Position numbers and translations under genes: made by a program | Notes under the pieces: model-generated | What the model was told of the DNA's origin: nothing | What the model saw: only the letters and a program-made list of their open reading frames with translations | The model's database searches: none | Part shown: positions 1 through 64,000 of the stretch, one piece after another | Layout: each line of letters opens with the position of its first letter | Numbering within the stretch: position 1 is the first letter of the stretch | Assembly: GCA_032128875.1 (NCBI GenBank) | Contig: JAVLKG010000002.1 | Location: forward strand, 992,001-1,056,000 | Source: Candidatus Melainabacteria bacterium 17Bon1m | GTDB taxonomy: Bacteria > Cyanobacteriota > Vampirovibrionia > Obscuribacterales > Obscuribacteraceae | Direction of reading: 5' to 3' | Length of the DNA: 64,000 bases

Positions 1-115
1 GGCAAGACTCTCTGCTCCTTCTATTACTAGACTTCCTGCACTTGACATAAACAAGGGCGCGCAAGAATAACACCCATAATATTAGATCTTCTACCCGAAC
101 TTTAATGGGCTTTGC

Positions 116-706
116 TCAGTTTTTCATACTTTCCAGTATTTTTTGTGCGACTTGATCGGTGGAAAGCCCGTCAGTTTGCACGGTGAGCTGGGCTCGTTCG
201 TATACTTTTGCCCGCTGGGATTCCAGAGCACAAAGTCGATTTCTTAATACATGTTCATCAGATTGGGTTTCCGGCTCAGAAGAAGTGCCACGACCGGCAA
301 TAGAATTCGCTTTTAAGAGAGGCCTGTCATGAGTCGATGCCAGTCTCTTAACCAATTCATCAACTGCAGTCTTCAGGTAGATGACTTTGCCGAGTTTCAA
401 AAGTGCGTCCATATTCCCGGGCGTCATTGGCAATCCACCACCGCAACTCAATACGAACGACCCACTTTTGAAATCATCCAGCAAAGCGCTTTCCATTTCC
501 CGAAACCGCCCTTCGCCGTCTTCAGCAAAGATGGTGCTGACAGTGCGATTTTGCTTCGCTTCTATTAGCCGGTCTGAATCGAAAAAGGAGAGGTTCATCA
601 GTTGGGCTAGAATTTCTCCCACGCTTGTTTTTCCTGCTCCAGGCAGTCCGATAAGCACGACAGATTTAGCAGTTTCAACAGGTTCGACCTGAGCAGGTCT
701 GTCCAC
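116..706 (-). CDS. aroK: shikimate kinase
   Basis: P-loop GLPGAGKT, DSD, FREME, GGG and RPLL motifs typical of AroK. Confidence 0.93.
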   Translation of the reverse strand: MDRPAQVEPVETAKSVVLIGLPGAGKTSVGEILAQLMNLSFFDSDRLIEAKQNRTVSTIFAEDGEGRFREMESALLDDFKSGSFVLSCGGGLPMTPGNMDALLKLGKVIYLKTAVDELVKRLASTHDRPLLKANSIAGRGTSSEPETQSDEHVLRNRLCALESQRAKVYERAQLTVQTDGLSTDQVAQKILESMKN

Positions 707-711
707 TTCGA

Positions 712-2238
712 CTATCCCGCGCGTCCCGAACTCGCCAGACCAATGTGTCTGTAAGCAGATTCGATTTTGTTATGCGCATCGATCAAACTTGGATCGAGTT
801 GCAATGCGCGTTTGAACTCGCCAATCGAGTGCATGTAGTCTTTCATGTTGTAATAAGCCAATCCCAGTCCATAGTGCGCACTGGGCATGTCCGGCGAGAC
901 GCTAATTGCTTTTTGGAAATTGAAAGCGGCTGCGTGATAATCACCTTTGAGGGAATGCATTGTGCCCAGGTTATTGCGCAGGATCGCATTATTAGGATGG
1001 TGCTTTACGGCCCGCTCCAGAACTATCTTTGCCGCCTCATGATCTCCGCGGGTGCTGAGCATGGACGAAAGATGTGCCGAGGCTTCCAAATTATTCGGCT
1101 CCAGCAGCAACGCTTTTTCGAATTCTTGTTTGGCTTTGCCGGTGTCGCCTAAAGATGCATAAGTCATGGCCAAGCGAGTATGGGAGACGGAATCTTTCTC
1201 ATCCAAGCGGACCGCTTCTTTCAATTCTTTTTCTGCCATAGACAAATCGCCGGAATGTGCGGCGACGATGCCCAATTGCTGGTGAGCAATAGCGTTGGCA
1301 GGGTCCTTTTGAACGATAGCATTGTACTCGTTAACTGCTTCCGGCACTCTTCTGGACTGCATCAATGCTTGAGCGCGAGCAAGCGAAAGTAATGTCTCCG
1401 AAGACATCCTTGTGCCGCTCTGTCCAAGTGCCGCACCAGGAGCTGCCATCTTTACCGAAGCGGTGGGCCTGCTCAAATCGGCACCGACTGATATGTCGTG
1501 CTTGAGCTCTTCCAGCTGTGCCACCACTTTGTCGTGCTGTCCGAGGCTTTCGAACATGCGAGCCAGATTGCCGTGGGCGGCGGATAATTCCACATTTACT
1601 TTCGAGCAAGCTAATACTGCAGCTGTTGCGCCTTTTACGTCGCCAGCTTGCCGGAGCTTTTGAGCTTCTGCTGATTTTTCAGAGATTTTTTCTCTAGCTA
1701 CCGAGACCACCCTTCTGAAGTGACTGATAGCTGTGTCAAAGTCGCCTGACTCTGCATAAATAAGTCCGAGCTGGTTGTGTAGTGCCGGATTGTCCGGCTC
1801 GGTCTCCAGCCCTGCCAAAAGTTCACGGGCTGCTCCATCCAGCAGTTTGACCTGGTCTCTTTTCTCGCGCACGTTTTGCGACGCGCTCATGACTCCGCCG
1901 CGGGCAGTCGAAGGCGCTTTATTGATAATTCCGAGCAGTTTTTGCTGCCACTCTTCAATTTTGGGCAAGCCCGGCCCAGGTGAACCCATGAATGTGAGTG
2001 GCAATACCGGCAGGGTCACAAGTCCGACTGCCGCGAAGAATACAAATACGAGACGCCCCCGACCGCGCCTTTCTTTGGGCTGGTTCGAGGGGTCGTGTGA
2101 TTGTTTTGTCCTGAGTGATTCCAATGTGTGTTGCACCACGCCAGATGCTTTTTTGAGGGCTTGAAGTAGTCGGGTCCGTCTTCTTTTGCAGGACCCAGTT
2201 TTTGGAAAGATGGTTATATATATGCGCTCGTATGCCAA
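712..2238 (-). CDS. membrane-anchored tetratricopeptide repeat protein
   Basis: N-terminal hydrophobic segment followed by many TPR units (e.g. AHYGLGLAYYNMKDYMHSIGEFKRALQLDP); start codon uncertain. Confidence 0.85.
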   Translation of the reverse strand: MAYERIYITIFPKTGSCKRRRTRLLQALKKASGVVQHTLESLRTKQSHDPSNQPKERRGRGRLVFVFFAAVGLVTLPVLPLTFMGSPGPGLPKIEEWQQKLLGIINKAPSTARGGVMSASQNVREKRDQVKLLDGAARELLAGLETEPDNPALHNQLGLIYAESGDFDTAISHFRRVVSVAREKISEKSAEAQKLRQAGDVKGATAAVLACSKVNVELSAAHGNLARMFESLGQHDKVVAQLEELKHDISVGADLSRPTASVKMAAPGAALGQSGTRMSSETLLSLARAQALMQSRRVPEAVNEYNAIVQKDPANAIAHQQLGIVAAHSGDLSMAEKELKEAVRLDEKDSVSHTRLAMTYASLGDTGKAKQEFEKALLLEPNNLEASAHLSSMLSTRGDHEAAKIVLERAVKHHPNNAILRNNLGTMHSLKGDYHAAAFNFQKAISVSPDMPSAHYGLGLAYYNMKDYMHSIGEFKRALQLDPSLIDAHNKIESAYRHIGLASSGRAG

Positions 2239-2332
2239 GAGTAATATCGTTCGATCCCGGAGTCAATACGGAATTCACGAATTACGCCGGAACCGACACA
2301 ATTGCCAAGAGGCTGATTTGGATTGTTGAAAA

Positions 2333-2347
2333 GGGGCGTTAAGCCCC
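2333..2347 (-). terminator. short intrinsic terminator after the lpt operon
   Basis: GGGGC-gttaa-GCCCC hairpin followed by a T-tract on the minus strand. Confidence 0.5.
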
Positions 2348-2352
2348 ATTTA

Positions 2353-3453
2353 TTAACGACTCTTAAACCAGAGGATTATCAATCCTAAGGTTCCGACAAA
2401 AAGATTCGGCATCCAGGCGGCAAGCATTGGAGGAATTCTTCCAGCTTCCCCTAATGCGCCTGAGGTGGATTGTAGGACGTAATAGATAAAGACTACGACC
2501 GCTGAATAGATCAAGCCGAGGTTACTGCGAGAACGCCTAGCCAATAGTCCAAGCGGTGCTCCGGCGAGTGCGACGATCAAGCAGGCGAGTGGTTGAGAGA
2601 ACTTTTGATAGAAGCGGACTAAGAGGTCGTTTGATACCGCATTTGATTCGCCGAGCAATTTGATGTAATTGCCCAACTCCCACATATTCATTTCTTTGGG
2701 ATTGATCTTTCCTGTATCCATCACTTTCTGGACGTTTTGAATACCAGGCAGAGTCAATTTCTTGAATTGCAAAATACGAGTGATATCACTGTCACCGGCA
2801 AGAACGTAAGTTCTTCCCTCGCTCAAGATCCACTCTCCATGGTTCCAAATGCCGTTTTTGGCGCTGATGATTTGCACCAACTTGTCGCGGGTGAAATCGA
2901 GGATGATAACGTTATACAGGCTCTTTCCATTACATAGCCCGATATAGAACACTCGGTTCAGGTTTAAGTCTTTGCCTCTTTCCATGTAGGTGAAGTTGGC
3001 TTGGCCTGAAGGAAGTTCTGATTTGTAGAGGGCAAGGAATTCGAGTTTTTTTGAAGTTCTGTTTGCCACAGGAACGACGCATTCATTGACCGCAAAACTT
3101 GCAATGCTGGTCAGTAAGCCGAAAAGAAGCGGGGCAACCATGATTCGGTAGAAAGAAACACCGCTCGTACGCATAGCGATGATTTCCGAATCGCTGGAGA
3201 GCCTGTTGAATACAAGCAATGTACCGAGCAACACCCCAATTGGAATCGTCATAACGATGATTTCCGGAAGGTGCAAGCCCAGGATTGTGAGCGCCATATT
3301 GATAGGTACACCGGCACGCATGATCAAATTGAAGATGGTCTTCAATTGATCGGCGCCGAACCATACGCCCGTGACGATGCCGATACCGAACAGGAGCGGC
3401 TGCCAGAACTCATTGGCAATATAACGATCAATAAGTTTCAGGCCGCCGATCAT
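2353..3453 (-). CDS. LPS export ABC transporter permease, LptF/LptG (YjgP/YjgQ) family
   Basis: LIDRYI start, RLSSDSEIIAMRTSGVS motif, AAWMPN C-terminal motif; overlaps lptB. Confidence 0.93.
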   Translation of the reverse strand: MIGGLKLIDRYIANEFWQPLLFGIGIVTGVWFGADQLKTIFNLIMRAGVPINMALTILGLHLPEIIVMTIPIGVLLGTLLVFNRLSSDSEIIAMRTSGVSFYRIMVAPLLFGLLTSIASFAVNECVVPVANRTSKKLEFLALYKSELPSGQANFTYMERGKDLNLNRVFYIGLCNGKSLYNVIILDFTRDKLVQIISAKNGIWNHGEWILSEGRTYVLAGDSDITRILQFKKLTLPGIQNVQKVMDTGKINPKEMNMWELGNYIKLLGESNAVSNDLLVRFYQKFSQPLACLIVALAGAPLGLLARRSRSNLGLIYSAVVVFIYYVLQSTSGALGEAGRIPPMLAAWMPNLFVGTLGLIILWFKSR

Positions 3454-4211
3454 AGAATGAAGTCCTCTCCGAGATACTGTTTGCGTGCGACAGGGCTGTC
3501 TGCGACTTCACGGGACGTGCCCTGAACAAGAATTTTGCCGTAATCGATCAAATAGGCGCGGTCTGTGATTTTCAGCGTCGCGCGAGGGTTGTGGTCGGTG
3601 ATCAAAACGCCCATATTCCATTCATCGCGCAATCTGCGGATGAGACCTTGAATGTCTACGATTGAAATCGGGTCGACCCCTGTAAACGGTTCGTCCAAAA
3701 GAATGAACTCAGGCTCAATAGCCAGACAGCGCGCGATTTCCAGACGGCGGCGTTCACCACCGGAAAGAGAGACGGCGGTCATATTGCCCAGGTGGGTCAA
3801 ACCGAATTGTTCGAGAAGCCAGTCGATTCTCTCGTTTTGTTCGCGCCTGCCCATCTTGCGCAGTTCGAGGACCAAGCGAATGTTTTCTTTGCATGTCAGT
3901 TTGCGGAAAATCGAATTTTCCTGCGGCAGATAACCAACGCCCATGCGTGCGCGCTCGTGAATGGGCTTTCTGGTCATTTCTTTGTCGCCCAGAGCAATCT
4001 TGCCTCGCTCGGGTTTCACCAGTCCCAAGACCATGTCGAATGACGTGGTTTTTCCAGCTCCGTTTCTGCCGAGTAGGCCGACAATCTCGCCGCGACTTAC
4101 ATGGAAGCTGACACCGTCAACGACTTTTCTGCCGCTGTAGCTCTTCTGCAAATTTTCAACAGTGAGCGTTTTAGTCGCTACACCGGTTCGATTAAGTGCG
4201 GTTGCTGTCAT
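3450..4211 (-). CDS. lptB: LPS export ABC transporter ATP-binding protein
   Basis: Walker A GRNGAGKTT, GYLPQE, LSGGERRR, LLDEPFTGVDP, LITDHN. Confidence 0.95.
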   Translation of the reverse strand: MTATALNRTGVATKTLTVENLQKSYSGRKVVDGVSFHVSRGEIVGLLGRNGAGKTTSFDMVLGLVKPERGKIALGDKEMTRKPIHERARMGVGYLPQENSIFRKLTCKENIRLVLELRKMGRREQNERIDWLLEQFGLTHLGNMTAVSLSGGERRRLEIARCLAIEPEFILLDEPFTGVDPISIVDIQGLIRRLRDEWNMGVLITDHNPRATLKITDRAYLIDYGKILVQGTSREVADSPVARKQYLGEDFIL

Positions 4212-5731
4212 TTTGGGGTATCCACCTTGGTGACGCTCAGCTTTGTAGATTCAGGCGCCGATTTTGGTTGAGTAGTGGCAATTGTGCTTCTAGGCACGAC
4301 GAACATCGGAGATTTTGATGCGGTGGTTGGCTGTTTTTGCGCCAGCTGCGTTCCGCCGCCGCTGCCGGGGGCTTTTTGCTGAAGAATGAATGCTTTGGTG
4401 TTGCCTTCTGCAATAACTTTGTTGTCTGCGACCGTATAAGTAATACGGTCGGCAATCCAGCGCTTACCGGGCTGAGTAATCTGGCAGCGCCCGTAAAGAA
4501 GTACCTTTTCTGTTTCGCCTGTCGTCAAGTTTTTCACCATGACCATTTTGGGTGCAACGCCAATCGTCTCTCCATATAAGAGTTTGACGTTACCATCTGC
4601 CGTGCAGCGACCGGTGTTTTCACTGTAGTCTTGCGAATCAGAGAAAATGAAGATTGGCTGCTTGTCAGCTTCGTCAGCAGCATTTGCTGCTTGCATCTCT
4701 GCCGCTTCCGGGCTTTCAGCGCTCTGCTCACCGGTGATGTCTACAGCCGGAGTGCTTGGTCTTCTAATGGACTCGGTGGCGACTATAGGCTTGTTGGTTC
4801 CGGTTTTAAAGGTGCTGAATGGGCCCCCCTTTTTAGGAGCTTCAGCTTGCTGAGTCTGAACCACCGTTGATTTCACATGTCCTGTCGCTTGTAACCGCTT
4901 CGTCGTTAGGAAGTACGTCATCAAGTCCGACTCCGTACAGTTCTTGCCCTGCGTCGCTTTTACGTGCCCCGTAAAGAGTGCCGTTTCCGGCTTTTGCTCT
5001 GCGTCATAAACGAGCTTCAGAGTGTCGGATTTGACGAAGATGTCTCCTGTTTTGACTCTTACATTGCCGCGCGCATCGAATTGACCGGTCGTGCGGTTAT
5101 ATTGCTGGCGGTCAGCATCAGTGATGATTTTTTCGTGCTTTGTAGGTTGGTCTTTTGGCTTGGTTGCCGGAGTCGCTTTTGGTGCGTCCTCGCTGGCAAC
5201 TTCCGAGGGGTTTTCGGATGACTCGCCGTCTGGTTTGGTCTCGTCAGTTGAATCCGTAGATGCTGTCACCTCTTTAGCCGGCTTTTTCGCTGTCGCTTTG
5301 TTGTCGGTTTTCTTAGGTGTTTTCGCCGTGCTCGAATTTTCCTGAGGAATGACCTCAGAGTGCGCATTACCTTCAGCAATGATGATGGATGATGCCATCT
5401 CGAAAGTCAGCTTGTCTGCATGAATCAGGTTTTGTCCCTGACGCAAGCGAGGATGACCTGTGAAGATGGCGCGCTGTGGTTTTCCGTTAGCGTCTTTGAA
5501 AAGAGTCGCAATCGGTGCGTCGATGATGCTGTCTTTGTAAGTCACGCGAACATTGCCGCGGGCAATGACGTGATCGTCTGCAAATTCTTGTTCGTTTGCC
5601 TGAATATCAATCGTGCCGCCGCCGCTGTCGTCGATCGCGAATTGAGCGGTGGCTTGCAGAGGTGCCAAAAGAAGTAATGCGGCCGTAAACACGGTCGAGG
5701 AAATTTTGAGTGTCTGGCTTTGCTTTCTCAC
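4208..5731 (-). CDS. lptA: LptA/OstA-family periplasmic protein with three tandem beta-jellyroll repeats
   Basis: signal peptide; three repeats containing A-x-GNV; lies between lptC and lptB. Confidence 0.8.
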   Translation of the reverse strand: MRKQSQTLKISSTVFTAALLLLAPLQATAQFAIDDSGGGTIDIQANEQEFADDHVIARGNVRVTYKDSIIDAPIATLFKDANGKPQRAIFTGHPRLRQGQNLIHADKLTFEMASSIIIAEGNAHSEVIPQENSSTAKTPKKTDNKATAKKPAKEVTASTDSTDETKPDGESSENPSEVASEDAPKATPATKPKDQPTKHEKIITDADRQQYNRTTGQFDARGNVRVKTGDIFVKSDTLKLVYDAEQKPETALFTGHVKATQGKNCTESDLMTYFLTTKRLQATGHVKSTVVQTQQAEAPKKGGPFSTFKTGTNKPIVATESIRRPSTPAVDITGEQSAESPEAAEMQAANAADEADKQPIFIFSDSQDYSENTGRCTADGNVKLLYGETIGVAPKMVMVKNLTTGETEKVLLYGRCQITQPGKRWIADRITYTVADNKVIAEGNTKAFILQQKAPGSGGGTQLAQKQPTTASKSPMFVVPRSTIATTQPKSAPESTKLSVTKVDTPK

Positions 5732-5770
5732 AACGAGTTTCCGATTCTAGGGTCTTCCTGGTTCGATTTC

Positions 5771-6382
5771 CTAAATGCTCACAAGAGAGTGCGTATTGCC
5801 GATGACTTTCACGTTGTGAATCCCGCCCTTCACGAACTCGCCAACTGCCTGGTTTCCGGTCACCTTGGCTACCCCGGGCATGTCGATGTTAACACCACCT
5901 GTAGCTACAAACTGATTTTTTTTACTTAACTCCAATCTTGAAGACTCCATGCGACCCTTCCCGGGCTCACCTTCCGCGACCACGCGCGACGACTTATTGG
6001 AATCCAGACTGACTTTTCGCGTTGCTTCGTTGGCCACCCCAGTCGGGGCCGAAAGACGCATTTTAATTTTGTTATCTTTGTAGTATTCGACAATAACTTC
6101 GGTCAAAGTGACGTCTTTTGTCGCCGTCAACATGGTTCCTGTTTTTGCTGTCAGATGCCAGCGCAAATTGTTGCTGTCATCGACCTCTTTTAGTTCGTAA
6201 TTGTCGATGGCGACTCGATCCTGCATCGGATTTTCTTTTTGTTCTTTTTTATAGGATTCCATCTCGATGCGAGCTTGCTCGTTCGAGAAGTACCAGAAAT
6301 AAGTTAGTCCGGCAGGGATTGAAAGCGCTGCGACCAATTTCAGCGTGTTCTTGCTAAAGATTTTTCCGAGAAAATTCGACAT
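5771..6382 (-). CDS. lptC: LPS export periplasmic protein LptC
   Basis: single N-terminal TM followed by a beta-rich domain (LRWHLTAK); first gene of the lptC-A-B-F/G order. Confidence 0.75.
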   Translation of the reverse strand: MSNFLGKIFSKNTLKLVAALSIPAGLTYFWYFSNEQARIEMESYKKEQKENPMQDRVAIDNYELKEVDDSNNLRWHLTAKTGTMLTATKDVTLTEVIVEYYKDNKIKMRLSAPTGVANEATRKVSLDSNKSSRVVAEGEPGKGRMESSRLELSKKNQFVATGGVNIDMPGVAKVTGNQAVGEFVKGGIHNVKVIGNTHSLVSI

Positions 6383-6402
6383 GCCTTGTTGTTTCTACCT
6401 GC

Positions 6403-7494
6403 CTATTGGGACGCGCCACGCAAGGCGATTGCCCGGGAAATATTTGCCAAACACTCTTTCAAATTGCCTTGCTTGAGATAGCCTTCGCCAAGGAAAAAGA
6501 AAGCGGCAGGATTATTCGGAAAACGTTGTGCGCAGTCTTTCCAAACTGACATGGAAGAATCCAGATCTCCTGTGTATTCAAGGTTCAAATGCGCTCTGTA
6601 GGCAATTGCCCAAACATCATCTGGTTTTCTTCTGATCAACTCGTCGAGATTGCTAAGCGCGGATTGATAATAAGACTTTACTTGTGCCACTACAGAAGGT
6701 GCAGCCTGCTCCAGAGCACCTTTGATATGGGGTGCATCTGCTCCGGTTTTCAGCTCCGGCAATTTGATGGCGTTTCCATCTTTGTCCTTAGGCATGTATG
6801 GTAGTGCCCAGGCATTCAGCCAATTTGGCGAACCTGAATTTGGTTTTGCTGCATTATTATCGTTGCCGGCGTTGTTGCTGTTCTTCGCGGATTGAGCAGC
6901 TGCAGCCTGCTTGAGTTTTTCCAGATATTCTTGCTCTTTTTTCGACTGTCTGGCGATCAAATAAGCCTTCATGTAATACGCCCAGGCGAGTCCATAACGA
7001 ACGCGGTTTTCGTCCGGATAGTTTTTCACCATGTCTTCGTATTGCAGGATCATCTTGTCGAAATACGCGGGACCACCGTCTTTTTCAGCCAGACGGCGCG
7101 CTCGCCGGATTTCTTTTAGTGCTTCTTCGACTCTGCTTGTGCGGGTTAATGCGACAGCATAAATAAAACTTGCCTCGGCGCTCTCCGGATAAGCTTCAGC
7201 TTGCTTTTTGGCTAGTGCTGGATCATCAGTGGGCACCAAGTCTTCGGTCGCTGTACCGACATTTATTTCGACACCTGGTTTGGCAATAATTTTTTTGCGA
7301 ACCGCAGCAGTGTCACCATCTTTGGTGCCGGTGGTGCCACCGTTTAAACTTTCACTTGCGCCGCCGGTTGGTAAAACGACTGGCGGTGCTGTCTCCTGCA
7401 CATCTGCAGCCCACACAGGCGCAAAAGAGACGGCAATGGAAAAGCACAATGTGCTTGCCATAAATTTGGTCTGACTTTGGTAACTTCTAATCAA
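6403..7494 (-). CDS. secreted TPR-like protein
   Basis: signal peptide (APVWA) and TPR-like helices. Confidence 0.7.
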   Translation of the reverse strand: MIRSYQSQTKFMASTLCFSIAVSFAPVWAADVQETAPPVVLPTGGASESLNGGTTGTKDGDTAAVRKKIIAKPGVEINVGTATEDLVPTDDPALAKKQAEAYPESAEASFIYAVALTRTSRVEEALKEIRRARRLAEKDGGPAYFDKMILQYEDMVKNYPDENRVRYGLAWAYYMKAYLIARQSKKEQEYLEKLKQAAAAQSAKNSNNAGNDNNAAKPNSGSPNWLNAWALPYMPKDKDGNAIKLPELKTGADAPHIKGALEQAAPSVVAQVKSYYQSALSNLDELIRRKPDDVWAIAYRAHLNLEYTGDLDSSMSVWKDCAQRFPNNPAAFFFLGEGYLKQGNLKECLANISRAIALRGASQ

Positions 7495-7676
7495 CTTCTT
7501 GTCAACTTCCGCTTTCTCACCGCCGAAACGGTAGTCAATTGCATATAGGACACCTGAAATTGGCAGGTGTGCGGCTCTTAAGAACTGCCTGATCTTAACA
7601 GACGACAGGAAGTTGCCAGTTGGTCCCGTAGTCCTCTTAAAAAGTTTTCGTCAAATCGGTAATGATCCGCACGAAA

Positions 7677-8345
7677 TCAAGCCAGTTTCTGGCTTCTACC
7701 GTTAAGAATTATTCGCGCGACATCGTCAAGAGAATCTACGATGTAAAGAGGATCTGCTGTGATCAAAATATCTTTGCTGTGAATGCCAGTGGTCACACCG
7801 ATAGCATCAACACCAGCATTGCGAGCCATTTCCAGGTCGTAAATACTGTCGCCAATCACAACTGTGTCAGAGTGCTGCATTCCCAGCAGTTTTATCGTAT
7901 GGTGCACGGACTCCGGGTGCGGCTTATGGTGGGTAATATCGGTAGCGCCGACGACCACTTCGAAATAAGGCGACAAATCGTGATGATCAAGAACCACTTC
8001 AATAAGCGGTCGGCGCTTTGATGAGGCTATAGAGATTTTGATACCGGCATCTCGCAAGCTGTTGAGCATGGAGATCAGGTCTGGAAAGAGCGGGCAAATT
8101 TCAATAGTTTTTCCGTCATAGATGGCGCGGTATCGATCGGCCACCTCCAACCAGAAGTCTTCCGAATGATTCGGAAAGATAATTTCCATCTGCTTGCCGA
8201 GCGGAACCCCCACCAGGTCACGCCACTTAGTCAAAATGTCTTCATGGAGATCGTATTCAATAACGACTTGACGCATAACGTCGATAATTCCAGGAGCGGA
8301 ATCGACAAGGGTGCCGTCAAAGTCAAAGATTGCGAGTTTGTACAA
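7677..8345 (-). CDS. HAD-superfamily phosphatase (Gph/PpaX-like)
   Basis: DFDGTLVDS, KPHPE and IGDSIYD motifs. Confidence 0.9.
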   Translation of the reverse strand: MYKLAIFDFDGTLVDSAPGIIDVMRQVVIEYDLHEDILTKWRDLVGVPLGKQMEIIFPNHSEDFWLEVADRYRAIYDGKTIEICPLFPDLISMLNSLRDAGIKISIASSKRRPLIEVVLDHHDLSPYFEVVVGATDITHHKPHPESVHHTIKLLGMQHSDTVVIGDSIYDLEMARNAGVDAIGVTTGIHSKDILITADPLYIVDSLDDVARIILNGRSQKLA

Positions 8346-8346
8346 A

Positions 8347-9483
8347 TTAGACGCTCACTTTTCGATGGGATTCGATAAGGTCGAAAAAGCGCTCGAAAAG
8401 ATAGTTTGCGTCATGTGGTCCGGGGCTGGATTCCGGGTGGTATTGCACACCAAAAATTGGCAGTGTTTTATGGCGGAAACCTTCAACACTGTGGTCATTG
8501 AGATTCACGTGAGTTAGTTCTAGTGAATCCGGAAAGCTATCTTCGGCAACTGCAAAACCATGGTTTTGGCAGGTGATTTCAACTTTACCTGTAAGTAAAT
8601 CTTTGACCGGCTGGTTGCCGCCGCGATGGCCGAACTTAAGCTTGTAAGTCTGTGCGCCCATAGAGATGCAAAGCAGCTGATGCCCCAGGCAGATGCCAAA
8701 AATAGGCAGACCGGCGGAAATCAATTTAGGCAACTCATTCAAGACTCCGGCGCAAGCTGCTGGATCTCCGGGACCATTGGAAAGAAATACAGCATCAGGC
8801 TTATCTGACAATACTTTGTCCGCTTTAGCCGATGCCGGATACACAGTCAGTGCCATGTCCCTAGCTGCCAATTGGTCCAAAATGCTCTTCTTTACACCGA
8901 AGTCCATGACTGCAACCTTATACTTGCCGACTCCGACCTTATAAGGCTCTTTCGTCGTCACTTCATCGGTGAGGTCTAAACCTTCCATTTCACTGGACGA
9001 TTTTGCCAGTGCAACCAATTTTTCCGGGTCGAGAATCTCCGTGGACATTGCTGAACGCATCGCCCCTTTGTCGCGGATGTGTCGAGTAATGGCGCGCGTG
9101 TCTACATCGGAGATGCCTAAGATTCCTTGAGATTCCAGAAAATCGGAGAGTGAAGCAGTCGCTCTCCAGTTGCTGTAGACCCTGCTCAAATGCCTGATTA
9201 CCAGACCGCGTGCGAATATCTTTCGAGACTCGACATCTTCATTATTAGTCCCGTAATTACCTATTTCAGGATATGTGAGAGTGACAATCTGACCGGCATA
9301 GCTCGGGTCTGTCATTATCTCCTGGTAACCGCTCAAGCTGGTATTGAACACCAACTCTCCGGTTGTCGTGCCGGCTTTGCCGAACGCAAGCCCTGCAAAA
9401 GTCTCACCGTCTTCCAGCGCAAGTAGGCAGCGCTTGGGCGACTCAGTCGCTTTTGCGTTTTTTGTATCCGATGCTTCCACCAA
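8347..9483 (-). CDS. carA: carbamoyl-phosphate synthase small subunit
   Basis: GELVFNT, TDPSYAGQ, LSNGPGDP, GICLGHQ, QYHPE. Confidence 0.97.
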   Translation of the reverse strand: MVEASDTKNAKATESPKRCLLALEDGETFAGLAFGKAGTTTGELVFNTSLSGYQEIMTDPSYAGQIVTLTYPEIGNYGTNNEDVESRKIFARGLVIRHLSRVYSNWRATASLSDFLESQGILGISDVDTRAITRHIRDKGAMRSAMSTEILDPEKLVALAKSSSEMEGLDLTDEVTTKEPYKVGVGKYKVAVMDFGVKKSILDQLAARDMALTVYPASAKADKVLSDKPDAVFLSNGPGDPAACAGVLNELPKLISAGLPIFGICLGHQLLCISMGAQTYKLKFGHRGGNQPVKDLLTGKVEITCQNHGFAVAEDSFPDSLELTHVNLNDHSVEGFRHKTLPIFGVQYHPESSPGPHDANYLFERFFDLIESHRKVSV

Positions 9484-9928
9484 TTCGAGTATCCTCTTTT
9501 AATCAATTATATTACCGGAAACCCCTGAACTGGGTACGATCCTACAGCTAATCGGGTCGGAAGCTTTACGACGCAATTGTTACCGACCGTGTTCCGCTAG
9601 CCGTTCTGTAGAGCTTTTGCATATGCTCTGGGCGGTAGAAGCGGTTCGGATAGCACCTTCCAGCGCAATCAAGGATATAAGTTGCAAGCGCCTGACTGTT
9701 TCCGTCTCAGAATTTGTTAATTGGCGTAACAACGCGAAAGTATTTCCAGCTGTCCAGCTTTCTATGTAATTTCTTCTTCTGTTTATGAGCTGAATATAAG
9801 CGTTTCTTTAGGGAGTGCACGGCGCGCCTTTGTAGAATTAGAGAGCTTATTTCTCAGGTTTTTGAGAGCTAGACATCAAGTAGACAAGGTCTAGCCGACT
9901 CGAACCGATTCTAACGGACGACACCTAG

Positions 9929-11542
9929 ATGAACGATTTGACCCAGTACGCCATTTGCATCAAGTATCTCCTTCCTGAGATATGTCTTGTTGTGGCGATT
10001 CTTTTGGCTGCACTGTGGAACCTTTTCGTTCCCAAAGCAAAAGAATGGACACCGTTTTTCAGTCTGCTCGGACTGACATCTGCGATGTGGTTCTTGATGA
10101 AGTCATGGTCCAGTACAGCGTTGCCGCTGTTCAATGGACTATTCACCGTCGACCAATTGACGACAAGCTTCGGATTGCTCGCCTGTATGGTCGGTGCCAT
10201 TTGCGTTTTGATGACTGTCGGCTACGAACATCACCTGGGCAGAAACCGCGGAGAGTTCTATGCGATTTTGCTGACAGCTGTTCTTTCCGTCATGCTGCTA
10301 GCCGGCTCGACTGACTTGATTATGCTTTTCGTCAGTCTCGAGACGCTCAGTATCTGCTGCGTTATCTTGGCTGGTTTTTCTAAAACAGACGCGCGCAGCA
10401 GTGAAGCCGCGCTCAAGTATTTACTGTCTACCGCTGCTACTACCGCCACCCTCTTATACGGTCTTTCTTTCTTATATGGCATGACCGGATCGACTAGCTT
10501 TCAGGCTATCCGTGAGCGCCTGGAAATGCCGATGTCTTCCCCAACAGAGATGATGGGAAGTGTTTTTCTCTTGGTGCTACTTTTGAGCGCGGTTGGTTTC
10601 AAACTTTCACTCGTTCCATTCCACATGTGGACACCGGACGTATATGAAGGTGCACCCACACCAGTTACTGCTTTCCTTTCTATCGGTTCAAAAGCCGGTG
10701 GATTTGTGGTGGCATTGCGCTTGCTCGTCGACGTTTTCGGCAAGCAGTCTTCCGACTGGGTAATTGTTGTAAGCGCTCTGGCAATTCTCTCGATGGTCGT
10801 GGGCAACCTGGTTGCGCTCGCGCAGAAATCATTCAAGAGAATGTTGGCTTATTCTTCCATCGCGCATGTCGGCTACATCATGATCGGCATGCTCGCCGTC
10901 AACCATGAAGGGTTGGGGGCAATGATGTATTACGTCGTCGTCTACGGCTTTATGAATCTCGGCGCCTTCGCCGGAGCGATTCTCTTCGCCAACGAAACCG
11001 GCAGCGACAAGATAGATGATTACGCTGGTTTGATTCGCAAACGGCCCTTGCTCGCTTTGGGCATGTCTGTTTGCCTGCTCAATCTGGCTGGACTGCCGAT
11101 TCCTCCGGCTGGTTTTTTCGCCAAGCTCTTCGTCTTCTGGGCAGGCTCTTCCATTCAAACACCGGTCGGTGGCATTCCGCTGGGCGCCTTGCTAGTGGCA
11201 GTTGCTCTTGCAACATCGGTGCCGGCAATCTATTACTACACTCAAGTAGTAATCAAAATGATCGTCGACAAGCCGTCTGCAAAAGTTGAAGCTTTGCCGA
11301 AAGAGAAAGCCTATATCGACAGCCCGCAAGAAGCTCCGGCTCTGGCTCTGGCGATGTGCTTGATTGTGATCGTTGCAACGGGAACCACTGCAGTCGATCC
11401 GGTTATGAAATTCTCGAAAGAAGCTGTCAAACCACTAATTGCTCGTCCATCTACTGTTGTTCCTCCCGTCAGCCTGCTGGAAGACTCATCTCCTTTTGGC
11501 AGAACAGCTGAAATCGCGGGAAATACAGGATTGACACACTAA
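9929..11542 (+). CDS. ndhB: NAD(P)H-quinone oxidoreductase subunit 2 (NdhB/NuoN)
   Basis: EAALKY, FKLSLVPFHMWTPDVYEGAPTP, KRMLAYSSIAHVGY; many TM helices. Confidence 0.93.
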   Translation: MNDLTQYAICIKYLLPEICLVVAILLAALWNLFVPKAKEWTPFFSLLGLTSAMWFLMKSWSSTALPLFNGLFTVDQLTTSFGLLACMVGAICVLMTVGYEHHLGRNRGEFYAILLTAVLSVMLLAGSTDLIMLFVSLETLSICCVILAGFSKTDARSSEAALKYLLSTAATTATLLYGLSFLYGMTGSTSFQAIRERLEMPMSSPTEMMGSVFLLVLLLSAVGFKLSLVPFHMWTPDVYEGAPTPVTAFLSIGSKAGGFVVALRLLVDVFGKQSSDWVIVVSALAILSMVVGNLVALAQKSFKRMLAYSSIAHVGYIMIGMLAVNHEGLGAMMYYVVVYGFMNLGAFAGAILFANETGSDKIDDYAGLIRKRPLLALGMSVCLLNLAGLPIPPAGFFAKLFVFWAGSSIQTPVGGIPLGALLVAVALATSVPAIYYYTQVVIKMIVDKPSAKVEALPKEKAYIDSPQEAPALALAMCLIVIVATGTTAVDPVMKFSKEAVKPLIARPSTVVPPVSLLEDSSPFGRTAEIAGNTGLTH

Positions 11543-11556
11543 AGTGAATCAGTGAG

Positions 11557-14208
11557 ATGAGCCTACACTCGCTCGTCCAACTGAAGAATCAGATTGCCGA
11601 CCCGACTAAACTCAGTCGTCCTCTTCGGTATCTGTTGCTCTTCTTTGCAGTTATTGTTCCTCTTGTAATTCACTATTATCCGTATTTGTTCGGCGGGCGC
11701 TCTTTTGTGTCTTCCGATCATCATCTTTTCTTTGAACCGTTTTGCCGCTTCATGGGAGACGCGTATAGAGAAGGGCGTCTGCCTTTGTGGAACCGCTGGC
11801 TGTATTTTGGAATGCCGCAATTCGCCTTGCCGTCTCCATCATATTTGTATCCACCCACTTTGTTGTATGCGCTGTTTTCGTATAGCCAAGGACTTTCGAT
11901 ACAGCAAATTCTGCATCACAGCGTTGCTGCTATTGGTGGGTGTCTACTTGCTGAAAGCCTTGGTTTGAGCTTTGGCGCATCAGCATGTGCCGGGCTGGCT
12001 TTTGCATTTAGCGGATACATGTTTACTTTGAGCGCTAATTATTCGCTTGTTGCTGGTGTTAGCTGGCTTCCCATGGCATTGTTTGCATCGCGCAGAATAC
12101 GTTTTGCAGAAACGCTCGCGCAGCGATCGCAGTGGATAATTGTCCTTTCAGTCTGTGTTTTCCTGATGATCAGTGCCGGCCGACCTGAGGTTTTTGTGCC
12201 GGTTATGGTGATTGTTCTGGCGCACGCTCTGACGGGTATTGGACGTCATTACTTGTTGAAGTTCAAAACTAGCTGGAAGCGACAAGCGGACATTGAAACG
12301 ATCGATCCGGCAGCACAACTGCATGACGAGAGACCGTTGAAACTTTTCTTTTGCCGTTTGCTTGCCCTGGCGATTGGTGGCTGCCTTTGTATGCCGTTGC
12401 TGTTACCGGCGCTCGAATGGGCTTCTGGTTCGACTCGAGCGAAAGGACTTGATCCTAGTGAAGTAACTATCTGGAGTGCAAATTGGTACAGCTTTCTGAC
12501 AATGATTTTGGCGCAACCGTTTGGCGATTTGCAGACAATCGGTAACGCCTTCTTGCCTGTCGCAGCTGACCGCGCTGCCTACATGCCTTTCCTGCCATCT
12601 GCTTATGTTGGCGCGGCCGTTTTTACTTTAGCAATACTTGGTCTCTTTCATACTCGCTCACCATGGCTGGTGCCTGTTGGTTTGTTGCTGGTGGCAGGAA
12701 CTACATTCTCGCTGGGGCGTTACACGCCAATTTTGCCGTGGTTGATTCATACCTTCCCATCACTGGCTGTTTTTCGCTATCCGGTTAAGCTGCTTATCCT
12801 GCCGATTATGGCGCTGTGTCTGCTTGCCGCTTTTGGGATTCAAGCTGCTAAAGACAATCGCATCGGCTACAAAGCGCTGCAAAAAATGGCGCTATTTTGG
12901 ATTGTGGTGATGCTGGGAGGCATTCTATCTGTCTTTCTAGGAAGGTATTGGCTCACCCTACAATCCGCAAAACTCGGCATCAATTCTGAGATTGCAATTG
13001 CTATTGGCACGGCGGTCTTTCACAGCGGTGCAATTGGTCTGACAATGGTGTCAATTTGCATTTTGCGCTACAAAAATCTCTTAGGCCATTTTGGTTTTAT
13101 TCTCTTTACCGGCTTGCTTCTAACGATGGACTTGTTTGGGACATCTATTCGTTTTCCCGCATTGTCAGCGCCTTCAAGCTTTTACAGTGATAAGCCCATT
13201 GTTGTAAAAATGCTGGAGAAACAAGTTGGCGAGTCCGCGATTTCAAAAACGCGAGTCTTGAATATTTACTACGATCCGCTGGCAGCTCCTGCCTCTACCT
13301 TCCAGGGAGAGCCCAGGGAGCGGACTCTTAAATACTACAGATACTGCCGTGATTTGCTTGTTTGCAATAGCAATATGGACTACGGTGTGCAGCAGGCTTA
13401 CGGATACGAAGGAACATTGTCTGCAAAATACAGGCATCTTGCTCTCAGTATCATCAATGATATAAGAAACGCCAGCGCCGCCGAAGAAAACGAAAAGGAT
13501 GCGAAGGTCGGCAGCGACAGTGTTTTCGATGAGCGCATGCGCAGGTTTGCAGACGCCGCAGGTCTTCAGTTTGTCACCTGTCAGCTTCGACGTGATGGGC
13601 AGAAACAACCGGATCTTTCTTTTGACGATTTCGAGATTGTAGAAGATATCGATTCGAAAAACATTCGACTATACAAAGTGAGACGCCCGAAAGCGAGAGT
13701 TGAACTCACTGAGCATTGGACATGGGTTGACACTACTGAACAAGCATTTCAAATTTTGCAGGTGGAGAAGGCTAAAGATAATGGATTGTCCTTGATGCCG
13801 CTTATTGAGAAACGAAAGGACGAGAACAAGTCATATCCTCTGGGTTTTGTCAGCGAGTGTACACCCAGCAAAGCCACATGTGAAATATTGTGCGACAAGC
13901 CTGAGCATGTCACTGTCTCTGTCAATGTGCCCCGTCCTTGTATGTTGATTTTGCGAGATCAGTTTTATCCTGGATGGAAGGCGCTCCTTGATTCAGTATC
14001 AGTGCCCATCTATCGAGCTAATGGATTTACAAGGGCGGTGTATGTACCGGCTGGTGCTCATGCCATCGAGTTTAATTACAAACCTGATAGCTTGAAATAT
14101 GGCGTGCGTATCGCCCTTGTTGCTCTTGCAGCTTTAGCTGTGCTTGCTTTTTTAGCTTTTGCACCTGGTGTCTGGCGTTTTGTGAAATGGACGGCCGGAC
14201 AAAACTGA
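11557..14208 (+). CDS. YfhO-family membrane protein (GT-C-like glycosyltransferase)
   Basis: PLWNRW...GMP N-terminal motif, multiple TMs, C-terminal DQFYPGWKA...ANGFTRAVYVPAGAHAIEFNY. Confidence 0.85.
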   Translation: MSLHSLVQLKNQIADPTKLSRPLRYLLLFFAVIVPLVIHYYPYLFGGRSFVSSDHHLFFEPFCRFMGDAYREGRLPLWNRWLYFGMPQFALPSPSYLYPPTLLYALFSYSQGLSIQQILHHSVAAIGGCLLAESLGLSFGASACAGLAFAFSGYMFTLSANYSLVAGVSWLPMALFASRRIRFAETLAQRSQWIIVLSVCVFLMISAGRPEVFVPVMVIVLAHALTGIGRHYLLKFKTSWKRQADIETIDPAAQLHDERPLKLFFCRLLALAIGGCLCMPLLLPALEWASGSTRAKGLDPSEVTIWSANWYSFLTMILAQPFGDLQTIGNAFLPVAADRAAYMPFLPSAYVGAAVFTLAILGLFHTRSPWLVPVGLLLVAGTTFSLGRYTPILPWLIHTFPSLAVFRYPVKLLILPIMALCLLAAFGIQAAKDNRIGYKALQKMALFWIVVMLGGILSVFLGRYWLTLQSAKLGINSEIAIAIGTAVFHSGAIGLTMVSICILRYKNLLGHFGFILFTGLLLTMDLFGTSIRFPALSAPSSFYSDKPIVVKMLEKQVGESAISKTRVLNIYYDPLAAPASTFQGEPRERTLKYYRYCRDLLVCNSNMDYGVQQAYGYEGTLSAKYRHLALSIINDIRNASAAEENEKDAKVGSDSVFDERMRRFADAAGLQFVTCQLRRDGQKQPDLSFDDFEIVEDIDSKNIRLYKVRRPKARVELTEHWTWVDTTEQAFQILQVEKAKDNGLSLMPLIEKRKDENKSYPLGFVSECTPSKATCEILCDKPEHVTVSVNVPRPCMLILRDQFYPGWKALLDSVSVPIYRANGFTRAVYVPAGAHAIEFNYKPDSLKYGVRIALVALAALAVLAFLAFAPGVWRFVKWTAGQN

Positions 14209-14254
14209 GTTGCAATGATGCTAGGATCATAGGTACCGTTGATGAGAGTTTTTT

Positions 14255-14328
14255 GCCCTCTTAGTTCAGCTGGATAGAACACCTCCGTCCTAAGGAGGGT
14301 GTCGGGGGTTCGAATCCCTCAGAGGGTG
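14255..14328 (+). tRNA. tRNA-Arg (anticodon CCT), CCA not encoded
   Basis: cloverleaf: acceptor GCCCTCT/AGAGGGT, D arm GTTC/GAAC, anticodon arm CCTCC-GTCCTAA-GGAGG, T arm GGGGG-TTCGAAT-CCCTC. Confidence 0.93.
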
Positions 14329-14338
14329 CTTACTACGC

Positions 14339-14380
14339 AAAAGGGAAAGGCGATCCCCATGCCTTTCCCTTTTACTTTTT
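14339..14380 (+). terminator. intrinsic terminator after the tRNA (possibly bidirectional)
   Basis: AAAAGGGAAAGGC...GCCTTTCCCTTTT perfect stem followed by a T-rich tail. Confidence 0.8.
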
Positions 14381-14571
14381 GGAACCGATTTTTCAATCGA
14401 TTCATATAACTGTCAGTTGATTTGCTCTATAGGCAAGTCCTTTCTAGTTAGGGTGTGTTCGATTTGAAAGAAAGCGTAAGCTGTCCCTCCTATTTCTAGT
14501 CAGTTGTAATAGAACTTCGGTTTTACGTCACAGCCGTTCTTGCCTGGTGTGTAGAAGCAAGATGGCTACTA

Positions 14572-14593
14572 CTTCTTCTTCTTCTTCTTCTTC
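14572..14593. repeat. (CTT)7 / (GAA)7 trinucleotide microsatellite
   Basis: cttcttcttcttcttcttcttc read directly. Confidence 0.85.
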
Positions 14594-14605
14594 GGAATAA
14601 ACTTT

Positions 14606-15151
14606 CTATGCTGTTTTGGCGCGCTTTCTGCCCCCTTTTACTGGTGGCGTATCGGCGAAAACGCCTTTCACTCTTTCGACGATTTCTTCGTCTTCCTCTT
14701 CATCTCCAGCGTCTTCATCAACTTCGTCGAAGTCTTCATCTTCGATATCAGCTTCTTTGTATTTGACACTGCGTACAGATTCACCTTTGGCGAATGTTCT
14801 ACTCATGTCTATTTCACCTCCTGAAAAATCTGTCTGAGAACGTCTAGGAAAGGCGATTTGATCTGCATTTACCACAGGTGTAACTCTCGCTTGACCGTTT
14901 TTGTCGGTCCAACGATCAAGCGTGAGTCTTCCTGTCGCGGTCACCTGCTGCCCTTTATCCAGATATTGTCCGGCGAGTTCAGCAAGGCGGCCCCACGCTA
15001 CAACGTTGTAGTAGTCCGCAGATTCACTTTCGCTCTTTTTAGCGTGATTAACGGCTACGACAAAAGTAGTTTTTAGCTTTCCACTGGCAAGTTGTATCTG
15101 CTCGGGAGCCTTCACGAGATTCCCCACTATTGAAATATTGGCAAGACCCAT
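14606..15151 (-). CDS. ssb: single-stranded DNA-binding protein with an atypical C-terminal tail
   Basis: OB fold: IVGNL, VAVN, VVAWGRLAE, YLDKGQQVTATGRL, WTDKNGQ; start placed at the ATG after a GGAGG RBS. Confidence 0.85.
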   Translation of the reverse strand: MGLANISIVGNLVKAPEQIQLASGKLKTTFVVAVNHAKKSESESADYYNVVAWGRLAELAGQYLDKGQQVTATGRLTLDRWTDKNGQARVTPVVNADQIAFPRRSQTDFSGGEIDMSRTFAKGESVRSVKYKEADIEDEDFDEVDEDAGDEEEDEEIVERVKGVFADTPPVKGGRKRAKTA

Positions 15152-15324
15152 AACTCTACCTCCGTCAGGCTTGCTGCCTGCATAAGGGGTACGACTCAAG
15201 TGAAGTGGGGAGATGATTAAAAGTTAGCATGCCATACATGCGTATGTCAACTCTTGACTTTTTCTTGATAGAAAACGCCGTCTCCTGGGCTTTGCGGCTC
15301 GATTGATAGCTGTATGGTGGTGGT

Positions 15325-16539
15325 ATGAATCTATTGCTGTATCGGTATCGTGAGGCACGGCCATGTGTGCAAGTGCCGGAGTTAAAACTCGTGATTCAGA
15401 GCTCCGCTGACTGGTTTCAACGGTATAGATTTTGTCAACCGCTCGGACAGGGCGGCATGGGCGTGATTTATCTTGCCGAAGATAAGGCTCAGGGCAATAT
15501 TCAATGCGTCGTAAAACAGCTGATAAGTAAACCTAGCAATCCAGATGAACAATTCGAAGCAGAGCGACTATTCAAAAGAGAAGTAGAAATACTTAGGCAG
15601 CTCGATCACTCGGGTATCGTTCGTTTCTCCGATTTCCATGTTACTGATGACGGCAAATACTTCCTGGTAATGGATTATGTTCCAGGTAAAAACCTGGATA
15701 GCATCGTGCAGAATTATGGTCCATTCGGCTCCGAGGCAACCGTAGAAATTGGTATTCAGTGCTGCGAGGTTCTCGAATATCTGCATGAAAGAGATTACCC
15801 AATCATATATAGGGACCTGAAGCCGAGCAACTTGATGCTCACTCCAGAGGGGCAGATCGTATTTATAGATTTCGGCATCGCGCGCATGTTCATGCCGAAG
15901 CAAGCAGCAACACGAGTCGTTACAGCAGGCTACTCGCCGCCTGAACAATATTTCGGCCGACCAGAAACGCGAAGTGACTTGTATGCACTTGGCGCTACTC
16001 TTGGACATTTATGCACGGGTGTTCGTCCAAAACCGCTCACCGTCAGCGCTCCTGGTATTACCCATCCAGCTGTAATTCCAGAACTGGACGATCTAATTAG
16101 AAGGATGACTGCTCACAATCCGGAAGATAGACCGTTCAGTGCACGCGAAGTTCGATATGAGCTGTACAAGATCTATCACAGCATGCATCCCGATTTCGAA
16201 ATTCCAGAGGAAGCCTTGGTGCCAGTGCAAGCAGCTGTAGCGCCAAAGAAAGAGGGGCCACCAACTAATCCAAATTTGCGTTCCGGTTTGCACAGTGATT
16301 CGAGCAAGCGTCCAGCGAATTGGCTCGAGCGAGAACAGCCAAAAGAAGATGACATTCAGAAGGTAACGAGAAAAGACGCAGAAAGAGTGAATCCTGCCGA
16401 TGTGCAGCACGCACGCCGGACGAGTGAGAGATTGACTCGTCCTGATGCCAGAGACTCTAACTACAGGCGAAGAAACTCGCAATCGCAGCCAGCACCACAA
16501 ACCTTCTGGGATAAGCTCAGGCAATTTTTTAGCAAATAA
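15325..16539 (+). CDS. Hanks-type Ser/Thr protein kinase (soluble)
   Basis: LGQGGMGVIY, VVK, YRDLKPSN, DFG, GYSPPEQ, SDLYALG. Confidence 0.93.
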   Translation: MNLLLYRYREARPCVQVPELKLVIQSSADWFQRYRFCQPLGQGGMGVIYLAEDKAQGNIQCVVKQLISKPSNPDEQFEAERLFKREVEILRQLDHSGIVRFSDFHVTDDGKYFLVMDYVPGKNLDSIVQNYGPFGSEATVEIGIQCCEVLEYLHERDYPIIYRDLKPSNLMLTPEGQIVFIDFGIARMFMPKQAATRVVTAGYSPPEQYFGRPETRSDLYALGATLGHLCTGVRPKPLTVSAPGITHPAVIPELDDLIRRMTAHNPEDRPFSAREVRYELYKIYHSMHPDFEIPEEALVPVQAAVAPKKEGPPTNPNLRSGLHSDSSKRPANWLEREQPKEDDIQKVTRKDAERVNPADVQHARRTSERLTRPDARDSNYRRRNSQSQPAPQTFWDKLRQFFSK

Positions 16540-16678
16540 ACGTATTTTCGGATATTCTTGTGCCTCACCTGGAGCAAGTAAATGCAGAAGTTTAACCGTT
16601 ATCGGTCAAACTTCCAGACGTCACCGGCTGGATCTGGCTGGCATCTTGGCATTCTAGTAAATGTGCTGGCTGAGCGTA

Positions 16679-16708
16679 TTGACAATCATGCTCTGGCGGG
16701 CGTACGAT
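16679..16708 (+). promoter_or_regulatory. sigma70-type promoter of the vWA/PurA-like operon
   Basis: TTGACA (16679)-18 nt-TACGAT (16703). Confidence 0.65.
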
Positions 16709-16734
16709 AGTAAGCGTAAGAAACACAATAACTA
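16708..16734. promoter_or_regulatory. imperfect palindrome with a GT-N7-AC core, resembling an NrtR operator
   Basis: tagTAAGCGT-aagaaac-ACAATAActa immediately downstream of the -10 element. Confidence 0.55.
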
Positions 16735-16871
16735 GGTGAATCCAGAGACGTGGCCTGTACGGGATAATTTGTTGGGTTCGCAACTATCAACCTACGCTTT
16801 GCAGCTGGAAGTTTCCGCTGCGCATGGATTTGCTCAACGAAATCGAAAGAGAACGGCATCACAGGTGGTGC
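16735..16871 (+). ncRNA. candidate structured leader RNA of unknown family
   Basis: closing stem GGTGAATCCA/TGGATTTGCT, inner stems CGTGG/CTACG, GTTG/CAAC, GCAGC/GCTGC, then GCATCA/TGGTGC; folded by eye. Confidence 0.3.
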
Positions 16872-16909
16872 TGCGATCTAATGCGAGCAATTTCAAAGGA
16901 GAATGTGTC

Positions 16910-17812
16910 ATGGGTTATGCAAGATGGAATCATGATGACTGGGACGACTATGTAAGAGGCAATATTCGAAAGTCTATAGATGAGATCTTCAGCAATCGTC
17001 TTGATCCAGAGTTAGACCCTAAGAATGTCAGCTTCAGGGAGTCGCGTGATTCGGCAGAAAATCCTCTTTCGACTCCTATCATTGTTGCTGTTGACCAGAC
17101 AGGCTCGATGGGTTTTCTCGCTGAAAGTCTGATAAGAGAAGGGTTGGGAATTCTTGTCGAATCTATTTACGAGAGAAAGCCGGTTACTGATCCGCACGTC
17201 ATGTGTATGGCTCTGGGAGATGCTTGGTGCGATCGGGCTCCACTGCAGGTAACGCAGTTCGAAGCCGATATCAGAATTGCAGAGCAGCTCTCAAAGTTTT
17301 ACATCGAAGCAAACGGTGGCGGTAACAACTTCGAGAGCTATAACCTGCCATGGTACTTTGCTGCGACGCGCACCAGATGTGATGCTTGGTTGAGACGCCA
17401 AAGGAAAGGTTATCTGTTTACTGTCGGTGACGAACCACCGCCCCCCGAGCTGAAGGTCGAGCATGTCAAAACATTCCTGGGCGGTGGACTGCAGCGCGAC
17501 ACAAGCTCAAAAGAGCTGTTAAGGCTAACCTCACAGACTTGGCAGGTCATTCATATCATTACCGAAGAGGGTTCGTATTATCGCTCGCGACCTAAGCAAA
17601 CCAGCGACGCTTGGGCGAGCTTGCTCGGTAAAAGGGCGATTTCATTGAGTGATCATCGAAATCTTCCGGAGCTAATTGTTTCGATCATGCAGGTCCTGCA
17701 AGGAGAAAATCCGCAAGAGGTGGCTTACAGCTGGTCGGGAAAAACGGCTTCAGTGCTCATGAATGCGCTGAAAGGGCTGGCCGAACCATACGTTCCCTTC
17801 ATCAGCGCGTAG
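16910..17812 (+). CDS. vWA-like (MIDAS) domain protein
   Basis: PIIVAVDQTGSMG (DxTxS), GGGNNFESY, LFTVGDE; ATG preceded by an AAGGAG RBS. Confidence 0.8.
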   Translation: MGYARWNHDDWDDYVRGNIRKSIDEIFSNRLDPELDPKNVSFRESRDSAENPLSTPIIVAVDQTGSMGFLAESLIREGLGILVESIYERKPVTDPHVMCMALGDAWCDRAPLQVTQFEADIRIAEQLSKFYIEANGGGNNFESYNLPWYFAATRTRCDAWLRRQRKGYLFTVGDEPPPPELKVEHVKTFLGGGLQRDTSSKELLRLTSQTWQVIHIITEEGSYYRSRPKQTSDAWASLLGKRAISLSDHRNLPELIVSIMQVLQGENPQEVAYSWSGKTASVLMNALKGLAEPYVPFISA

Positions 17813-17838
17813 CTGTCAGCTATAAGGAGGACACCATT

Positions 17839-19035
17839 ATGAGAACTGGAATTGCTGTGATTGGAGCCAACTATGGCGACGAAGGGAAGGGATTGGTTAC
17901 TGATTTCATCACCAATCAACTGGCAGCAGAATGCTCCGTCGTTAGATTCAACGGCGGAGCGCAGGCTGGGCACACTGTCGTGACGCCGGATGGAAGGAGG
18001 CATGTTTTCAGCCATATTGGCGCTGGTTCTTTTAGTGGTTGTCCCACCTACTTATCGCAGTTCTTCGTCGTCAATCCGCGACTATTCGTAAAGGAATTGG
18101 CCGATCTCACTTGTATAGGAGTACAACCACGGGTCTTGATTGATCCAAGGTGCTTTGTCACAACTCCAATCGATGTACTTGTAAATCAGGCACTTGAGCG
18201 GAAGCGTGGAACCAAACGTCATGGAAGTTGTGGCGTCGGAATCAATGAAACTGTGACCCGTTGTTTACGGTCGACTGAATTTGCAACCCAGGCCCAGGAG
18301 CTTTTAAATCCAAGTTTGTTTGAGCGCAAACTACTGCATGTTTTTCGAAACTGGCTTCCTCAGAGGCTTGTGGAGCTAAATATCGATCTGGAAGAATCAA
18401 TAATTCAAGAGGCGTTCAAACAATCTGAGTCGATAGCTTCAAGATTTATCTGTGAATGCGAATCTCTATTGAACGCATCGCAGATCACTTTTCGAATTCC
18501 GGATACTCGCTTTGTTGTGTTCGAAGGCGCTCAGGGCTTGATGCTTGATGAAAACAGGCTGGATCAATTTCCTCACGTCACTCGCTCGAAGACCGGTCTT
18601 GAGAACATAGGTTTCTTGTTCCAAAAGTATGGTCTTGAAGAAATGCAAGTCAATTACGTCTCTCGAACATACCTGACCAAGCATGGAGCCGGTCCTTTGC
18701 CAGGCGAGTGTTCATGGCGGTTTCCGGACGCGACGAACGTTGCTAACCCATACCAGGGAACTCTTCGCTACGCGCCGCTGAATATTGATAATCTGAACTA
18801 TTCAATTGATTTGGATTTGAAACGAGGAAAGTATCTGTTTCCAAATCTCTCGGCTGGCATTGCCTTCACCTGTACAGATCAGCTTGAAATGCCGGATATG
18901 CGAAGGCTACCTCTGGCGGTAAACATGGTTAGCCGCGGTCCGAAAAGAGGTGATATCGAAGTTCTAGACGGCGCGAATTATTTAAAGAGTGCTTTAAAAC
19001 CAATTTCACGAGCAAGAGCAGTCTTACGCGCATAG
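17839..19035 (+). CDS. divergent adenylosuccinate synthetase-like (PurA-fold) protein
   Basis: GANYGDEGKG, GGAQAGHT, EGAQG, FPHVTRS, YLTKHGAGP; lacks the GATTGRxRR aspartate loop; AAGGAGG RBS. Confidence 0.85.
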   Translation: MRTGIAVIGANYGDEGKGLVTDFITNQLAAECSVVRFNGGAQAGHTVVTPDGRRHVFSHIGAGSFSGCPTYLSQFFVVNPRLFVKELADLTCIGVQPRVLIDPRCFVTTPIDVLVNQALERKRGTKRHGSCGVGINETVTRCLRSTEFATQAQELLNPSLFERKLLHVFRNWLPQRLVELNIDLEESIIQEAFKQSESIASRFICECESLLNASQITFRIPDTRFVVFEGAQGLMLDENRLDQFPHVTRSKTGLENIGFLFQKYGLEEMQVNYVSRTYLTKHGAGPLPGECSWRFPDATNVANPYQGTLRYAPLNIDNLNYSIDLDLKRGKYLFPNLSAGIAFTCTDQLEMPDMRRLPLAVNMVSRGPKRGDIEVLDGANYLKSALKPISRARAVLRA

Positions 19036-20219
19036 GTATCTTCTGCTCGGTCCAAAATGGTCGTGATTACTTCAGTATAAAACTGTGGGGGTTTGCAGTT
19101 CATCCAGAGGTAGAAAGAAAATGAACCAGGAATAGTATTGATTTCATTGAAATAGAGCACGTTGGTTCTCTTGTCCAGCATGAAATCGATTCTGGAAACA
19201 CCCGAACAATTGAGGACTTTGAAGGCTTTGACCGCATACTCACGAGCACGCTCTTTAAGCTCTTCCGGAAGGTCCGGCGGGTCTATAACGCGCGTCAATG
19301 AAGCCATACCGGCAACAGAATTGTCGCCTTTCTTGCTGCCGCCCCTCAAATATTTGTCTTCGTAAGTAAGTTCATCTCCTGAGGACGAGACAGGAATTTC
19401 GACTACCGATGCTTTTGGTTCTCCATCGTCAAGGACTGAGACATTCATTTCCATCTTGTCGTCCAAGCACGGCTCGACAATTGCACCGACGTCGTATTTC
19501 AACGCCAGGACAATTGCCGAGTTGAATTCTTCAATGTTGCGAACCTTCGCCACGCCGATGCTAGAGCCTAGGTTCAGCGGTTTTACGAATAGGGGAAAAT
19601 TTTCCAAACCTGGATGTTGCAATACCTGATCGCGCAGGAAGTCGAGGTGATTGCCATAGTCAGCTTCAATCGACTCTCGTTTTACAACCACTCCGGGTAG
19701 AACTGGAATACCATGGCTTTCAACCAATTTTTTCGCATGGTACTTACTCATCCCCAATGCTGAAGCGAGTACATTGCAGCCGGTGTACGGGACATCAGCC
19801 AGCTCCAAAAGCCCCTGTATGCAACCATCTTCGCCGTAGGTGCCGTGGAAAGCAGGCAAGAAAATATCCACGTGAATAACGGATTCGGATGTTTTGCTAA
19901 GCATCGAATACGGTGCCTTGCCCGAAGATTTTGGACGCCGGATGGTTAGACCCTTAATATTTGGCTCTGGCAAAAGCGTCACTTCATCAACGCTTCCGAG
20001 TGATCCAGGCATGCGTCGGTAAAAACTTTTGTCGTACAAAGCATCACCGCTGTACCACTTGCCTTGTGGAGAAATATAAACAGGGATCGGTTTGTACTTC
20101 ACCGTGTCCATCGCTTTGATAAGCTGCAAGCCGGTGATAATCGAGATCTCGTGCTCAACTGAGCGCCCACCAAAGAGCACCGCCACTGCTTTTCTTTTCT
20201 TGTCACCGTTGGTGTTCAT
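18978..20219 (-). CDS. ddl: D-alanine--D-alanine ligase
   Basis: FGGRSVEHEIS, HGTYGEDGCIQG, VKPLNLGSSIG, YEDKY, NEINTIPG. Confidence 0.93.
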   Translation of the reverse strand: MNTNGDKKRKAVAVLFGGRSVEHEISIITGLQLIKAMDTVKYKPIPVYISPQGKWYSGDALYDKSFYRRMPGSLGSVDEVTLLPEPNIKGLTIRRPKSSGKAPYSMLSKTSESVIHVDIFLPAFHGTYGEDGCIQGLLELADVPYTGCNVLASALGMSKYHAKKLVESHGIPVLPGVVVKRESIEADYGNHLDFLRDQVLQHPGLENFPLFVKPLNLGSSIGVAKVRNIEEFNSAIVLALKYDVGAIVEPCLDDKMEMNVSVLDDGEPKASVVEIPVSSSGDELTYEDKYLRGGSKKGDNSVAGMASLTRVIDPPDLPEELKERAREYAVKAFKVLNCSGVSRIDFMLDKRTNVLYFNEINTIPGSFSFYLWMNCKPPQFYTEVITTILDRAEDTYARKTALAREIGFKALFK

Positions 20220-20233
20220 GCAGGCAGAGCTTC

Positions 20234-21946
20234 CTAAAATACCGGGACAGTTTCATAAAGGTCGGGCAGGTCGTTTTCAATCAAGACCGTATCGCCGTCC
20301 TGGCAATAATCGTGACCAAGGAAGCTGAATGCTTCCGACATTTTGTCGAATTCTTTGATTTTTTCCGCAGGCATCCCGCCTTGTGAAAGCCCATCCATGA
20401 GTGCTTGCCGGTTTGTTGTTCCGACAATTGCAACCATGTCACAGATGCTGGCCGCTATTTGTGCGGCTTTCTTGTTCTCTTCAAACTGTTTTTCGCCAAG
20501 CTCAACCATGCCTGGCGTCACCAGTACGCGCCGACCGTCTTTCTGCTCGGAGAGAACTTCAAGTGCAGCGGCAAATCCCACCGGATTGGAATTGTAAGCA
20601 TCGTTCAGACGCAGTACCCGTCCCTGTCGAATCGGCTTACTGCTGCTGCCGGCCGCAACGAATGATGCAGGGGTTGTTTTAACCGGCTCCAGTCGATTGC
20701 TTTCCGTTTTTACATGACGAATGGCTGCAATCACTAGCTGTGGATTCATTCCCAGCGAAACAGCCATTGTGAATGACGCCAGAATATTTCCTAGCATCGG
20801 CTTGCCCAGCAGCTTAGTGAAACCTTGATATGTCTGCCCTTCGTAATCGATGGAGAAGTAGGTCCCGTCCGCCGTCGCTTGTATGTTGTGCATGTAGGCA
20901 TCGAGGTGACCGTTGCTATTGTCCAACCCGTACAGTTTTGTGATGCGCTTGGGGTTTTCTTTTGCAACGCGGCGGCAATACTCACTGTCTCCGTTCACGA
21001 CTAAGATGCCGTCCGAAGGAACTGCCTGCGCTAGCTCAGACTTCGCCTTAAAGACGTTTTCGTGAGAGCCGAATCTTTCCAGGTGCATTCCGCCAATTGC
21101 CGTAATAATAGCGGCGTCGGGCGGCGTCAGAGTGCACATACGTTTTATCGAACCGATGTAATAGGCTCCCATTTCAACAACCGCAAACCGATGGCCGGGA
21201 CGCATGCGCTCGCGAATTTCGCGTGTCATGCCCATATAGCTGTTGATGCTGCGAGGAGTGCTGAATGTTGCTCCCACGGTTGAAAGAATATCGGCAAGGA
21301 TAACTTTCGTGCTTGTTTTTCCGTAGCTGCCTGTGATTCCAATGATTTTAGGCTTTACAGATTTGACGATGCTGCGCGCTTCATTCGCGAAATTCTCTTG
21401 CAGATCCTTCTCTTTGCCGGAAAGGATTTGATTTGCCAAAACAAGGAATAGAGGCTGTGCCTGAATAAGTACGATAGACGCAAAAAGGAAAATCGGGACA
21501 ATATTCTTGCCGCCGGCAAACCATACAATTAATGCCAGTAAGATCGTCGTCGCTATGTAAAGCCACATAGCAAGCCGGAAGATGCGTTTCGCCCGCTCCG
21601 TCATTTTGAGCGTGATTTTTCCGGTTCCGGTCGGATCTTCTTCTTGTTTTGCCAGACGAAACATCGCCATACACGCAAAAACACTAGTTAAAAACGACCC
21701 TCTATCATCAACAGAAAGATAGAATGCCGAAAGCGCACCGCAGAAAAGCGTTGTCAGTGAGCCCTTCTTATCGAACGCGCGCTTTTCAATAATCCAGTCG
21801 ATGAAGCGTTTTCCTTCATATTCTTGCTGTTGGAAATATTGAAGATAGCGCATCCCACGCTTTTCGAAAAATCCGATTGTGCCCAGTCCGGCAAGAGCGA
21901 GACCAACCATTACTGATTCGGGAGAGGCCGAGAATTCTTCAAACAT
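20234..21946 (-). CDS. murF: UDP-N-acetylmuramoyl-tripeptide--D-Ala-D-Ala ligase with an N-terminal membrane extension
   Basis: GITGSYGKTSTK, VEMGA, HLERFGS, NDAYNSNP, PGMVELG, ENDLPD. Confidence 0.9.
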   Translation of the reverse strand: MFEEFSASPESVMVGLALAGLGTIGFFEKRGMRYLQYFQQQEYEGKRFIDWIIEKRAFDKKGSLTTLFCGALSAFYLSVDDRGSFLTSVFACMAMFRLAKQEEDPTGTGKITLKMTERAKRIFRLAMWLYIATTILLALIVWFAGGKNIVPIFLFASIVLIQAQPLFLVLANQILSGKEKDLQENFANEARSIVKSVKPKIIGITGSYGKTSTKVILADILSTVGATFSTPRSINSYMGMTREIRERMRPGHRFAVVEMGAYYIGSIKRMCTLTPPDAAIITAIGGMHLERFGSHENVFKAKSELAQAVPSDGILVVNGDSEYCRRVAKENPKRITKLYGLDNSNGHLDAYMHNIQATADGTYFSIDYEGQTYQGFTKLLGKPMLGNILASFTMAVSLGMNPQLVIAAIRHVKTESNRLEPVKTTPASFVAAGSSSKPIRQGRVLRLNDAYNSNPVGFAAALEVLSEQKDGRRVLVTPGMVELGEKQFEENKKAAQIAASICDMVAIVGTTNRQALMDGLSQGGMPAEKIKEFDKMSEAFSFLGHDYCQDGDTVLIENDLPDLYETVPVF

Positions 21947-22733
21947 TTGCCAGGTCTCCTTGCCTAATCGCTAAGGATTCTGTGCTCTGAGAGTTGAGAA
22001 ATTCAAGGATGTAGAAAGCGCAAAGATGCGCACCTTCATCTATGAAAGGGAAGTGATCTTTATCAGGTAAAACCACAAGCTGAGAATTAGGAATAATGGA
22101 CTTCAAGCGATAGCCCATTTCGACAGGTGTTTCTTCGTCCTTTTCGCCCCACAAAAGAAACGTAGGACAGGTGATCTGCGCGGCATCCTGACTTTGATCT
22201 TCGTTGACCGTTTTTACGAGTATATTCTTCAAGGCGCCGGCGTTTCGATAATCACGCGATGCATATTTCGCAACGAACCAGGTCTCGAAATACTTGGTCC
22301 CAAAAGTCGAATCACACCACTTAAGAGTGTTAGAAAGAAGTTTCAGACCCTTGGCGCGATAAAGACGCTTGCCTTTGAGTTGAGAGCGCAGACCGCCCGT
22401 ATTGATCAGGATGAGGGTATTCACTCGTTTTTTGTGCCGAACTGCCATGCGCATTGCGACGCGACCACCGAATGAGTGACCGATGACAATAGCGCTTTCC
22501 AAGCCTAGTTTTTCAAAAAGCTCGTCTATGCAGCGCGCATAATCTACTGTATCCCAGTCGTCTTTCGGCTTCTCTGACTTGCCAAAGCCAGGAAAATCGA
22601 CCAGGTAGACTTGATGGTAGCGCGAGAGCAGATCGCCCAGAATACGCATAGAATCGAGCGTCTGTCCCCACCCGTGCAACATTACCACAGGACTGCCGTG
22701 TTGCCCGAGTTTGACGTAGTTTACTTCTGCCAC
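21939..22733 (-). CDS. alpha/beta-fold hydrolase
   Basis: LHGWG, DFPGFG, GHSFGG nucleophile elbow, WGEKD, catalytic His in DHFP. Confidence 0.9.
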   Translation of the reverse strand: MAEVNYVKLGQHGSPVVMLHGWGQTLDSMRILGDLLSRYHQVYLVDFPGFGKSEKPKDDWDTVDYARCIDELFEKLGLESAIVIGHSFGGRVAMRMAVRHKKRVNTLILINTGGLRSQLKGKRLYRAKGLKLLSNTLKWCDSTFGTKYFETWFVAKYASRDYRNAGALKNILVKTVNEDQSQDAAQITCPTFLLWGEKDEETPVEMGYRLKSIIPNSQLVVLPDKDHFPFIDEGAHLCAFYILEFLNSQSTESLAIRQGDLANV

Positions 22734-22837
22734 TTGACTCTATCCATTAATTGACCATGGGCTGCATTTATAGTAACCCGGCTGTCTTGTTACTCCGTTT
22801 AAAAACAAGTAAAACAGCCACTTTTGCGTGTTTTACT

Positions 22838-23764
22838 TCACGGACTCCATACCGCCTTTTCTTCTGCAGTGAAGTCTCCCAGCGTTTTCCACTCAGGATT
22901 AAGTCTCACTCCAAATTTTTCCATCACTCTATCTTGCATCTTGTGAAGCAAGGTCGTTACTTGATCTGAAGTCGCGCCGCCCAGATTGATAACGAAATTA
23001 GCATGCAGAGCGGAAACTGCCGCTTGACCCTCTTTCAGTTCCTTGGCGCCGGATTGGTCTAATAACATCCCGGCTGCGCGGGTAGGTTCCGGATTTTTGA
23101 AAGTGCTGCCGGCATTGGGAAAGCCAATGGGCTGCGTGCGCAGACGGTATTCTTCGTTGTGTCTTATGCGCACTTCAATCTCTTCAGGGCGATCGGTATT
23201 CAATCGCAATTTTGCTGACAAAACCGCATGCTTTGCTGGATCGAGGGCGCATCGTCGGTATTGAAAACCGAGTTCGTCCTTTTTCAGTGTGACAACTTTA
23301 TTGATTGTCGAATCATAGACAGAGATTTCTTCTACTATTTCCGACATCGAGCTTCCGTGTGCTCCGGCATTCATGATAACGCCGCCGCCTACCGTACCTG
23401 GAATTCCAGCGGCAAATTCCAAACCACAAAGACCCCATTGAGCAGCGTGTCTTGCCAAATGCGGCAGCCGTGAGCCGGCGCCAGCTTCAATTAAATTGCT
23501 TTCCAGTCGTTCCACTGCTGTTATTTGAGTGGTTCTAATTACGGTGCCGGAAAAGCCTTTCGATGATATGAGCAGATTGGAGCCGCCGCCCAAAACGAAC
23601 CATTCTTCGTTGTTCTTAGCTAATTCGTCGACTATCGACGCCAGTTCTGCAACTGTCGACGGTTGAATCAGACGTTTTGCCTCGCCGCCAATCTTGAGCG
23701 TTGTGTATCGAGCGAGTGGCGCGTCAAATTGGTCTTCTTTTATCCCTGGCTTTTTTTCAAGCAT
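22838..23764 (-). CDS. murB: UDP-N-acetylenolpyruvoylglucosamine reductase
   Basis: LGGGSNLL, GIPGTVGG..MNAGAHG, NAGSTFKNP, HANF. Confidence 0.96.
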   Translation of the reverse strand: MLEKKPGIKEDQFDAPLARYTTLKIGGEAKRLIQPSTVAELASIVDELAKNNEEWFVLGGGSNLLISSKGFSGTVIRTTQITAVERLESNLIEAGAGSRLPHLARHAAQWGLCGLEFAAGIPGTVGGGVIMNAGAHGSSMSEIVEEISVYDSTINKVVTLKKDELGFQYRRCALDPAKHAVLSAKLRLNTDRPEEIEVRIRHNEEYRLRTQPIGFPNAGSTFKNPEPTRAAGMLLDQSGAKELKEGQAAVSALHANFVINLGGATSDQVTTLLHKMQDRVMEKFGVRLNPEWKTLGDFTAEEKAVWSP

Positions 23765-25239
23765 TTGATGAGCTCGCTGCCAACATCAGTAATATCACCG
23801 GCGCCAATGGTCAAAACCAGATCGTTTGGCTGGAGATGACCGGCAATTTTTTCAGGCAATTCCGCCGTTTTTCCTGCCAGATGTTTTGCATTGGCATGCT
23901 TCATTTCGCTGACGAAACGCTCTGAGGTTATGCCGTCAATGTTGCCGCCGCGTGCAACATAGATGTCTGTGATGAGGACAAGATCGGCACCATCGAATGA
24001 CTTGAGAAACTCATTCCAAAGATCGCGCAAGCGCCCAGGCTGGTGAGGTTGGAAAACAGCAACCACGCGCGATTTTTTGCCGTTGGTGTTTTTAGCGATC
24101 AGGTATTGTTGAGCCGCTTGCAGTGTGGCGACAACTTCTGTCGGGTGGTGTGCGTAATCGTCGACGATAAGGGTGCCATCAACATCACCTTTGATCTGAA
24201 AACGGCGTGCGACACCACCAAATGTTTCCATAGAGCGCGCGGCAGTTTCAAACGGAATACCAAGCTCCATGCCGGAAACTATTGCGGCAAGAGCGTTCTG
24301 CTTGTTGTGCTCGCCTGGAACTTTGAGTGTCAGTTCTCCAAGCATCTTGTCTTTTTTGTACACTTTCATGCCGAAGCCGTTTAATGATTCATAGCGATAA
24401 TCAGCTTCAGGAGCCAAATCTACGCGTCCGTAAGTAACTGTCGGTTTCGTAATCCGCTTGAGCAGCTTCTTGCAGCCTGCATCATCAATGCAAACAATAA
24501 CTTTGTTATCGCAATGGGCTGCAAATTCGAGCATGGCGTCTTCGATTTGCGCCATTCCGCCCGGGTAATTCTCCAAATGGTCTGGCTCTATATTTGTAAT
24601 TACAGCCAGGTGAGACGGCAATTTCGAATGTGTACCATCGGACTCGTCAGCTTCCGCTACAAAGTAGCCGCCCTGTCCATATCGTGCATTGCTGCCGATT
24701 CTCTCGAAAATCCCGCCGACTACGACGGATGGGTCTAGCCCTCCATCGATGAGTACTTGAGAAACCATGCCTGTTGTGGTGGTCTTGCCGTGTGTGCCGG
24801 TGATTGCCACCATTTTGGATTTGGAGCCCAAAGCAGCCAGCATTTGCGAACGGTGAAAAACAGGAAGATTTTTGGCGCGTGCGGCGGCCAGTTCGGGATT
24901 TTCATTGACGATTGCTGTCGAGATAACAAGACTGCCCGCATCGACAACGTTTTCAGCGACATGCCCGATGAATATCTTCGCTCCCAACTCGGCTAATTCG
25001 TTTGTGATTTCGCCCGCTTGTTTGTCTGAGCCTGATACAGCTTTGCCTTCGCGCAGGAGCAAACGCGCTAACGCCGACATACCGATGCCGCCGATGCCTA
25101 TGAAGTGCACCGGTTCGGCCAGATTGTCGAGCTTGATATCGGTTGTTTGCAATGCTGCCTGCTTGTTGCCGCCCAATTGGGAAAATGTACCGTCTATTTC
25201 CAATGTATGTTCAAAACCGCCTGTGATATTACTGCTCAT
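23740..25239 (-). CDS. murC: UDP-N-acetylmuramate--L-alanine ligase
   Basis: HFIGIGGIGMSALA, GTHGKTTTT, EADESD, DDYAHHPTE, GAGDI. Confidence 0.96.
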   Translation of the reverse strand: MSSNITGGFEHTLEIDGTFSQLGGNKQAALQTTDIKLDNLAEPVHFIGIGGIGMSALARLLLREGKAVSGSDKQAGEITNELAELGAKIFIGHVAENVVDAGSLVISTAIVNENPELAAARAKNLPVFHRSQMLAALGSKSKMVAITGTHGKTTTTGMVSQVLIDGGLDPSVVVGGIFERIGSNARYGQGGYFVAEADESDGTHSKLPSHLAVITNIEPDHLENYPGGMAQIEDAMLEFAAHCDNKVIVCIDDAGCKKLLKRITKPTVTYGRVDLAPEADYRYESLNGFGMKVYKKDKMLGELTLKVPGEHNKQNALAAIVSGMELGIPFETAARSMETFGGVARRFQIKGDVDGTLIVDDYAHHPTEVVATLQAAQQYLIAKNTNGKKSRVVAVFQPHQPGRLRDLWNEFLKSFDGADLVLITDIYVARGGNIDGITSERFVSEMKHANAKHLAGKTAELPEKIAGHLQPNDLVLTIGAGDITDVGSELIKCLKKSQG

Positions 25240-25463
25240 AGACTCCTTCTACATATGTATTGGAAATTCATTGAACTACAAGAACCAAACTACGTCCCGC
25301 TTTCAGCCGATTTCCACAATCAATATTACCGGAAAAGCCGCTCCGCTCAATGTTTTTTGAGGCGAAAGTTGGCGGCTAAATTCGGCTGGAGCGAATTTTA
25401 AATAAGTGCCAAAAAGCCGACGCCGTTTGGCGCCGACCTATAGAGCATTTGATTGTCTTTCGA

Positions 25464-25733
25464 CTACTTGGCTGAAATCGCCAGAACTTTGCCGGCCAGA
25501 CGAGATTTTCTTCTGGCTGCTGCGTTCTTATGCAAAACTCCCTTTGCCACTGCTTTATCGATTACTTCGTAAGCATGGCTGAGAGCTTCTTTGGCGTCTT
25601 TTGCACTGGCCGATTTGACTGCATCTGCAACGTCGTTGCGGACGGTGCGGACGGCGGATTTCCATGTTCTGTTGCGAAGGCGGTTGCGCTCGGCAACGAG
25701 TACACGTTTTTTAGCTGACTTGATATTAGGCAC
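25464..25733 (-). CDS. rpsT: 30S ribosomal protein S20
   Basis: MPNIKSAKKR...KGVLHKNAAARRKSRL. Confidence 0.97.
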   Translation of the reverse strand: MPNIKSAKKRVLVAERNRLRNRTWKSAVRTVRNDVADAVKSASAKDAKEALSHAYEVIDKAVAKGVLHKNAAARRKSRLAGKVLAISAK

Positions 25734-25915
25734 GGCTTAGAATCCTGACCTGTTGTACGTTTCGAGTTCGGTATTCTAACACATGTCCTTCGGATAACGG
25801 GTCAGCCAGGGTTTGCGCCGTAAATGGATGCTTACAAAAGTTCAGGTGCTTTTCTTAGTTTGATCTCAAACTTCGCTCCACTTTGCTTGCGCCTGTATAA
25901 GCCCTGAAAAACAAG

Positions 25916-25942
25916 ACGGGCGCGCTCTTTAGGCGTGCCCGT
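25916..25942 (-). terminator. intrinsic terminator
   Basis: ACGGGCGCGC/GCGTGCCCGT stem followed by CTTGTTTTT on the minus strand. Confidence 0.6.
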
Positions 25943-25971
25943 AAAACTCAAACAGCAGACTCAACCGGCTC

Positions 25972-26442
25972 TTAGAAATTGTTGGGATCGATGGTCGGAC
26001 CCTGTTGTTTCTTCGGATCCGGTCCGCTGGTCTGCGATCCGCCCTTGTTTTTGACAGAATTTTCACCAGGCGGTCCGGTCAGGGTCAAAATACCTGCCAT
26101 CAATTTGCCGTATCCACCTTTGTCTGCCTGGCTTTGAGCCCAGTCGACCGCGGCTTGAGCTCCATCTTTGCAATACTGCTCTACGTTGGGACCGGCGAGG
26201 GTAGCTCGGTGCGCCGTGATGTTTTCGCAATTTTTTGACTTAGAAAAATCATCCAGTACTTGATCGGCAGTCTTAAATTTATTGTCACCAACTTTCTTGA
26301 CTTCTTTCTTGTCGATTACTTCTTTCTTGTCTTGCTTCTCTTTGTTTTTGCTTTCGTAGGCTTCGCGATGCATTTGCGCGGAGCCGTCATTATTCTTATC
26401 TCCGCCGCCTTTTGGTACTTCTCTGCCTACATCTCTGCTCAT
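25972..26442 (-). CDS. hypothetical hydrophilic protein (~156 aa)
   Basis: ATG (MSRDVGREV) preceded by an AGGAG RBS; followed by a terminator. Confidence 0.6.
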   Translation of the reverse strand: MSRDVGREVPKGGGDKNNDGSAQMHREAYESKNKEKQDKKEVIDKKEVKKVGDNKFKTADQVLDDFSKSKNCENITAHRATLAGPNVEQYCKDGAQAAVDWAQSQADKGGYGKLMAGILTLTGPPGENSVKNKGGSQTSGPDPKKQQGPTIDPNNF

Positions 26443-26719
26443 AAAAGCTCCTGCCCTCAAACTGCCATGGGGTGTCTTTCGCGCTATTTTACGGGATTTA
26501 GTAACTGCCGCTCTAATTCGTCTTCTTCTTCGCAGAAGGAGGAGGGCCTGATACCTCAATTTCATAATTACCCTGTCACTCTCATCGAGTCAATGCGGTA
26601 ATTACGTAGTCACAGTGATTTCTCACTAAAAATAATACAGTGGTTGAGGGCAAACGTGTTTTTCTCGGAATCCCCGAACCACTCGTATATTGCAAGTTCC
26701 AATTCGTAAGGCAGAAGTC

Positions 26720-28255
26720 TTAATTGCTAGTCCCAGAGCTGGGTTTTACTTTCCAGTCGAATTTGTAGCGGATTTGAATATAGTGTGGCGAGCCTGCTGG
26801 CAATTTTGGCAAAGGCGATGCTGCCTTGAGTGCTGCCAAGGCTGAATCGTCTATAGCCTGATCGCCAGAACTCTCGGTAATGGTGGGGTCGATGATTGTG
26901 CCATTGCGTTTGATTGTGAAAACAGACACGACATGCTTTTCATTCATGCCTTTGGGTGGTGCCCACTTAGATTGAATCAGCTGCTTCATCTCTTTCATGT
27001 ACGGACCCATATCGACGTTCTGAGGCGGAGTATCGTCATTTTCGTCGTCGTCATCACCAGCTTCTTTTGCTGCGGGTTTAGCGGGTGCTGAAATCGGCGC
27101 CCCTTTTGCTGGTGTCGCTTTGGCTGCTGGTGTGGTTTTTGCTGCACCTGCCGGCCTGGCATCCGTGGCGGTTGCTCCCGGTGCTACCGTCAGGTCAGCG
27201 CTCGGTAAATTAGCTGCAATGAGTGTTTTCGACCTGGTCATTCTTCCTGGCGCACCATACTTGATGTCGGGCCTTTGCATTGCCAGTTGATCTAATGAAT
27301 GCCCGATATGCAATGATTTCGGTGGGATTGAACTTTTGAGTCGCACGCCCAGAGGCACATCGACAATGTCCGGACTGTCTGTTGCTGCCAAGAAAAGTGG
27401 GGTTTGGTCTTTCCCTTGAACTTGTTCTGCATCTCTTGTCACGCTTTGCGATACATACGCGGCTAATGTGGCAAGTGGCTGTGTGCCTGCATCGGCGGAC
27501 ATGCCTTCAACCAGATATTGAGTGAAGCTGGAAACCGGTGCGCTCGATGACTGTTGCGATTGCTGCATACCTTTGGTCGCCGACAAGACTGTGACGCCGC
27601 TATTTTCTGCGATTTTCTCAATGTTGAGTCCACCTTCTGCAGTGTTAGCACCGGGAGCAGGAGGCACAGCTGGTGATAGATCCAGGAATGCAACCACGCG
27701 CTTGGATTGAAGGCGTCTTTTAACATTGGCCAGTAAGCTGCTGAGTGGGATGCCTTCTACGCCTGCCTTGTCCAACTTGCTGTCGTTAGCTAGAAGCATC
27801 ACGCCCCTGCCTGCATCACCACGAACAAAGCGAGTGCAAATGTAGATGACGACGAGATCTTCAGGCAGCGCTTTTTTGCATAGCCACTCATCAGTCAGAA
27901 TATTTTCGATCGCATCTTTAGACGCCGCAGCATTGGCTATGGCCACCACATGGTCCGGCGCAAACCGACCGACTCCCACACTTTTGAAGACTTCAGTCAG
28001 CGCAGTAGTGTTTTTATACGCGAAAGGCAACGGCGTGATTGTCGGATCTTGATACCGCCCGACGCCAATGAAAACGCCCCACTTGTCTCTTATTTCAAGG
28101 GCCGCAGCCGGCTTTTTACCTTGAGAGGAGGCGCTGACTTTCGACATTGCCGCGTTTTTCATGCGTACAAGCGGGTTTTCAGCCAGAGCCGGTATGCTGC
28201 AAGGCGATTGCAGTAGACAGAGAACGGCTGAAAGTGTGAATGCGCTTTTTAGCAT
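26720..28255 (-). CDS. secreted caspase-like (C14) domain, catalytically degenerate, fused to a TonB C-terminal-like domain
   Basis: signal peptide; DKWGVFIGVGRYQD...PEDLVVIY...AFLD caspase fold; C-terminal IQSKWAPP...VFTIKRNG...SSGDQAIDDSALAAL...PLPKLP. Confidence 0.75.
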   Translation of the reverse strand: MLKSAFTLSAVLCLLQSPCSIPALAENPLVRMKNAAMSKVSASSQGKKPAAALEIRDKWGVFIGVGRYQDPTITPLPFAYKNTTALTEVFKSVGVGRFAPDHVVAIANAAASKDAIENILTDEWLCKKALPEDLVVIYICTRFVRGDAGRGVMLLANDSKLDKAGVEGIPLSSLLANVKRRLQSKRVVAFLDLSPAVPPAPGANTAEGGLNIEKIAENSGVTVLSATKGMQQSQQSSSAPVSSFTQYLVEGMSADAGTQPLATLAAYVSQSVTRDAEQVQGKDQTPLFLAATDSPDIVDVPLGVRLKSSIPPKSLHIGHSLDQLAMQRPDIKYGAPGRMTRSKTLIAANLPSADLTVAPGATATDARPAGAAKTTPAAKATPAKGAPISAPAKPAAKEAGDDDDENDDTPPQNVDMGPYMKEMKQLIQSKWAPPKGMNEKHVVSVFTIKRNGTIIDPTITESSGDQAIDDSALAALKAASPLPKLPAGSPHYIQIRYKFDWKVKPSSGTSN

Positions 28256-30675
28256 GAAATTTCCTCTACAAACTCCTTCACTTCCTTTGAGGACGGCAGG
28301 CGGCTTTGAGCTATTTTCGGATTGACCGACTGCAATTTGGCAGATGCCTCCACGAGCCTTTCAGCGTCGGAGTTGCCAGATATCCTGTCTAATTGCTCCC
28401 GGCTGGCTGAGCGCGTTTTGCTATGTACACTGTTCTTAGACATTGTTTTGGCGCTTACCGACTCAACTCTCTCGACGATTTCCGGCTCGAGTTCATAGGT
28501 GTCGTAAATCAATCGATCGATAGACCTGTCGATGAAGAGTATCAGATCATCGGTTTTTTGTGAGCATCCATTTACTTCGAGCTTCCCAAAAGAGCCGAAA
28601 GGGATCAATTCCGCAATGGATCTCGTCAGGTAAGAAATGAGCCGTGCGCGTTCCTCAGTCAACATTTGCAAGGGCATCGATTCAACTGTGTCGATGTCCA
28701 CTTGCGCTAAAGCTCGACCGGCCTCGCGGGTTCGCAAACGATAGAGATGTTTCCATAAAGTCGAGTTGATCAGTGCACACAGGCTGATAAGGTCCAGTGA
28801 TGGGTCTTTGCTCAGGGCTGGGGAAAAACTATGCACGTTGTTCAAATGGTACAAACCGCTCTCATCGTAGGCGCAGACGAGTGAATCACCCGTTTGCCGA
28901 ACGAGAATTTTTGGATTTTGAATGATTTGCTCGTTAAATCCACCTTTGAAAAGTAGCTCGGGATTTACGTTTATCCAATCCCCATCCCAAACGACCATAA
29001 ACCGGCGCACTTGTGCTCCTGACGTGATTCCCCTGCGCCAGGTTGTGTTTAGCGGTTGTCTTGCCGTGATTGAATTTCTTCCGCAAAGCGAGCGTATGCC
29101 CGTGTAGCCAGACAAAACACTCTTCAGTCGTGGCATTTGATCTGTTAGCTTCAATAACTTGTGATCGTGTTTGTTGAAAATCAGCCTGAACGAGTCATTT
29201 GATTTGTCGTGCAATTCATTGATCGCTAAAGAATACTTGGTCGCATTCTCGAATTCGTCGAGGGCACCGATAGCCTGACCACTGTCATCGATGTATGTGG
29301 ACAAGTCGACTGCATAGTCTTCTGTGCATTTCTCTTTTTCGTAGTGAGCGACACACCACCTACCCACTACCGCTTCGGGAATTATGCGGGCGGGAAACTC
29401 GCTCAGTGATCGAATGCGGCAATTGGAAAGGAGCAACAAACGCAACTTACGATAATAACTGCCGGTCAGAAATCCGTCCGGAACAAGAAGTACGATACTG
29501 CCTCCGGTGGCAGTATATCTGATAGCAATGTCCTGAAAAATGGAGTGATATCGAACCTTATATTCTGCGGCCTCGAAATAGCGCCGCTTCAAAAATTTCG
29601 CAGAAGTATCCAGCAGAACCTTTTGATTTCTAGCGCCGAAGCTCACATAAGGCGGGTTTGTAATCACTAGATCAAATACATTTTTGTTGTCTGTTTGCAA
29701 TCCTGCTGCATCGAGGATCGAATCAGAAACGACAATATGTTTTCTCAACTTTTGTCCGAGTTGCTTATATAAATGTAGGCAACCAAAGCCGTCCTCTAAA
29801 CCGTCATATATAGAGGTGCAAATTTTTTCGATGTGGCGGGCGGCGCAGAGCGTGACGCTGAGCCTTGCCAGGGCTGCCGCTCTGGGATCTAACTCTTGAC
29901 CATATAAAGAATCGCACGCAAGTGCATATATGTTTTCAGCGCCGGCCGATTCCGCCAATTCAGAATCTATATATTGAATGAAGCCGCAAAGAAAGTTGCC
30001 CGTTCCGCACGAAGGATCCAGGACCTTGAAGGTTTCATCGACGTTGCCATCATTGGTGAGCTGCCGCTTAGCCAAGTGAGACGCTGATTTAGCCCGTTTA
30101 AGGCGTTTGATTAAATCAGTTGAGTAACGACGAAAGGCTATATCAAAGCAGTACTTCACTACATATGGTGGCGTATAAAACTGACCGACTATGCGTCTTC
30201 TTTCTTTAGCCTGAATATCAAAATCTACCTTCGCGCTGTTTTCCAAAGATATATCCAGGCTTTGATTGGCAATCAGCTCGAAGAGAGTTCCAAGCAGCTC
30301 AATACCAGGAGCCAGTCTTGATGAAAGCAGATTCCGAGAGATACTGACTATTTCCTCTTCCAACTCCTTTGAAATCGGGGTGGCAAATGGATATTCATTC
30401 GTCCTAACCATGTGCGATAGCAGAGCAGAAATTTTTTGCTGATCTGTTTTTGACATAGCTGATCTGCATATATGAGAACCACAAGTGGTGGCAAGCCAGA
30501 TGGCCAAAGCGCGCAATGCGTATTCATCGCAAAGCTCGGAAAGCTCCGCACTGTCAGGTATATAGGTCCGCTCACCTCTTGTATCTAATGCGTAACGGAC
30601 TGTTGCACGACCTACTGCAAGACGCAGTTGCATAAGAGCTTTTTTGCCAGAGTTTGGCGCTTTCGGCTGTTTCAT
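28249..30675 (-). CDS. N6-adenine DNA methyltransferase (TaqI/Eco57I-like) with a TaqI-C-type specificity domain
   Basis: GQFYTPPYVV, VLDPSCGTGNFL, NPPY, PKILVRQTG, ALINS. Confidence 0.85.
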   Translation of the reverse strand: MKQPKAPNSGKKALMQLRLAVGRATVRYALDTRGERTYIPDSAELSELCDEYALRALAIWLATTCGSHICRSAMSKTDQQKISALLSHMVRTNEYPFATPISKELEEEIVSISRNLLSSRLAPGIELLGTLFELIANQSLDISLENSAKVDFDIQAKERRRIVGQFYTPPYVVKYCFDIAFRRYSTDLIKRLKRAKSASHLAKRQLTNDGNVDETFKVLDPSCGTGNFLCGFIQYIDSELAESAGAENIYALACDSLYGQELDPRAAALARLSVTLCAARHIEKICTSIYDGLEDGFGCLHLYKQLGQKLRKHIVVSDSILDAAGLQTDNKNVFDLVITNPPYVSFGARNQKVLLDTSAKFLKRRYFEAAEYKVRYHSIFQDIAIRYTATGGSIVLLVPDGFLTGSYYRKLRLLLLSNCRIRSLSEFPARIIPEAVVGRWCVAHYEKEKCTEDYAVDLSTYIDDSGQAIGALDEFENATKYSLAINELHDKSNDSFRLIFNKHDHKLLKLTDQMPRLKSVLSGYTGIRSLCGRNSITARQPLNTTWRRGITSGAQVRRFMVVWDGDWINVNPELLFKGGFNEQIIQNPKILVRQTGDSLVCAYDESGLYHLNNVHSFSPALSKDPSLDLISLCALINSTLWKHLYRLRTREAGRALAQVDIDTVESMPLQMLTEERARLISYLTRSIAELIPFGSFGKLEVNGCSQKTDDLILFIDRSIDRLIYDTYELEPEIVERVESVSAKTMSKNSVHSKTRSASREQLDRISGNSDAERLVEASAKLQSVNPKIAQSRLPSSKEVKEFVEEISC

Positions 30676-30927
30676 CGGACTTTACTAAGTGAATCTCTCA
30701 AACGTCCAGCAGTTCAATAATTATGCAGTGCAATCAAAAATGGCACCATACAAATTTTTCTGAAAAGGTCCGCGGAGCTTCGAGGAGAAGTTTGATTATG
30801 AAATGCAAGTTGGTGCCATTAAGGTCCGCAATTAAATTATCTACAGCTGTAGAAAACCCTGTAAAAAGCTCTGCATCCCGGATACAGTGGATGTCTTGAG
30901 ATTGACAGGTTCGGGAGCATAAACCCC

Positions 30928-31800
30928 TTGGCAGGAACTTTATATATAGTCGCTACCCCAATAGGCAACCTGAGTGATTTGAGCGATCGGGTTAAGGACG
31001 TGCTCAGGACAGCGGACTTGCTTCTTGTCGAAGACACCCGCGTGAGCGCGAAGCTGCTCAATCATTTGGATATAAAAAAGCAGCTTGTCAGCTGCCACGA
31101 ACACAATGAGAAAGAAAAGGTCGAGCTTCTTGCTCGTGCAGCGGAGCAAAACCTGAAAGTGGCATTGCTATCGGATGCTGGAACACCGTTGATTTCTGAT
31201 CCCGGTGAACATCTGGTTTCCAAAGCCGTTGAACTGGGCTTTACAGTCATTCCCATCGCTGGACCCAGCGCCTTCTTGATGGCTCTTGTCGGAAGTGGCT
31301 TGCCCTGTGACCGTTTTGCCTTCGAGGGTTTTCTGCCTGACAAGCCAAAGGACATTCGCGACAGACTCATTGGTCTTGTAAAAGACTCGCGAACACTGGT
31401 TTTTTACGTGTCGCCGCATAAATTGGAACGTACCCTGGCGGAGGTAAAAGCCCTGTTCGGTAGCCGAAAAGCGTGTTTGGCGCGTGAATTGACCAAGCTG
31501 CACGAAGAATTCATTCGAGGAACAGTAGATGAAATAGCCCAGAAATGTGCCAGTGCTGAGTGGCGAGGCGAGTTTGTTCTTGTTATTCAAGGCAACATAG
31601 AAATAGAGTCAGAGGACATTTCCCTCAGCCAAAATGAGTACGAAGAATATGTCCGAGTGCGCTTGGAGCAAGGCGATCGTGCCTCTGAGGTTGCACAAGA
31701 TGCGGCAAAACTTTTCAAACGAAAACGCTCCGACGTTTATCGCCTCGTTGTTGACTACCAGAAAGGGCGACATACCCAGCTCGGGGAGTGCGATAATTGA
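30928..31800 (+). CDS. rsmI: 16S rRNA C1402 2'-O-methyltransferase
   Basis: LYIVATPIGNL, EDTR, SDAGTPLISDPG, ARELTKLHEE. Confidence 0.95.
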   Translation: MAGTLYIVATPIGNLSDLSDRVKDVLRTADLLLVEDTRVSAKLLNHLDIKKQLVSCHEHNEKEKVELLARAAEQNLKVALLSDAGTPLISDPGEHLVSKAVELGFTVIPIAGPSAFLMALVGSGLPCDRFAFEGFLPDKPKDIRDRLIGLVKDSRTLVFYVSPHKLERTLAEVKALFGSRKACLARELTKLHEEFIRGTVDEIAQKCASAEWRGEFVLVIQGNIEIESEDISLSQNEYEEYVRVRLEQGDRASEVAQDAAKLFKRKRSDVYRLVVDYQKGRHTQLGECDN

Positions 31801-31857
31801 AAAGTGCCGAAACCGAAAAATCGAGCACAAAATAAACAGCGGCTGTGAAAGTTTTTT

Positions 31858-32616
31858 GTGTTTCAAAAAGGCAAAGCATACAAAGTAAAAGTTGAAGCGT
31901 CGCCTGGCGAAGTGGGCTTTGGGCGCGCAACTATCGTCGACAAGATCGGCGAGAAGATTTTGGTTCAACTAAAAACAAGTCGTGAAGCCAATAAAGTCCT
32001 TCCAAAAGGCACACGGATGTGGTTCGTCAACGAGTCTTCTGAAAATTCATTCAACGGTATGTGGGCAACCAGTGTTTTAGGTGCTCAATTATTTTCTGGT
32101 CGCACTGCTCTAATTTGCTCAGCCCCCCGTCTGGAAGCCCTTCTTCAGCGACGCCGCACTCCTCGCGCAGCACTCGACGTGAACGCAAGCCTTAGAATGG
32201 AAGGCGATGAAAAAAGCTTTCATTTGCGCACACAAGATATTTCGAGCTCCGGCATAGCGCTAGTATCTCAAATTGACTTGCCTGCCGCCGTCGATGTTGG
32301 TGAAAGTATCGTCGTTAGTATTGATGCTAAGACAGGTAAGATTGAAGCTACTTGTCGCGTCATCAGAATTGAGAAAAACTGGCTGGCCAATAAGACCGTT
32401 CTGGGCGTCGAAATGACCGATATGGATGATGATTCTTCGGAGACTCTTATGAAACTGCTGAATCTACTTGGTCTGGACAATAAGTCTGAAGCCGAGACTC
32501 AAACAGCGACCAGTAAACTGTTTGGATGGAAGGGCGAGCAACGCGGTGAAAAAGAAGACCGCAGTTTTATAAGAAAGACAGGAGAGATTTCACCACCGGA
32601 TGTTGAACCAAGTTAA
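31858..32616 (+). CDS. PilZ-domain c-di-GMP-binding protein (YcgR-like)
   Basis: QRRRTPR (RxxxR) and DISSSG (DxSxxG) motifs. Confidence 0.8.
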   Translation: MFQKGKAYKVKVEASPGEVGFGRATIVDKIGEKILVQLKTSREANKVLPKGTRMWFVNESSENSFNGMWATSVLGAQLFSGRTALICSAPRLEALLQRRRTPRAALDVNASLRMEGDEKSFHLRTQDISSSGIALVSQIDLPAAVDVGESIVVSIDAKTGKIEATCRVIRIEKNWLANKTVLGVEMTDMDDDSSETLMKLLNLLGLDNKSEAETQTATSKLFGWKGEQRGEKEDRSFIRKTGEISPPDVEPS

Positions 32617-32620
32617 CTCG

Positions 32621-33448
32621 ATGGAAACAATACAAGCGATAGTTTTAGGCGTTGTTCAGGGACTAACGGAATTCTTACCAATAAGCAGCACGGCTCACTT
32701 AAGAGCTGTACCGGCATTGCTAGGTTGGGCCGATCCGGGCGTCGATTTCACAGCTGTTATCCAGCTGGGTTCGGTTTTGGCTCTATTCGCTTATTTTCGA
32801 AATGACATCGTGACGCTCGCTGCCGGTTCTTTCCAGGCGCTTAGAAAGGGCGATTTGGAGAGTAAGGAAGCGCGCATCGCAGGCGCGATTATTGTCGGCA
32901 CAATTCCGGTTTGCGTAATCGGACTCGCTCTGAAAAACATTCTTGAGCAAAATGGTGGACCTTTGCGAAGCCTTGTCGTAATTGGCACTGCCTCCATTGT
33001 GATGGGGCTGCTGCTGCTGGTTGCAGAGAAGGTAGCCAAACACACTCGCACTCTAGATTCGATTGGTGTCAAAGACGGATTGATAATCGGATTAGGGCAA
33101 GCGATGGCACTGATTCCGGGCTGCTCTCGCAGCGGTTCGACATTGACCGTAGCAATGCTTTCGAATTTGAAACGTGAAGATGCGGCTCGCTTTAGTTTTT
33201 TGCTGGGAATACCGGCCACAACTTTGAGCGGTTTATTTGAACTCAAGCACTTCTTTGAACATGGCTCAACCGAATCAGGAATTACGTCTCTGGTTGTCGG
33301 AACAATTGTCTCAGCAATCGTCAGTTATGCCGCAATTGCCTGGCTGCTCAAATATTTGAGCAACCATTCGACTTGGTTGTTCATTATTTACCGCATCATA
33401 TTTGGTGCAACCTTAATAGGGCTATCATTGGCTAATGTAATTCATTAG
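32621..33448 (+). CDS. uppP: undecaprenyl-diphosphate phosphatase
   Basis: GVVQGLTEFLPISSTAH, PGCSRSGST, AARFSFLL. Confidence 0.95.
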   Translation: METIQAIVLGVVQGLTEFLPISSTAHLRAVPALLGWADPGVDFTAVIQLGSVLALFAYFRNDIVTLAAGSFQALRKGDLESKEARIAGAIIVGTIPVCVIGLALKNILEQNGGPLRSLVVIGTASIVMGLLLLVAEKVAKHTRTLDSIGVKDGLIIGLGQAMALIPGCSRSGSTLTVAMLSNLKREDAARFSFLLGIPATTLSGLFELKHFFEHGSTESGITSLVVGTIVSAIVSYAAIAWLLKYLSNHSTWLFIIYRIIFGATLIGLSLANVIH

Positions 33449-33485
33449 TTCAAGTTTCTCTCTTTGTTTTTCGCAAGAAACTTGA

Positions 33486-34664
33486 TTAGCCTCTGATTAG
33501 TCGCTTTAGCAGAGCGCTTAACCGATGTCTCGATTGGTCGCTCTTCGCTTGTTCTCGTTTGACGTCTTCTATACGTTTTTCCAAAACGCGCACCCACGAA
33601 TCAGTAATTCCTTTGTCTTTCGCAGCTTTAACCAGACTGCCGAAACCGCCAATTTGGTGGGCTGATGGAATGTTTAACACAGAAAGTTTTGCGTCAGACA
33701 ATTCAGGAATTGCTTTGGATTGCGGAATGCCGTGAAGCCTCGTGAGCAGAATATCCATGACACACTTCGCGCAGACTCCGCAGTTTTCATCGCGTCTTTC
33801 AGCGCTGAAGCAAATTCTCAAATTGTCATAGCCGTCCGCCCATTCGGTGAGTTGCTTTATTTTTTCAACGCGTTTTACGCTTGCTCCGTCGTGAACAATA
33901 CCAAAACTGCAACTCGATAAAAGATGATCTGTTATCGGGTTCGACCCCCAGGGTAAAACCAGTCCGCCGTATGCGCATCCGCTCGCCACAAGCCCTTCAG
34001 AAAAGTTGTTTTTGAAGAACATCAGTGTTGATGCCAGTCCTGCGATATGCGTGTCGTCCCACTCGATATTCATCGCCTGAAGATTCGTAGACATTGTGAT
34101 CAAATTGATGCCTACTTTGTCGAGGGTCGCTTCGATGGGTTTAATTGCTCTCTCAAAAGCATCAGGTGCAGCCAGAGGAATATCAAACCCGTGCACGAAG
34201 AGGCAGCTTTTTATTTCGCGCTTCCAGGCTTTTGGGCAGGAGCCGAGCGTGTGTCGGAAAATCGTGTGTGTGCTGTCGACGCCACCGCTGAACGCTGCAA
34301 TTGCATTCGAACGTTCAATCGCAACGACTTCTTCAGACTCGCAGTCCGGGGTGATTTCGATCTGTTTGTATCTTTCCGGTCGCCAGACCTGCCAAACAGA
34401 CTGGAATTCACTGAGATTGCGCAGCAATGAAGGTGAAAGGTTGCCGTGGAAGCGGCAATCAAAGCCCGCTTTCATCAAAAGAAAAACGTTTGCTACGGCA
34501 AAAGAGTCTGCAGTGCAAACGGCTAAATGTGCGTATTTGCCAGGAATTTTGAACCAAAGGGTTTGACGTTCTTTATGCGGAGTTTCAATAACAGCGCTGA
34601 AGGTCGTATCTTCATTGAGACAAACCGGTTCTTCAATCCAAATGTGAGTCGTGCTGCTGGACAT
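33486..34664 (-). CDS. uncharacterised PP-loop ATPase (adenine nucleotide alpha-hydrolase, QueC-like Zn motif)
   Basis: AFSGGVDS PP-loop; C-terminal C-x8-CGVCAKC. Confidence 0.65.
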   Translation of the reverse strand: MSSSTTHIWIEEPVCLNEDTTFSAVIETPHKERQTLWFKIPGKYAHLAVCTADSFAVANVFLLMKAGFDCRFHGNLSPSLLRNLSEFQSVWQVWRPERYKQIEITPDCESEEVVAIERSNAIAAFSGGVDSTHTIFRHTLGSCPKAWKREIKSCLFVHGFDIPLAAPDAFERAIKPIEATLDKVGINLITMSTNLQAMNIEWDDTHIAGLASTLMFFKNNFSEGLVASGCAYGGLVLPWGSNPITDHLLSSCSFGIVHDGASVKRVEKIKQLTEWADGYDNLRICFSAERRDENCGVCAKCVMDILLTRLHGIPQSKAIPELSDAKLSVLNIPSAHQIGGFGSLVKAAKDKGITDSWVRVLEKRIEDVKREQAKSDQSRHRLSALLKRLIRG

Positions 34665-34902
34665 CAGTGCTTCTGTCTATAAGTTCAGTTCGCCAAAGAT
34701 AAACCAAGTTCGATTTAAGTTACGGTTAACCAAAAATAACCCCCAAAATTGCAAGATTTATCCTCAATAGATCCCTCATGAAGTTAAGATTACCGGAGAG
34801 TCACCGAACGGTAACTTTCATATTGCTTGCGTGTAACTTTCGGCTTGTTCACGGGCATTGCAAGTAAGCAAATTGGTAGATATTAGAAACTGGAGCACAA
34901 TA

Positions 34903-35061
34903 ATGACGAAGAACGAAGTACAAAGTTTTTCCGTTGATGTTAAGGAATCCGAGGCAGTTACACAATTAGAGAAAGTCAAAAACCCAGTCCTGAAGAAGAT
35001 CATCCAACAGGTGCTGGTAGAAGATGAAGCAGGAAGTTCTTTCGGCGAAGGTGGCGCTTAG
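34903..35061 (+). CDS. putative RiPP precursor peptide (52 aa), FxsA-like leader, core ...SSFGEGGA
   Basis: GGAG RBS 7 nt before the ATG; amphipathic leader LEKVKNPVLKKIIQQVL; immediately upstream of the rSAM/SPASM gene. Confidence 0.75.
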   Translation: MTKNEVQSFSVDVKESEAVTQLEKVKNPVLKKIIQQVLVEDEAGSSFGEGGA

Positions 35062-35124
35062 TTTTATCACTAAGGATGGCTGCCAGGTTGTTCGCTTCTT
35101 TTCCGTTGCTCAATCGGAGTTTCA

Positions 35125-36348
35125 ATGAAGTCAGTAATTGAAAACAAGAGAAGTGTGGAAATCAAGAGGCGGCCGATTACCTCTTACGTCCTGAAGATAG
35201 CGAGTCGATGCAATTTGAATTGCAAGTATTGCTATGTTTACAACCTGACGGACAAGACGTATCTGAATCAGCCTGCTGTGATGTCTGATGAAGTGGTGAA
35301 TTCCACTATTCAAAAGGCGCGCAATCATTGCATATCAAATAATCTCACCACTGTGGAATTTATCTTCCATGGTGGTGAGCCTCTTTTGGTTGGCCAAGAA
35401 TTCCTGCGTAGATTCACAGAACAAGCAAAGAAAGTTTTGCTTCCTGAAATTCAGCCTCATTTTTCGATACAAACAAATGGCACTTTACTAACCACTGAAT
35501 GGCTTCATCTTCTGAACGAGCTGAATATCAGCTATGGCATTAGTTTGGACGGCACGCCCGAAGTCAACGATGCCAACCGTGTCGATCATCAAGGCAAAGG
35601 TTCTTACCATCGAGTCAAGGCAGCGCTGGATTTGATTCACTCAGATCCGCAGTTTGAGCCGCGAATGAACGGCATCCTTTCTGTCATAAATATCCATAGC
35701 GATCCGATCGAGATTTACAGACACTTTCGCAGCCTGGGCTTGCGCTCGATTGATCTGCGCTTGCCTGATGCAACACACGATATTCCGCCGCCTGGTGTTG
35801 ACGTAAACGGCACTAATACGCCCTATGCGGACTGGCTGATACCAATCTTCGACGAGTGGTTTGCGCAATCAGAAGCCGAATTCAATGTTCGATTATTCCA
35901 ATATATTATCGGGCTAATTTTCGGATCTCAAAAGTCAACAGTAGATGTCGGTGCAATCAGCTCAAACTTTGCAGTCATCGAAACAGATGGCGGCATCGAA
36001 CCAAGCGGCGCACTGAAAGCCTGTTATGAAGGAATTACCAAAGTCGGCTTGAACGTACTCACCAACGAAGTCGATGAGATCTTCGATATTCCTGTGGTGG
36101 CACTATTTTCTGCTGCGGAAAGTGAATTGCCGGATACCTGCAAGCAGTGCCCCATAGTCAGCGTTTGCGGCGGCGGAAAGCCTCCGCACCGATACAGTGC
36201 AGACAATGGCTTCAACAACCCGTCAGTGTATTGCAGAGACTTGATGAAATTGATTGTGCATATTCAAGAAAAGGTTGTTGCCGAATTGCCTCAAGAACTG
36301 AGACAGCAATTGACTTTGGCCCCGCTGCGAGAATTAGTTGCCGACTGA
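35125..36348 (+). CDS. radical SAM/SPASM peptide maturase, FxsB-like (cyclophane-forming family)
   Basis: VLKIASRCNLNCKYCYVY, FHGGEPLL, QTNG, ISLDG, IETDG, CKQCPIVSVCGGG..PHRY...GFNNPSVYCRDL. Confidence 0.9.
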   Translation: MKSVIENKRSVEIKRRPITSYVLKIASRCNLNCKYCYVYNLTDKTYLNQPAVMSDEVVNSTIQKARNHCISNNLTTVEFIFHGGEPLLVGQEFLRRFTEQAKKVLLPEIQPHFSIQTNGTLLTTEWLHLLNELNISYGISLDGTPEVNDANRVDHQGKGSYHRVKAALDLIHSDPQFEPRMNGILSVINIHSDPIEIYRHFRSLGLRSIDLRLPDATHDIPPPGVDVNGTNTPYADWLIPIFDEWFAQSEAEFNVRLFQYIIGLIFGSQKSTVDVGAISSNFAVIETDGGIEPSGALKACYEGITKVGLNVLTNEVDEIFDIPVVALFSAAESELPDTCKQCPIVSVCGGGKPPHRYSADNGFNNPSVYCRDLMKLIVHIQEKVVAELPQELRQQLTLAPLRELVAD

Positions 36349-36876
36349 GTTTGCATCGGTCTTAGTATCTGTGCTCGTCACGCCTGCATTTTTTGAAAAA
36401 TGTTTTTTCAGTTTGGGAAACAATGCGAGTGCAATTGTGCCAGTAATTGGCATGATCGGAATCCACTGGCTGACAGGGGCAAAGGGGTCTAGTATGCCGG
36501 TTGTGTAGCTCAGCGCTTTGAAGTTGGTAGCAACCAATTTGCCTAACGGTGTGTAGGCGATGAGCAAACCGATGACGCCGCCGGCGGTGTAAACAAGAAT
36601 GCGAGGCCAAAACTCTTTGCCGAGCTTGCGCGTTAGTTGAAACACGTTCAAAATCGTCGCGCCCCACATCGCTCCCATAGGGACGCCAACAAAAAGCCCC
36701 CAGAAAATCCCCACCATGCCGTTGATCAAAAAACCTAACTTTTGATGGGTGATGCTCATGACGATGCCATTCACAAGAGCCGCCGCTACTAAGCTCACGC
36801 ACCCTGCAGCGGCGCCAAAAATTGCGCTCTCCAAAAGATGTTCTCTTACCTTTTCAAAGGATTGTAAGAGCGGCAT
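36334..36876 (-). CDS. hypothetical integral membrane protein (~4 TM)
   Basis: several hydrophobic segments; co-oriented downstream of the kinase. Confidence 0.65.
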   Translation of the reverse strand: MPLLQSFEKVREHLLESAIFGAAAGCVSLVAAALVNGIVMSITHQKLGFLINGMVGIFWGLFVGVPMGAMWGATILNVFQLTRKLGKEFWPRILVYTAGGVIGLLIAYTPLGKLVATNFKALSYTTGILDPFAPVSQWIPIMPITGTIALALFPKLKKHFSKNAGVTSTDTKTDANSVGN

Positions 36877-36912
36877 TTTTGATTCTCGGACCTATCTGTG
36901 GTGATTGTGTAA

Positions 36913-38253
36913 CTAGTGATTGTCTGTCGACTTGAAGATGGGAAAGCCGAAAGGCGATTTCTTTGAGTCTTCCTCAAGTGGCGCCAGCCCTTCTGGATCT
37001 GTAAGCTGCGCTTCTGAATCTTCTTGGAAGAGGACGTCTGGCTCTTTCACTTTATTTGGTTCACTTCCCGGGACGGGACTGACTTGCGGCAGTGGTATCG
37101 GTGAAACGTTGGGAGTGCCAGTTTCCGACGGTGTTGCGGCAACCTTCGGCGGCTCCTCTGTCTTTTTCTTGCTTTCGTCTTCCATATGCTGACGCAGAAT
37201 GTCGAGCTGTTTTTTTACTTGGTCTTCTCGATTGCGAGTCTCAGTCAATTGCTGTTGCAGAGAATCGACTTTCTTTGCTGTGGTGCTTGCGATTTGACCA
37301 TCCTGCTTGGGCAGCATAGCGCTGTGCCAGCCGACATACAAAATCGCAAATGCAAGAGCGACAACCGAAACCCCGATGATACCGCCCCAGAGCCAATTCC
37401 CCTGAGGCAATCCACGTTTGACTTCAGGTTGATACTCCAATTCCTCCAGCATCTCCAGAGCATTCTGAAAACGCAGCCAGGGATCTTGCGCGGTGGCACG
37501 CTGGACGATGTAGTCGATATGCTCGGAAAGGCTGTCGATATGTTTGCGCGGCGATGATGTTTGTAGAGCAAGAGGCTCTTGTCCTGTGAGCAAAAAGGAC
37601 ATGGTGGCGCCCAAAGCATAAACGTCTGAGCGAGGCTCTGCGGCACCCCAGTATTGCTCCGGAGGTGAATATCCTGCAGACACAACGTGTGTGTTGTCCG
37701 AGTCGTCTCTGTATTGGCGCGCGATTCCGAAGTCGACCAGCTTAACGCGACCAAGCGTATCGATCATGACGTTGCTCGGCTTCAAATCTCGATAGATAAC
37801 AGGAGGATCGTGCGTATGCAGATAATTCAGCACTTTGCAGATTTGCACCGACCATTCCAGAACTTGTTCTTCAGCAAAGGGCTCGCCGCGCTCGTGCAGC
37901 ATCTCGTGAAGATTCTTACCTTCTACGTACTCCATAAGAATGAAGTAGTCGTTGCCCTCTGGAAAGTGGTCTTTGATATCGACGATGTTGGGATGCTTTA
38001 GATCGCAAAGTACCTCGATTTCGCGCATGAAGAATGCCATCGCCTTTTCTCGATCTTCATCGCGGAAAAAGTCGTCGCGCAGCTTTTTAATAACGTAAGT
38101 ACGCCCGTGCAGGCGGTGATCTCGTGCCAGATACACCGTGCCCATCCCGCCTTGGCCAAGCTGGTCAATGATCTCGTAGCGCCCTTGTAAAACGAGCGCT
38201 TGCGAATTTTGATGCCCCTGATGAGGCGGTCTTTGGTAAGGCGATTCCGTCAT
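36913..38253 (-). CDS. membrane-anchored Ser/Thr protein kinase
   Basis: LGQGGMGTVY, YRDLKPSN, DFG, GYSPPEQ; TM helix, then coiled-coil and Pro-rich tail. Confidence 0.93.
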   Translation of the reverse strand: MTESPYQRPPHQGHQNSQALVLQGRYEIIDQLGQGGMGTVYLARDHRLHGRTYVIKKLRDDFFRDEDREKAMAFFMREIEVLCDLKHPNIVDIKDHFPEGNDYFILMEYVEGKNLHEMLHERGEPFAEEQVLEWSVQICKVLNYLHTHDPPVIYRDLKPSNVMIDTLGRVKLVDFGIARQYRDDSDNTHVVSAGYSPPEQYWGAAEPRSDVYALGATMSFLLTGQEPLALQTSSPRKHIDSLSEHIDYIVQRATAQDPWLRFQNALEMLEELEYQPEVKRGLPQGNWLWGGIIGVSVVALAFAILYVGWHSAMLPKQDGQIASTTAKKVDSLQQQLTETRNREDQVKKQLDILRQHMEDESKKKTEEPPKVAATPSETGTPNVSPIPLPQVSPVPGSEPNKVKEPDVLFQEDSEAQLTDPEGLAPLEEDSKKSPFGFPIFKSTDNH

Positions 38254-38483
38254 GCTTCTGAACAGTAAGCGCGTTAAATAATAGAGACTCCGGCTTTCCT
38301 AGTTCGTTCGTGTCATCGGACCCGACAGCCCTAATTAGCCAACATCAGTATAACAATAGTTAAGCCATCTGAATCGCCCATTATTTCCGAATCTTGGCAG
38401 TTGGCAAGAGAAGGCTTTTGGTAGCGGTCGGTAGTGCTCTGTCCTAATGAACGGTTCAAGCGTCCAGTTTGCAAAAGACAGGC

Positions 38484-39323
38484 TCAGTCCAGGATCGAAT
38501 GCTTTACGAGTTGCTCATTGAAAAGAGAAAGACCGGCCAGGTGCTCTTCTTCCAGGCAATAGTCAAGTTCTTCCAGGAAATATCTTTGTAAGCGCTCACG
38601 GCTTAGGGAAGTGCGCTTCTCTGCTTGCTTTAAAACCTCGCTGAAGAGAGGTCCAAGACCGAGGTCTCTTGCAGTTTGCAGTTCGCGGCTCAAATGTTCA
38701 AAAGCTTCTGTATTGCCGTCACGCCAGGTTTTTCTGGCTGCCCAGACTCCAAAAACCATTGGCACTTTGAAATTGGTCGACCACCATTGACCGAGGTCGA
38801 TGCGCTCAGCGTTTTTCGACCACTCGGCATCGACAGTCAAAGCCCGATCGCCAATGACAAGCGCGGCGTCGTATGTTTTTTCCTTGAAGTCCGGCTTAGC
38901 GCTCGTAAAAATTTCAGCTTTCACCGAGTGAACAATTGCCAGGTAAAGTTTCAACAGAGCAACAGAAGTAGCAGAGGAAGCCGGCACCACTATGCGGCAT
39001 CCAGTTTCGATCTGGTCTTTTGCAAAGAAAAGAACCGAGCCGACTTCCGCCTTTGTCGAAATCGAAAGACCAGGCAACAGGACCAGATCATCAATGTTTG
39101 AAAGGTAGTAAAAAGAGCTCATCGCTCCCAGGTCCAGTGCTCCGCTTGAATAACCAGCGTTGAGGTTGGCAGGAGTGTCTTCGGTAATGTCAGCGTCGAT
39201 TTGCACTTGCCCGGATGTCAAAGGAAGGAGCACCGGCAAGCAATTAACGAAGTTGATTTGTCCGAGGCGCGGGCGAATCTCTTTGATTTCGTTTTTGTTT
39301 TCGGGCTGACTAAGTAGCGGCAA
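38484..39323 (-). CDS. mqnA: chorismate dehydratase (futalosine menaquinone pathway)
   Basis: RLGQINFVNCLP, VGSV, SATSVALL, LVIGDRAL, DLGQWW...PMVFGVW. Confidence 0.85.
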   Translation of the reverse strand: MPLLSQPENKNEIKEIRPRLGQINFVNCLPVLLPLTSGQVQIDADITEDTPANLNAGYSSGALDLGAMSSFYYLSNIDDLVLLPGLSISTKAEVGSVLFFAKDQIETGCRIVVPASSATSVALLKLYLAIVHSVKAEIFTSAKPDFKEKTYDAALVIGDRALTVDAEWSKNAERIDLGQWWSTNFKVPMVFGVWAARKTWRDGNTEAFEHLSRELQTARDLGLGPLFSEVLKQAEKRTSLSRERLQRYFLEELDYCLEEEHLAGLSLFNEQLVKHSILD

Positions 39324-39452
39324 ACCAAGGACCTCCAGCGGGCGGACAAAAGCATAGCAAAAGCCGCGCCTGAGATACCCGGCTTACCGTCTAACCTGGC
39401 TAATCTGTAAAAGAATGAGATTCTCGCCGGACAAAATAGTGTCGTAAAAAGC

Positions 39453-39546
39453 AAAAAACTCGCGCCGAACGCGAGCGAAATACGCACAAGAAGAAGATGG
39501 GACCCGGCCGTGAGTAAATATTGTTTTTCATAGGCCGGGGTCCCTA
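39453..39546 (-). ncRNA. candidate ~95-nt small RNA (or attenuating leader of mqnA)
   Basis: minus strand: TTGACG..CATAAT promoter, GGGACCCCGGCC/GGCCGGGTCCC hairpin, then CTCGCG-ttcgg-CGCGAG-TTTTTT terminator. Confidence 0.45.
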
Positions 39547-39682
39547 TGACCATTATGCAGAAGATTTGCGGGTCGTCAAGAGGTGTGGCAAAATTTCTTG
39601 CTTGTGAATTTCGCAGGACAAATTTACAAGGCAGGGAAAGAAGGCACGTTCCCGCTACAATTCAAATCCGTCTTGTAGGAGA

Positions 39683-40999
39683 GTGCTCGTGAGAATGGTC
39701 GATGTAATCCTGGCGAAACGCTCAGGAAAAGAACATACAAAACAAGAAATCGACTTTATCCTGAACGGGATTATGACCGGCTCCATCCCGGACTATCAGC
39801 TTTCCGCATGGCTAATGGCCGTGTGTTGGCAGGGCATGACGCTCGAGGAAACGGCACATCTCACCGACGGCATGTGCAAATCAGGTGAAGTTCTCGACCT
39901 TTCATCAATCGGTCCTCTGGTGGCAGACAAGCATTCCACCGGCGGAGTGGGCGATAAAACCACTCTGGTTTTCGTCCCTCTTATGGCCGCAGCCGGACTG
40001 CCAATGGCTAAGTTGTCCGGTCGAGGCCTCGGACACACTGGTGGCACCATCGATAAATTGGAAGCAATACCAGGATTCAAAACAGACATTTCAATCGAAC
40101 ATTTCATCCAGCAGGTAAAAGACATCGGCATGGCAATTGCCGGTCAGACCCAAGAATTGGCGCCGGCTGACGGAAAGATTTATGCGTTGCGCGATGTGAC
40201 CGGCACGGTCGAGTCCGTACCGCTGATTGCCGCATCTATTGTTTCCAAAAAAGCCGCAGCAGGCACCAACCTCATCATCCTTGATGTGAAGTGTGGCCGT
40301 GGTGCCTTTATGGAAACCGAGGAGCAGGCACAAAATCTGGCACGCGTTATGGTCGAAGTCGGTAAGCTCATCAAACGCCCAATTACTGCTGTCGTGACAA
40401 ATATGGAGCAGCCGTTGGGAATGGCGGTGGGTCACACACTTGAAGTTATTGAGGCTGTTGCGACCTTGCAAGGTAAAGGACCTGGGGACTTGCATGAGCT
40501 CACGCTTGCACTCGGCTCTCTGGCGCTTGTAAAAGCAGGCAAAGCAAAAGACGAGGAAGCTGCCCGCCGCAAGTTGATTCAACTCATGGAAAGCGGCGCG
40601 GCACTTGATCACTTTAGAAAGTTGATTGTCGCGCAGGGTGGCAACCCCGAGATAATTGAAAAGCCTGAGCTGATGCCTACTGCAAAACACGAGTTCGATC
40701 TTTTACTGCCCGGCACCGGACAGAAATGGATCAAGCATATCGATGGAAGAAAGGTCGCCGAAGCCTGCAAAATTTTGGGCGCCGGCCGCACCAAGAAAGG
40801 CGATCCCATTAACCTCGCTGTCGGTGTAGTGTTGACCGGTAAAGTCGGCTCTGTAATCAGAGGCGGCGATGCGTTAGCCACTGTGTACGCCGACTCGGAA
40901 GGCGAATATGATGCTGCTCTGCCGCTATTGAATGAGGCATTTACCTTCAGCGATTCGCCTGTGGCAATGGAGCAAATCATCAAAGCAAGTGTTGCCTAG
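39683..40999 (+). CDS. pdp: pyrimidine-nucleoside/thymidine phosphorylase
   Basis: PDYQLSAWLMA, DKHSTGGVGDK, KLSGRGLGHTGGTIDKLE, YALRDVT. Confidence 0.95.
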   Translation: MLVRMVDVILAKRSGKEHTKQEIDFILNGIMTGSIPDYQLSAWLMAVCWQGMTLEETAHLTDGMCKSGEVLDLSSIGPLVADKHSTGGVGDKTTLVFVPLMAAAGLPMAKLSGRGLGHTGGTIDKLEAIPGFKTDISIEHFIQQVKDIGMAIAGQTQELAPADGKIYALRDVTGTVESVPLIAASIVSKKAAAGTNLIILDVKCGRGAFMETEEQAQNLARVMVEVGKLIKRPITAVVTNMEQPLGMAVGHTLEVIEAVATLQGKGPGDLHELTLALGSLALVKAGKAKDEEAARRKLIQLMESGAALDHFRKLIVAQGGNPEIIEKPELMPTAKHEFDLLLPGTGQKWIKHIDGRKVAEACKILGAGRTKKGDPINLAVGVVLTGKVGSVIRGGDALATVYADSEGEYDAALPLLNEAFTFSDSPVAMEQIIKASVA

Positions 41000-41022
41000 A
41001 CTACTGACGTCGCTTGAAGACC

Positions 41023-41793
41023 ATGAAAGACACCTGGCGATTAATTGATTACGAAAGCTTCGATGCTGCCACCAACATGGCGTTGGACGAAGCCATTCTC
41101 GAGGCGCATATTGCAGGAGCGGTGCCTCCTACTCTGCGGTTTTACGGGTGGGCACCACCTGCAGTGTCAATTGGCTACGGACAGAAATTGCCGGAAAAGG
41201 CGCGGGAGAAAATTGTCGCACGAGGATTCGATGTTGTCAGACGACCCACCGGTGGACGTGCCGTTCTTCATCTTGATGAACTCACATATTCATTCGTCGG
41301 GTCTGGAAAGACTTTAGGCTCGAGCGTAATCGAATCCTATAAAAAAATATGTCAGGCTTTGATTCTTGGTTTTAAAAATTTAGGCGTCGATGTGGAAATT
41401 GGCAAAGGTCAGACCGCTGACAGCCAAATGCACGATTGCTTTACGGCGACTACGACCGCCGATTTGCAATACAAAGGCAAGAAGATAGTCGGCAGTGCGC
41501 AACTGCGGCGCCATGATGCTCTCTTACAGCATGGCTCGATTCTTTTGTGTCAGGAGCAAAATTTGATGGGCGAGCTTTTGCTTAGCCGGGAAAGAAGTTT
41601 TTCCGAGGAAAAGCAGAGGCACGCCAATTTGTTTGAGATTACCGGCAGTGTCGTATCTGCGTTGGAATTAATTCCGGCGTTCAAAGACGGTTTTGAGAAA
41701 ACTTTCTCAATTGCGCTAGAGCCGGGCAATTTGACCGCGCTTGAGTGGCAAAAGGTCGAGGAGCTGAGAGCTAAAGAAGGGCTGCTCGTTTAA
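41023..41793 (+). CDS. lipoate-protein ligase A family / LipM-like octanoyltransferase
   Basis: NMALDEA, VRRPTGGRAVLH, KIVGSAQ, LQHGSI. Confidence 0.88.
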   Translation: MKDTWRLIDYESFDAATNMALDEAILEAHIAGAVPPTLRFYGWAPPAVSIGYGQKLPEKAREKIVARGFDVVRRPTGGRAVLHLDELTYSFVGSGKTLGSSVIESYKKICQALILGFKNLGVDVEIGKGQTADSQMHDCFTATTTADLQYKGKKIVGSAQLRRHDALLQHGSILLCQEQNLMGELLLSRERSFSEEKQRHANLFEITGSVVSALELIPAFKDGFEKTFSIALEPGNLTALEWQKVEELRAKEGLLV

Positions 41794-41800
41794 AGAAAAA

Positions 41801-41826
41801 TGCCGGCTGACCGCAATCAACCGGCA
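41801..41826. terminator. terminator hairpin between convergent genes
   Basis: TGCCGG...CCGGCA stem with an A-tract on the left (T-tract on the minus strand). Confidence 0.55.
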
Positions 41827-41846
41827 CTCTTCATGGCGTAAAACTA

Positions 41847-42491
41847 TTATTTGAGAATTCTCTTCAGGGACGCATCAACTGCCACTTGCGGCGGTTCCAC
41901 GTTCCTCTTCAAGTCGCGGAAAATGTTTTCTGCTGTGTCTTTGAGCGTCTTGTGCACAAACATCTTTGGCGTAAAAAAGCCGGGATCGACATGTTTGGCA
42001 TAGGTCACCAATGTGGATCTCCCGCCATCAACTGCTGCAAGGTCCCAATATCCTTCATTGGCTTTGAAAGACCCCTGTACTCGAGTCCATTCGATGCGAT
42101 TCGGTTTGCTTTGATCGATGGCTAGAACATAATCAAGCTTTACCAGCCCAGCTGCTTTTGCATTAAATCTTACGTGTTTGACACCATTCTTCTCGCTCAG
42201 AACTTCGCAAGCTGTCAGGTTTGAGAAATACCGGACGGCATTCGGATAGTCGGTGACTACGTCGAAAACTTTCTGAGGGGGAGCATGAACAACTGTTTTA
42301 CTGATAATGAAGTCTTTTTTGCCGATTTCCTGCTCCTGGTGCACAACTCCAGTGAGCGGAACAGCCATTGCGACTGCTTTTGAATCCACTTGAGCTTCGG
42401 CAAACGAGGGAACATTTAGGCTGGAAGACAGCAGCAAGGCCACCACGGCTGCACCAATAGCGGTGCTCCGCGTCCACAGGGTAGGGCGCAT
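41847..42491 (-). CDS. secreted SRPBCC/START (polyketide cyclase-like) domain protein
   Basis: signal peptide; VHAPPQKVFDVVTDY...GSFKANEGYWDL. Confidence 0.8.
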   Translation of the reverse strand: MRPTLWTRSTAIGAAVVALLLSSSLNVPSFAEAQVDSKAVAMAVPLTGVVHQEQEIGKKDFIISKTVVHAPPQKVFDVVTDYPNAVRYFSNLTACEVLSEKNGVKHVRFNAKAAGLVKLDYVLAIDQSKPNRIEWTRVQGSFKANEGYWDLAAVDGGRSTLVTYAKHVDPGFFTPKMFVHKTLKDTAENIFRDLKRNVEPPQVAVDASLKRILK

Positions 42492-42916
42492 ATCAGATAC
42501 CTATTTCATGAGACGACGCAACAGACAGTTAACAGCAATGCAGCCATGCCCCTGGCTCGCTGCCTATGCGATCAAACGACGCCCCCTTGGTTGCAAAGTT
42601 CCCAAGAATCAAGAAAGATAGCTTTCATCGGCAATGAGCAAAAATGTTAGTTGCCTCGTCCTAATCTACTAAGAGCTATGGAAGAACTCTCGGCAACATT
42701 TATGGACCCAACTAGTCCAATAAATGTGGGCAAGAAACCTTGAAAACCCGCGCCCGCTTAAAATTCTTAAAAATCACCCGACTTTTGGACTTTGCTGGCA
42801 GGACAAGTCAATGAAATAGTTCGTCACGACCGCTGGGATAAGCGTTTCCTCAATTGTATAATCTTCATTAACGCCGCAAAGCCGTAACGGCGCATCTTTT
42901 TTATAGGAAGCTTTTG

Positions 42917-45247
42917 ATGCCCCAGCCCATTGAGGCTAGACTCTTTGAAATTCTCAGCCGTCAAGCTCGGCCGCAGGAAGAGCTCGACTATGTTCGCAAG
43001 GCTTATGAATTCGCCTTCAAGAGTCACGATGGACAGGTTCGAAAGTCGGAAGAGCCATACATAATTCACCCTGTAGAAGTCGCCTGCCTGCTTTCAGAGC
43101 TCAACTGCGACTATCAGACCATAGCCGCTGGTCTTCTTCATGATGTCCTTGAGGACTGCGATGTTAAGCCTAAGGAGATGGAAGAGAAGTTCGGCAAACC
43201 AGTCCTCAAGATTGTCGAGGGTGTCACAAAGCTAGGTAAGTTCAGCTTTAGCTCTAAGGAAGAACGGCAAGCCGAAAATTTCCGCAAGCTTATTGTTGCT
43301 ATTTCAGAAGATATTCGAGTCGTTCTTGTGAAACTGGCAGACCGTCTGCACAATATGCGGACGATGGAGTACATGTTGCCGCGCAAGCAATGTGAAATTG
43401 CCAAGGAAACTCTCGAGATTTATGCGCCCCTGGCTAACCGTTTCGGTTTGGGACGCATGAAGTGGGAACTCGAGGACCTCGGTCTCAAATACCTTCACCC
43501 TGAAGAATTCACTGAGATTGAAAGACTGGTAGCTGATACGCACTCTGAAAGGGATTACTTGATTGAGCAAGTAGTCGAGAAAATGCGCAGCGAGTTGGAT
43601 AACCGCGGCATTGAAGCGGAGATAGTGGGGCGTCCCAAGCACTTCTTCGGCATCTGGAAAAAGATGAAGAAGCAGCAGAAGACTTTCGAAGAACTCTATG
43701 ACGTTCTGGCCATCAGAGTAATCATCGATAGCAATCAGGACAAAAATTACTGCGAACTGAACGCAGACCCAGACACTCAAAAATGCTACGAAGTTATGGG
43801 ACTGGTACACGCGCTGTTCAAGCCGATTCCAGGCCGCTTCAAAGATTACATAGCCATGCCGAAGGCAAATAACTACCAGTCGTTGCACACGGCTGTGGTT
43901 GGACCAAAAGGCAAGCCTGTTGAAATTCAAATCCGTACGCGCAGAATGCATCACGTTGCCGAGTATGGTATCGCGGCTCACTGGGCATACAAAGAAGCTG
44001 GAGATTCTGTCGTCGCTGACAGCCAGGATGATCAAAAGCTCGCATGGTTGAGACAGTTAGTCGACTGGCAACAAGATCTTGCCGATGCGCAAGAGTATCT
44101 TGATACGGTGAAAATGGACCTTTTCGCCGACGAGGTATTTGTATTCAGTCCGCGTGGTGATGTCTATGATTTACCGAAAGGCTCCACACCAATCGATTTC
44201 GCTTATCGTGTACACACAGATGTAGGTCATAAGTGCATTGGTGCCCGTATCAATGACCGGATAGTGCCTCTGAATACTGCGATGAAAAACGGCGATATTG
44301 TCGAAATCATCACCAGTAAAAACGCGCACCCGACCATGGACTGGCTTAACTTCGCCAAGACCCACAGCGCTAAGAGCCGAATTCGACAGTGGTTCAAGAA
44401 GCACCATCGCGAGGAGCATATCCAACAGGGCCGTCAAATGTTGGAAGAAGAACTCGGCAAAGGTGCGCTCGACGAATTTCTCAAATCGGACAAGGTCAAG
44501 GAAGTCGGAAAACGGCTTAACATCTCTGATCCTGACGACATTTTGGCAGCTGTCGGTTATGGTGATCTGTCCGTCGTGCAAGTTGCAAATCGAGTTCGTG
44601 AAAAAGACGCCAAGGATGCAGTCGATAAGACACTCGAAAAAATCTCGATCGGTGGTCAACCCGCCAAGCAAAGCTCGATCGGCAGCCTGGGCGGTTTGCT
44701 GCACCACCTGGCAAAATGCTGCCAGCCTGTTCCGGGCGAAGAGATCATCGGTATTGTCACCAGAGGCAGTGGCATCGCCGTGCACAAAGCAGACTGCAAC
44801 AACTTACAGAAGGTTGATGTCGAACGCTGTATGGCTGTAGATTGGTCGCCTGAAAGACACACCACCTATCCTGCCGCGTTGACAATCGAATGCCTCGATC
44901 GCATCGGTATTGCGCACGACATTCTCAAAAAAGTTTCCAACTTCGAAGTCAACTTGCGCGATCTGAAAGTCGAAACGCAACGAGATAAAAAAACCGCCAC
45001 TATTCATTTGATTATGGAAGTTCTCGATATCGAGCAGTTGACGCGGGTTGCGCAGTCGATCAGCCAAATCAGCGATGTCCTTCGTGTACAAAGAAAGGAT
45101 CACAGACGCCGAGGCGGCAATGGCAACGGCAATGGCGCAAACTCACAAGCTGCTAAAACAAGTAATGTGACACCGCTCAATTCTGCTAAAAAAAAACGGA
45201 CAGATGAAGGCAAAGGTCAGCGGAAGGGTCAGAAAAAAGCAGAATGA
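42917..45247 (+). CDS. relA: bifunctional (p)ppGpp synthetase/hydrolase
   Basis: HD domain (LLHDVLED), KLADRLHNMRT, RFKDYIA, YQSLHT, EIQIRT, TGS and ACT domains. Confidence 0.96.
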   Translation: MPQPIEARLFEILSRQARPQEELDYVRKAYEFAFKSHDGQVRKSEEPYIIHPVEVACLLSELNCDYQTIAAGLLHDVLEDCDVKPKEMEEKFGKPVLKIVEGVTKLGKFSFSSKEERQAENFRKLIVAISEDIRVVLVKLADRLHNMRTMEYMLPRKQCEIAKETLEIYAPLANRFGLGRMKWELEDLGLKYLHPEEFTEIERLVADTHSERDYLIEQVVEKMRSELDNRGIEAEIVGRPKHFFGIWKKMKKQQKTFEELYDVLAIRVIIDSNQDKNYCELNADPDTQKCYEVMGLVHALFKPIPGRFKDYIAMPKANNYQSLHTAVVGPKGKPVEIQIRTRRMHHVAEYGIAAHWAYKEAGDSVVADSQDDQKLAWLRQLVDWQQDLADAQEYLDTVKMDLFADEVFVFSPRGDVYDLPKGSTPIDFAYRVHTDVGHKCIGARINDRIVPLNTAMKNGDIVEIITSKNAHPTMDWLNFAKTHSAKSRIRQWFKKHHREEHIQQGRQMLEEELGKGALDEFLKSDKVKEVGKRLNISDPDDILAAVGYGDLSVVQVANRVREKDAKDAVDKTLEKISIGGQPAKQSSIGSLGGLLHHLAKCCQPVPGEEIIGIVTRGSGIAVHKADCNNLQKVDVERCMAVDWSPERHTTYPAALTIECLDRIGIAHDILKKVSNFEVNLRDLKVETQRDKKTATIHLIMEVLDIEQLTRVAQSISQISDVLRVQRKDHRRRGGNGNGNGANSQAAKTSNVTPLNSAKKKRTDEGKGQRKGQKKAE

Positions 45248-45831
45248 AGGTCATTCTAGCCACCCATAATCCGGGCAAGATTCGAGAGTTCTCGCAAATG
45301 GCCGAGCCTTATGGCATCGAGCTTTTGCCTATGCCTGATGATTTAGATCCGGAAGAAACCGGTTCGACTTTTCTCGAGAATGCACTTATAAAGGCTCATG
45401 CGGCCGCCAAGGTCACGAACATGCCTGCCGTAGCAGATGACTCGGGGCTGGAGATCGAAGCCTTAGATGGGCGTCCTGGAATACGTTCGGCGCGTTATTG
45501 CGAAGGAACCGACAAAGACAGAAGAGAAAAGATTCTCGAGGAAATGGCCGGCATACCTGAAGGGAAGCGACAAGCGGCATTCGTTTGCGCAATGGCTCTT
45601 TGTTTGCCGGATGGCACTGTTCTCAAAACTACTGAGGAGCGTTGGCACGGCAGTATTGGATTTGCCTCGCGCGGTGAAAACGGATTTGGCTATGACCCGA
45701 TTTTTGAACTAGATGGTAGAAATCAAACCTCAGCAATGATTACAAATGAAGAGAAAAACACACTTTCTCATCGTGGTCAGGCTTGGCGCAAAATGGTTGA
45801 TTTCATCGGGTCTGCGGACATGAAAGTCTGA
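45244..45831 (+). CDS. rdgB: non-canonical purine NTP pyrophosphatase (dITP/XTP)
   Basis: ATHNPGK, ADDSGL, PGIRSAR, GFGYDPIF, KNTLSHRGQA. Confidence 0.95.
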   Translation: MKVILATHNPGKIREFSQMAEPYGIELLPMPDDLDPEETGSTFLENALIKAHAAAKVTNMPAVADDSGLEIEALDGRPGIRSARYCEGTDKDRREKILEEMAGIPEGKRQAAFVCAMALCLPDGTVLKTTEERWHGSIGFASRGENGFGYDPIFELDGRNQTSAMITNEEKNTLSHRGQAWRKMVDFIGSADMKV

Positions 45832-45915
45832 AAACCGGCTTGTCAAGCACATTCAAACTTTCCAAGGTGGGAATTTCAGCATAGGCCTGGCAGTTTCCAA
45901 GAATTAGGCTCTTAA

Positions 45916-46272
45916 TTGTGGATGCACTCGCATTCCACAACCCAATCCCTTTCGGAGTTTTTCTGCGTGACCGAGCCGTTTTCTCCTAACGCATTGCCGT
46001 CCTCGACAAATGCCGCTGCAGTTGCTGCCGGCGTGTCGCCATCTGGTTCAAATTCGATCTCACTGTCACCGGTGGGAGAGCAAATTTCCTTTCAACCGGG
46101 TGAACGGTTCGAGCCGACTGATGTACAGCAAGTACAGACACACAACGACTGGCAGCCTAATGAGGAAGATTTGATTCCAAGCTTTGGCGTCGAACGCGCC
46201 CGTGAATTGCTCATGTGGCTCATCAATTTGGAACTTCGTTTGCCTCCATACAGTGAAGTTTCGCCGGCCTGA
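45916..46272 (+). CDS. hypothetical protein
   Basis: ORF fills the gap between rdgB and the cdd-like gene; no recognisable motif; start uncertain. Confidence 0.35.
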   Translation: MWMHSHSTTQSLSEFFCVTEPFSPNALPSSTNAAAVAAGVSPSGSNSISLSPVGEQISFQPGERFEPTDVQQVQTHNDWQPNEEDLIPSFGVERARELLMWLINLELRLPPYSEVSPA

Positions 46273-46343
46273 CTTCCGGGACGGATTTCATCTTCCACTT
46301 ATGGTATGTTTCTTCCTGTTTTATACTGCAGGGAGTCACTGAT

Positions 46344-46736
46344 TTGGAGCGTCTGGCTGAATATAAAGCGCTTGTCGACTACGCGAAGAAAGCCGCTGAC
46401 TCGGCGTACGCTCCGTATTCAAAGATGCCTCAAGGAGCTGCAGTGCTGTCTGTCGACGGACGGATGTACAAAGGTTCGAAAATGGAATGTGCTGCGTATG
46501 GTGGCGCTGTCTGCGCTGAGACTGCGGCACTGACTGCTGCCGTTAGCGAAGGCGTACGCAAGTTCAAAGCCATCGCCATTCATCCTGCCGAGTATCCATG
46601 CGGGTCAACCAGACAAATGCTGGCCGAGTTCGGTATCGATCTGGATGTTGTAACCGAGAATGCAGATGGTCAGCTAAACGTGGTCAACTTGAAAGACCTG
46701 TTGCCATCTCACTTTGGCCCGGACAACTTGAGTTAG
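46344..46736 (+). CDS. cytidine deaminase-like protein with an altered Zn site
   Basis: AYAPYS..GAA, CAE, and PCGSTRQ in place of PCGxCRQ; LLPSHF. Confidence 0.8.
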   Translation: MERLAEYKALVDYAKKAADSAYAPYSKMPQGAAVLSVDGRMYKGSKMECAAYGGAVCAETAALTAAVSEGVRKFKAIAIHPAEYPCGSTRQMLAEFGIDLDVVTENADGQLNVVNLKDLLPSHFGPDNLS

Positions 46737-46742
46737 GTGCGC

Positions 46743-48188
46743 ATGACTACAGCAACGGATCAAACACCACCGACCAACAGTTCTGAAAGTACCGGCGATG
46801 TTGCTGGACTTTGGGGACATCCAAGCGGTCTCACCACGCTATTCTTCACGGAATTGTGGGAACGGTTTAGCTACTATGGTATGCGCGCAATCTTGATGCT
46901 GTATATGGTGGCAGCCGTTGCTGACGGTGGAATGGCCATGGACACAAGAACTGCTGCCACTATCTATGGTGCGTACACTTCCGCTGTGTATGTTACTTCT
47001 ATTCCAGGCGGTCTAATCGCAGATAAGTTTCTTGGTGCCAAAATGTGCATCCTTGTGGGTGGAAGCATTATTGCGCTTGGTCACTTTACGTTGGCGATTC
47101 ACTCGCAGTTCGCTTTCTATGCAGGATTGATCTTGATTATTCTAGGAACAGGCCTGCTCAAGCCGAACATCAGCACATTGTTGGGCAGTCTTTATTCTGC
47201 AGATGATGACCGCCGCGATGGTGGCTTTTCGATTTTCTACATGGGCATTAATATCGGCGCCGCACTATCACCACTGGTTTGTGGATATTTGGCGCAAAGT
47301 GACCAGTTCAAGTCTTTCATTGCTGGTTATGGATTTAAACCATCAGATAGTTGGCACTTCGGATTTGCGGCTGCGGGAATCGGGATGCTTATTGGGCTTG
47401 CGCATTTTCTCTTTCAATACAAGCGTCTAGGCAGTAAGGGGGCAAGACCAATTGGAAAACAAAGCGTTGCTGCAAGTTCCGATTCTAACGAAACAAAACC
47501 AGTCGATGAACCGAGAAAAAACGAAGAAAAGCTTCCTCTGTCAAAGCAGGAATGGAGCCGTTTGGGAGCGATTGCAATTCTGTTTTCGTTCGCTGCCTTC
47601 TTCTGGGCGGTTTATGAACAAGACGGATCAAGTTTGAACTTATTTGCCGATCGACTGACTGATTGTTCTATCGCAGGCTGGAAATTTCCCTCCAGCTGGT
47701 TTCAAACATTGCCAGCGGTTTACTGCATTATTCTCGCGCCGGCTTTCTCTGTACTATGGGTGAAGATGGGACATAGGCAGCCGTCCAGCCCTGCTAAGTT
47801 CGCAATTGGTCTTGCTTTGTTGGGTGCCGGGATCGGTATTATGGTGCCCGCATCACTGCTTGCTGCGCAAGGAAAAGTTGGGCCTATTTGGCTGGTTCTT
47901 TCGTATCTTTTGCAAGTGCTCGGCGAAATGTGTTTGAGTCCGGTTGGACTTTCAACTGTTTCAAAACTCGCACCAGCACGTTTTGCCAGCAGCACAATGG
48001 GTGTCTGGATGCTCGCTACGGCGTGTGGAAACTTCTTGGCTGGCTATCTTGCAGGCTTCTTCGACGAGAACAGCACCAGCACGCTGATATCCATGTTTGG
48101 ATTTATGGGCGGTTTCCTATTCCTAGCCGCTTTCGTTCTCTGGTGTCTGACTCCACTTGTAAAACGGCTTATGAGTGGCATTCGCTAA
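46743..48188 (+). CDS. proton-dependent oligopeptide transporter (POT/PTR, MFS)
   Basis: ELWERFSYYGM (ExxERFxYY), GLLKPNIS, FYMGINIGA. Confidence 0.95.
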   Translation: MTTATDQTPPTNSSESTGDVAGLWGHPSGLTTLFFTELWERFSYYGMRAILMLYMVAAVADGGMAMDTRTAATIYGAYTSAVYVTSIPGGLIADKFLGAKMCILVGGSIIALGHFTLAIHSQFAFYAGLILIILGTGLLKPNISTLLGSLYSADDDRRDGGFSIFYMGINIGAALSPLVCGYLAQSDQFKSFIAGYGFKPSDSWHFGFAAAGIGMLIGLAHFLFQYKRLGSKGARPIGKQSVAASSDSNETKPVDEPRKNEEKLPLSKQEWSRLGAIAILFSFAAFFWAVYEQDGSSLNLFADRLTDCSIAGWKFPSSWFQTLPAVYCIILAPAFSVLWVKMGHRQPSSPAKFAIGLALLGAGIGIMVPASLLAAQGKVGPIWLVLSYLLQVLGEMCLSPVGLSTVSKLAPARFASSTMGVWMLATACGNFLAGYLAGFFDENSTSTLISMFGFMGGFLFLAAFVLWCLTPLVKRLMSGIR

Positions 48189-48227
48189 TTAGTAGTGCCA
48201 CTATATGTGGTGCGTCAAAAAGTGCGC

Positions 48228-48490
48228 ACAAACAAAAAGACCGTCCAGATTGCTCTGCGACGGTTTTCATGCTACTGCCTGACTGCCCTTTGCGTTAGGG
48301 CTCAGTATTTCGATGCGCTTCAGTCAGTCCTTCACGCATTGCGGGCTCGCTTGCTACAGTGTCCGGTCAGCGCCGACCTGTCGTTTCCACAAGGCCCCTC
48401 GGCTCAAAGCGCTCAACATTTAAGTGAGCACTCACCGTTGATGCATTTAGTTTATCGCGTTGACGCATAGCTTCAAGTACCCCACTGAAC
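48228..48490 (-). ncRNA. candidate ~260-nt structured non-coding RNA of unknown family
   Basis: minus strand: TAAAAT -10 upstream, several hairpins including GAAA and GCAA tetraloops, ending in ACCGTC..GACGGT + CTTTTTGTTT terminator. Confidence 0.45.
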
Positions 48491-48778
48491 ATTTTATGGT
48501 TGCATACTTGGCAATAGCGAGATGCTGAGCGGATATAGGACTTCGATTGTCTAATGCGTTAACAAGCGCTCGGCCCTTTTGTGTCCCTTAAAGAGTTCCT
48601 GTTGCGTATGCTTTGTGCCTCTTTTGGATATTTTTCGAATATTTGTTGATTATCTTGCGAGTTCATCATTTCGATTAATAAATGAGACACAACGGGCGTT
48701 TTCTCCGTCCCTGGTGGTTATTGCGGATAAAATAGCGTTTTCCTCGCCCAGTCAAACGTTATAGAGGCAGAACAGTCC

Positions 48779-50362
48779 ATGGGTTACAACGATCTCAGAG
48801 AATTCATCGAAGTGCTAGATCGGCACGGTGAGCTAATAAGAATCGATGCCAAGGTTTCAGCTGATTTGGAAATCGCTGAAATTACCGATCGCGTGAGCAA
48901 ATCCACCGATGGTTCTAACAAAGCGCTCTTGTTCACTAACGTTGATGGCTACGACATGCCAGTTTTGATTAATGCGTTTGGATCGATGAAACGCATGTGC
49001 TTGGCGTTGGAAACTGAAAGTTTGGACGATATCGCCGATCGTATCCGTCATTTGATCAAACCGAAGGTTCCAGAAAATTTCCTTGAAAAGTTGGCTCTCC
49101 TACCCACTCTTATGGATGTGGCCAAGTTTCCGCCTAAACTTTCCGGCGGTGCTGCACCGTGTCAGGAAGTGGTCATTACCGATCCTTCCGAGCCGATGTT
49201 GGACAAGCTGCCCATTATTAAATGCTGGCCGGAAGATGCTGGTCCTTTCGTAACCTTAGGCGTTGTGATCACTCGTGATCCAAAAACCGGCATCCGCAAT
49301 CTTGGAGTTTACCGGCTTCAAAAGTACGGCAACAATCTCACGGGAATGCACTGGCACAAGCATCATGACGGTGCAAAACATTTTGAAGAATCTCGCCGTG
49401 ACTCACGCGGAGAATGGAAAGAAACGTCACGCGGCACAGAGCCGCCCAACTATGGAACGTTTTTTGACGAGAAAGAAGCACAGAAAGCTAGCAATAAACT
49501 AGAAGTAGCTATTGTTCTTGGTGCAGACCCAGCGGTAACTTACGCTGCTACTGCTCCTTTGCCGCCGGATATAGATGAGCTTTTATTTGCGGGATTTTTG
49601 AGACAAAGCCCTGTACGTCTAACCAAATGCAAAACAATAGACCTAGAAGTACCCGCTAATGCGGAGATCGTTATTGAAGGCTATGTAGAACAATCGGAGT
49701 TGAGAGAAGAGGGGCCTTTTGGTGATCACACAGGCTTCTACAGCTTAGCCGGGCTTTTCCCTGTTCTTCACGTAACTGCAGTCACTCACAGAAGAAACCC
49801 TATATATCAAACAACAATAGTAGGTATTCCTCCTCAAGAAGACTGTTATTTAGGCAAAGCTACAGAACGTATATTCCTGCCAATGGTTCAGATGCTTGTT
49901 CCGGAAATCGTAGATATGAATCTTCCGTGGGAAGGTGTCTTCCACAACTGTGTAATTCTCGCGATAGACAAACGCTTTCCTGGCCATGCCAAAAAGGTGA
50001 TGAGCGCTTTGTGGGGATTAGGTCAGCTTATGTTCACCAAGTTCGCCATAGTGCTCGATAAGGACGTGGATGTTCAGAATCTGTCTCAGGTTGCTTTGCA
50101 CGTGTTTGGAAACACAGATCCAAAAAGAGACATGATGTTCGTAGAAGGACCTTTGGACATTTTGGACCACGCCAGCCCCTTGCTGGGCTATGGCAGCAAA
50201 GTTGGCATTGACGCGACCCGAAAGTGGAGAGCAGAGGGCTTTGAGCGGGATTGGCCAAAACCTTTGGAAATGTGCGAAGATGTCAAGAAGGTGGTGTCTA
50301 CCCGGTGGGAGGAGTATGGCATTAGCGCCGTAGCGCGCCCACCTGCGGCTTTTAAGCGTTAA
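48779..50362 (+). CDS. UbiD-family decarboxylase (menaquinone/futalosine-pathway type)
   Basis: YNDLREFI, CWPEDAGPF, NLGVYR, MHWHKHHDG, EGPFGDHTGFY, LDILDHAS, KVGIDAT. Confidence 0.92.
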   Translation: MGYNDLREFIEVLDRHGELIRIDAKVSADLEIAEITDRVSKSTDGSNKALLFTNVDGYDMPVLINAFGSMKRMCLALETESLDDIADRIRHLIKPKVPENFLEKLALLPTLMDVAKFPPKLSGGAAPCQEVVITDPSEPMLDKLPIIKCWPEDAGPFVTLGVVITRDPKTGIRNLGVYRLQKYGNNLTGMHWHKHHDGAKHFEESRRDSRGEWKETSRGTEPPNYGTFFDEKEAQKASNKLEVAIVLGADPAVTYAATAPLPPDIDELLFAGFLRQSPVRLTKCKTIDLEVPANAEIVIEGYVEQSELREEGPFGDHTGFYSLAGLFPVLHVTAVTHRRNPIYQTTIVGIPPQEDCYLGKATERIFLPMVQMLVPEIVDMNLPWEGVFHNCVILAIDKRFPGHAKKVMSALWGLGQLMFTKFAIVLDKDVDVQNLSQVALHVFGNTDPKRDMMFVEGPLDILDHASPLLGYGSKVGIDATRKWRAEGFERDWPKPLEMCEDVKKVVSTRWEEYGISAVARPPAAFKR

Positions 50363-50517
50363 ACACGTTGTAAAGAGATATTTTTTTTCTGAAAACGTGT
50401 TGAAACTCGCTTAATCGTGGCATAAGACCTTTACGGACCCCTAGATTGCACGGGGTCGACAAACCGCTCCACTGAGCGGTGGTCTCATCATACTTATTAC
50501 GCCTGGTGTGGTTCCCT

Positions 50518-51723
50518 ATGAAACACGTTAAGCGCATTAGCGCTTTGTTTTTGTCTGCGTTTTTTGTCGTATCGATGCTGTACCAGCCCGCATCTGGTCA
50601 CAGATCGCAACCGGTGGAAATTTACCACCGCGCCTGGCAGCTCGTAAAAGACAACTACTACGACGCCAACATGTCCGGCAAGAACTGGGGCGACCTCGAA
50701 CACAAGTACGACGGTCAAATCCACACCAATGCTGACGCGTTCCGCTTCATCAAAGCGATGCTCGAAACGCTCAACGACCCGTACACCCGCTTCCTCGATC
50801 CTCGCGCATTCCAGGATGAGAACGACGCTATCGACGCACGCATCGTCGGCATCGGCGTCAATCTCCAACAAAAAGACCAACGCCTCGTCGTCACTCGCAC
50901 AATCGAAGGTGGACCCGCTGAAACAGCTGGTATGAGAGCGAAAGACGAAATCGTTGAAATCGACGGTTCAAATGCAGTAGGTATCACCCCTGAGCAAGCT
51001 GCTGAAAAAATCCGCGGCAAAGCCGGCACCCCTGTCACCATCAGCGTCAAGCGCCTTGATGACACAAAGAAATTCAACATCGTCAGACAAGAAATTGCTA
51101 TCCACGCAGTTTCCACCAAGTTCCTCGAAGGCGGCAAGATCGGGCAAATCACCCTGTCTACATTCATCTCCAACGACGCCTCGAAAGAATTCCGTGCAGC
51201 ACTGGCGAAGACAGCAAACTGCGAAGGCTTGATAGTCGACCTCAGAGACAACCCCGGCGGTTTACTTTCCAACGCCCTTGAAATTGCCGATATGCTCCTC
51301 GAAAAGGGAACTATCGTCAGCACTATCAGCCGTCACGGACGTCATGCAGACGTCGCTTCCGGAGACCCGGTAACCCGTCAACCGATCGTTGTTCTTGTTG
51401 ATGAAGAAAGCGCCAGCGCCAGTGAAATTTTGGCAGGTGCATTGAAAGACAACGGCAGAGCCGCTATCGTCGGTACCCGCACCTACGGCAAGGGGCTTGT
51501 TCAAGAAATCAACCGTTTGCCGGGCGGCGCAGCAATCCACATCACGGTTTCGCGCTACCTCACCCCAGATGGTTCTGATATCAACAAAATTGGTGTCAAA
51601 CCGACGATCGAGTGCAAGTCAGACAGAGACAGCCAAGAGCGCACTGCTATGAACGAACTCAAAGCCAAAATCGCAATGGCTAAAAAGCCGGTCAGAACCA
51701 GCAACCTCAGCTTCAGCAAGTAA
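50518..51723 (+). CDS. ctpA: carboxyl-terminal processing protease (S41, PDZ)
   Basis: signal peptide; LNDPYTRF, PDZ GIG, DLRDNPGG, SASASEI, TYGKG. Confidence 0.93.
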   Translation: MKHVKRISALFLSAFFVVSMLYQPASGHRSQPVEIYHRAWQLVKDNYYDANMSGKNWGDLEHKYDGQIHTNADAFRFIKAMLETLNDPYTRFLDPRAFQDENDAIDARIVGIGVNLQQKDQRLVVTRTIEGGPAETAGMRAKDEIVEIDGSNAVGITPEQAAEKIRGKAGTPVTISVKRLDDTKKFNIVRQEIAIHAVSTKFLEGGKIGQITLSTFISNDASKEFRAALAKTANCEGLIVDLRDNPGGLLSNALEIADMLLEKGTIVSTISRHGRHADVASGDPVTRQPIVVLVDEESASASEILAGALKDNGRAAIVGTRTYGKGLVQEINRLPGGAAIHITVSRYLTPDGSDINKIGVKPTIECKSDRDSQERTAMNELKAKIAMAKKPVRTSNLSFSK

Positions 51724-51750
51724 TTCACCAAGTTTAGAAAGGATGGAACG

Positions 51751-52806
51751 ATGAGACCATCCAATAAAGTGCAACGGAACCGAAGAGCCAATTTGGCTCT
51801 TCTTTCCGCTTTTTTCTGTAGTGGTTTTATCGCGACACCCGGTTATACGTGGCAGAAAAACACACTGCTGATTGCTCAGCAGGGCGCGCCGCAACAGGCT
51901 CCCTATCAGACCCCATATCAGCCGCCGCCACCTCAGTATCAGAATGCACCCCCCATGCAATGGCAGGGACAAACTCCCCAGAGCGCTCCAGCAGCTCAAT
52001 GGAGTGCGCAGCCACCTTCGCAGAATGGACAGTGGGGACCGCCGCAAGGTTCGATGGGACAAGGGGCACCGATAGGACAGGGAGCGCCCATGGGACAAAT
52101 CGTGCCGTCTGGAGCTCCAAATTATTCGAACGGTAATCAGAGTGTGCAGCAACCGCCACCTCAATGGCAAGGTGCTCCTCAGCAAAATATGCAATCACCA
52201 CAAGGATTTGGTCTACAGTCTGGTTATCCTCAAAGCTCACCACCAGCTAATTTCGTAGCGCCCCCCGGCGGCAATACTGGGTATGGTGCGCCTCCTCAGT
52301 ATCAGCAATCACAAGAGCAAAATTGGAATTATCAAAACCAAAATCAGCAGAATATGCAGCCGAGCATGCAGCCAAATCTGCAAGGTCAAGCGCAGCAGTA
52401 TGGTAATTATGCGCCTCCGCAGGCTCAAAGCTCCGTGCCTTCGCCACCGGCAAACGAAGGCTATCCGAGCGTTGAAGAGCTGAATGAAACGTTTCAGCAA
52501 AATCCGGCAAAAAATGTTCAACAACCTTCCACTGCTGAAAAGGTCGGTACTGGATTGTTGAATATGGTCAAAAACTCGATGATGACGCCGTCTTATGGAA
52601 TGGGCGGTATGGGTATGAACGGGTATGGAATGGGCGGTTATCCCATGGGAGGCATGGGAATGCCGATGGGCGGCTATGGCATGCCTTACGGCGCTGCTCC
52701 AATGGGCTACCCGATGATGGGTTCTCCAAGCATGCTGGGAGCCCCAATGGGCGGCAGTATGATGAACAACATTTTGAATAATGGATTACGTAATCTGCGT
52801 TTTTGA
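51751..52806 (+). CDS. secreted low-complexity Q/P/G- and M/G-rich protein, C-terminus LRNLRF
   Basis: signal peptide; Gln/Pro-rich body; GMGG-rich segment. Confidence 0.75.
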   Translation: MRPSNKVQRNRRANLALLSAFFCSGFIATPGYTWQKNTLLIAQQGAPQQAPYQTPYQPPPPQYQNAPPMQWQGQTPQSAPAAQWSAQPPSQNGQWGPPQGSMGQGAPIGQGAPMGQIVPSGAPNYSNGNQSVQQPPPQWQGAPQQNMQSPQGFGLQSGYPQSSPPANFVAPPGGNTGYGAPPQYQQSQEQNWNYQNQNQQNMQPSMQPNLQGQAQQYGNYAPPQAQSSVPSPPANEGYPSVEELNETFQQNPAKNVQQPSTAEKVGTGLLNMVKNSMMTPSYGMGGMGMNGYGMGGYPMGGMGMPMGGYGMPYGAAPMGYPMMGSPSMLGAPMGGSMMNNILNNGLRNLRF

Positions 52807-52922
52807 GCTTTCTGCGTCCTGCTGAAAAACTCCTGAAAGCCGCAGGAATCCTGAAAAGGAACCTTGACAAGTGCTAAAATTAGGTATTAGATACGACTAC
52901 TTACTATATTTGGAGAAGAATC

Positions 52923-54029
52923 ATGATCAGGTCTAGGGATAGGTCTGCTTTCGGCGGCCGAATTCTTGCTGCTATTTCTTGCGGAGTTTTTATAGCTTCT
53001 CCGGTCTTCGCTCAGCAAGGTCTTTCAGACTGGCAGTCATCTGGGGCTTCTTCCACTCCTGATGCAAATTGGAGTTCGACTCCACCAGGAAGTTACTTGC
53101 AGCAGTCCAAAGCTCCCGCAAAGAAATCGACTTCGTCTTCCAAAAATTCTGCTCCTCCACTTAGAACCGACGACTTCTCCAGTGACTTCTCCTCAAAAGG
53201 GCAAGGCTTGTCCGGTTGGCAAGGCGGCAGTAGTGGTGGATCAAGTTCGGGAAGTGCCGGGGGACAAGGGTTGTCCGGCTGGCAGGGCGGCAGTGGTGGT
53301 GGATCAAATTCCGGAAATGTCGGTGGACAGGGGTTGTCCGGTTGGCAGGGCGGCAGTGGTGGTGGAAGTTCCGGAAGTGGTGGACAGAGCCTGTCCGGTT
53401 GGCAAGGCGGTAGCGGCGGCTCGAGTTCCGGAAATGGCGGACAAAGTTTATCTGGCTGGCAAGGCAGTGGAGCCGATATGGGTGGCGGTGCTACTCTCGG
53501 CGATGTTTTGCAACAAGAGCAGTCGATGGGCGGCGCGAACACCCAACTTCAGGGTGGGGTTGAACGCGACCGCATGGTCAATAATGGTGCCAACACTATG
53601 GGTGGTGGCATGGGTGCCGACCCGAATGCAATGGGCGGCAACCAGATGAACAACATGGGTGGCGGTATGCCTAATCCGATGGGCGGTATGGGTGGCGGCA
53701 TGGCCACTCCGAACCCAATGGGCGCCATGGGCGGCATGGGCGGCATGGGCGGTGCGCTCGGTGGCATGGGTGGCGCAGGCGGTCTCATGGATGTTCTTAT
53801 GAACATCATGCCCAAGCATAATGCCCCAGGTACTGTCGGAGCGACCGGAGCCCCTGGTACCAATCAAACGTTCTTCCGCACTAAGTCGCGTAGTCCGAAC
53901 ATGCTGACCGGTGTACCGAAGACCATCAACAGGTCAGTCAACCGCGCCTTGAATCGCAACCTCAATAGAGGCATCAATACTGCTGCAGCACGCGCAACAG
54001 GCTCAGCTCTTCGACATCTGCGTTTCTAA
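52923..54029 (+). CDS. secreted low-complexity G/S- and M/G-rich repeat protein, C-terminus LRHLRF
   Basis: signal peptide (SPVFA); GQxLSGWQGGS repeats; MGG-rich segment. Confidence 0.75.
   Translation: MIRSRDRSAFGGRILAAISCGVFIASPVFAQQGLSDWQSSGASSTPDANWSSTPPGSYLQQSKAPAKKSTSSSKNSAPPLRTDDFSSDFSSKGQGLSGWQGGSSGGSSSGSAGGQGLSGWQGGSGGGSNSGNVGGQGLSGWQGGSGGGSSGSGGQSLSGWQGGSGGSSSGNGGQSLSGWQGSGADMGGGATLGDVLQQEQSMGGANTQLQGGVERDRMVNNGANTMGGGMGADPNAMGGNQMNNMGGGMPNPMGGMGGGMATPNPMGAMGGMGGMGGALGGMGGAGGLMDVLMNIMPKHNAPGTVGATGAPGTNQTFFRTKSRSPNMLTGVPKTINRSVNRALNRNLNRGINTAAARATGSALRHLRF
53199..53471 (+). repeat. five intragenic tandem repeats encoding GQ[G/S]LSGWQG plus a Gly/Ser linker
   Basis: repeated tccggttggcaaggcggcagt-like units at roughly 57-63 nt period. 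Confidence 0.85.
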
Positions 54030-54132
54030 ACCACAGTTGAAATCAGCAACGACGAACGAGTCTACTCTCGTCTCTATTTGCTGTTTACTGCTATTTTTCT
54101 AGTGCGAGTAGATCTGTAGTGCGAGCGAATGT

Positions 54133-55320
54133 CTAGTGCTTAAGCGGTTCTTTGCCAATTGACTTTCTAATCATGTTGGCGATCTGATAGATCGAATCCA
54201 TCGTGTCGTTAAAATCCGCTGTGTGCTTTGCACGCAAGGAATTCGGCAATAGCAAAAGAGCATCGCCAAATTTGCCTTGGAAAATGTAGATGGTGATTAG
54301 CTTGTCTATCAGCAAATTTTCGAGTCGCATTTCACGCGAGCTCAAACTCTCGATCATGCGAAGTCCACGTTTTACGTAAGGTTCGGCTTCAGCGAACTGA
54401 TAGTCTTTCAGATAAGTCAGGCCCAAACCAAGAACTGAGTCCAATTTGAATACAGTGTCCTCCGGATAGGCACGATCGCAAATATCCAGAGCTTCGCTAT
54501 AAAGTTTGGTGGCTTCTTCCGAACCTCGCAAAATAAGGGCGCAAGCGGCCAGCCTATTAAGCACGGAAATCCTGGCTGGGTGCTCTTCTGGAAGGGCCGG
54601 AGCCAAGATGTCTCTGACTCTGCGCCAGTTTTTCTCAGCCTCTATTGGTCTCTTTCTTTCAAACTGTTGTTCTGCTAGCAGGTCGAGAGAAACTCCAACT
54701 TCTGGATGGTCTTTCCCTAAATGTCTTTGCAGGATGTCTACCGACTCATTCAGCAATGGCTCTGAGAGCGAGACTTTACCTTCTTTCTGGCGAAGGATCG
54801 CCGTATGCCTGAGCGAAATTGCATAGTCTTTGTGCATTTTGCCGGGCTTTCTACGTCTGATTCCCATAGATTTGACGAGGCTCTTTTCGGCTTCTTTGGG
54901 ATGACCGCAGCTCAAATGCACCAGACCCAGGTCATCATAAGCATCAGCAGCTTCTGGACTATCAACTCCGCAAGCCTGGCAACGCAGTTTGGTAGCTTCT
55001 TCGACCAGTGCTTCTGCCTCATTAGTGTCGCCGTTGGCAGCAAGAGATAATGCGAGTGCCGACATAGCTTCTGCTGTCTTTTCGTTGTTTTCCCCAAAGA
55101 CTTTCTTCGAGATCTCGACGGATGTCCTCAAGTAATCAATTGCTTTTTCGATATTGTGGAGCCTGTCTTGCAGTCGTCCAAGCTTAAGCAGCGTCAGTGC
55201 GCGCTCCGCGGAATTTTCAGGCAAACCGGAAAGCACCCGAGAGCATTCGGCGGCAGCTTCCTGGTATTTCCCCTGGGCATACAGGTCATCCACTTTAGAA
55301 AGTTGCTCACTCTTTGCCAT
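54133..55320 (-). CDS. TPR protein (kinesin-light-chain-like 42-aa repeats)
   Basis: repeats such as LQRHLGKDHPEVGVSLDLLA and KKVFGENNEKTAEAMSALA. Confidence 0.85.
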   Translation of the reverse strand: MAKSEQLSKVDDLYAQGKYQEAAAECSRVLSGLPENSAERALTLLKLGRLQDRLHNIEKAIDYLRTSVEISKKVFGENNEKTAEAMSALALSLAANGDTNEAEALVEEATKLRCQACGVDSPEAADAYDDLGLVHLSCGHPKEAEKSLVKSMGIRRRKPGKMHKDYAISLRHTAILRQKEGKVSLSEPLLNESVDILQRHLGKDHPEVGVSLDLLAEQQFERKRPIEAEKNWRRVRDILAPALPEEHPARISVLNRLAACALILRGSEEATKLYSEALDICDRAYPEDTVFKLDSVLGLGLTYLKDYQFAEAEPYVKRGLRMIESLSSREMRLENLLIDKLITIYIFQGKFGDALLLLPNSLRAKHTADFNDTMDSIYQIANMIRKSIGKEPLKH

Positions 55321-55323
55321 CTA

Positions 55324-56241
55324 TCAAGGCTCCTCATCTGGGGCTGGGGTGCCCCCGTCCGTGAGGGCTACACTACTACTTGCCACATTACCAGACAAAT
55401 CCCCTCTTCCGCTTGCCGTTACCTGGGTGCCAATTTTGAGCCTTATCGCGCAGGGGAGTTTGTTTGCGAAGCTGACCTTTTGCGTTTGCGGTTGTATTTT
55501 AGATTGACTGACGAATTTTTCGTCTGACAGCAATCGTGCACCAGATATGGTGCGCTTTACGGGAGCCGGCAGGGCAGTAAGTTTGAAATGCAGATCATCA
55601 TCCGGTGAAGGAAGAGTCGCATCGATATTGCCTCTGTATAGTCTGCTCTGTCGATTGACCCTGTCGGCTTGAAGGTCCAAGGTTTTTAACTCTTCAAAAC
55701 CTTCCGGCACGGCAACGTTTGAATCCAAATCTTTCAATGTTCCAAATTCGCACTCTGCGATAGTTGGGGTGGCAGTCTTCAACCAGGCTAAATTGAGAGA
55801 ACGCTTTTCCGAAAGCAACTTCGCGTCATCTTTAAGGACTTCAGATAACTCGCCTTCTATCGCTTTTTCTATCGTTGCTCTCTCTTCATCTACCAAAGTT
55901 GCGCCCCGCCTGGACTCTTCAACTGTTTGTCTTGCAAGAGGTTCTAAGAACTTGTATCTTCCGTTTAAGTCCGAGTATGTTTTTCTTGATGAGAAAACCA
56001 GCTCTCGTGAGCGTTCTACTAAGATGTTGGCTCTACCTTGCCGATCGTCTGCATTTAAGACTTTCGCTGCGCCCAGAGCGAGTTCATCAGCAGCATTCTT
56101 ACCATGACTGCTCGAAGAAAAAAGCAACATTAAGCCGACGCCTACTAGCGCTACCACTATCACAATTCCTACTACCATTGCGACCATGACCAGCATGTTG
56201 CCGTGTCCGGAGCGGATGTGACGACGTTTATAATTGCGCAT
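55324..56241 (-). CDS. TadG/TadE-like pseudopilin N-terminus protein
   Basis: RR..RSGHG followed by a hydrophobic helix and AADELALGAA. Confidence 0.55.
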   Translation of the reverse strand: MRNYKRRHIRSGHGNMLVMVAMVVGIVIVVALVGVGLMLLFSSSSHGKNAADELALGAAKVLNADDRQGRANILVERSRELVFSSRKTYSDLNGRYKFLEPLARQTVEESRRGATLVDEERATIEKAIEGELSEVLKDDAKLLSEKRSLNLAWLKTATPTIAECEFGTLKDLDSNVAVPEGFEELKTLDLQADRVNRQSRLYRGNIDATLPSPDDDLHFKLTALPAPVKRTISGARLLSDEKFVSQSKIQPQTQKVSFANKLPCAIRLKIGTQVTASGRGDLSGNVASSSVALTDGGTPAPDEEP

Positions 56242-56253
56242 CAGAATAGATTA

Positions 56254-57612
56254 CTACTGGCAGGCGGCATAAGCATCAGGTATGCCATAAGCGAAGTTTT
56301 TGAAGGAATATTTTTTGAATGATTTCCATGATGTGTTGACCATTCTGTTGAGCGTTTGCACCCCTGTTTCGCCCGGATGCGCGCTTGCAACCAGTGCTGC
56401 CACGCCGGCTGTGATTGGTGCAGAAAAAGATGTTCCGCTGATGTGTACTGGATAACCGTACCTGTCTGAGCATTGAACAAGAACACCAGGAGCAGCAAAC
56501 CAGACTGAAGAGCCGGTGTTGGAAAACTTCGCTATTTTGAGATTGTAGTCCACCGCAGAAATGCAAATAAGGTTTGGCCGAAGTGGGTCTTTGCACTTCT
56601 TCTTCTCGTTACCGACAGCATTGAAGAAGATGCCACCGGCAGCATTGTATTCATTGAGCGCGACGTGCAAGCCCTGGTGTAAGGAAGCATTGGAGAATGA
56701 ATAAGGCGGAATTGCGTTAAAACTGCAGCTTGCGATCTTAATGCCTTTCGATATCAGGTCTCCAATAGCAGCAATGAGATACTCATCGTCCGTATATCCT
56801 TCATCATCGCTGATGATGATTGGATAGATTTGCGATCTGTAAGCGGGAGATGCGCTATTCAAAGAGTTATTCGCAGCGGCTGCGGCAGTGGTGGCGCATG
56901 CGGTACCATGGCCTAACGAGCCAGGATCAGTATCATGATTTCCAGGTCCGCTTCCTGTAAAAGCATTAAATCCGGTGAGCAATCTTCCGTTAAGCTCAGG
57001 TACCGGATTCACACCTGTATCAAGTATTGCAATGGTAACCCCCTGCCCATCTGTGCTGGAGCACCAACCGTATGGGACATTCAACATGAATAGCTCGTAC
57101 TGGCTAGGAAATCCGGGATCGTTGACCAGGTCGCATTGCTCTTTTTTGTAAGTGTGATTGCGCTGAACAAGGGAAAAGTGCTCGCCATCCTTGACCATAT
57201 TTTTGTAAGTCTCTTCGAGCTTTCCCTTCTCTGTTTTGACGACGAGGAATTCCTGTGTACCGACCTTAATTCTTCGTGTGACGGTACCTTTTACTTCCTG
57301 AAGCGCATCAGTAAGGTCTTCCTTGGTCGATCTAGGGTTGGCGATGACGATTAATGTGTCTTCGCGCCAACCGCCGTCTCCCTTGGGCGGCATTTGCTTA
57401 AACGTGAGAGGGTAGCTCGATTCCGGCTTTACTGAGGTGTCAGCAATCGATGCTGTCCAGAATCCGGAAGTGCCAAAGGCAGCAACAAATAAACCCAGCA
57501 ACCCTGTGGTTGCCAACATTTTCGGCTGTTTTTGCTTCTTCAATTGAGTTTCAAACCTCTGGACGCGGGGGAAACGGCAGCGTCTTATATTAGAATGCCC
57601 AATACTTTCCAA
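56254..57612 (-). CDS. S8 subtilisin-like serine protease
   Basis: catalytic triad ILDTGV, GHGTACA, SGTSFSAP; oxyanion AVGN; start probably downstream of the ORF start. Confidence 0.9.
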   Translation of the reverse strand: MESIGHSNIRRCRFPRVQRFETQLKKQKQPKMLATTGLLGLFVAAFGTSGFWTASIADTSVKPESSYPLTFKQMPPKGDGGWREDTLIVIANPRSTKEDLTDALQEVKGTVTRRIKVGTQEFLVVKTEKGKLEETYKNMVKDGEHFSLVQRNHTYKKEQCDLVNDPGFPSQYELFMLNVPYGWCSSTDGQGVTIAILDTGVNPVPELNGRLLTGFNAFTGSGPGNHDTDPGSLGHGTACATTAAAAANNSLNSASPAYRSQIYPIIISDDEGYTDDEYLIAAIGDLISKGIKIASCSFNAIPPYSFSNASLHQGLHVALNEYNAAGGIFFNAVGNEKKKCKDPLRPNLICISAVDYNLKIAKFSNTGSSVWFAAPGVLVQCSDRYGYPVHISGTSFSAPITAGVAALVASAHPGETGVQTLNRMVNTSWKSFKKYSFKNFAYGIPDAYAACQ

Positions 57613-57764
57613 GTATATACATTCGACCGGACCAGCCGCCAGTTTTACGGCGAGAATTTATCATTCACTCTTTCAGGGTAGATTCTCCGGTAAGCTGATG
57701 TGACAACCTGTTTTTTCCAAATCCTGTGGACGGTTCGAAATGCCACTATATATGGTGACATAAG

Positions 57765-58421
57765 ATGGATAAATTGAAACTAAAAACGGGCGAAAGTTTT
57801 ATCGCAAAGATGCTTTTTTCATCTCTGCTTGTTTCGTTGTTCATTGTCTTTCCCTCTGCAGTTTCTGCTGACGACGATGACGAAATCGACACGGAGATCG
57901 ACTGGGAAGGCCGATTCACGCAAGTTGTTGATATAAAAACAGAACCACTTGCAAATTACCTTCGCAAAGATAAGAACGAATTCGATAACTTGGTCTTGGC
58001 GCGCGTCAACAGTCAGTCGCCTAAAGAAAAGAATTCCAAAAAATACGAAGTAATCTGGTATAGAAAAGGCGATCCTATTGGGGTGCGCCGTCTGAATGGG
58101 CTCGCATTTCAAGCTCCACAAAGAATTGCATTGCATGTTCTTCATTCATCGTTGCCGGCTAGTGACGATGATGTAAAGTCGGCAGCAAACGCTTGTTTGC
58201 GATTGTATCTTGAACTCTATGCCAAGACGATGTCTCCCAGTGCAATTGTTGTACCGAAGCAATCGTTCAATTCTTTTGTGCAGCGCATGAACCAGTTGAA
58301 TTTCTATTCTGCCGAAGAGCCAGAACCGAATACTCCAGTCCGTACATCAATCATTCTTACAGTCGAATCAGAACCGCCCGGATTGAGGCAGTTGCTTTTC
58401 TATTCAGGAAGTGGACTCTAA
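57765..58421 (+). CDS. hypothetical secreted protein
   Basis: signal peptide (PSAVSA) followed by an acidic stretch. Confidence 0.65.
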   Translation: MDKLKLKTGESFIAKMLFSSLLVSLFIVFPSAVSADDDDEIDTEIDWEGRFTQVVDIKTEPLANYLRKDKNEFDNLVLARVNSQSPKEKNSKKYEVIWYRKGDPIGVRRLNGLAFQAPQRIALHVLHSSLPASDDDVKSAANACLRLYLELYAKTMSPSAIVVPKQSFNSFVQRMNQLNFYSAEEPEPNTPVRTSIILTVESEPPGLRQLLFYSGSGL

Positions 58422-58434
58422 GGATTGCTTGAGC

Positions 58435-60165
58435 TTACGCGCTGTGCAATCTACGAGTCGGGCAGACTTCTTCCAGAACTGTCTGGATATTTTGCAGCAA
58501 TCCACCAAGTCCGGTGCGCATCACTGCTGATACCATGACCGGGTTTGGAACTTGAGCAGCAAGCCACTCCAAATCTTCTTTGCGTGCCTTATCGGTTTTG
58601 TTCAAAACAGTGATGATAGGCTTATCAACAGCACCCAGTTCGCTAAGAACATCGTATACCGAGCTCATATGTTCCATCACATTCGGGTGGCTTGCATCAA
58701 CAACATGCAAGAGAACATCTGCAACGGCGACTTCTTCAAGTGTTGCTCTAAATGCAGCAATCAAAGACGTCGGTAGTTTCTTGATGAATCCGACTGTGTC
58801 TGTGAGCAAAACCGGTGAGTGGTCAGGCAAGGTCGTTCTTCTTGTTGCTGGGTCCAACGTTGCGAAGAGTTTGTCTTCTACAACCATGTCCGACTTTGCA
58901 AGAGCGTTTAGCAGAGTGGATTTGCCTGAGTTCGTATATCCTGTCAATGCAACCACCGGCAGATTTTCATCTGTGCGTTTGCGTCTTTGTGTATCGCGAT
59001 AGTTTTTGATGCGCTGTGTTTCGCGTTCTAAAAACGTAATGCGATCGCGATTGCGACGTCTGTCGACTTCGAGTTTGGTTTCACCAGGACCTCTTGTGCC
59101 GATGCCGCCGCCCAGCCTACTGAGTGCCGTACCTTTTCCGACCAGTCGGGGGAAAAGATATTTGAGCTGAGCGAGTTCGACTTGCAGCTTACCTTCTTTA
59201 GTTTGCGCGCGTTGCGCAAAGATATCTAAGATAAGCTCAGTGCGGTCGATAACCTTCACTGCAACGATCTCTTCCAAGTTTTGCTGCTGGTTGGCAGAAA
59301 GCTCTTTATCGACGATGACAATGTTAGCTCCCATCTCCTGAACCAAGAGTGCCAGCTCTTGCACTTTTCCGGACCCTAAGAAGTATTTGGGATCAGGTTG
59401 CGAACGTGATTGAGTCAAACGTCCACAAACGGTTGCGCCGGCGGTTTTTGCCAGCAAAGACATCTCATCAAGATCGTCGTCAACTTGAAAGCCGTTTTGA
59501 CCCTCTGAAATCAAACCGACAAGGATTGCACGCTCCTCACCTTTTGCGACTTGCAGTCCAGGCGCTTCACGTCTGAATTCATTTTCTAAAGCTTGAATAA
59601 GCTCTTCAAAATCTTCTTCCTGAGCGCGTCTTGCAGTCATGGGCGGAAATAGCTTCCAAAGCTGACCTTCAGAATCTCGCCCTGGAAGTATGTGTGCTAC
59701 ATATACGACGTCGGCAAATCTCGTCTGCTCACCCTTGGAGCGGCTGAAATCGCCGTCTGTGTTGACTGAAATTTGAGCAATTGCATCAAGACGGTTCTTG
59801 AGCAAGCACTGCAGATCTTCTTTTCTGAAAGACAGCTTGTTGGCCGGCGCCGTCTTGCTGCTATCAAGGTTGGTATGAATGATTCTGTGACCGCAGAGCC
59901 TTCCAGGACCGACTCTTACGCCCCTCAGCTCTGGCATATTCACTTCGGAGGGATGTCCGAGAGTGACATTAACTACCTGTCCACGCCTGTTAACGACAAC
60001 TGAAACTGGGTGCCCGGTGGAATGGGATACTTCGGCGACGCTCTCAGCCAGGTCGATAGTTAGCAACTTACCGGCTGGAATTCTTTGCTGAAGAATGCGA
60101 TTAAGCTGTTTAATCTCAGACTTCTTCAGTCCTTTAGCTTTACCAAGATCAAGTTTTCCGTGCAA
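58435..60165 (-). CDS. hflX: GTPase HflX, long form with an N-terminal extension
   Basis: LILDIFAQRA, EGKLQVELAQL, GTRGPGETKLE, GYTNSGKSTL, LFATLD, DTVGFI, NKTD. Confidence 0.95.
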   Translation of the reverse strand: MHGKLDLGKAKGLKKSEIKQLNRILQQRIPAGKLLTIDLAESVAEVSHSTGHPVSVVVNRRGQVVNVTLGHPSEVNMPELRGVRVGPGRLCGHRIIHTNLDSSKTAPANKLSFRKEDLQCLLKNRLDAIAQISVNTDGDFSRSKGEQTRFADVVYVAHILPGRDSEGQLWKLFPPMTARRAQEEDFEELIQALENEFRREAPGLQVAKGEERAILVGLISEGQNGFQVDDDLDEMSLLAKTAGATVCGRLTQSRSQPDPKYFLGSGKVQELALLVQEMGANIVIVDKELSANQQQNLEEIVAVKVIDRTELILDIFAQRAQTKEGKLQVELAQLKYLFPRLVGKGTALSRLGGGIGTRGPGETKLEVDRRRNRDRITFLERETQRIKNYRDTQRRKRTDENLPVVALTGYTNSGKSTLLNALAKSDMVVEDKLFATLDPATRRTTLPDHSPVLLTDTVGFIKKLPTSLIAAFRATLEEVAVADVLLHVVDASHPNVMEHMSSVYDVLSELGAVDKPIITVLNKTDKARKEDLEWLAAQVPNPVMVSAVMRTGLGGLLQNIQTVLEEVCPTRRLHSA

Positions 60166-60341
60166 TCAGATACGCCCTCCTGATGGCCCGCCGGTTGTTT
60201 GTTGATGGGAATTCTGCAAAAGCTTACGCCACGTAGTAAGTCTCACACCCGAATCATACCCGCTCAGTGGCAGATATTCACGGATATTTAATCTGATAAT
60301 GTCCGGCAAAACCGGCTAAATATGAGGATGCAACCTCATGA

Positions 60342-62882
60342 CTAGTGCGGTGATTCCACCGGCTGGCGGCTTTCGGAGTTTGTCATCACAATGCCTTGTA
60401 CTAGTCGACTAACTGATTCGCAAAATTCGTCTGTAGAAATTCCCGCTCCCGTGAGGTGTCTGGTCAGACCAAGCGTCATCTTATTTATGTCTGCGTTCGC
60501 CAAACCTTTTTCTGTATATACGATGAGAGGTAAAGAATGCTCCTCGCCTTGTCTCAATCCGGCAAGTACTTCAAAACAGCGTTCGTTTGAAACGGACAGA
60601 TCAAGCACAATCATGTCAGGTTCGAGTTCTCGGACCGTAGCTGAAAGTGATTGATCAACTTCATCAACAACGTGAAAGCCGCCACGCAGAATTGTCTTCT
60701 TCAATAGATTTGATTTTGCAGAGTCACCTTCGATAACAAGAATTCTGCTTTCTGCTGCAAGCACGCCGGCTTGCCTTCCGACTTTTCGCAGGCGCGCGCA
60801 GTCGAATGGATTTTTTTGTATATCCAGAAGAACCGGGCTGGCGATTCTGCCGGTTTCTTCATTCCATCCCCCTAAAACTATGATCGGCACTTCTCTAGTA
60901 ACTAGTGCGCCGCCCGCGTGTTTGATGATCTCCAACCCGCTGCCGTCAGCCAATTCGACATCCACAAGCACGACATCTGGAAATGTCTTTTCTATGATCC
61001 TCTCTGCTTGAGCTAGTGTCGCCGCGCGCAAAAGATCGAAGCCTGATTTTTGCAGTAAGTCTTTTAGAGGCTCGGTGACCTTTTCGTCGTCTGCTACCAA
61101 CATGACGCGCAGTCTGTGCAGAGTCAATGTCTCGTCTGGCGCCGAGGGCAGGCTTTCGCCCGGAGAAAGTTCAAACCAGAAGTTGGAGCCCTTTCCGACT
61201 TCTGTTTCTACGCCGATGTTGCCGCCGTGCTGCATTACAATCGCTTTTGAAATTGCCAGTCCAAGCCCCGTGCCACCCTTCTTTCGAGTATCGGATGAAT
61301 CTAGTTGTTGGAATTTCGCAAACAACTTATTCATTTGATCGTCACGAATTCCAGGTCCCTGGTCAATAACTGCGAAACGTGCTCTACCTTCTTTTGTCTC
61401 AGTAACTAAGATTTTGACTTCTTTTCCTTTCTCGGAAAATTTGATTGCGTTTGATATTAGGTTGTTCAAAACTTGCACGATTCGATCGGGATCGCAGAGT
61501 AAAGCTTCGTTGAATTCAATCGACTTCGTTAGCGACACACCAGCGTCGTCCGCAAGCCCACGAATTGCCTGAAATGTTGTGTCGACAAGCGATTGTGGGT
61601 TTGTCAGTTGAGGCTTGAGCATCAACTTGCCGGCCTCGATTTTTCTGAAATCTAAAATGTCATTGATGAGCCGGATCAATCTGTCGCATTCACCACCGGC
61701 GATGCGTACTAAGTGACCACCTTTTTGCGACAGTTCGCCCACTGCGCCACTGGTCATCAAACCAAGCGCTGTGCGGATAGACGTAAGTGGAGTTCGCAGT
61801 TCGTGCGAAACAGTCGAATAGAATTCACTGACTCTTTTTTCGGCTTCTTTCCGGGCTGTGATATCACGCACAATACCAGTATAAATTCGCCGGTCTCCCA
61901 AATTGAGTACAGAAAGCGCTGCTTCAACGGGAAAGGTGCTGCCATCCTTGCGCCTGCCTTGTATCTCTTCCCCGATACCGACTACATGTTTTTCGCCAAA
62001 CTGTGATTTTTTTTGCTCATCAGGTGTTTCCAAAGTCAGATTTTCCATTACTGTTGCAATCTGAACACCAAGCAACTCTCCTGCGCCATAGCCAAACATG
62101 TGCTGCAGTGCGTCATTGGCAGACTCAATCTCCCCTGAATCAGAGAAGGTGACTATACCGTCTGGAGCGGTGTCTACGATTGCCCTCATTCGAGCTTCTC
62201 TTTCCGCTAGTTTTCTTTCTGCTTCTCTCGAGTCAACGACATACCGATTGAGAATGAACAACATAGACAGCAAGATAAGAAAAGCGGCCGTCATCATGAT
62301 CCAGATGGCGCCAAGCGTTTGCAAGTTGTTGTTGCTTATAGTTTCACTCGTGGCGAGCTGCATTTGTTTTTCTCTAGTGCGTAAATCGACAAGTTGTCCT
62401 TCGATGAGCACTGAGAGCTTTCTGAATTCGTCAGTATCTAATAGCTCCGCAGTTGCAGAATAGCCCTTCTTCTTGCGGGTCTCGATTATTTGCTCGTTGA
62501 CTATGAGTCGATCGTTCAGATTGCGTTTTATCGATTGCACTTCATACTTGTTGGCGCGGTCGCCCAGCAACTGAATCAACTTATCGAGGTGCTGATTTAT
62601 CCGGGTCGCGCAATCCCTCATATAGGGCAATTCACGATCTTCACCATTGGTGATGAAGGCAATTTCCGCACAGCGCAAATCAGAATATGCCGTCATTGTC
62701 TCTTCCATCTCGTACAAAGCTTCCTGGCTTTGTGAGATGGAATTGTTGCCGGGTTGCAGTTGTTGACTGGCGACGCCGCCAATGTACAGAAGAACCAATG
62801 CAGTTGCCAGCACGGCGAACGCGGCTTTGATGGTCAAGTTGGCGCTGGAGCCAATCTGTTTAGCGTTTGCCGACTTTTCCAT
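60342..62882 (-). CDS. hybrid sensor histidine kinase (CHASE3-like, PAS, HisKA, HATPase, two partly degenerate REC domains)
   Basis: two TMs, PAS (GRRKDGSTFPVE), SHELRTPLTSI, NLISNAIKFS, DQGPGI, GGTGLGLAI. Confidence 0.92.
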   Translation of the reverse strand: MEKSANAKQIGSSANLTIKAAFAVLATALVLLYIGGVASQQLQPGNNSISQSQEALYEMEETMTAYSDLRCAEIAFITNGEDRELPYMRDCATRINQHLDKLIQLLGDRANKYEVQSIKRNLNDRLIVNEQIIETRKKKGYSATAELLDTDEFRKLSVLIEGQLVDLRTREKQMQLATSETISNNNLQTLGAIWIMMTAAFLILLSMLFILNRYVVDSREAERKLAEREARMRAIVDTAPDGIVTFSDSGEIESANDALQHMFGYGAGELLGVQIATVMENLTLETPDEQKKSQFGEKHVVGIGEEIQGRRKDGSTFPVEAALSVLNLGDRRIYTGIVRDITARKEAEKRVSEFYSTVSHELRTPLTSIRTALGLMTSGAVGELSQKGGHLVRIAGGECDRLIRLINDILDFRKIEAGKLMLKPQLTNPQSLVDTTFQAIRGLADDAGVSLTKSIEFNEALLCDPDRIVQVLNNLISNAIKFSEKGKEVKILVTETKEGRARFAVIDQGPGIRDDQMNKLFAKFQQLDSSDTRKKGGTGLGLAISKAIVMQHGGNIGVETEVGKGSNFWFELSPGESLPSAPDETLTLHRLRVMLVADDEKVTEPLKDLLQKSGFDLLRAATLAQAERIIEKTFPDVVLVDVELADGSGLEIIKHAGGALVTREVPIIVLGGWNEETGRIASPVLLDIQKNPFDCARLRKVGRQAGVLAAESRILVIEGDSAKSNLLKKTILRGGFHVVDEVDQSLSATVRELEPDMIVLDLSVSNERCFEVLAGLRQGEEHSLPLIVYTEKGLANADINKMTLGLTRHLTGAGISTDEFCESVSRLVQGIVMTNSESRQPVESPH

Positions 62883-62974
62883 CCAACTGCTGCGTCCTAT
62901 ATAGATGATCGCCCATTTTTTTGCTGTTTCATCAAAAGCGCAATCGTGTTAGCAAGAAAATGAGATGATTGCGG

Positions 62975-63649
62975 CTATTGGTCGACGATACGGTAGCCTA
63001 CACCGCGTTTTGTGCGAATAATTGAATTGTCTTCGCTGTCTCCAAGCTTCTTGCGCAGTGTTTTCATATGTGTTCTGACCGTATCGATCGATGCGGAAGA
63101 ATCAGTTTGCCAAAGGCGATCGAGAATTTGCTCTAGCGAAAAACTTTGATTCGGGTGACGCATCAAGAGTTCTAGAAGGGAGAATTCCTTGGCTGTGAGT
63201 TCAATCGTTTTGTCAGCACGCGAGACTCTGTTTGTGACGGTGTCTAGCTCTAAGTCTTGAATCTGCAAAACTCTTCCGGCGAATGCCGCAGGACGACGGA
63301 TCAACGCCCGCACACGCGCTCCCAGTTCTGTCGGGTGAAATGGCTTAACCAGATAATCATCAGCACCAGCGTCCAACCCTTGAGCCATGTCTTCTGGTGC
63401 GCCTTTAGCTGTAAGCATGAGTATTGGCGTACGACCGCCGATGTTTCTGAATTTTGAGATGACATCGACTCCGCTCAGGTCGGGAAGCATCCAGTCCATG
63501 ATGACGAGATCGTAAGTGTGATCCTTTAGACTTTGCAGCGCATCCAGCCCTGAATGTACGACATCAACCATCTGCTTCTCATGCTCGAGCTGCATCTGGA
63601 GCAGGAAAGCGAGATTTTGATCGTCTTCGACAAGAAGAATCTTAGCCAT
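62975..63649 (-). CDS. OmpR-family response regulator
   Basis: ILLVEDD, MDWMLP, LTAK, GADDYLVKPF, LTAKEF, IRTKRGVGY. Confidence 0.95.
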   Translation of the reverse strand: MAKILLVEDDQNLAFLLQMQLEHEKQMVDVVHSGLDALQSLKDHTYDLVIMDWMLPDLSGVDVISKFRNIGGRTPILMLTAKGAPEDMAQGLDAGADDYLVKPFHPTELGARVRALIRRPAAFAGRVLQIQDLELDTVTNRVSRADKTIELTAKEFSLLELLMRHPNQSFSLEQILDRLWQTDSSASIDTVRTHMKTLRKKLGDSEDNSIIRTKRGVGYRIVDQ

Positions 63650-63726
63650 AATGTTAGGTCTAAGTACGAGCCTGTTTTTAGTAATAAGCCTCTCTATTTA
63701 TGCCCGGTTTGCCGATATTCATATAA

Positions 63727-64000
63727 TCAGCAACCGCTCAAAAGCTTGTGCCGCAATAGCGGGCGCATTCCGGACTCTCCGCAAGATTTCAGCTGAGGAA
63801 TGATCTTGCCGGGATTGCAGATGGAGCGGGGGTCGAAGGCGTTTTTAATCCATGTCATTGCTTCGAGATCGTGAGCCGAAAATGCCATCGGCATCTCATG
63901 AACTTTCTCGATTCCAATGCCGTGTTCGCCTGATAATGTTCCTCCCAGCTCCACGCAAAGTTCCAAAATTTCCTTACCGGCGAGCATTACGCGTTTGACT
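63727..64000 (-). CDS. FAD-linked oxidase C-terminal part (GlcD-like), truncated by the window edge
   Basis: GGTLSGEHGIGIEK...IKNAFDPRSICNPGK. Confidence 0.85.
   Translation of the reverse strand, partial: VKRVMLAGKEILELCVELGGTLSGEHGIGIEKVHEMPMAFSAHDLEAMTWIKNAFDPRSICNPGKIIPQLKSCGESGMRPLLRHKLLSGC

Follow-up and report, generated by a model that had tools for sequence, protein, structure and literature searches.

Organization of the operon

Within the window, by which we mean the whole 64,000-nucleotide stretch analyzed here, two genes form an operon that is preceded by a candidate promoter and a palindrome:

16587..16614, no strand assigned: palindrome with a 12-bp stem (arms 92% complementary), separating the upstream kinase gene from the promoter of the operon
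16679..16708, plus strand: candidate sigma-70-like promoter of the two-gene operon, TTGACA-18-TACGAT (10/12 consensus matches)
16910..17812, plus strand: gene for a vWA/MIDAS-type partner protein (P0001, 300 aa), recognized by its phrog_2971 match, AF2 fold and conserved start
17839..19035, plus strand: gene for a putative PurA-fold NTP-dependent ligase paralogue with a rebuilt aspartate loop (P0002, 398 aa), recognized by PF00709, phrog_1211, AF2 fold and tree position

As described in the initial annotation, the genes are co-oriented and separated by 26 nt, the vWA ORF ending at 17812 and the PurA-like ORF beginning at 17839, and each has a ribosome binding site, AAAGGAG before the vWA start and AAGGAGG 8 nt before the ATG of the PurA-like ORF. 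In the mechanical ORF list the vWA frame opens at GTG 16736. The start that homologues share is ATG 16910: Met-Gly occupies that column in 72/72 of those aligned. Met-Gly also begins 143 of 150 vWA cluster representatives and the vWA proteins of 76/80 viral loci, with 3 more loci having TTG or GTG followed by Gly, and the motif around the N-terminus is M-G-x-[GS]-x-[WYF]-x3-D-[WYF].

The initial annotation gave the operon its own promoter. The −35 hexamer is kept in 3/3 sequences that reach that far (WIN, L006 and L007), and the −10 hexamer with the 23-nt block that follows it, GCGTACGATAGTAAGCGTAAGAA, is invariant in 4/4 related loci, all of them close relatives whose intergenic regions have a mean column identity of 65%. 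The frequency of promoter-like sites in the region is nevertheless not above chance, with 3 observed against a mean of 3.6 in shuffles. The palindrome at 16587..16614, which L006 and L007 also have in altered form and which scans as terminator-like on the minus strand, is likely a boundary or terminator element; together, the conserved hairpin and the putative promoter split the operon from an upstream Pkinase gene. One DNA contig of run X1 contains a further copy of the same 31 nt. Rfam gave no RNA family in 16300–19300 at E≤1. In three RNA-library runs the stretch is present as 7–34 kb contigs identical to DNA, and these cannot show transcription. Pkinase, SSB, Ddl and Mur ligase genes lie within 3 kb of the operon, and the window neighbours also include an alpha/beta hydrolase gene.

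The upstream gene encodes a vWA-type protein

Searches of Pfam (including its VWA model), NCBIfam and PDB sequences returned no match for the upstream protein, and in PHROG it matched phrog_2971 (E 4.3e-42), whose function is listed there as unknown. Its AF2 model has a pLDDT of 85.9, falling to 62–68 at residues 1–30. With this model, Foldseek retrieved the vWA domains of integrin I/beta-I, Ku80 and TFIIH at E values of about 2e-5, and the best 50 VIA-align matches are all vWA domains (Z 14.3–11.7), the top one aligning 171 residues at Z 14.3 and an rmsd of 2.8. The predicted structure is that of a Rossmann-like alpha/beta vWA fold. The standard MIDAS motif is DxSxS with Thr and Asp ligands further downstream. 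A MIDAS-like D62-x-T64-G65-S66 is invariant or nearly so across homologues, and the invariant G173-D174, judged from the alignment, may be the source of the last MIDAS Asp; the metal site appears intact.

The vWA profile family comprises 892 clusters at 50% identity (E≤1e-30). P0196, L030 and L034 carry a fusion of a U-box with the vWA protein. Two long fusion candidates, P0273 and P0274, were discounted as Rosetta-stone proteins because their low-complexity linkers resemble read-through or frameshifted gene calls. The ESM Atlas yielded unnamed clusters only, with vWA families at 0.83.

The downstream gene encodes a PurA-fold enzyme distinct from PurA and PurZ

All of the PurA-like motifs quoted in the initial annotation are present in the translation: GDEGKG (residues 13–18), QAGHT (42–46), HGSCGVGI (128–135), FEGAQG (228–233), TKHG (280–283) and TCTD (344–347). 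The protein matches PF00709 with 149.3 bits, over profile positions 1–277 of 416 only, and phrog_1211 with an E value of 2.6e-56 in PHROG. Its AF2 model (pLDDT 90.3) superimposes on E. coli PurA 1cg3 at E 9.6e-21 and TMq 0.72, the best 42 Foldseek ranks are all PurA or PurZ family entries, and the model indicates a PurA fold along the whole chain.

We paired motifs by aligning the protein with HMMER to the enzymes of E. coli and Yersinia and by BLASTP against the genome's own PurA, to which the protein is 28% identical over 287 residues. Both methods place the motifs opposite NAGHT, IGTTxxGIG, EGAQG and TRVG of PurA. The P-loop GDEGKG, the His of AGHT, the Gln of EGAQG and a Thr aligned with E. 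coli T239 are all kept, whereas NAGHT has become QAGHT, TT has become SC, the Val of TRVG is an invariant His, and TKLD reads TCxD. Neither HMMER nor BLASTP aligned the C-terminal third to PurA, so the aspartate-loop region is unaligned. That region reads DATNVANPYQGTLRY at residues 297–311, with a family consensus of DxTNVPNxFQGxLRY; a D-A-T-N-x2-N-x2-Q-x3-R pattern thus stands against GxTTGRxRR, which we take to be the L-aspartate loop of canonical PurA. The rebuilt loop is itself conserved across the family, at D297, T299, N300, N303, Q306 and R310. Residues invariant in 58/58 PurA-like sequences include G13, D14, E15, G16, K17, G18, Q42, H45, E229, Q232, G233 and T248, along with H282, T299, N300, Q306 and R310, which are new with respect to PurA.

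In PurA, the 6-oxo group of IMP is deprotonated and phosphorylated by the equivalents of Asp14, His45 and Gln232, and the IMP phosphate is held by the equivalent of Thr248. The reaction type is probably that of PurA, in which a ring oxo group is activated by phosphorylation and an amine then attacks. From the retained catalytic residues we infer a 6-oxopurine nucleotide as the putative substrate. Residues paired with the IMP-phosphate contacts of the E. coli enzyme are changed (N38 to Q42 and T128/T129 to S130/C131), and the guanine motif TKLD has Cys in place of its Lys; neither IMP nor GTP is therefore assured.

The protein falls far below the cut-offs of the equivalog profiles, scoring 121.7 bits against 402 for PurA NF002223, 109.5 against 395.55 for TIGR00184 and 44.7 against 300 for PurZ NF038379. 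A canonical purA scoring 581.5 bits is located on another contig of the same genome (G000:C1:1079625-1080884), and both copies are present in 5/5 other module-bearing genomes searched, at 543–598 bits for PurA and 104–152 bits for the PurA-like protein. In a tree of 101 rows (91 PurA-like, 7 PurA and 3 PurZ-type), each of the three groups falls on one side of its own branch, with SH-aLRT values of 99, 98 and 99, respectively, and bacterial and phage rows are intermixed. As the initial annotation had anticipated, the protein is not the housekeeping adenylosuccinate synthetase. Databases use names such as 'adenylosuccinate synthase' and '2-aminooxy adenylosuccinate synthetase', but the enzyme almost certainly serves neither AMP synthesis nor Z-base formation.

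Linkage and distribution of the two genes

The linkage to a vWA gene, which the initial annotation expected to be conserved elsewhere, holds almost without exception in both bacteria and phages. In 76/80 genome loci the gene immediately upstream of the PurA-like gene is a vWA gene, the other 4 loci ending at a contig edge, and a vWA gene is also upstream in 3/3 named phages (49%, 43% and 32% identity). Of 80 viral contigs, 77 have the PurA-like gene on the same strand as the vWA gene and downstream of it, 60 of them within 400 nt. Identities of the two proteins correlate pairwise across 51 loci (Spearman 0.75; the pairs are not independent). Among related genomes the module is found in 11/61, G000 included, and its distribution is thus accessory. 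The pair is common to many bacterial phyla and to hundreds of large phages, among them mycobacteriophages of cluster C and Vibrio and Rhizobium phages.

A predicted complex between the two proteins

The suggestion that the vWA protein is a partner of the enzyme was examined by co-folding, which gave a median ipSAE of 0.68 over 3 runs; the best of 3 controls gave 0.01. The corresponding mark is reached by 58/80 solved complexes and 2/110 mismatched pairs, a calibration that holds only roughly because alignments made for the present analysis were used. At least 93% of contacts are common to the runs, with partner pLDDT values of at least 78. The model supports binding of the two proteins to each other. 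An ipSAE value expresses the model's own confidence rather than measured binding.

On the PurA-like side, the predicted interface consists of residues 103, 153–161, 208, 211–212 and 216–220, and on the vWA side of residues 38–42, 153–164, 187–196 and 209–210. Residues 1–30 of the vWA protein, its MIDAS site and the catalytic residues of the enzyme are outside the confident interface, residues not named here being uncertain rather than excluded. In an exploratory inter-protein mutual-information scan (117 pairs, Neff 85), top pairs gather at enzyme positions beside catalytic motifs (A43, G230, F244–R249 and D347/Q348), one pair, vWA H185 with L210, adjoins the predicted interface, and positions of the vWA N-terminal tail are absent from the top 25. 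At this Neff, the signal appears to be mostly lineage structure.

Partner genes in related loci

The operon was initially described as self-contained, and the window indeed holds a two-gene pair, but most relatives have a third gene, for either a J-domain pseudokinase or a protein of 200 aa with an acidic tail, neither of which occurs in the window. The pseudokinase is found in 27/80 genome loci and 43/80 viral loci. It retains the three HPD positions of its J domain in 66, 63 and 65 of 67 sequences and has neither the HRD nor the DFG motif. A search of the window's genome with one query did not find it. The Ser/Thr kinase upstream of the operon was considered as an equivalent of this pseudokinase and dropped, since the two are not similar.

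NrtR/NUDIX and kinase partners, which had been expected next to the module, recur in relatives, but no NrtR or J-domain pseudokinase adjoins it in the window; the only NrtR of the genome is ~385 kb away, next to TPR genes and a hydrolase gene, and it supplied no operator for comparison. An NrtR-like regulator (NUDIX plus NrtR_WHD) lies beside the module in 30/80 genome loci by clustering and in 39–40/80 by phmmer, a count that may include Nudix-only proteins. A 21-bp GT-N7-AC palindrome with at least 8/10 pairs was present upstream of 1/27 NrtR-linked modules (shuffle mean 0.14), in a search whose upstream limits were crude ORF calls. Viral loci are flanked by Nampt in 7/80 and by NMNAT-Nudix in 5/80, and in Rhizobium phage RHph_TM21B phosphoribosyltransferase-like and NMNAT/NUDIX genes lie 3–5 kb upstream of the module. 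In most viral loci (73/80), as in the window, there is no NAD gene nearby.

Proposed function and alternatives

From the fold, conserved residues, linkage, paralogy, distribution and predicted binding described above, we infer a substrate class, an amine and a role. With a probability of about 0.6, the two proteins form a heteromeric NTP-driven ligase that joins an oxopurine nucleotide to an amine other than aspartate and is encoded by a mobile phage and bacterial module. The PurA-like enzyme would activate an oxopurine-type nucleotide using GTP or another NTP, the L-aspartate loop having been swapped for a longer, uncharged one, and the activated nucleotide would be joined to an amine that is not aspartate. 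The vWA protein would bind the helical subdomain of the enzyme as an obligatory subunit or adaptor, and the module is accessory, horizontally mobile and extra to normal AMP synthesis. The links of relatives to ADP-ribose-sensing NrtR, NAD-salvage genes and a DnaK-recruiting J-domain pseudokinase point, by analogy, to a role in nucleotide or NAD stress or in phage–host conflict.

The leading alternative, which we consider unlikely, is that the acceptor is a protein, either the vWA protein itself at its free N-terminal glycine or a protein held at its MIDAS site, to which the enzyme would attach a purine nucleotide covalently. The invariant Met-Gly, the low pLDDT of residues 1–30 as would befit a flexible tail, the one-to-one gene pairing and the predicted binding are all consistent with this, and an uncharged loop (N300, N303 and Q306) would suit an acceptor that has no side-chain carboxylate. 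Several partner genes and fusions are also protein-directed, as with the J domain and the U-box. Weighing against protein purinylation, the confident part of the co-fold interface involves neither the tail nor the MIDAS site nor the catalytic residues, the mutual-information scan did not place the tail among its top 25 pairs, and to our knowledge such a modification has no precedent. A fuller version, in which the C6 of a GTP-activated oxopurine nucleotide is joined to the vWA N-terminal Gly or to a MIDAS-captured protein, seems to us quite improbable. If true, it would be an undescribed protein modification that yields an N6-substituted adenylate linked to protein, and phages would rewire a host process by means of it and of the DnaK-recruiting pseudokinase.

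It is similarly improbable that the two proteins serve to rebuild an NAD-derived nucleotide or to detoxify it, for instance through activation of a hydroxyl or oxo group of an ADP-ribose-type molecule that is then joined to nicotinamide or ammonia, in parallel with phage NAD+ reconstitution. The NrtR-like, Nampt and NMNAT-Nudix neighbours and the genes upstream in RHph_TM21B favour such an NAD+/ADP-ribose enzyme pair, but the retained Asp14, His45 and Gln232 serve purine-lactam chemistry in PurA and are not a ribose-activating site, NAD genes are missing near most viral modules and in the window, and the operator search was negative. The accessible part of PMC2330246 states that NrtR responds to ADP-ribose; according to that of PMC13464706, by contrast, NARP1, NARP2 and NARP3 rely on other enzyme families.

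A non-catalytic or chaperone-like nucleotide switch of the SIMIBI type, acting to remodel or load the vWA protein, would also explain the obligate pairing and predicted binding, and NTPases commonly have vWA proteins as partners (the NorQ-NorD vWA complex appears at VIA-align rank 47). We regard it as very unlikely, since the invariance of H45, Q232 and T248, which belong to second-substrate chemistry, exceeds the needs of a switch, as does that of the new pocket residues H282, N300, Q306 and R310. An additional adenylosuccinate synthetase of the ordinary kind, or an enzyme of the PurZ type for 2-aminoadenine DNA, as the PF00709 match and database names might suggest, is scarcely credible in view of the profile scores, the aspartate loop that is not conserved, the separate clade, the canonical purA elsewhere in the genome and the neighbours within 3 kb, which include no dATPase or pyrophosphatase genes.

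For the preferred reading, a heteromeric ligase using a non-aspartate amine, the product, once known, would give the PurA family a new reaction and correct hundreds of annotations, and the module may reveal a new layer of phage–host conflict over purine or NAD-derived nucleotides. The module occurs in easily handled model phages and consists of two small soluble proteins.

Comparison with known systems

We found no published description of a vWA plus PurA-like pair in the full-text literature, although supplementary gene lists could include the families; PMC11662467 and bioRxiv 10.64898/2026.05.01.722283 contain nothing relevant to the module, and PADLOC-DB 2.0 gave 0 defence families for either protein at E≤0.1.

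Unlike PurA (EC 6.3.4.4; E. coli structures 1ade, 1cg3 and 1kjx), the PurA-like gene is always encoded after a vWA partner, and it is accessory and mobile where PurA is core. PurZ and PurZ0 (succino-amino-deoxyadenylate synthase; 7odx, 6fko and 7vf6), which occupy Foldseek ranks 27–42 for the PurA-like model, are comparable in that they too branch off the PurA family, are carried by phages and differ in substrate use, but PurZ still uses aspartate. The PurZ loci that we fetched adjoin genes for dATP triphosphohydrolase or dATP/dGTP pyrophosphohydrolase and for DNA polymerase or primase, with no adjoining vWA gene; in VP5 and Bhz9, dATPase/pyrophosphatase genes are adjacent to PurZ. In the window, no DatZ/MazZ-type gene for clearing dATP/dGTP is located beside the PurA-like gene.

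The module resembles NARP systems and NrtR regulons in the Nampt, NMNAT-Nudix and NrtR neighbours of some relatives and in its occurrence in large phages. It differs in its enzyme families, NARP3 being composed of PnuC and NadR and NARP1 of PRPS-like Adps and Namat in the accessible parts of PMC13464706 and PMC13586617, and the window module has no such adjoining genes.

Two classes of vWA system offer further parallels. The kinase-like gene that often adjoins the vWA gene is reminiscent of TerY-P, but in relatives of the module it is a pseudokinase, unlike the active kinase of TerY-P, and the annotated window neighbours include no PP2C gene, though a Pkinase gene is upstream. The TerY-P triad consists of a vWA protein, a Ser/Thr kinase and a PP2C phosphatase. 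In MoxR-type NTPase–vWA pairs (NorQ-NorD, CbbQ-CbbO and BchI-BchD), a MIDAS-type vWA protein adjoins a nucleotide-using partner, to which it is predicted to bind in the present case, and the vWA domains of NorD and BchD are among the VIA-align structural matches of our vWA protein. MoxR ATPases remodel or load their vWA partners; the place taken by an AAA+ ATPase in those pairs appears to be taken here by a PurA-fold ligase.

Organization of the operon and its flanks

The initial annotation described two co-oriented genes 26 nt apart, each with a ribosome-binding site and both behind a promoter of their own. The gene arrangement is confirmed: the frame of the first gene, which encodes the vWA partner protein (P0001), ends at 17812, and that of the second, encoding the PurA-like enzyme (P0002), begins at 17839. 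The operon and its upstream flank contain the following features.

15325-16539, + strand: canonical Ser/Thr protein kinase gene (Pkinase, PF00069, 126 bits)
16587-16614: palindrome with a 12-bp stem, separating the kinase gene from the operon
16679-16708, + strand: sigma-70-like site TTGACA-18-TACGAT, from a hexamer scan and an alignment of related loci
16910-17812, + strand: P0001 gene, vWA partner, 300 aa, ATG start with AAAGGAG in front
17839-19035, + strand: P0002 gene, PurA-like enzyme, 398 aa, AAGGAGG 8 nt before the ATG

A mechanical ORF list opens the P0001 frame at GTG 16736. The start conserved in the family is ATG 16910; Met-Gly occupies that column in 72 of 72 aligned homologues. 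The same N-terminus is found in 143 of 150 representatives and 76 of 80 viral loci, and three further viral loci have TTG or GTG followed by Gly.

Sites of the TTGACA-18-TACGAT type occur three times in the region against a shuffle mean of 3.6, so that the site alone is no better than chance. An alignment of the window and three related loci shows an intact -35 hexamer in all three sequences that extend that far, and an invariant 23-nt block spanning the -10 hexamer in 4/4 loci, where intergenic column identity averages 65%. As all four loci are close relatives, this amounts to a modest footprint only. The kinase gene, the immediate upstream neighbor but set apart from the operon by the conserved hairpin and the promoter, sits where relatives have a J-domain pseudokinase to which it bears no similarity; a Pkinase neighbor is also present at two loci from close relatives (L006 and L007).

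A second copy of a 31-nt palindromic element (16586-16616) lies about 150 kb away on the same DNA contig of sequencing run X1, and the element may be a dispersed palindromic repeat. Further upstream is an ORF of 883 aa that Pfam does not match (11557-14208, + strand); an ORF of identical length adjoins the genome's NrtR locus (L181:42-2693, + strand).

A PurA fold with an altered substrate site

P0002 matches PF00709 with 149.3 bits, restricted to profile positions 1-277 of 416. It scores 121.7 bits against the PurA equivalog model NF002223 (cut-off 402), 109.5 against TIGR00184 (cut-off 395.55) and 44.7 against the PurZ model (cut-off 300). The family it fits best is phrog_1211 (E 2.6e-56). 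The AF2 model (pLDDT 90.3) superposes over the whole chain on E. coli PurA (Foldseek E 9.6e-21, TMq 0.72), which ranks above PurZ0 and PurZ.

All motifs quoted in the initial annotation are present in P0002, and alignments to the E. coli and Yersinia enzymes and to the genome's own PurA agree. Across 58 family members the P-loop, Q42, H45, E229/Q232/G233 of EGAQG and T248 are invariant. Q42, H45 and T248 pair with N38, H41 and T239 of E. coli PurA, whose functional roles we take to be those assigned in the PurA literature. Judged by this conservation, the machinery for phosphotransfer and ring-oxo activation is under selection. Residues that are also invariant but new relative to PurA are S130, H282 (replacing the Val of TRVG), T299, N300, Q306 and R310. 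A rebuilt loop, D-A-T-N-x2-N-x2-Q-x3-R, has no counterparts to the arginines of GxTTGRxRR, and the Lys of TKLD is Cys. We conclude from the alignments that aspartate would not be the second substrate of P0002, and its nucleotide may be other than plain IMP.

The PurA-like gene is not the sole purA-family copy of the source genome (7.55 Mb, 93% complete), which carries a separate canonical purA (contig C1, 581.5 bits); both copies were found in 5/5 other module-bearing genomes searched. In a maximum-likelihood tree built quickly from 101 rows (91 PurA-like, with 3 named-phage and 30 viral-contig sequences among them; 7 canonical PurA; 3 PurZ-type phage enzymes), a single branch separates each group from the rest (SH-aLRT 99, 98 and 99, respectively), with several long branches flagged and PurZ represented by its three rows only. 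The PurA-like clade, separate from both, has a long stem (1.04), and bacterial and phage rows are intermixed within it. Housekeeping PurA in this genome and in a relative (L001 and L167, both Obscuribacterales) has the P-loop GDEGKA, unlike the accessory paralogue, which retains the classical GDEGKG.

The vWA partner and its predicted complex with the enzyme

P0001 has zero sequence matches in Pfam, NCBIfam or PDB, and belongs to phrog_2971, listed with function unknown. Its model (pLDDT 85.9; 62-68 for residues 1-30) is a vWA domain (VIA-align Z 14.3, rmsd 2.8, 171 aligned); vWA domains fill all 50 VIA-align rows shown, and Foldseek gives E about 2e-5 to such domains. In the family alignment D62-x-T64-G65-S66 is invariant or nearly so and G173-D174 is invariant, a pattern consistent with a MIDAS site. 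With a family profile, the number of cluster representatives retrieved is 2299 at E<=1e-3, dropping to 1734 at E<=1e-10 and to 892 at E<=1e-30. Three homologues, two at gammaproteobacterial MAG loci (L030:3354-4961 and L034:4457-5980) and one database protein (P0196), have a U-box at the C-terminus (PF04564, scoring up to 84.6 bits); bacteria seldom carry this E3-ligase-type domain.

Co-folding supports binding of P0001 to P0002. The predicted complex gave ipSAE values of 0.69, 0.68 and 0.65 versus 0.01, 0.00 and 0.00 for three controls; the ipSAE mark is reached by 58/80 solved complexes and 2/110 mismatched pairs, a calibration that holds only roughly here because our own alignments were used. 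Runs shared at least 93% of contacts, with partner pLDDT of at least 78. The confident interface involves the helical subdomain of P0002 (103, 153-161, 208, 211-212, 216-220) and P0001 residues 38-42, 153-164, 187-196 and 209-210; residues not named are uncertain. It does not extend to the N-terminal tail or the putative MIDAS site of P0001, or to the catalytic residues.

Linkage and distribution of the module

Linkage of the two genes is conserved elsewhere. By querying with the enzyme we fetched 80 genome loci, covering Obscuribacterales/Melainabacteria, Alpha-, Beta- and Gammaproteobacteria, Actinomycetota, Lachnospiraceae and other Clostridia, Treponema and Bacteroidales. In 76 of them the vWA gene is directly upstream on the same strand; each of the remaining four is truncated at a contig end, and one of these retains a 75-aa stub. 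The same order occurs in Vibrio phage Va1, Rhizobium phage RHph_TM21B and Mycobacterium phage ParkTD (49%, 43% and 32% identity to P0001). At least 553 viral contig stretches encode a relative. In 77 of the 80 analysed, the PurA-like gene lies downstream on the same strand, within 400 nt in 60 and separated by 0.4-2.9 kb of inserted genes in 17; the available DNA of the remaining three has no PurA-like gene. Pairwise identities of the two proteins correlate (Spearman 0.75, 51 loci, pairs non-independent). Within related genomes, the vWA gene is found in 11/61 (this one included), 10/36 others of the family and 4/12 others of the genus, and from this distribution we regard the module as accessory.

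The vWA, NrtR/NUDIX and kinase-type partners suggested for survey all recur in relatives. These usually have a third gene ahead of the vWA gene, most commonly (27/80 genome loci, 43/80 viral loci) one for a protein of ~350 aa that matches DnaJ weakly and is homologous to the ParkTD gp260 'serine/threonine kinase' (E 8e-8). We consider it a J-domain pseudokinase because its HPD motif is kept (66, 63 and 65 of 67 sequences) while HN and GGWW stand in for HRD and DFG. An alternative third gene encodes a ~200-aa protein whose C-terminal tail is long and acidic and which has no match in Pfam or PHROG. It takes the place of the pseudokinase gene ahead of the vWA gene in 18/80 genome loci (L051:4467-5069, L077:4478-5107 and 16 more), from Lachnospiraceae, Bacteroidales and Treponema, and in 9/80 viral loci. 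An NrtR-like regulator (NUDIX + NrtR_WHD) adjoins the module in 30/80 genome loci by clustering, or 39-40/80 by phmmer, a count that may include Nudix-only proteins. Nampt is nearby in 7/80 viral loci and NMNAT-Nudix in 5/80. In the window, none of these partner genes adjoins the module; the query used detected no pseudokinase homologue in the genome, whose sole NrtR is ~385 kb away.

On about nine viral contigs (L136, L138, L139, L140, L144 and relatives) the trio is flanked by DUF2828/DUF7788, SPASM-domain (radical SAM-type) and LemA proteins. In a second viral group we see an RlaP-type nucleotidyltransferase, PhoH-PIN and an AAA_33-HD protein.

Proposed function and comparison with described systems

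One explanation is protein purinylation, with the invariant N-terminal glycine of P0001 or a MIDAS-bound client as acceptor. Association with J-domain and U-box sequences, together with the lack of charge in the acceptor loop of P0002, favors a protein-directed function. Neither the predicted interface nor a weak covariation scan lends support to purinylation, which we consider unlikely. The evidence best fits a heteromeric vWA/PurA-like ligase, which would apply PurA-type chemistry to an altered nucleotide with an amine other than aspartate, in a mobile module that would be traded between large phages and bacteria. Given the partner genes found in relatives, a link between its function and nucleotide or NAD/ADP-ribose stress is probable.

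Full-text literature searches returned no description of the vWA/PurA-like pair. The sections consulted of the NrtR regulon paper name neither gene (PMC2330246), and NARP3 is a PnuC/NadR system (PMC13464706).

Follow-up and report, generated by a model that had tools for sequence, protein, structure and literature searches.

A 2.9-kb stretch of three genes in a genome of an uncultured member of the Obscuribacterales (Vampirovibrionia) appears to be a self-contained RiPP cassette. The genes encode a short precursor peptide, a radical SAM (rSAM)/SPASM enzyme and a QueC-like PP-loop ATPase. By analogy with the enzymes of characterised triceptides, the rSAM enzyme is likely to form a three-residue cyclophane from Phe to Glu within the peptide core. 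To the reading as a whole, cassette and proposed chemistry together, we give a probability of about 0.6. Positions (Table 1) are those of the window, the whole 64-kb stretch of DNA that was analysed.

Table 1. Features of the three-gene cassette, in window coordinates.
Feature	Position	Strand	Remarks
Whole cassette	33457..36339	.	2,883-bp stretch present here, missing in three genomes of the same genus
QueC-family (QatC-like) PP-loop ATPase, 392 aa	33486..34664	-	assigned from predicted fold and motifs
Divergent intergenic region, 238 bp	34665..34902	.	between the QueC-like and precursor genes; presumed promoters
Precursor gene, 52 aa	34903..35061	+	ATG at 34903, stop TAG at 35059-35061, RBS GGAG at 34892-34895
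Leader, residues 1-43	34903..35031	+	F9-S10 plus amphipathic V25-x-[NH]27-P28-x-L-K31-x-I-I-x-Q-V-L38-x-E40
Core, residues 44-52, GSSFGEGGA	35032..35058	+	F47-G48-E49 codons at 35041-35049
rSAM/SPASM peptide maturase, FxsB/YhhB-like, 407 aa	35125..36348	+	GGAG at 35116-35119

The three genes constitute one movable 2,883-bp presence/absence unit. Its junctions were placed by alignment to cassette-free genomes together with the sequence itself; AGTT flanks the insert on each side, and the boundaries can be moved by 4 bp. Three genomes of the same genus (G011, G002 and G005) have no cassette and retain the order MTase-rsmI-PilZ-uppP / membrane protein-kinase-mqnA-TP, with uppP directly against the membrane-protein gene at the empty site (8 bp between them in locus L161). 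The same two genes, uppP and the membrane-protein gene, are the neighbours of the cassette in the window. At the 3' end, the rSAM gene runs past the indel with its two final codons and stop, and shares 15 nt with the membrane-protein gene that converges on it.

The layout claimed in the original prediction, a 52-aa ORF with an RBS located 63 nt before an rSAM gene, agrees with the coordinates and the sequence: GGAG lies 7 nt ahead of the ATG and the gap runs from 35062 to 35124. Its statement that no protease or exporter is encoded alongside is true within the 64-kb window. The description of the locus as 'minimal' had to be given up, as the cassette always includes a third gene, the QueC-like one, which had been overlooked. 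The precursor ORF is also nested in a longer, TTG-started frame beginning at 34858.

The divergent intergenic region holds 3 promoter-like sites versus 3.7 expected from shuffles, no excess, and a single weak promoter-like site lies at 34877-34904 on the plus strand. The promoter/terminator scan gave no signal above shuffles, nor did folding of the 63-nt spacer between the precursor and rSAM genes (z 0.04). Three RNA-labelled runs in which the region was found share a sample with the probable source. They were rejected as evidence of transcription, since the region stands in each on one contig of 18-34 kb without any difference from the DNA, and the runs look like DNA. Habitats of these genomes include water systems and aquifers.

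Comparison with related loci indicates that the precursor ORF is a genuine conserved gene, more than a chance frame, because it is kept beside the rSAM gene, has accumulated silent changes in its core and carries a motif found throughout the family. Among related Obscuribacterales, one to three copies of the precursor lie beside the rSAM gene at 9/9 genome loci that include that flank, and the pair is found on metagenome contigs L108-L111 as well. Relative to three orthologues, the precursor has 7-16 synonymous and 6-7 non-synonymous codon differences, with silent substitutions inside the core at G44, S45, S46 and G50. A peptide profile built from 13 precursors and searched against 1.84 billion representatives (E <= 0.001) returned 19 matches. 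Fifteen are short peptides, all but one of them with F-G-E; the other four are long repeat proteins (two were inspected), which we rejected as chance matches to the amphipathic leader.

An alignment of 11 sequences shows where the peptide is constrained. In the leader, F9, S10 and P28 are invariant, and V25, H27, K31, L38 and E40 are found in at least 90% of the sequences. In the core, the columns G44, S45, F47, G48 and E49 are invariant in all 11 single-core peptides, while the tail past the Glu varies in both length (2 to 10 residues) and sequence among family peptides. Two relatives further narrow the core. At a paralogous locus (L014), the precursor carries eight tandem motifs, seven FGE and one FGQ, in which positions -1 and -2 vary and F-G-E/Q is constant. 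In a sister genus (g189, locus L168), the core reads YDE-FAD-FPE, three aromatic-X-acidic triplets. Given the invariance of F-G-E, the eight-motif repeat precursor and the sister-genus core, the conserved core is, on sequence grounds, an aromatic-X-acidic triplet as in triceptides. In single-core peptides, Ser45 is no less invariant than F-G-E, but this does not extend to the repeat precursor.

The absence of the short ORF next to homologues had been named in advance as a sign against the original prediction; instead, the ORF is conserved beside them, and its core motif is constant and multiplied in a paralogue. It is thus hardly credible that the ORF is a chance frame next to an orphan rSAM or a sulfatase-type maturase. 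Small size and the lack of a family match (no NCBIfam model matched the precursor) speak for such a frame, and nothing else does; the conservation, the paralogues, the silent core substitutions and the family-wide invariant motif refute it, and the sulfatase-type model scores the enzyme at half of its cut-off.

Both enzyme signature strings quoted earlier, LKIASRCNLNCKYCYVY and CKQCPIVSVCGGGKPPHRYSADNGFNNPSVYCRDL, were found in the rSAM protein. Its radical SAM cysteines are C28-x3-C32-x2-C35 (CX3CX2C), followed by C-terminal cysteines at 300, 339, 342, 348 and 370. The best model is FxsB (TIGR04269; 361.5 bits, E 4.6e-108), then YhhB (NF041707; 342.2 bits, E 3.2e-102). Both align over the entire profile and both miss their cut-offs, of 370 and 445 bits respectively. 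The scores against XyeB (190.3 bits, under its cut-off) and the anaerobic sulfatase maturase model TIGR03942 (178.3 bits versus a cut-off of 349.45) are much lower, such that the enzyme groups with cyclophane synthases and not with sulfatase maturases, the grouping that had been proposed as a check. The assignment as FxsB-type stands insofar as FxsB is the best model. It fails in the strict Fxs sense, given the sub-cut-off score, the missing FxSxx ending and the lack of an NCBIfam match for the peptide. The whole clade behaves alike against the FxsB model (353.6-361.5 bits, with relatives at 359.7 and 353.6), versus 462.3 and 583.5 bits for control, true FxsB genes beside FxsA-type peptides. 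Because of these sub-cut-off scores relative to true FxsB genes, the clade is a separate subfamily, whose chemistry could differ.

A contig scan with the rSAM alignment yielded mostly distant FxsB-family loci (35-48% identity), which served as an outgroup. Comparison among the enzymes drew attention to Arg212, present in 7/7 FGE-type enzymes and replaced by Leu or Ile in 13/13 others. Its charge would suit an acidic third residue, and selection of Glu may thus depend on it. Against such a charge match, no basic residue is common to the whole clade of rSAM enzymes with acidic motifs. For related enzymes, a specificity position has been published as HtkB D214 / HaaB H204, in the part of that work available to us.

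We propose that the rSAM/SPASM enzyme would bind the 52-aa peptide through its amphipathic leader and take a hydrogen from the Glu49 side chain, most likely from C-beta by analogy with MscB/FxsB, YhhB, YxdB and OscB. The resulting carbon would then be bonded to the ring of Phe47, giving a strained F-G-E cyclophane with a loss of 2 Da. It is distinctly improbable, in our estimate, that the same RiPP cassette uses a different rSAM reaction, such as a Glu C-gamma bond, an ether or C-N link, a link to Ser45, an epimerisation or an oxidation. Such a reaction would accommodate a clade below the FxsB, YhhB and XyeB cut-offs and the invariance of Ser45 and Gly44 in the 11 single-core peptides, and the C-gamma bond between Glu and Tyr formed by PqqE offers a parallel. 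Moreover, relatives in the class make C-C, C-O and C-N links (PMC11499958, in the accessible portion), and WprB is described, again in a partial source, as joining Trp-C5 to Arg-C-gamma. On the other hand, the two best models both describe enzymes that form three-residue cyclophanes and align over their full profile length; the variation at positions -1 and -2 in the L014 repeats leaves F-G-E/Q as the fixed part; and the g189 core is composed purely of aromatic-X-acidic triplets. As such, the Phe-to-Glu cyclophane is our preferred product.

The third gene encodes a protein for which no family was found at threshold in Pfam, NCBIfam or PADLOC (E up to 10). The match to the QueC family (PF06508; 12.2 bits, E 0.13) covers the cysteine motif only and misses the gathering score of 22, and a profile of the protein searched against PDB sequences gave only sub-threshold PP-loop or Cys-motif fragments. 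The protein has a pyrophosphate loop, S125-G-G-V-D-S130, and a zinc-type motif, C284-x9-C294-x2-C297-x2-C300, whose four cysteines are invariant in 40 homologues. These match the published QueC definition, SGGxDS plus a C(x)8-9CxxCxxC zinc motif (PMC13329287, as far as the available text gives it). An AF2 model (pLDDT 92.5, pTM 0.89) shows an N-terminal domain (~1-110) and a C-terminal helical extension (~323-390) in addition. Over the whole length, the top Foldseek match is QatC (9y02_B/9y01_B, E 1.6e-6), with a TM of only 0.44-0.46. For residues 117-314, VIA-align gave QueC 3bl5_A (Z 12.5, rmsd 3.2, 174 residues aligned) and Cap9 9nto_B (Z 12.2), the next best reaching 9.6. The fold of the 392-aa protein is thus, as modelled, that of a QueC/Cap9/QatC-like PP-loop enzyme with a four-Cys zinc motif.

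This gene lies adjacent at 9/9 genome loci that include that flank. In the tree, the QueC-like proteins linked to an rSAM gene, 11 in all, fall into a single clade (support 100/98) that branches in an order parallel to the rSAM identities. As part of a single indel unit, constantly adjacent and co-diversifying with the rSAM gene, the QueC-like gene belongs, judging by these comparisons, to the cassette. Beyond this clade, 80 loci from the wider FxsB family showed no QueC-like gene within 3.5 kb. Seven pairs of contigs with coinciding lengths, from two separate sets of matches, hint at further linked pairs.

We give a slightly better than even chance to the peptide being a substrate of the QueC-like enzyme at all. 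That the enzyme's target is a carboxylate of the peptide, as the chemistry of QueC, Cap9 and asparagine-synthetase-like RiPP enzymes would suggest, is a tentative proposal with the odds somewhat against it. On this proposal the enzyme would adenylate a carboxylate, most plausibly that in the side chain of Glu49 or, as second choice, that of the C-terminus. It would then transfer the activated group to a nucleophilic nitrogen, yielding an amide, or possibly a nitrile or lactam. This ATP-dependent activation could come before or after cyclophane formation. The full scheme, in which a QueC-fold enzyme was recruited as a tailoring enzyme that turns the Glu carboxylate of the F-G-E cyclophane into an amide or nitrile or uses it for a new amide link, is speculative and on balance unlikely. 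Since neither a canonical QueC (best partial match 27.7 bits) nor a PTPS/QueD was found in this 93%-complete genome, 7-carboxy-7-deazaguanine is an improbable substrate. A complex prediction for the QueC-like protein with the precursor, run without controls, scored 0.01, a value that speaks neither for nor against binding.

We also considered whether the QueC-like enzyme leaves the peptide alone and instead makes or modifies a carboxylate of a sugar or other small molecule, as is probably the case for its cyanobacterial relatives in glycan clusters, its link to the rSAM enzyme lying in the supply of a group for later attachment, self-protection or regulation. We regard this as rather unlikely, though such a substrate could be used, because the wider family sits among glycan genes. 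Cyanobacterial homologues (37-43% identity) were found in such surroundings at eight loci, with a pyruvyl transferase at 6/8 and a GT2 gene at 6/8, and AsnB-like and sulfotransferase genes also nearby; in genus g189, the cassette is followed by genes for a pyruvyl transferase and a GT2. WbpG-type sugar amidotransferases are, moreover, placed in the QueC superfamily (PMC13329287, same portion). Against this, the indel in this genus holds no glycan gene in its 2.9 kb, yet the QueC-like gene is in every cassette and has diversified together with the rSAM gene. In the same genome, QueC-like paralogues lie beside two further peptide-maturation (azole-peptide) cassettes, although GT2 genes flank these as well; the peptides of these cassettes have a conserved Asp close to the C-terminus. 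Scanned with a leader profile, neither the cyanobacterial glycan loci nor the azole-peptide loci showed a related peptide. A proposed match between a 309-aa g189 protein and a 313-aa neighbour at locus L027 was rejected, as the two are unrelated.

The structural match to QatC of QatABCD, the best over the whole length, and the position of the cassette as a variable insert between conserved genes are consistent with an anti-phage or conflict module, in which the QatC-like protein would act on a small partner protein, with the rSAM enzyme as effector or co-modifier. We consider this very improbable: PADLOC gave no match and qatA, qatB and qatD are absent; the precursors start with MTKN, MAKD, MDKQ or the like, without the MG[GT]S N-terminus; and the rSAM enzyme has the full length of a peptide maturase, with a substrate of leader and core encoded next to it.

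If the preferred reading, a RiPP cassette with a Phe-to-Glu cyclophane, is right, Glu would join the residues stapled to an aromatic ring by triceptide-type rSAM enzymes, in a lineage of non-photosynthetic cyanobacterial relatives with almost no described peptide chemistry. Arg212, as a candidate, would be useful for engineering such enzymes. The QueC-like protein, if it does modify the Glu carboxylate of the cyclophane, would be the first QueC-family RiPP maturase, and its azole-peptide paralogues would point to a portable 'carboxylate editor' across RiPP classes. Protein modification by the QueC family was shown only recently, for Cap9, and what QatC catalyses has yet to be solved; a QueC-like relative beside a 52-residue candidate substrate would thus be an easy route to QueC-family action on polypeptides. 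With its peptide, rSAM enzyme and ATPase all within 2.9 kb, the cassette makes a very small test set.

Among known systems, triceptides are the closest in kind. Shared with them are full-length rSAM/SPASM homology and an adjoining short precursor whose leader is amphipathic and whose aromatic-X-X triplet is conserved, and repeated in multi-core relatives. The links described for them, in the available parts of the published accounts, run from Phe-C4 to Ser-C-beta (MscB/FxsB), from Tyr or His to Arg (YhhB) and from Trp-C7 to Asn or Asp (OscB). An acidic third residue is already known, with YxdB joining Tyr-C3 and OscB joining Trp-C7 to Asp-C-beta (PMC11002830, seen in part). Unlike these, the peptide here has Glu third and an invariant Gly second, a pair not among the characterised cases found in print, although the networks of Sugiyama et al. 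2022 and of Phan and Morinaka 2024 may list an FGE family. The original remark that no characterised Phe-Glu pairing was known thus holds as to Glu in these sources, and the pairing is less exotic than implied given the Asp examples. Further differences are an enzyme clade under every curated cut-off, the Obscuribacterales lineage and the constant QueC-like companion.

Fxs peptides end in F-x-S-x-x-COOH, whereas the peptide here ends in FGEGGA; endings such as FQSSI, FESSL or FNSSI were seen at 8 of 80 FxsB-family loci, by eye from 16 loci with pattern matches. The leader architecture of FxsA peptides beside true FxsB genes does resemble that here, again by eye. YhhB substrates carry His/Tyr-x-Arg motifs, of which there are none in the core. 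PqqE, an rSAM/SPASM enzyme that requires PqqD, forms a carbon-carbon link at C-gamma between Glu and Tyr in the E-x-x-x-Y motif of PqqA, and so likewise links a carbon of the Glu side chain with an aromatic ring, in a short peptide from a cluster with no exporter. The residue spacing differs, however, and the rSAM here is much nearer to FxsB and YhhB than to any other model listed.

Cap9, of type IV CBASS deazaguanylation, and QatC share with the third protein the QueC core fold, SGGxDS and the four-Cys zinc motif, and the protein here is encoded beside a polypeptide that might be its substrate; its extra N- and C-terminal parts may correspond to those of QatC. Both are QueC-family enzymes acting on proteins, with substrates that carry an N-terminal Gly motif (MG[GT]S), according to the accessible part of PMC13279940. 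In contrast, the protein here is only ~10-17% identical, with no HMM match, it is encoded next to an rSAM and a leader peptide rather than QatA/B/D or a CD-NTase, its candidate substrate lacks that Gly motif and the genome yielded no deazaguanine pathway. For RiPPs, the PP-loop enzymes described as working on peptide carboxylates, in the available portion of bioRxiv 10.64898/2026.03.11.711119, are lasso cyclases, TsrC and ScdTA (C-terminal amidation) and PesC (C-terminal nitrile). These asparagine-synthetase-like enzymes belong to the PF00733 branch, which is not QueC-like, and the protein here has no glutaminase domain, but they adenylate a carboxylate, of an Asp or Glu side chain or of the C-terminus, and transfer it to nitrogen, the function that, by analogy, we propose for the QueC-like enzyme.

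The QueC-like gene, which the original prediction missed when it described the locus as minimal, belongs to the cassette. It adjoins the rSAM gene at every one of the nine genome loci with sequence available on that side, among them a paralogous locus (L014, in genome G010) and both genomes of g189, a second Obscuribacterales genus, and also on two metagenome contigs. At 80 other FxsB-family loci, no QueC-like gene was found within 3.5 kb. In a tree of 25 members of the QueC-like family, the 11 proteins linked to an rSAM group in a single clade (support 100/98), within which g189 branches first, then L014, then the orthologues, the same order as that of the rSAM identities. Three genomes of the same genus that lack the rSAM keep the surrounding gene order perfectly, with uppP abutting a membrane-protein gene, so the interval is a single presence/absence unit.

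Features of the cassette, its surroundings and related loci (coordinates without a locus prefix refer to the window)
Feature	Coordinates	Strand	Remarks
QueC-like protein, 392 aa	33486..34664	-	SGGVDS and C-x9-C-x2-C-x2-C (invariant)
Precursor ORF, 52 aa	34903..35061	+	GGAG 7 bases upstream of ATG
rSAM/SPASM enzyme, 407 aa	35125..36348	+	CX3CX2C at residues 28-35
Presence/absence unit	33457..36339		2,883 bp, AGTT on both sides, exactly three genes
Overlap of rSAM and membrane-protein genes	36334..36348		15 nt
Last two rSAM codons and stop	36340..36348
NPPY-type protein, 808 aa	28249..30675	-
Acidic repeat protein, 332 aa	L014 435..1433	+
Family-less protein, 309 aa	L168 3523..4452	+	HxD...H pattern, by eye
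Pyruvyl transferase	L168 4456..5568	+
GT2	L168 5593..6396	-
Efflux genes	L167 1..8223
Tandem PP-loop paralogues	C5:234946-236698
Azole-peptide locus L027	C3:367000-386999
L027 gene	4887..6113	+
L027 gene	6214..9456	-
L027 gene	9569..10270	-
L027 gene	13720..13974	+
L027 gene	14042..17275	+
L027 gene	17280..18491	-

At its 3' end, the rSAM gene overlaps a convergent gene for a 180-amino-acid membrane protein. The last two rSAM codons and stop are also present in cassette-lacking genomes, so the insert borrows its gene end from the flank. Three kb away lies a gene whose product has an NPPY-type motif (by eye, a DNA methyltransferase); it is conserved in cassette-lacking genomes and hence not part of the cassette. 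Runs X2-X4, recorded as RNA-Seq, gave single contigs of 18-34 kb over window positions 31800-38300 that are identical to the DNA; these libraries behave like DNA libraries.

The 52-amino-acid ORF stands as predicted. Upstream of orthologous rSAM genes, the small gene stands in one to three copies in tandem, and columns F9, S10, P28, G44, S45, F47, G48 and E49 are invariant among 11 aligned copies. Relative to three orthologues there are 7-16 silent and 6-7 residue-changing codon differences, with silent changes within the core at G44, S45, S46 and G50. A profile of 13 copies, run against 1.84 billion cluster representatives, matched 19 proteins at E <= 0.001, 15 of them peptides of 52-81 amino acids; F-G-E occurs in 14 of these 15, and the tail following it in family peptides varies from 2 to 10 residues. 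The remaining four matches, long repeat proteins, were rejected (both of the two inspected match the amphipathic leader only). Judged by its conservation beside orthologues, the silent changes in its core and the family-wide F-G-E, the precursor is a real gene and F-G-E is its point.

The enzyme gene starts 63 bases after the precursor, preceded by a second GGAG, and its product contains the predicted C-terminal Cys-rich strings. It scores 361.5 bits (E 4.6e-108) with the NCBIfam model for the FxsB cyclophane-forming rSAM/SPASM maturase (curated cut-off 370), 342.2 with YhhB (445), 190.3 with XyeB (450) and 178.3 with the anaerobic sulfatase maturase (349.45), an order that places it among the cyclophane synthases and not the sulfatase maturases, so the original prediction withstands one of its own refutation tests. 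Canonical FxsB identity was rejected, as the score falls below the cut-off and FxsB genes adjoining genuine FxSxx peptides reach 462.3 and 583.5; the clade relatives at L014 and L168 (g189) score 359.7 and 353.6. By the names that near-identical proteins carry, the organism belongs to Candidatus Obscuribacterales, a non-photosynthetic sister group of cyanobacteria. Of 107 genomes of this order, nine encode the rSAM (E <= 1e-60): the window's own, both of g189 and six of the 12 others in the window's genus. Across the phylum, only 4 of 401 sampled genomes have it.

The paralogous rSAM in G010 (57% identical) is followed by a 163-amino-acid precursor with eight motifs in tandem (FGE seven times, FGQ once), whose flanking positions vary; an extremely acidic Glu/Ser/Lys repeat protein is encoded next to it. 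In g189 (rSAM 56% identical), a 57-amino-acid peptide downstream keeps the leader and has the core YDE-FAD-FPE, three aromatic-X-acidic triplets. The nearest outgroup with a readable core, L113 (51% identical), has the basic third residues of FIK, HVK and HSR, and cores differ again in Bacteroidota relatives. By these cores, the clade conserves aromatic-X-Glu/Asp as its unit, with repeats in multi-core peptides, a hallmark of triceptide precursors. At four Bacteroidota loci (L029, L030, L047 and L072, ~3040-3470), genes for FxsB/YhhB-like enzymes (45-47% identical) are preceded by a tandem pair of small ORFs, one with the core GGDKEYKPIYED (or GGDKDFTP), the other with GGWKE in two loci; these may be further aromatic-X-acidic motifs. 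As one active-site residue has been reported to tune third-position preference (PMC11499958), we searched for clade-specific charges. Arg212 is a candidate, being present in all seven FGE-type enzymes and replaced by Leu or Ile in all 13 others, g189 included; its equivalence to the published position is putative.

The QueC-like protein matches no family in Pfam, NCBIfam or PADLOC, and has at least 1,556 homologues, all 120 of those listed being unnamed. Its AlphaFold model is confident (pLDDT 92.5, pTM 0.89). At E <= 0.001, Foldseek matched only QatC from the QatABCD defence system, along the full length (E 1.6e-6, TM 0.44-0.46), and an independent all-against-all structure alignment of residues 117-314 gave QueC (Z 12.5) and Cap9 (Z 12.2), the next match being at 9.6. 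As described in PMC13279940 and PMC13329287, QueC uses ATP to convert a carboxylate to an amide and then a nitrile, Cap9 links a carboxylate to the N-terminus of a protein by QueC-type chemistry, and QatC binds a protein partner, its reaction unsolved.

Deazaguanine is an unlikely substrate, since the window's own genome (93% complete) has no full-length QueC (best partial match 27.7 bits) and no PTPS/QueD match. Several distant PP-loop paralogues are encoded there, including two in tandem. Glycan-gene neighbours raise the rather doubtful possibility that the enzyme acts on a sugar or other carboxylate, linked to the peptide only later or never. The wider family lacks a link to peptides. Cyanobacterial homologues (9 of 400 other sampled genomes) lie among glycan genes at eight loci (L148-L155, in G288, G216, G042, G121, G342, G085, G127 and G133), with a polysaccharide pyruvyl transferase nearby in six, GT2 in six, AsnB-like genes, sulfotransferases and often HtpG; a leader-profile search found no peptide related to the precursor there. 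This arrangement suggests an unstudied carboxylate-modifying step in cyanobacterial glycan synthesis. A pyruvyl transferase and GT2 likewise follow the g189 cassette, and two QueC-like paralogues (~40% identical) in the window's own genome flank azole-peptide cassettes that also hold GT2 genes. Pointing instead to the peptide, Glu49 is the invariable carboxylate on offer in the precursors; the aligned copies lack the Gly motif found at the N-terminus of Cap9 and QatC substrates. The enzyme would thus adenylate the Glu49 side chain, for amidation or a related step, or, less probably, the variable C-terminus.

The two azole-peptide (TOMM-type) cassettes at L027 are 12 kb apart, each with a ThiF-like gene, YcaO, a nitroreductase-family gene and Cys-rich precursors: three in tandem ending ...PP.PDF.F in one, a CxC-repeat precursor in the other. 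In g189, a family-less protein is encoded downstream of the cassette at L168; in the other g189 genome (L167), the genes immediately upstream of the cassette are for two AcrB-type pumps and an outer-membrane factor.

The defining feature of triceptides is an aromatic-to-C-beta link on aromatic-X-X motifs (PMC11499958). In the available parts of a 2024 review (PMC11002830) and later papers, the characterised pairs are Phe-Ser (MscB, an FxsB-family example), Trp/Phe-Asn, Trp-Arg, Trp-Asp (OscB), Tyr-Asp (YxdB), His-Ala, Tyr/His-Arg (YhhB), His-Lys (HtkB) and YSK/HAS/FTK (MicB). Asp is thus among the third residues there and Glu is not, in agreement with the original prediction that no characterised Phe-to-Glu pairing is known; the FGE family may already be among the ~3,900 precursors of the 2022 triceptide landscape paper. 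Some more distant PP-loop enzymes of RiPP pathways already have peptide carboxylates as substrates (lasso cyclases, TsrC, ScdTA and PesC, which forms a nitrile; bioRxiv 10.64898/2026.03.11.711119), and the published literature searched yielded no QueC-family enzyme tied to a RiPP. The reading as a triceptide-like RiPP whose core is F-G-E agrees with every computable test, of enzyme family and of peptide conservation; the FxsB assignment does not survive the cut-off. Judged by the tests that define them, the locus falls outside the Fxs, YhhB and Qat families. It probably works like a triceptide system, in which a Phe-to-Glu link, if formed, would be a new pair and not a new principle, and the QueC-like gene is the more novel part of the locus.
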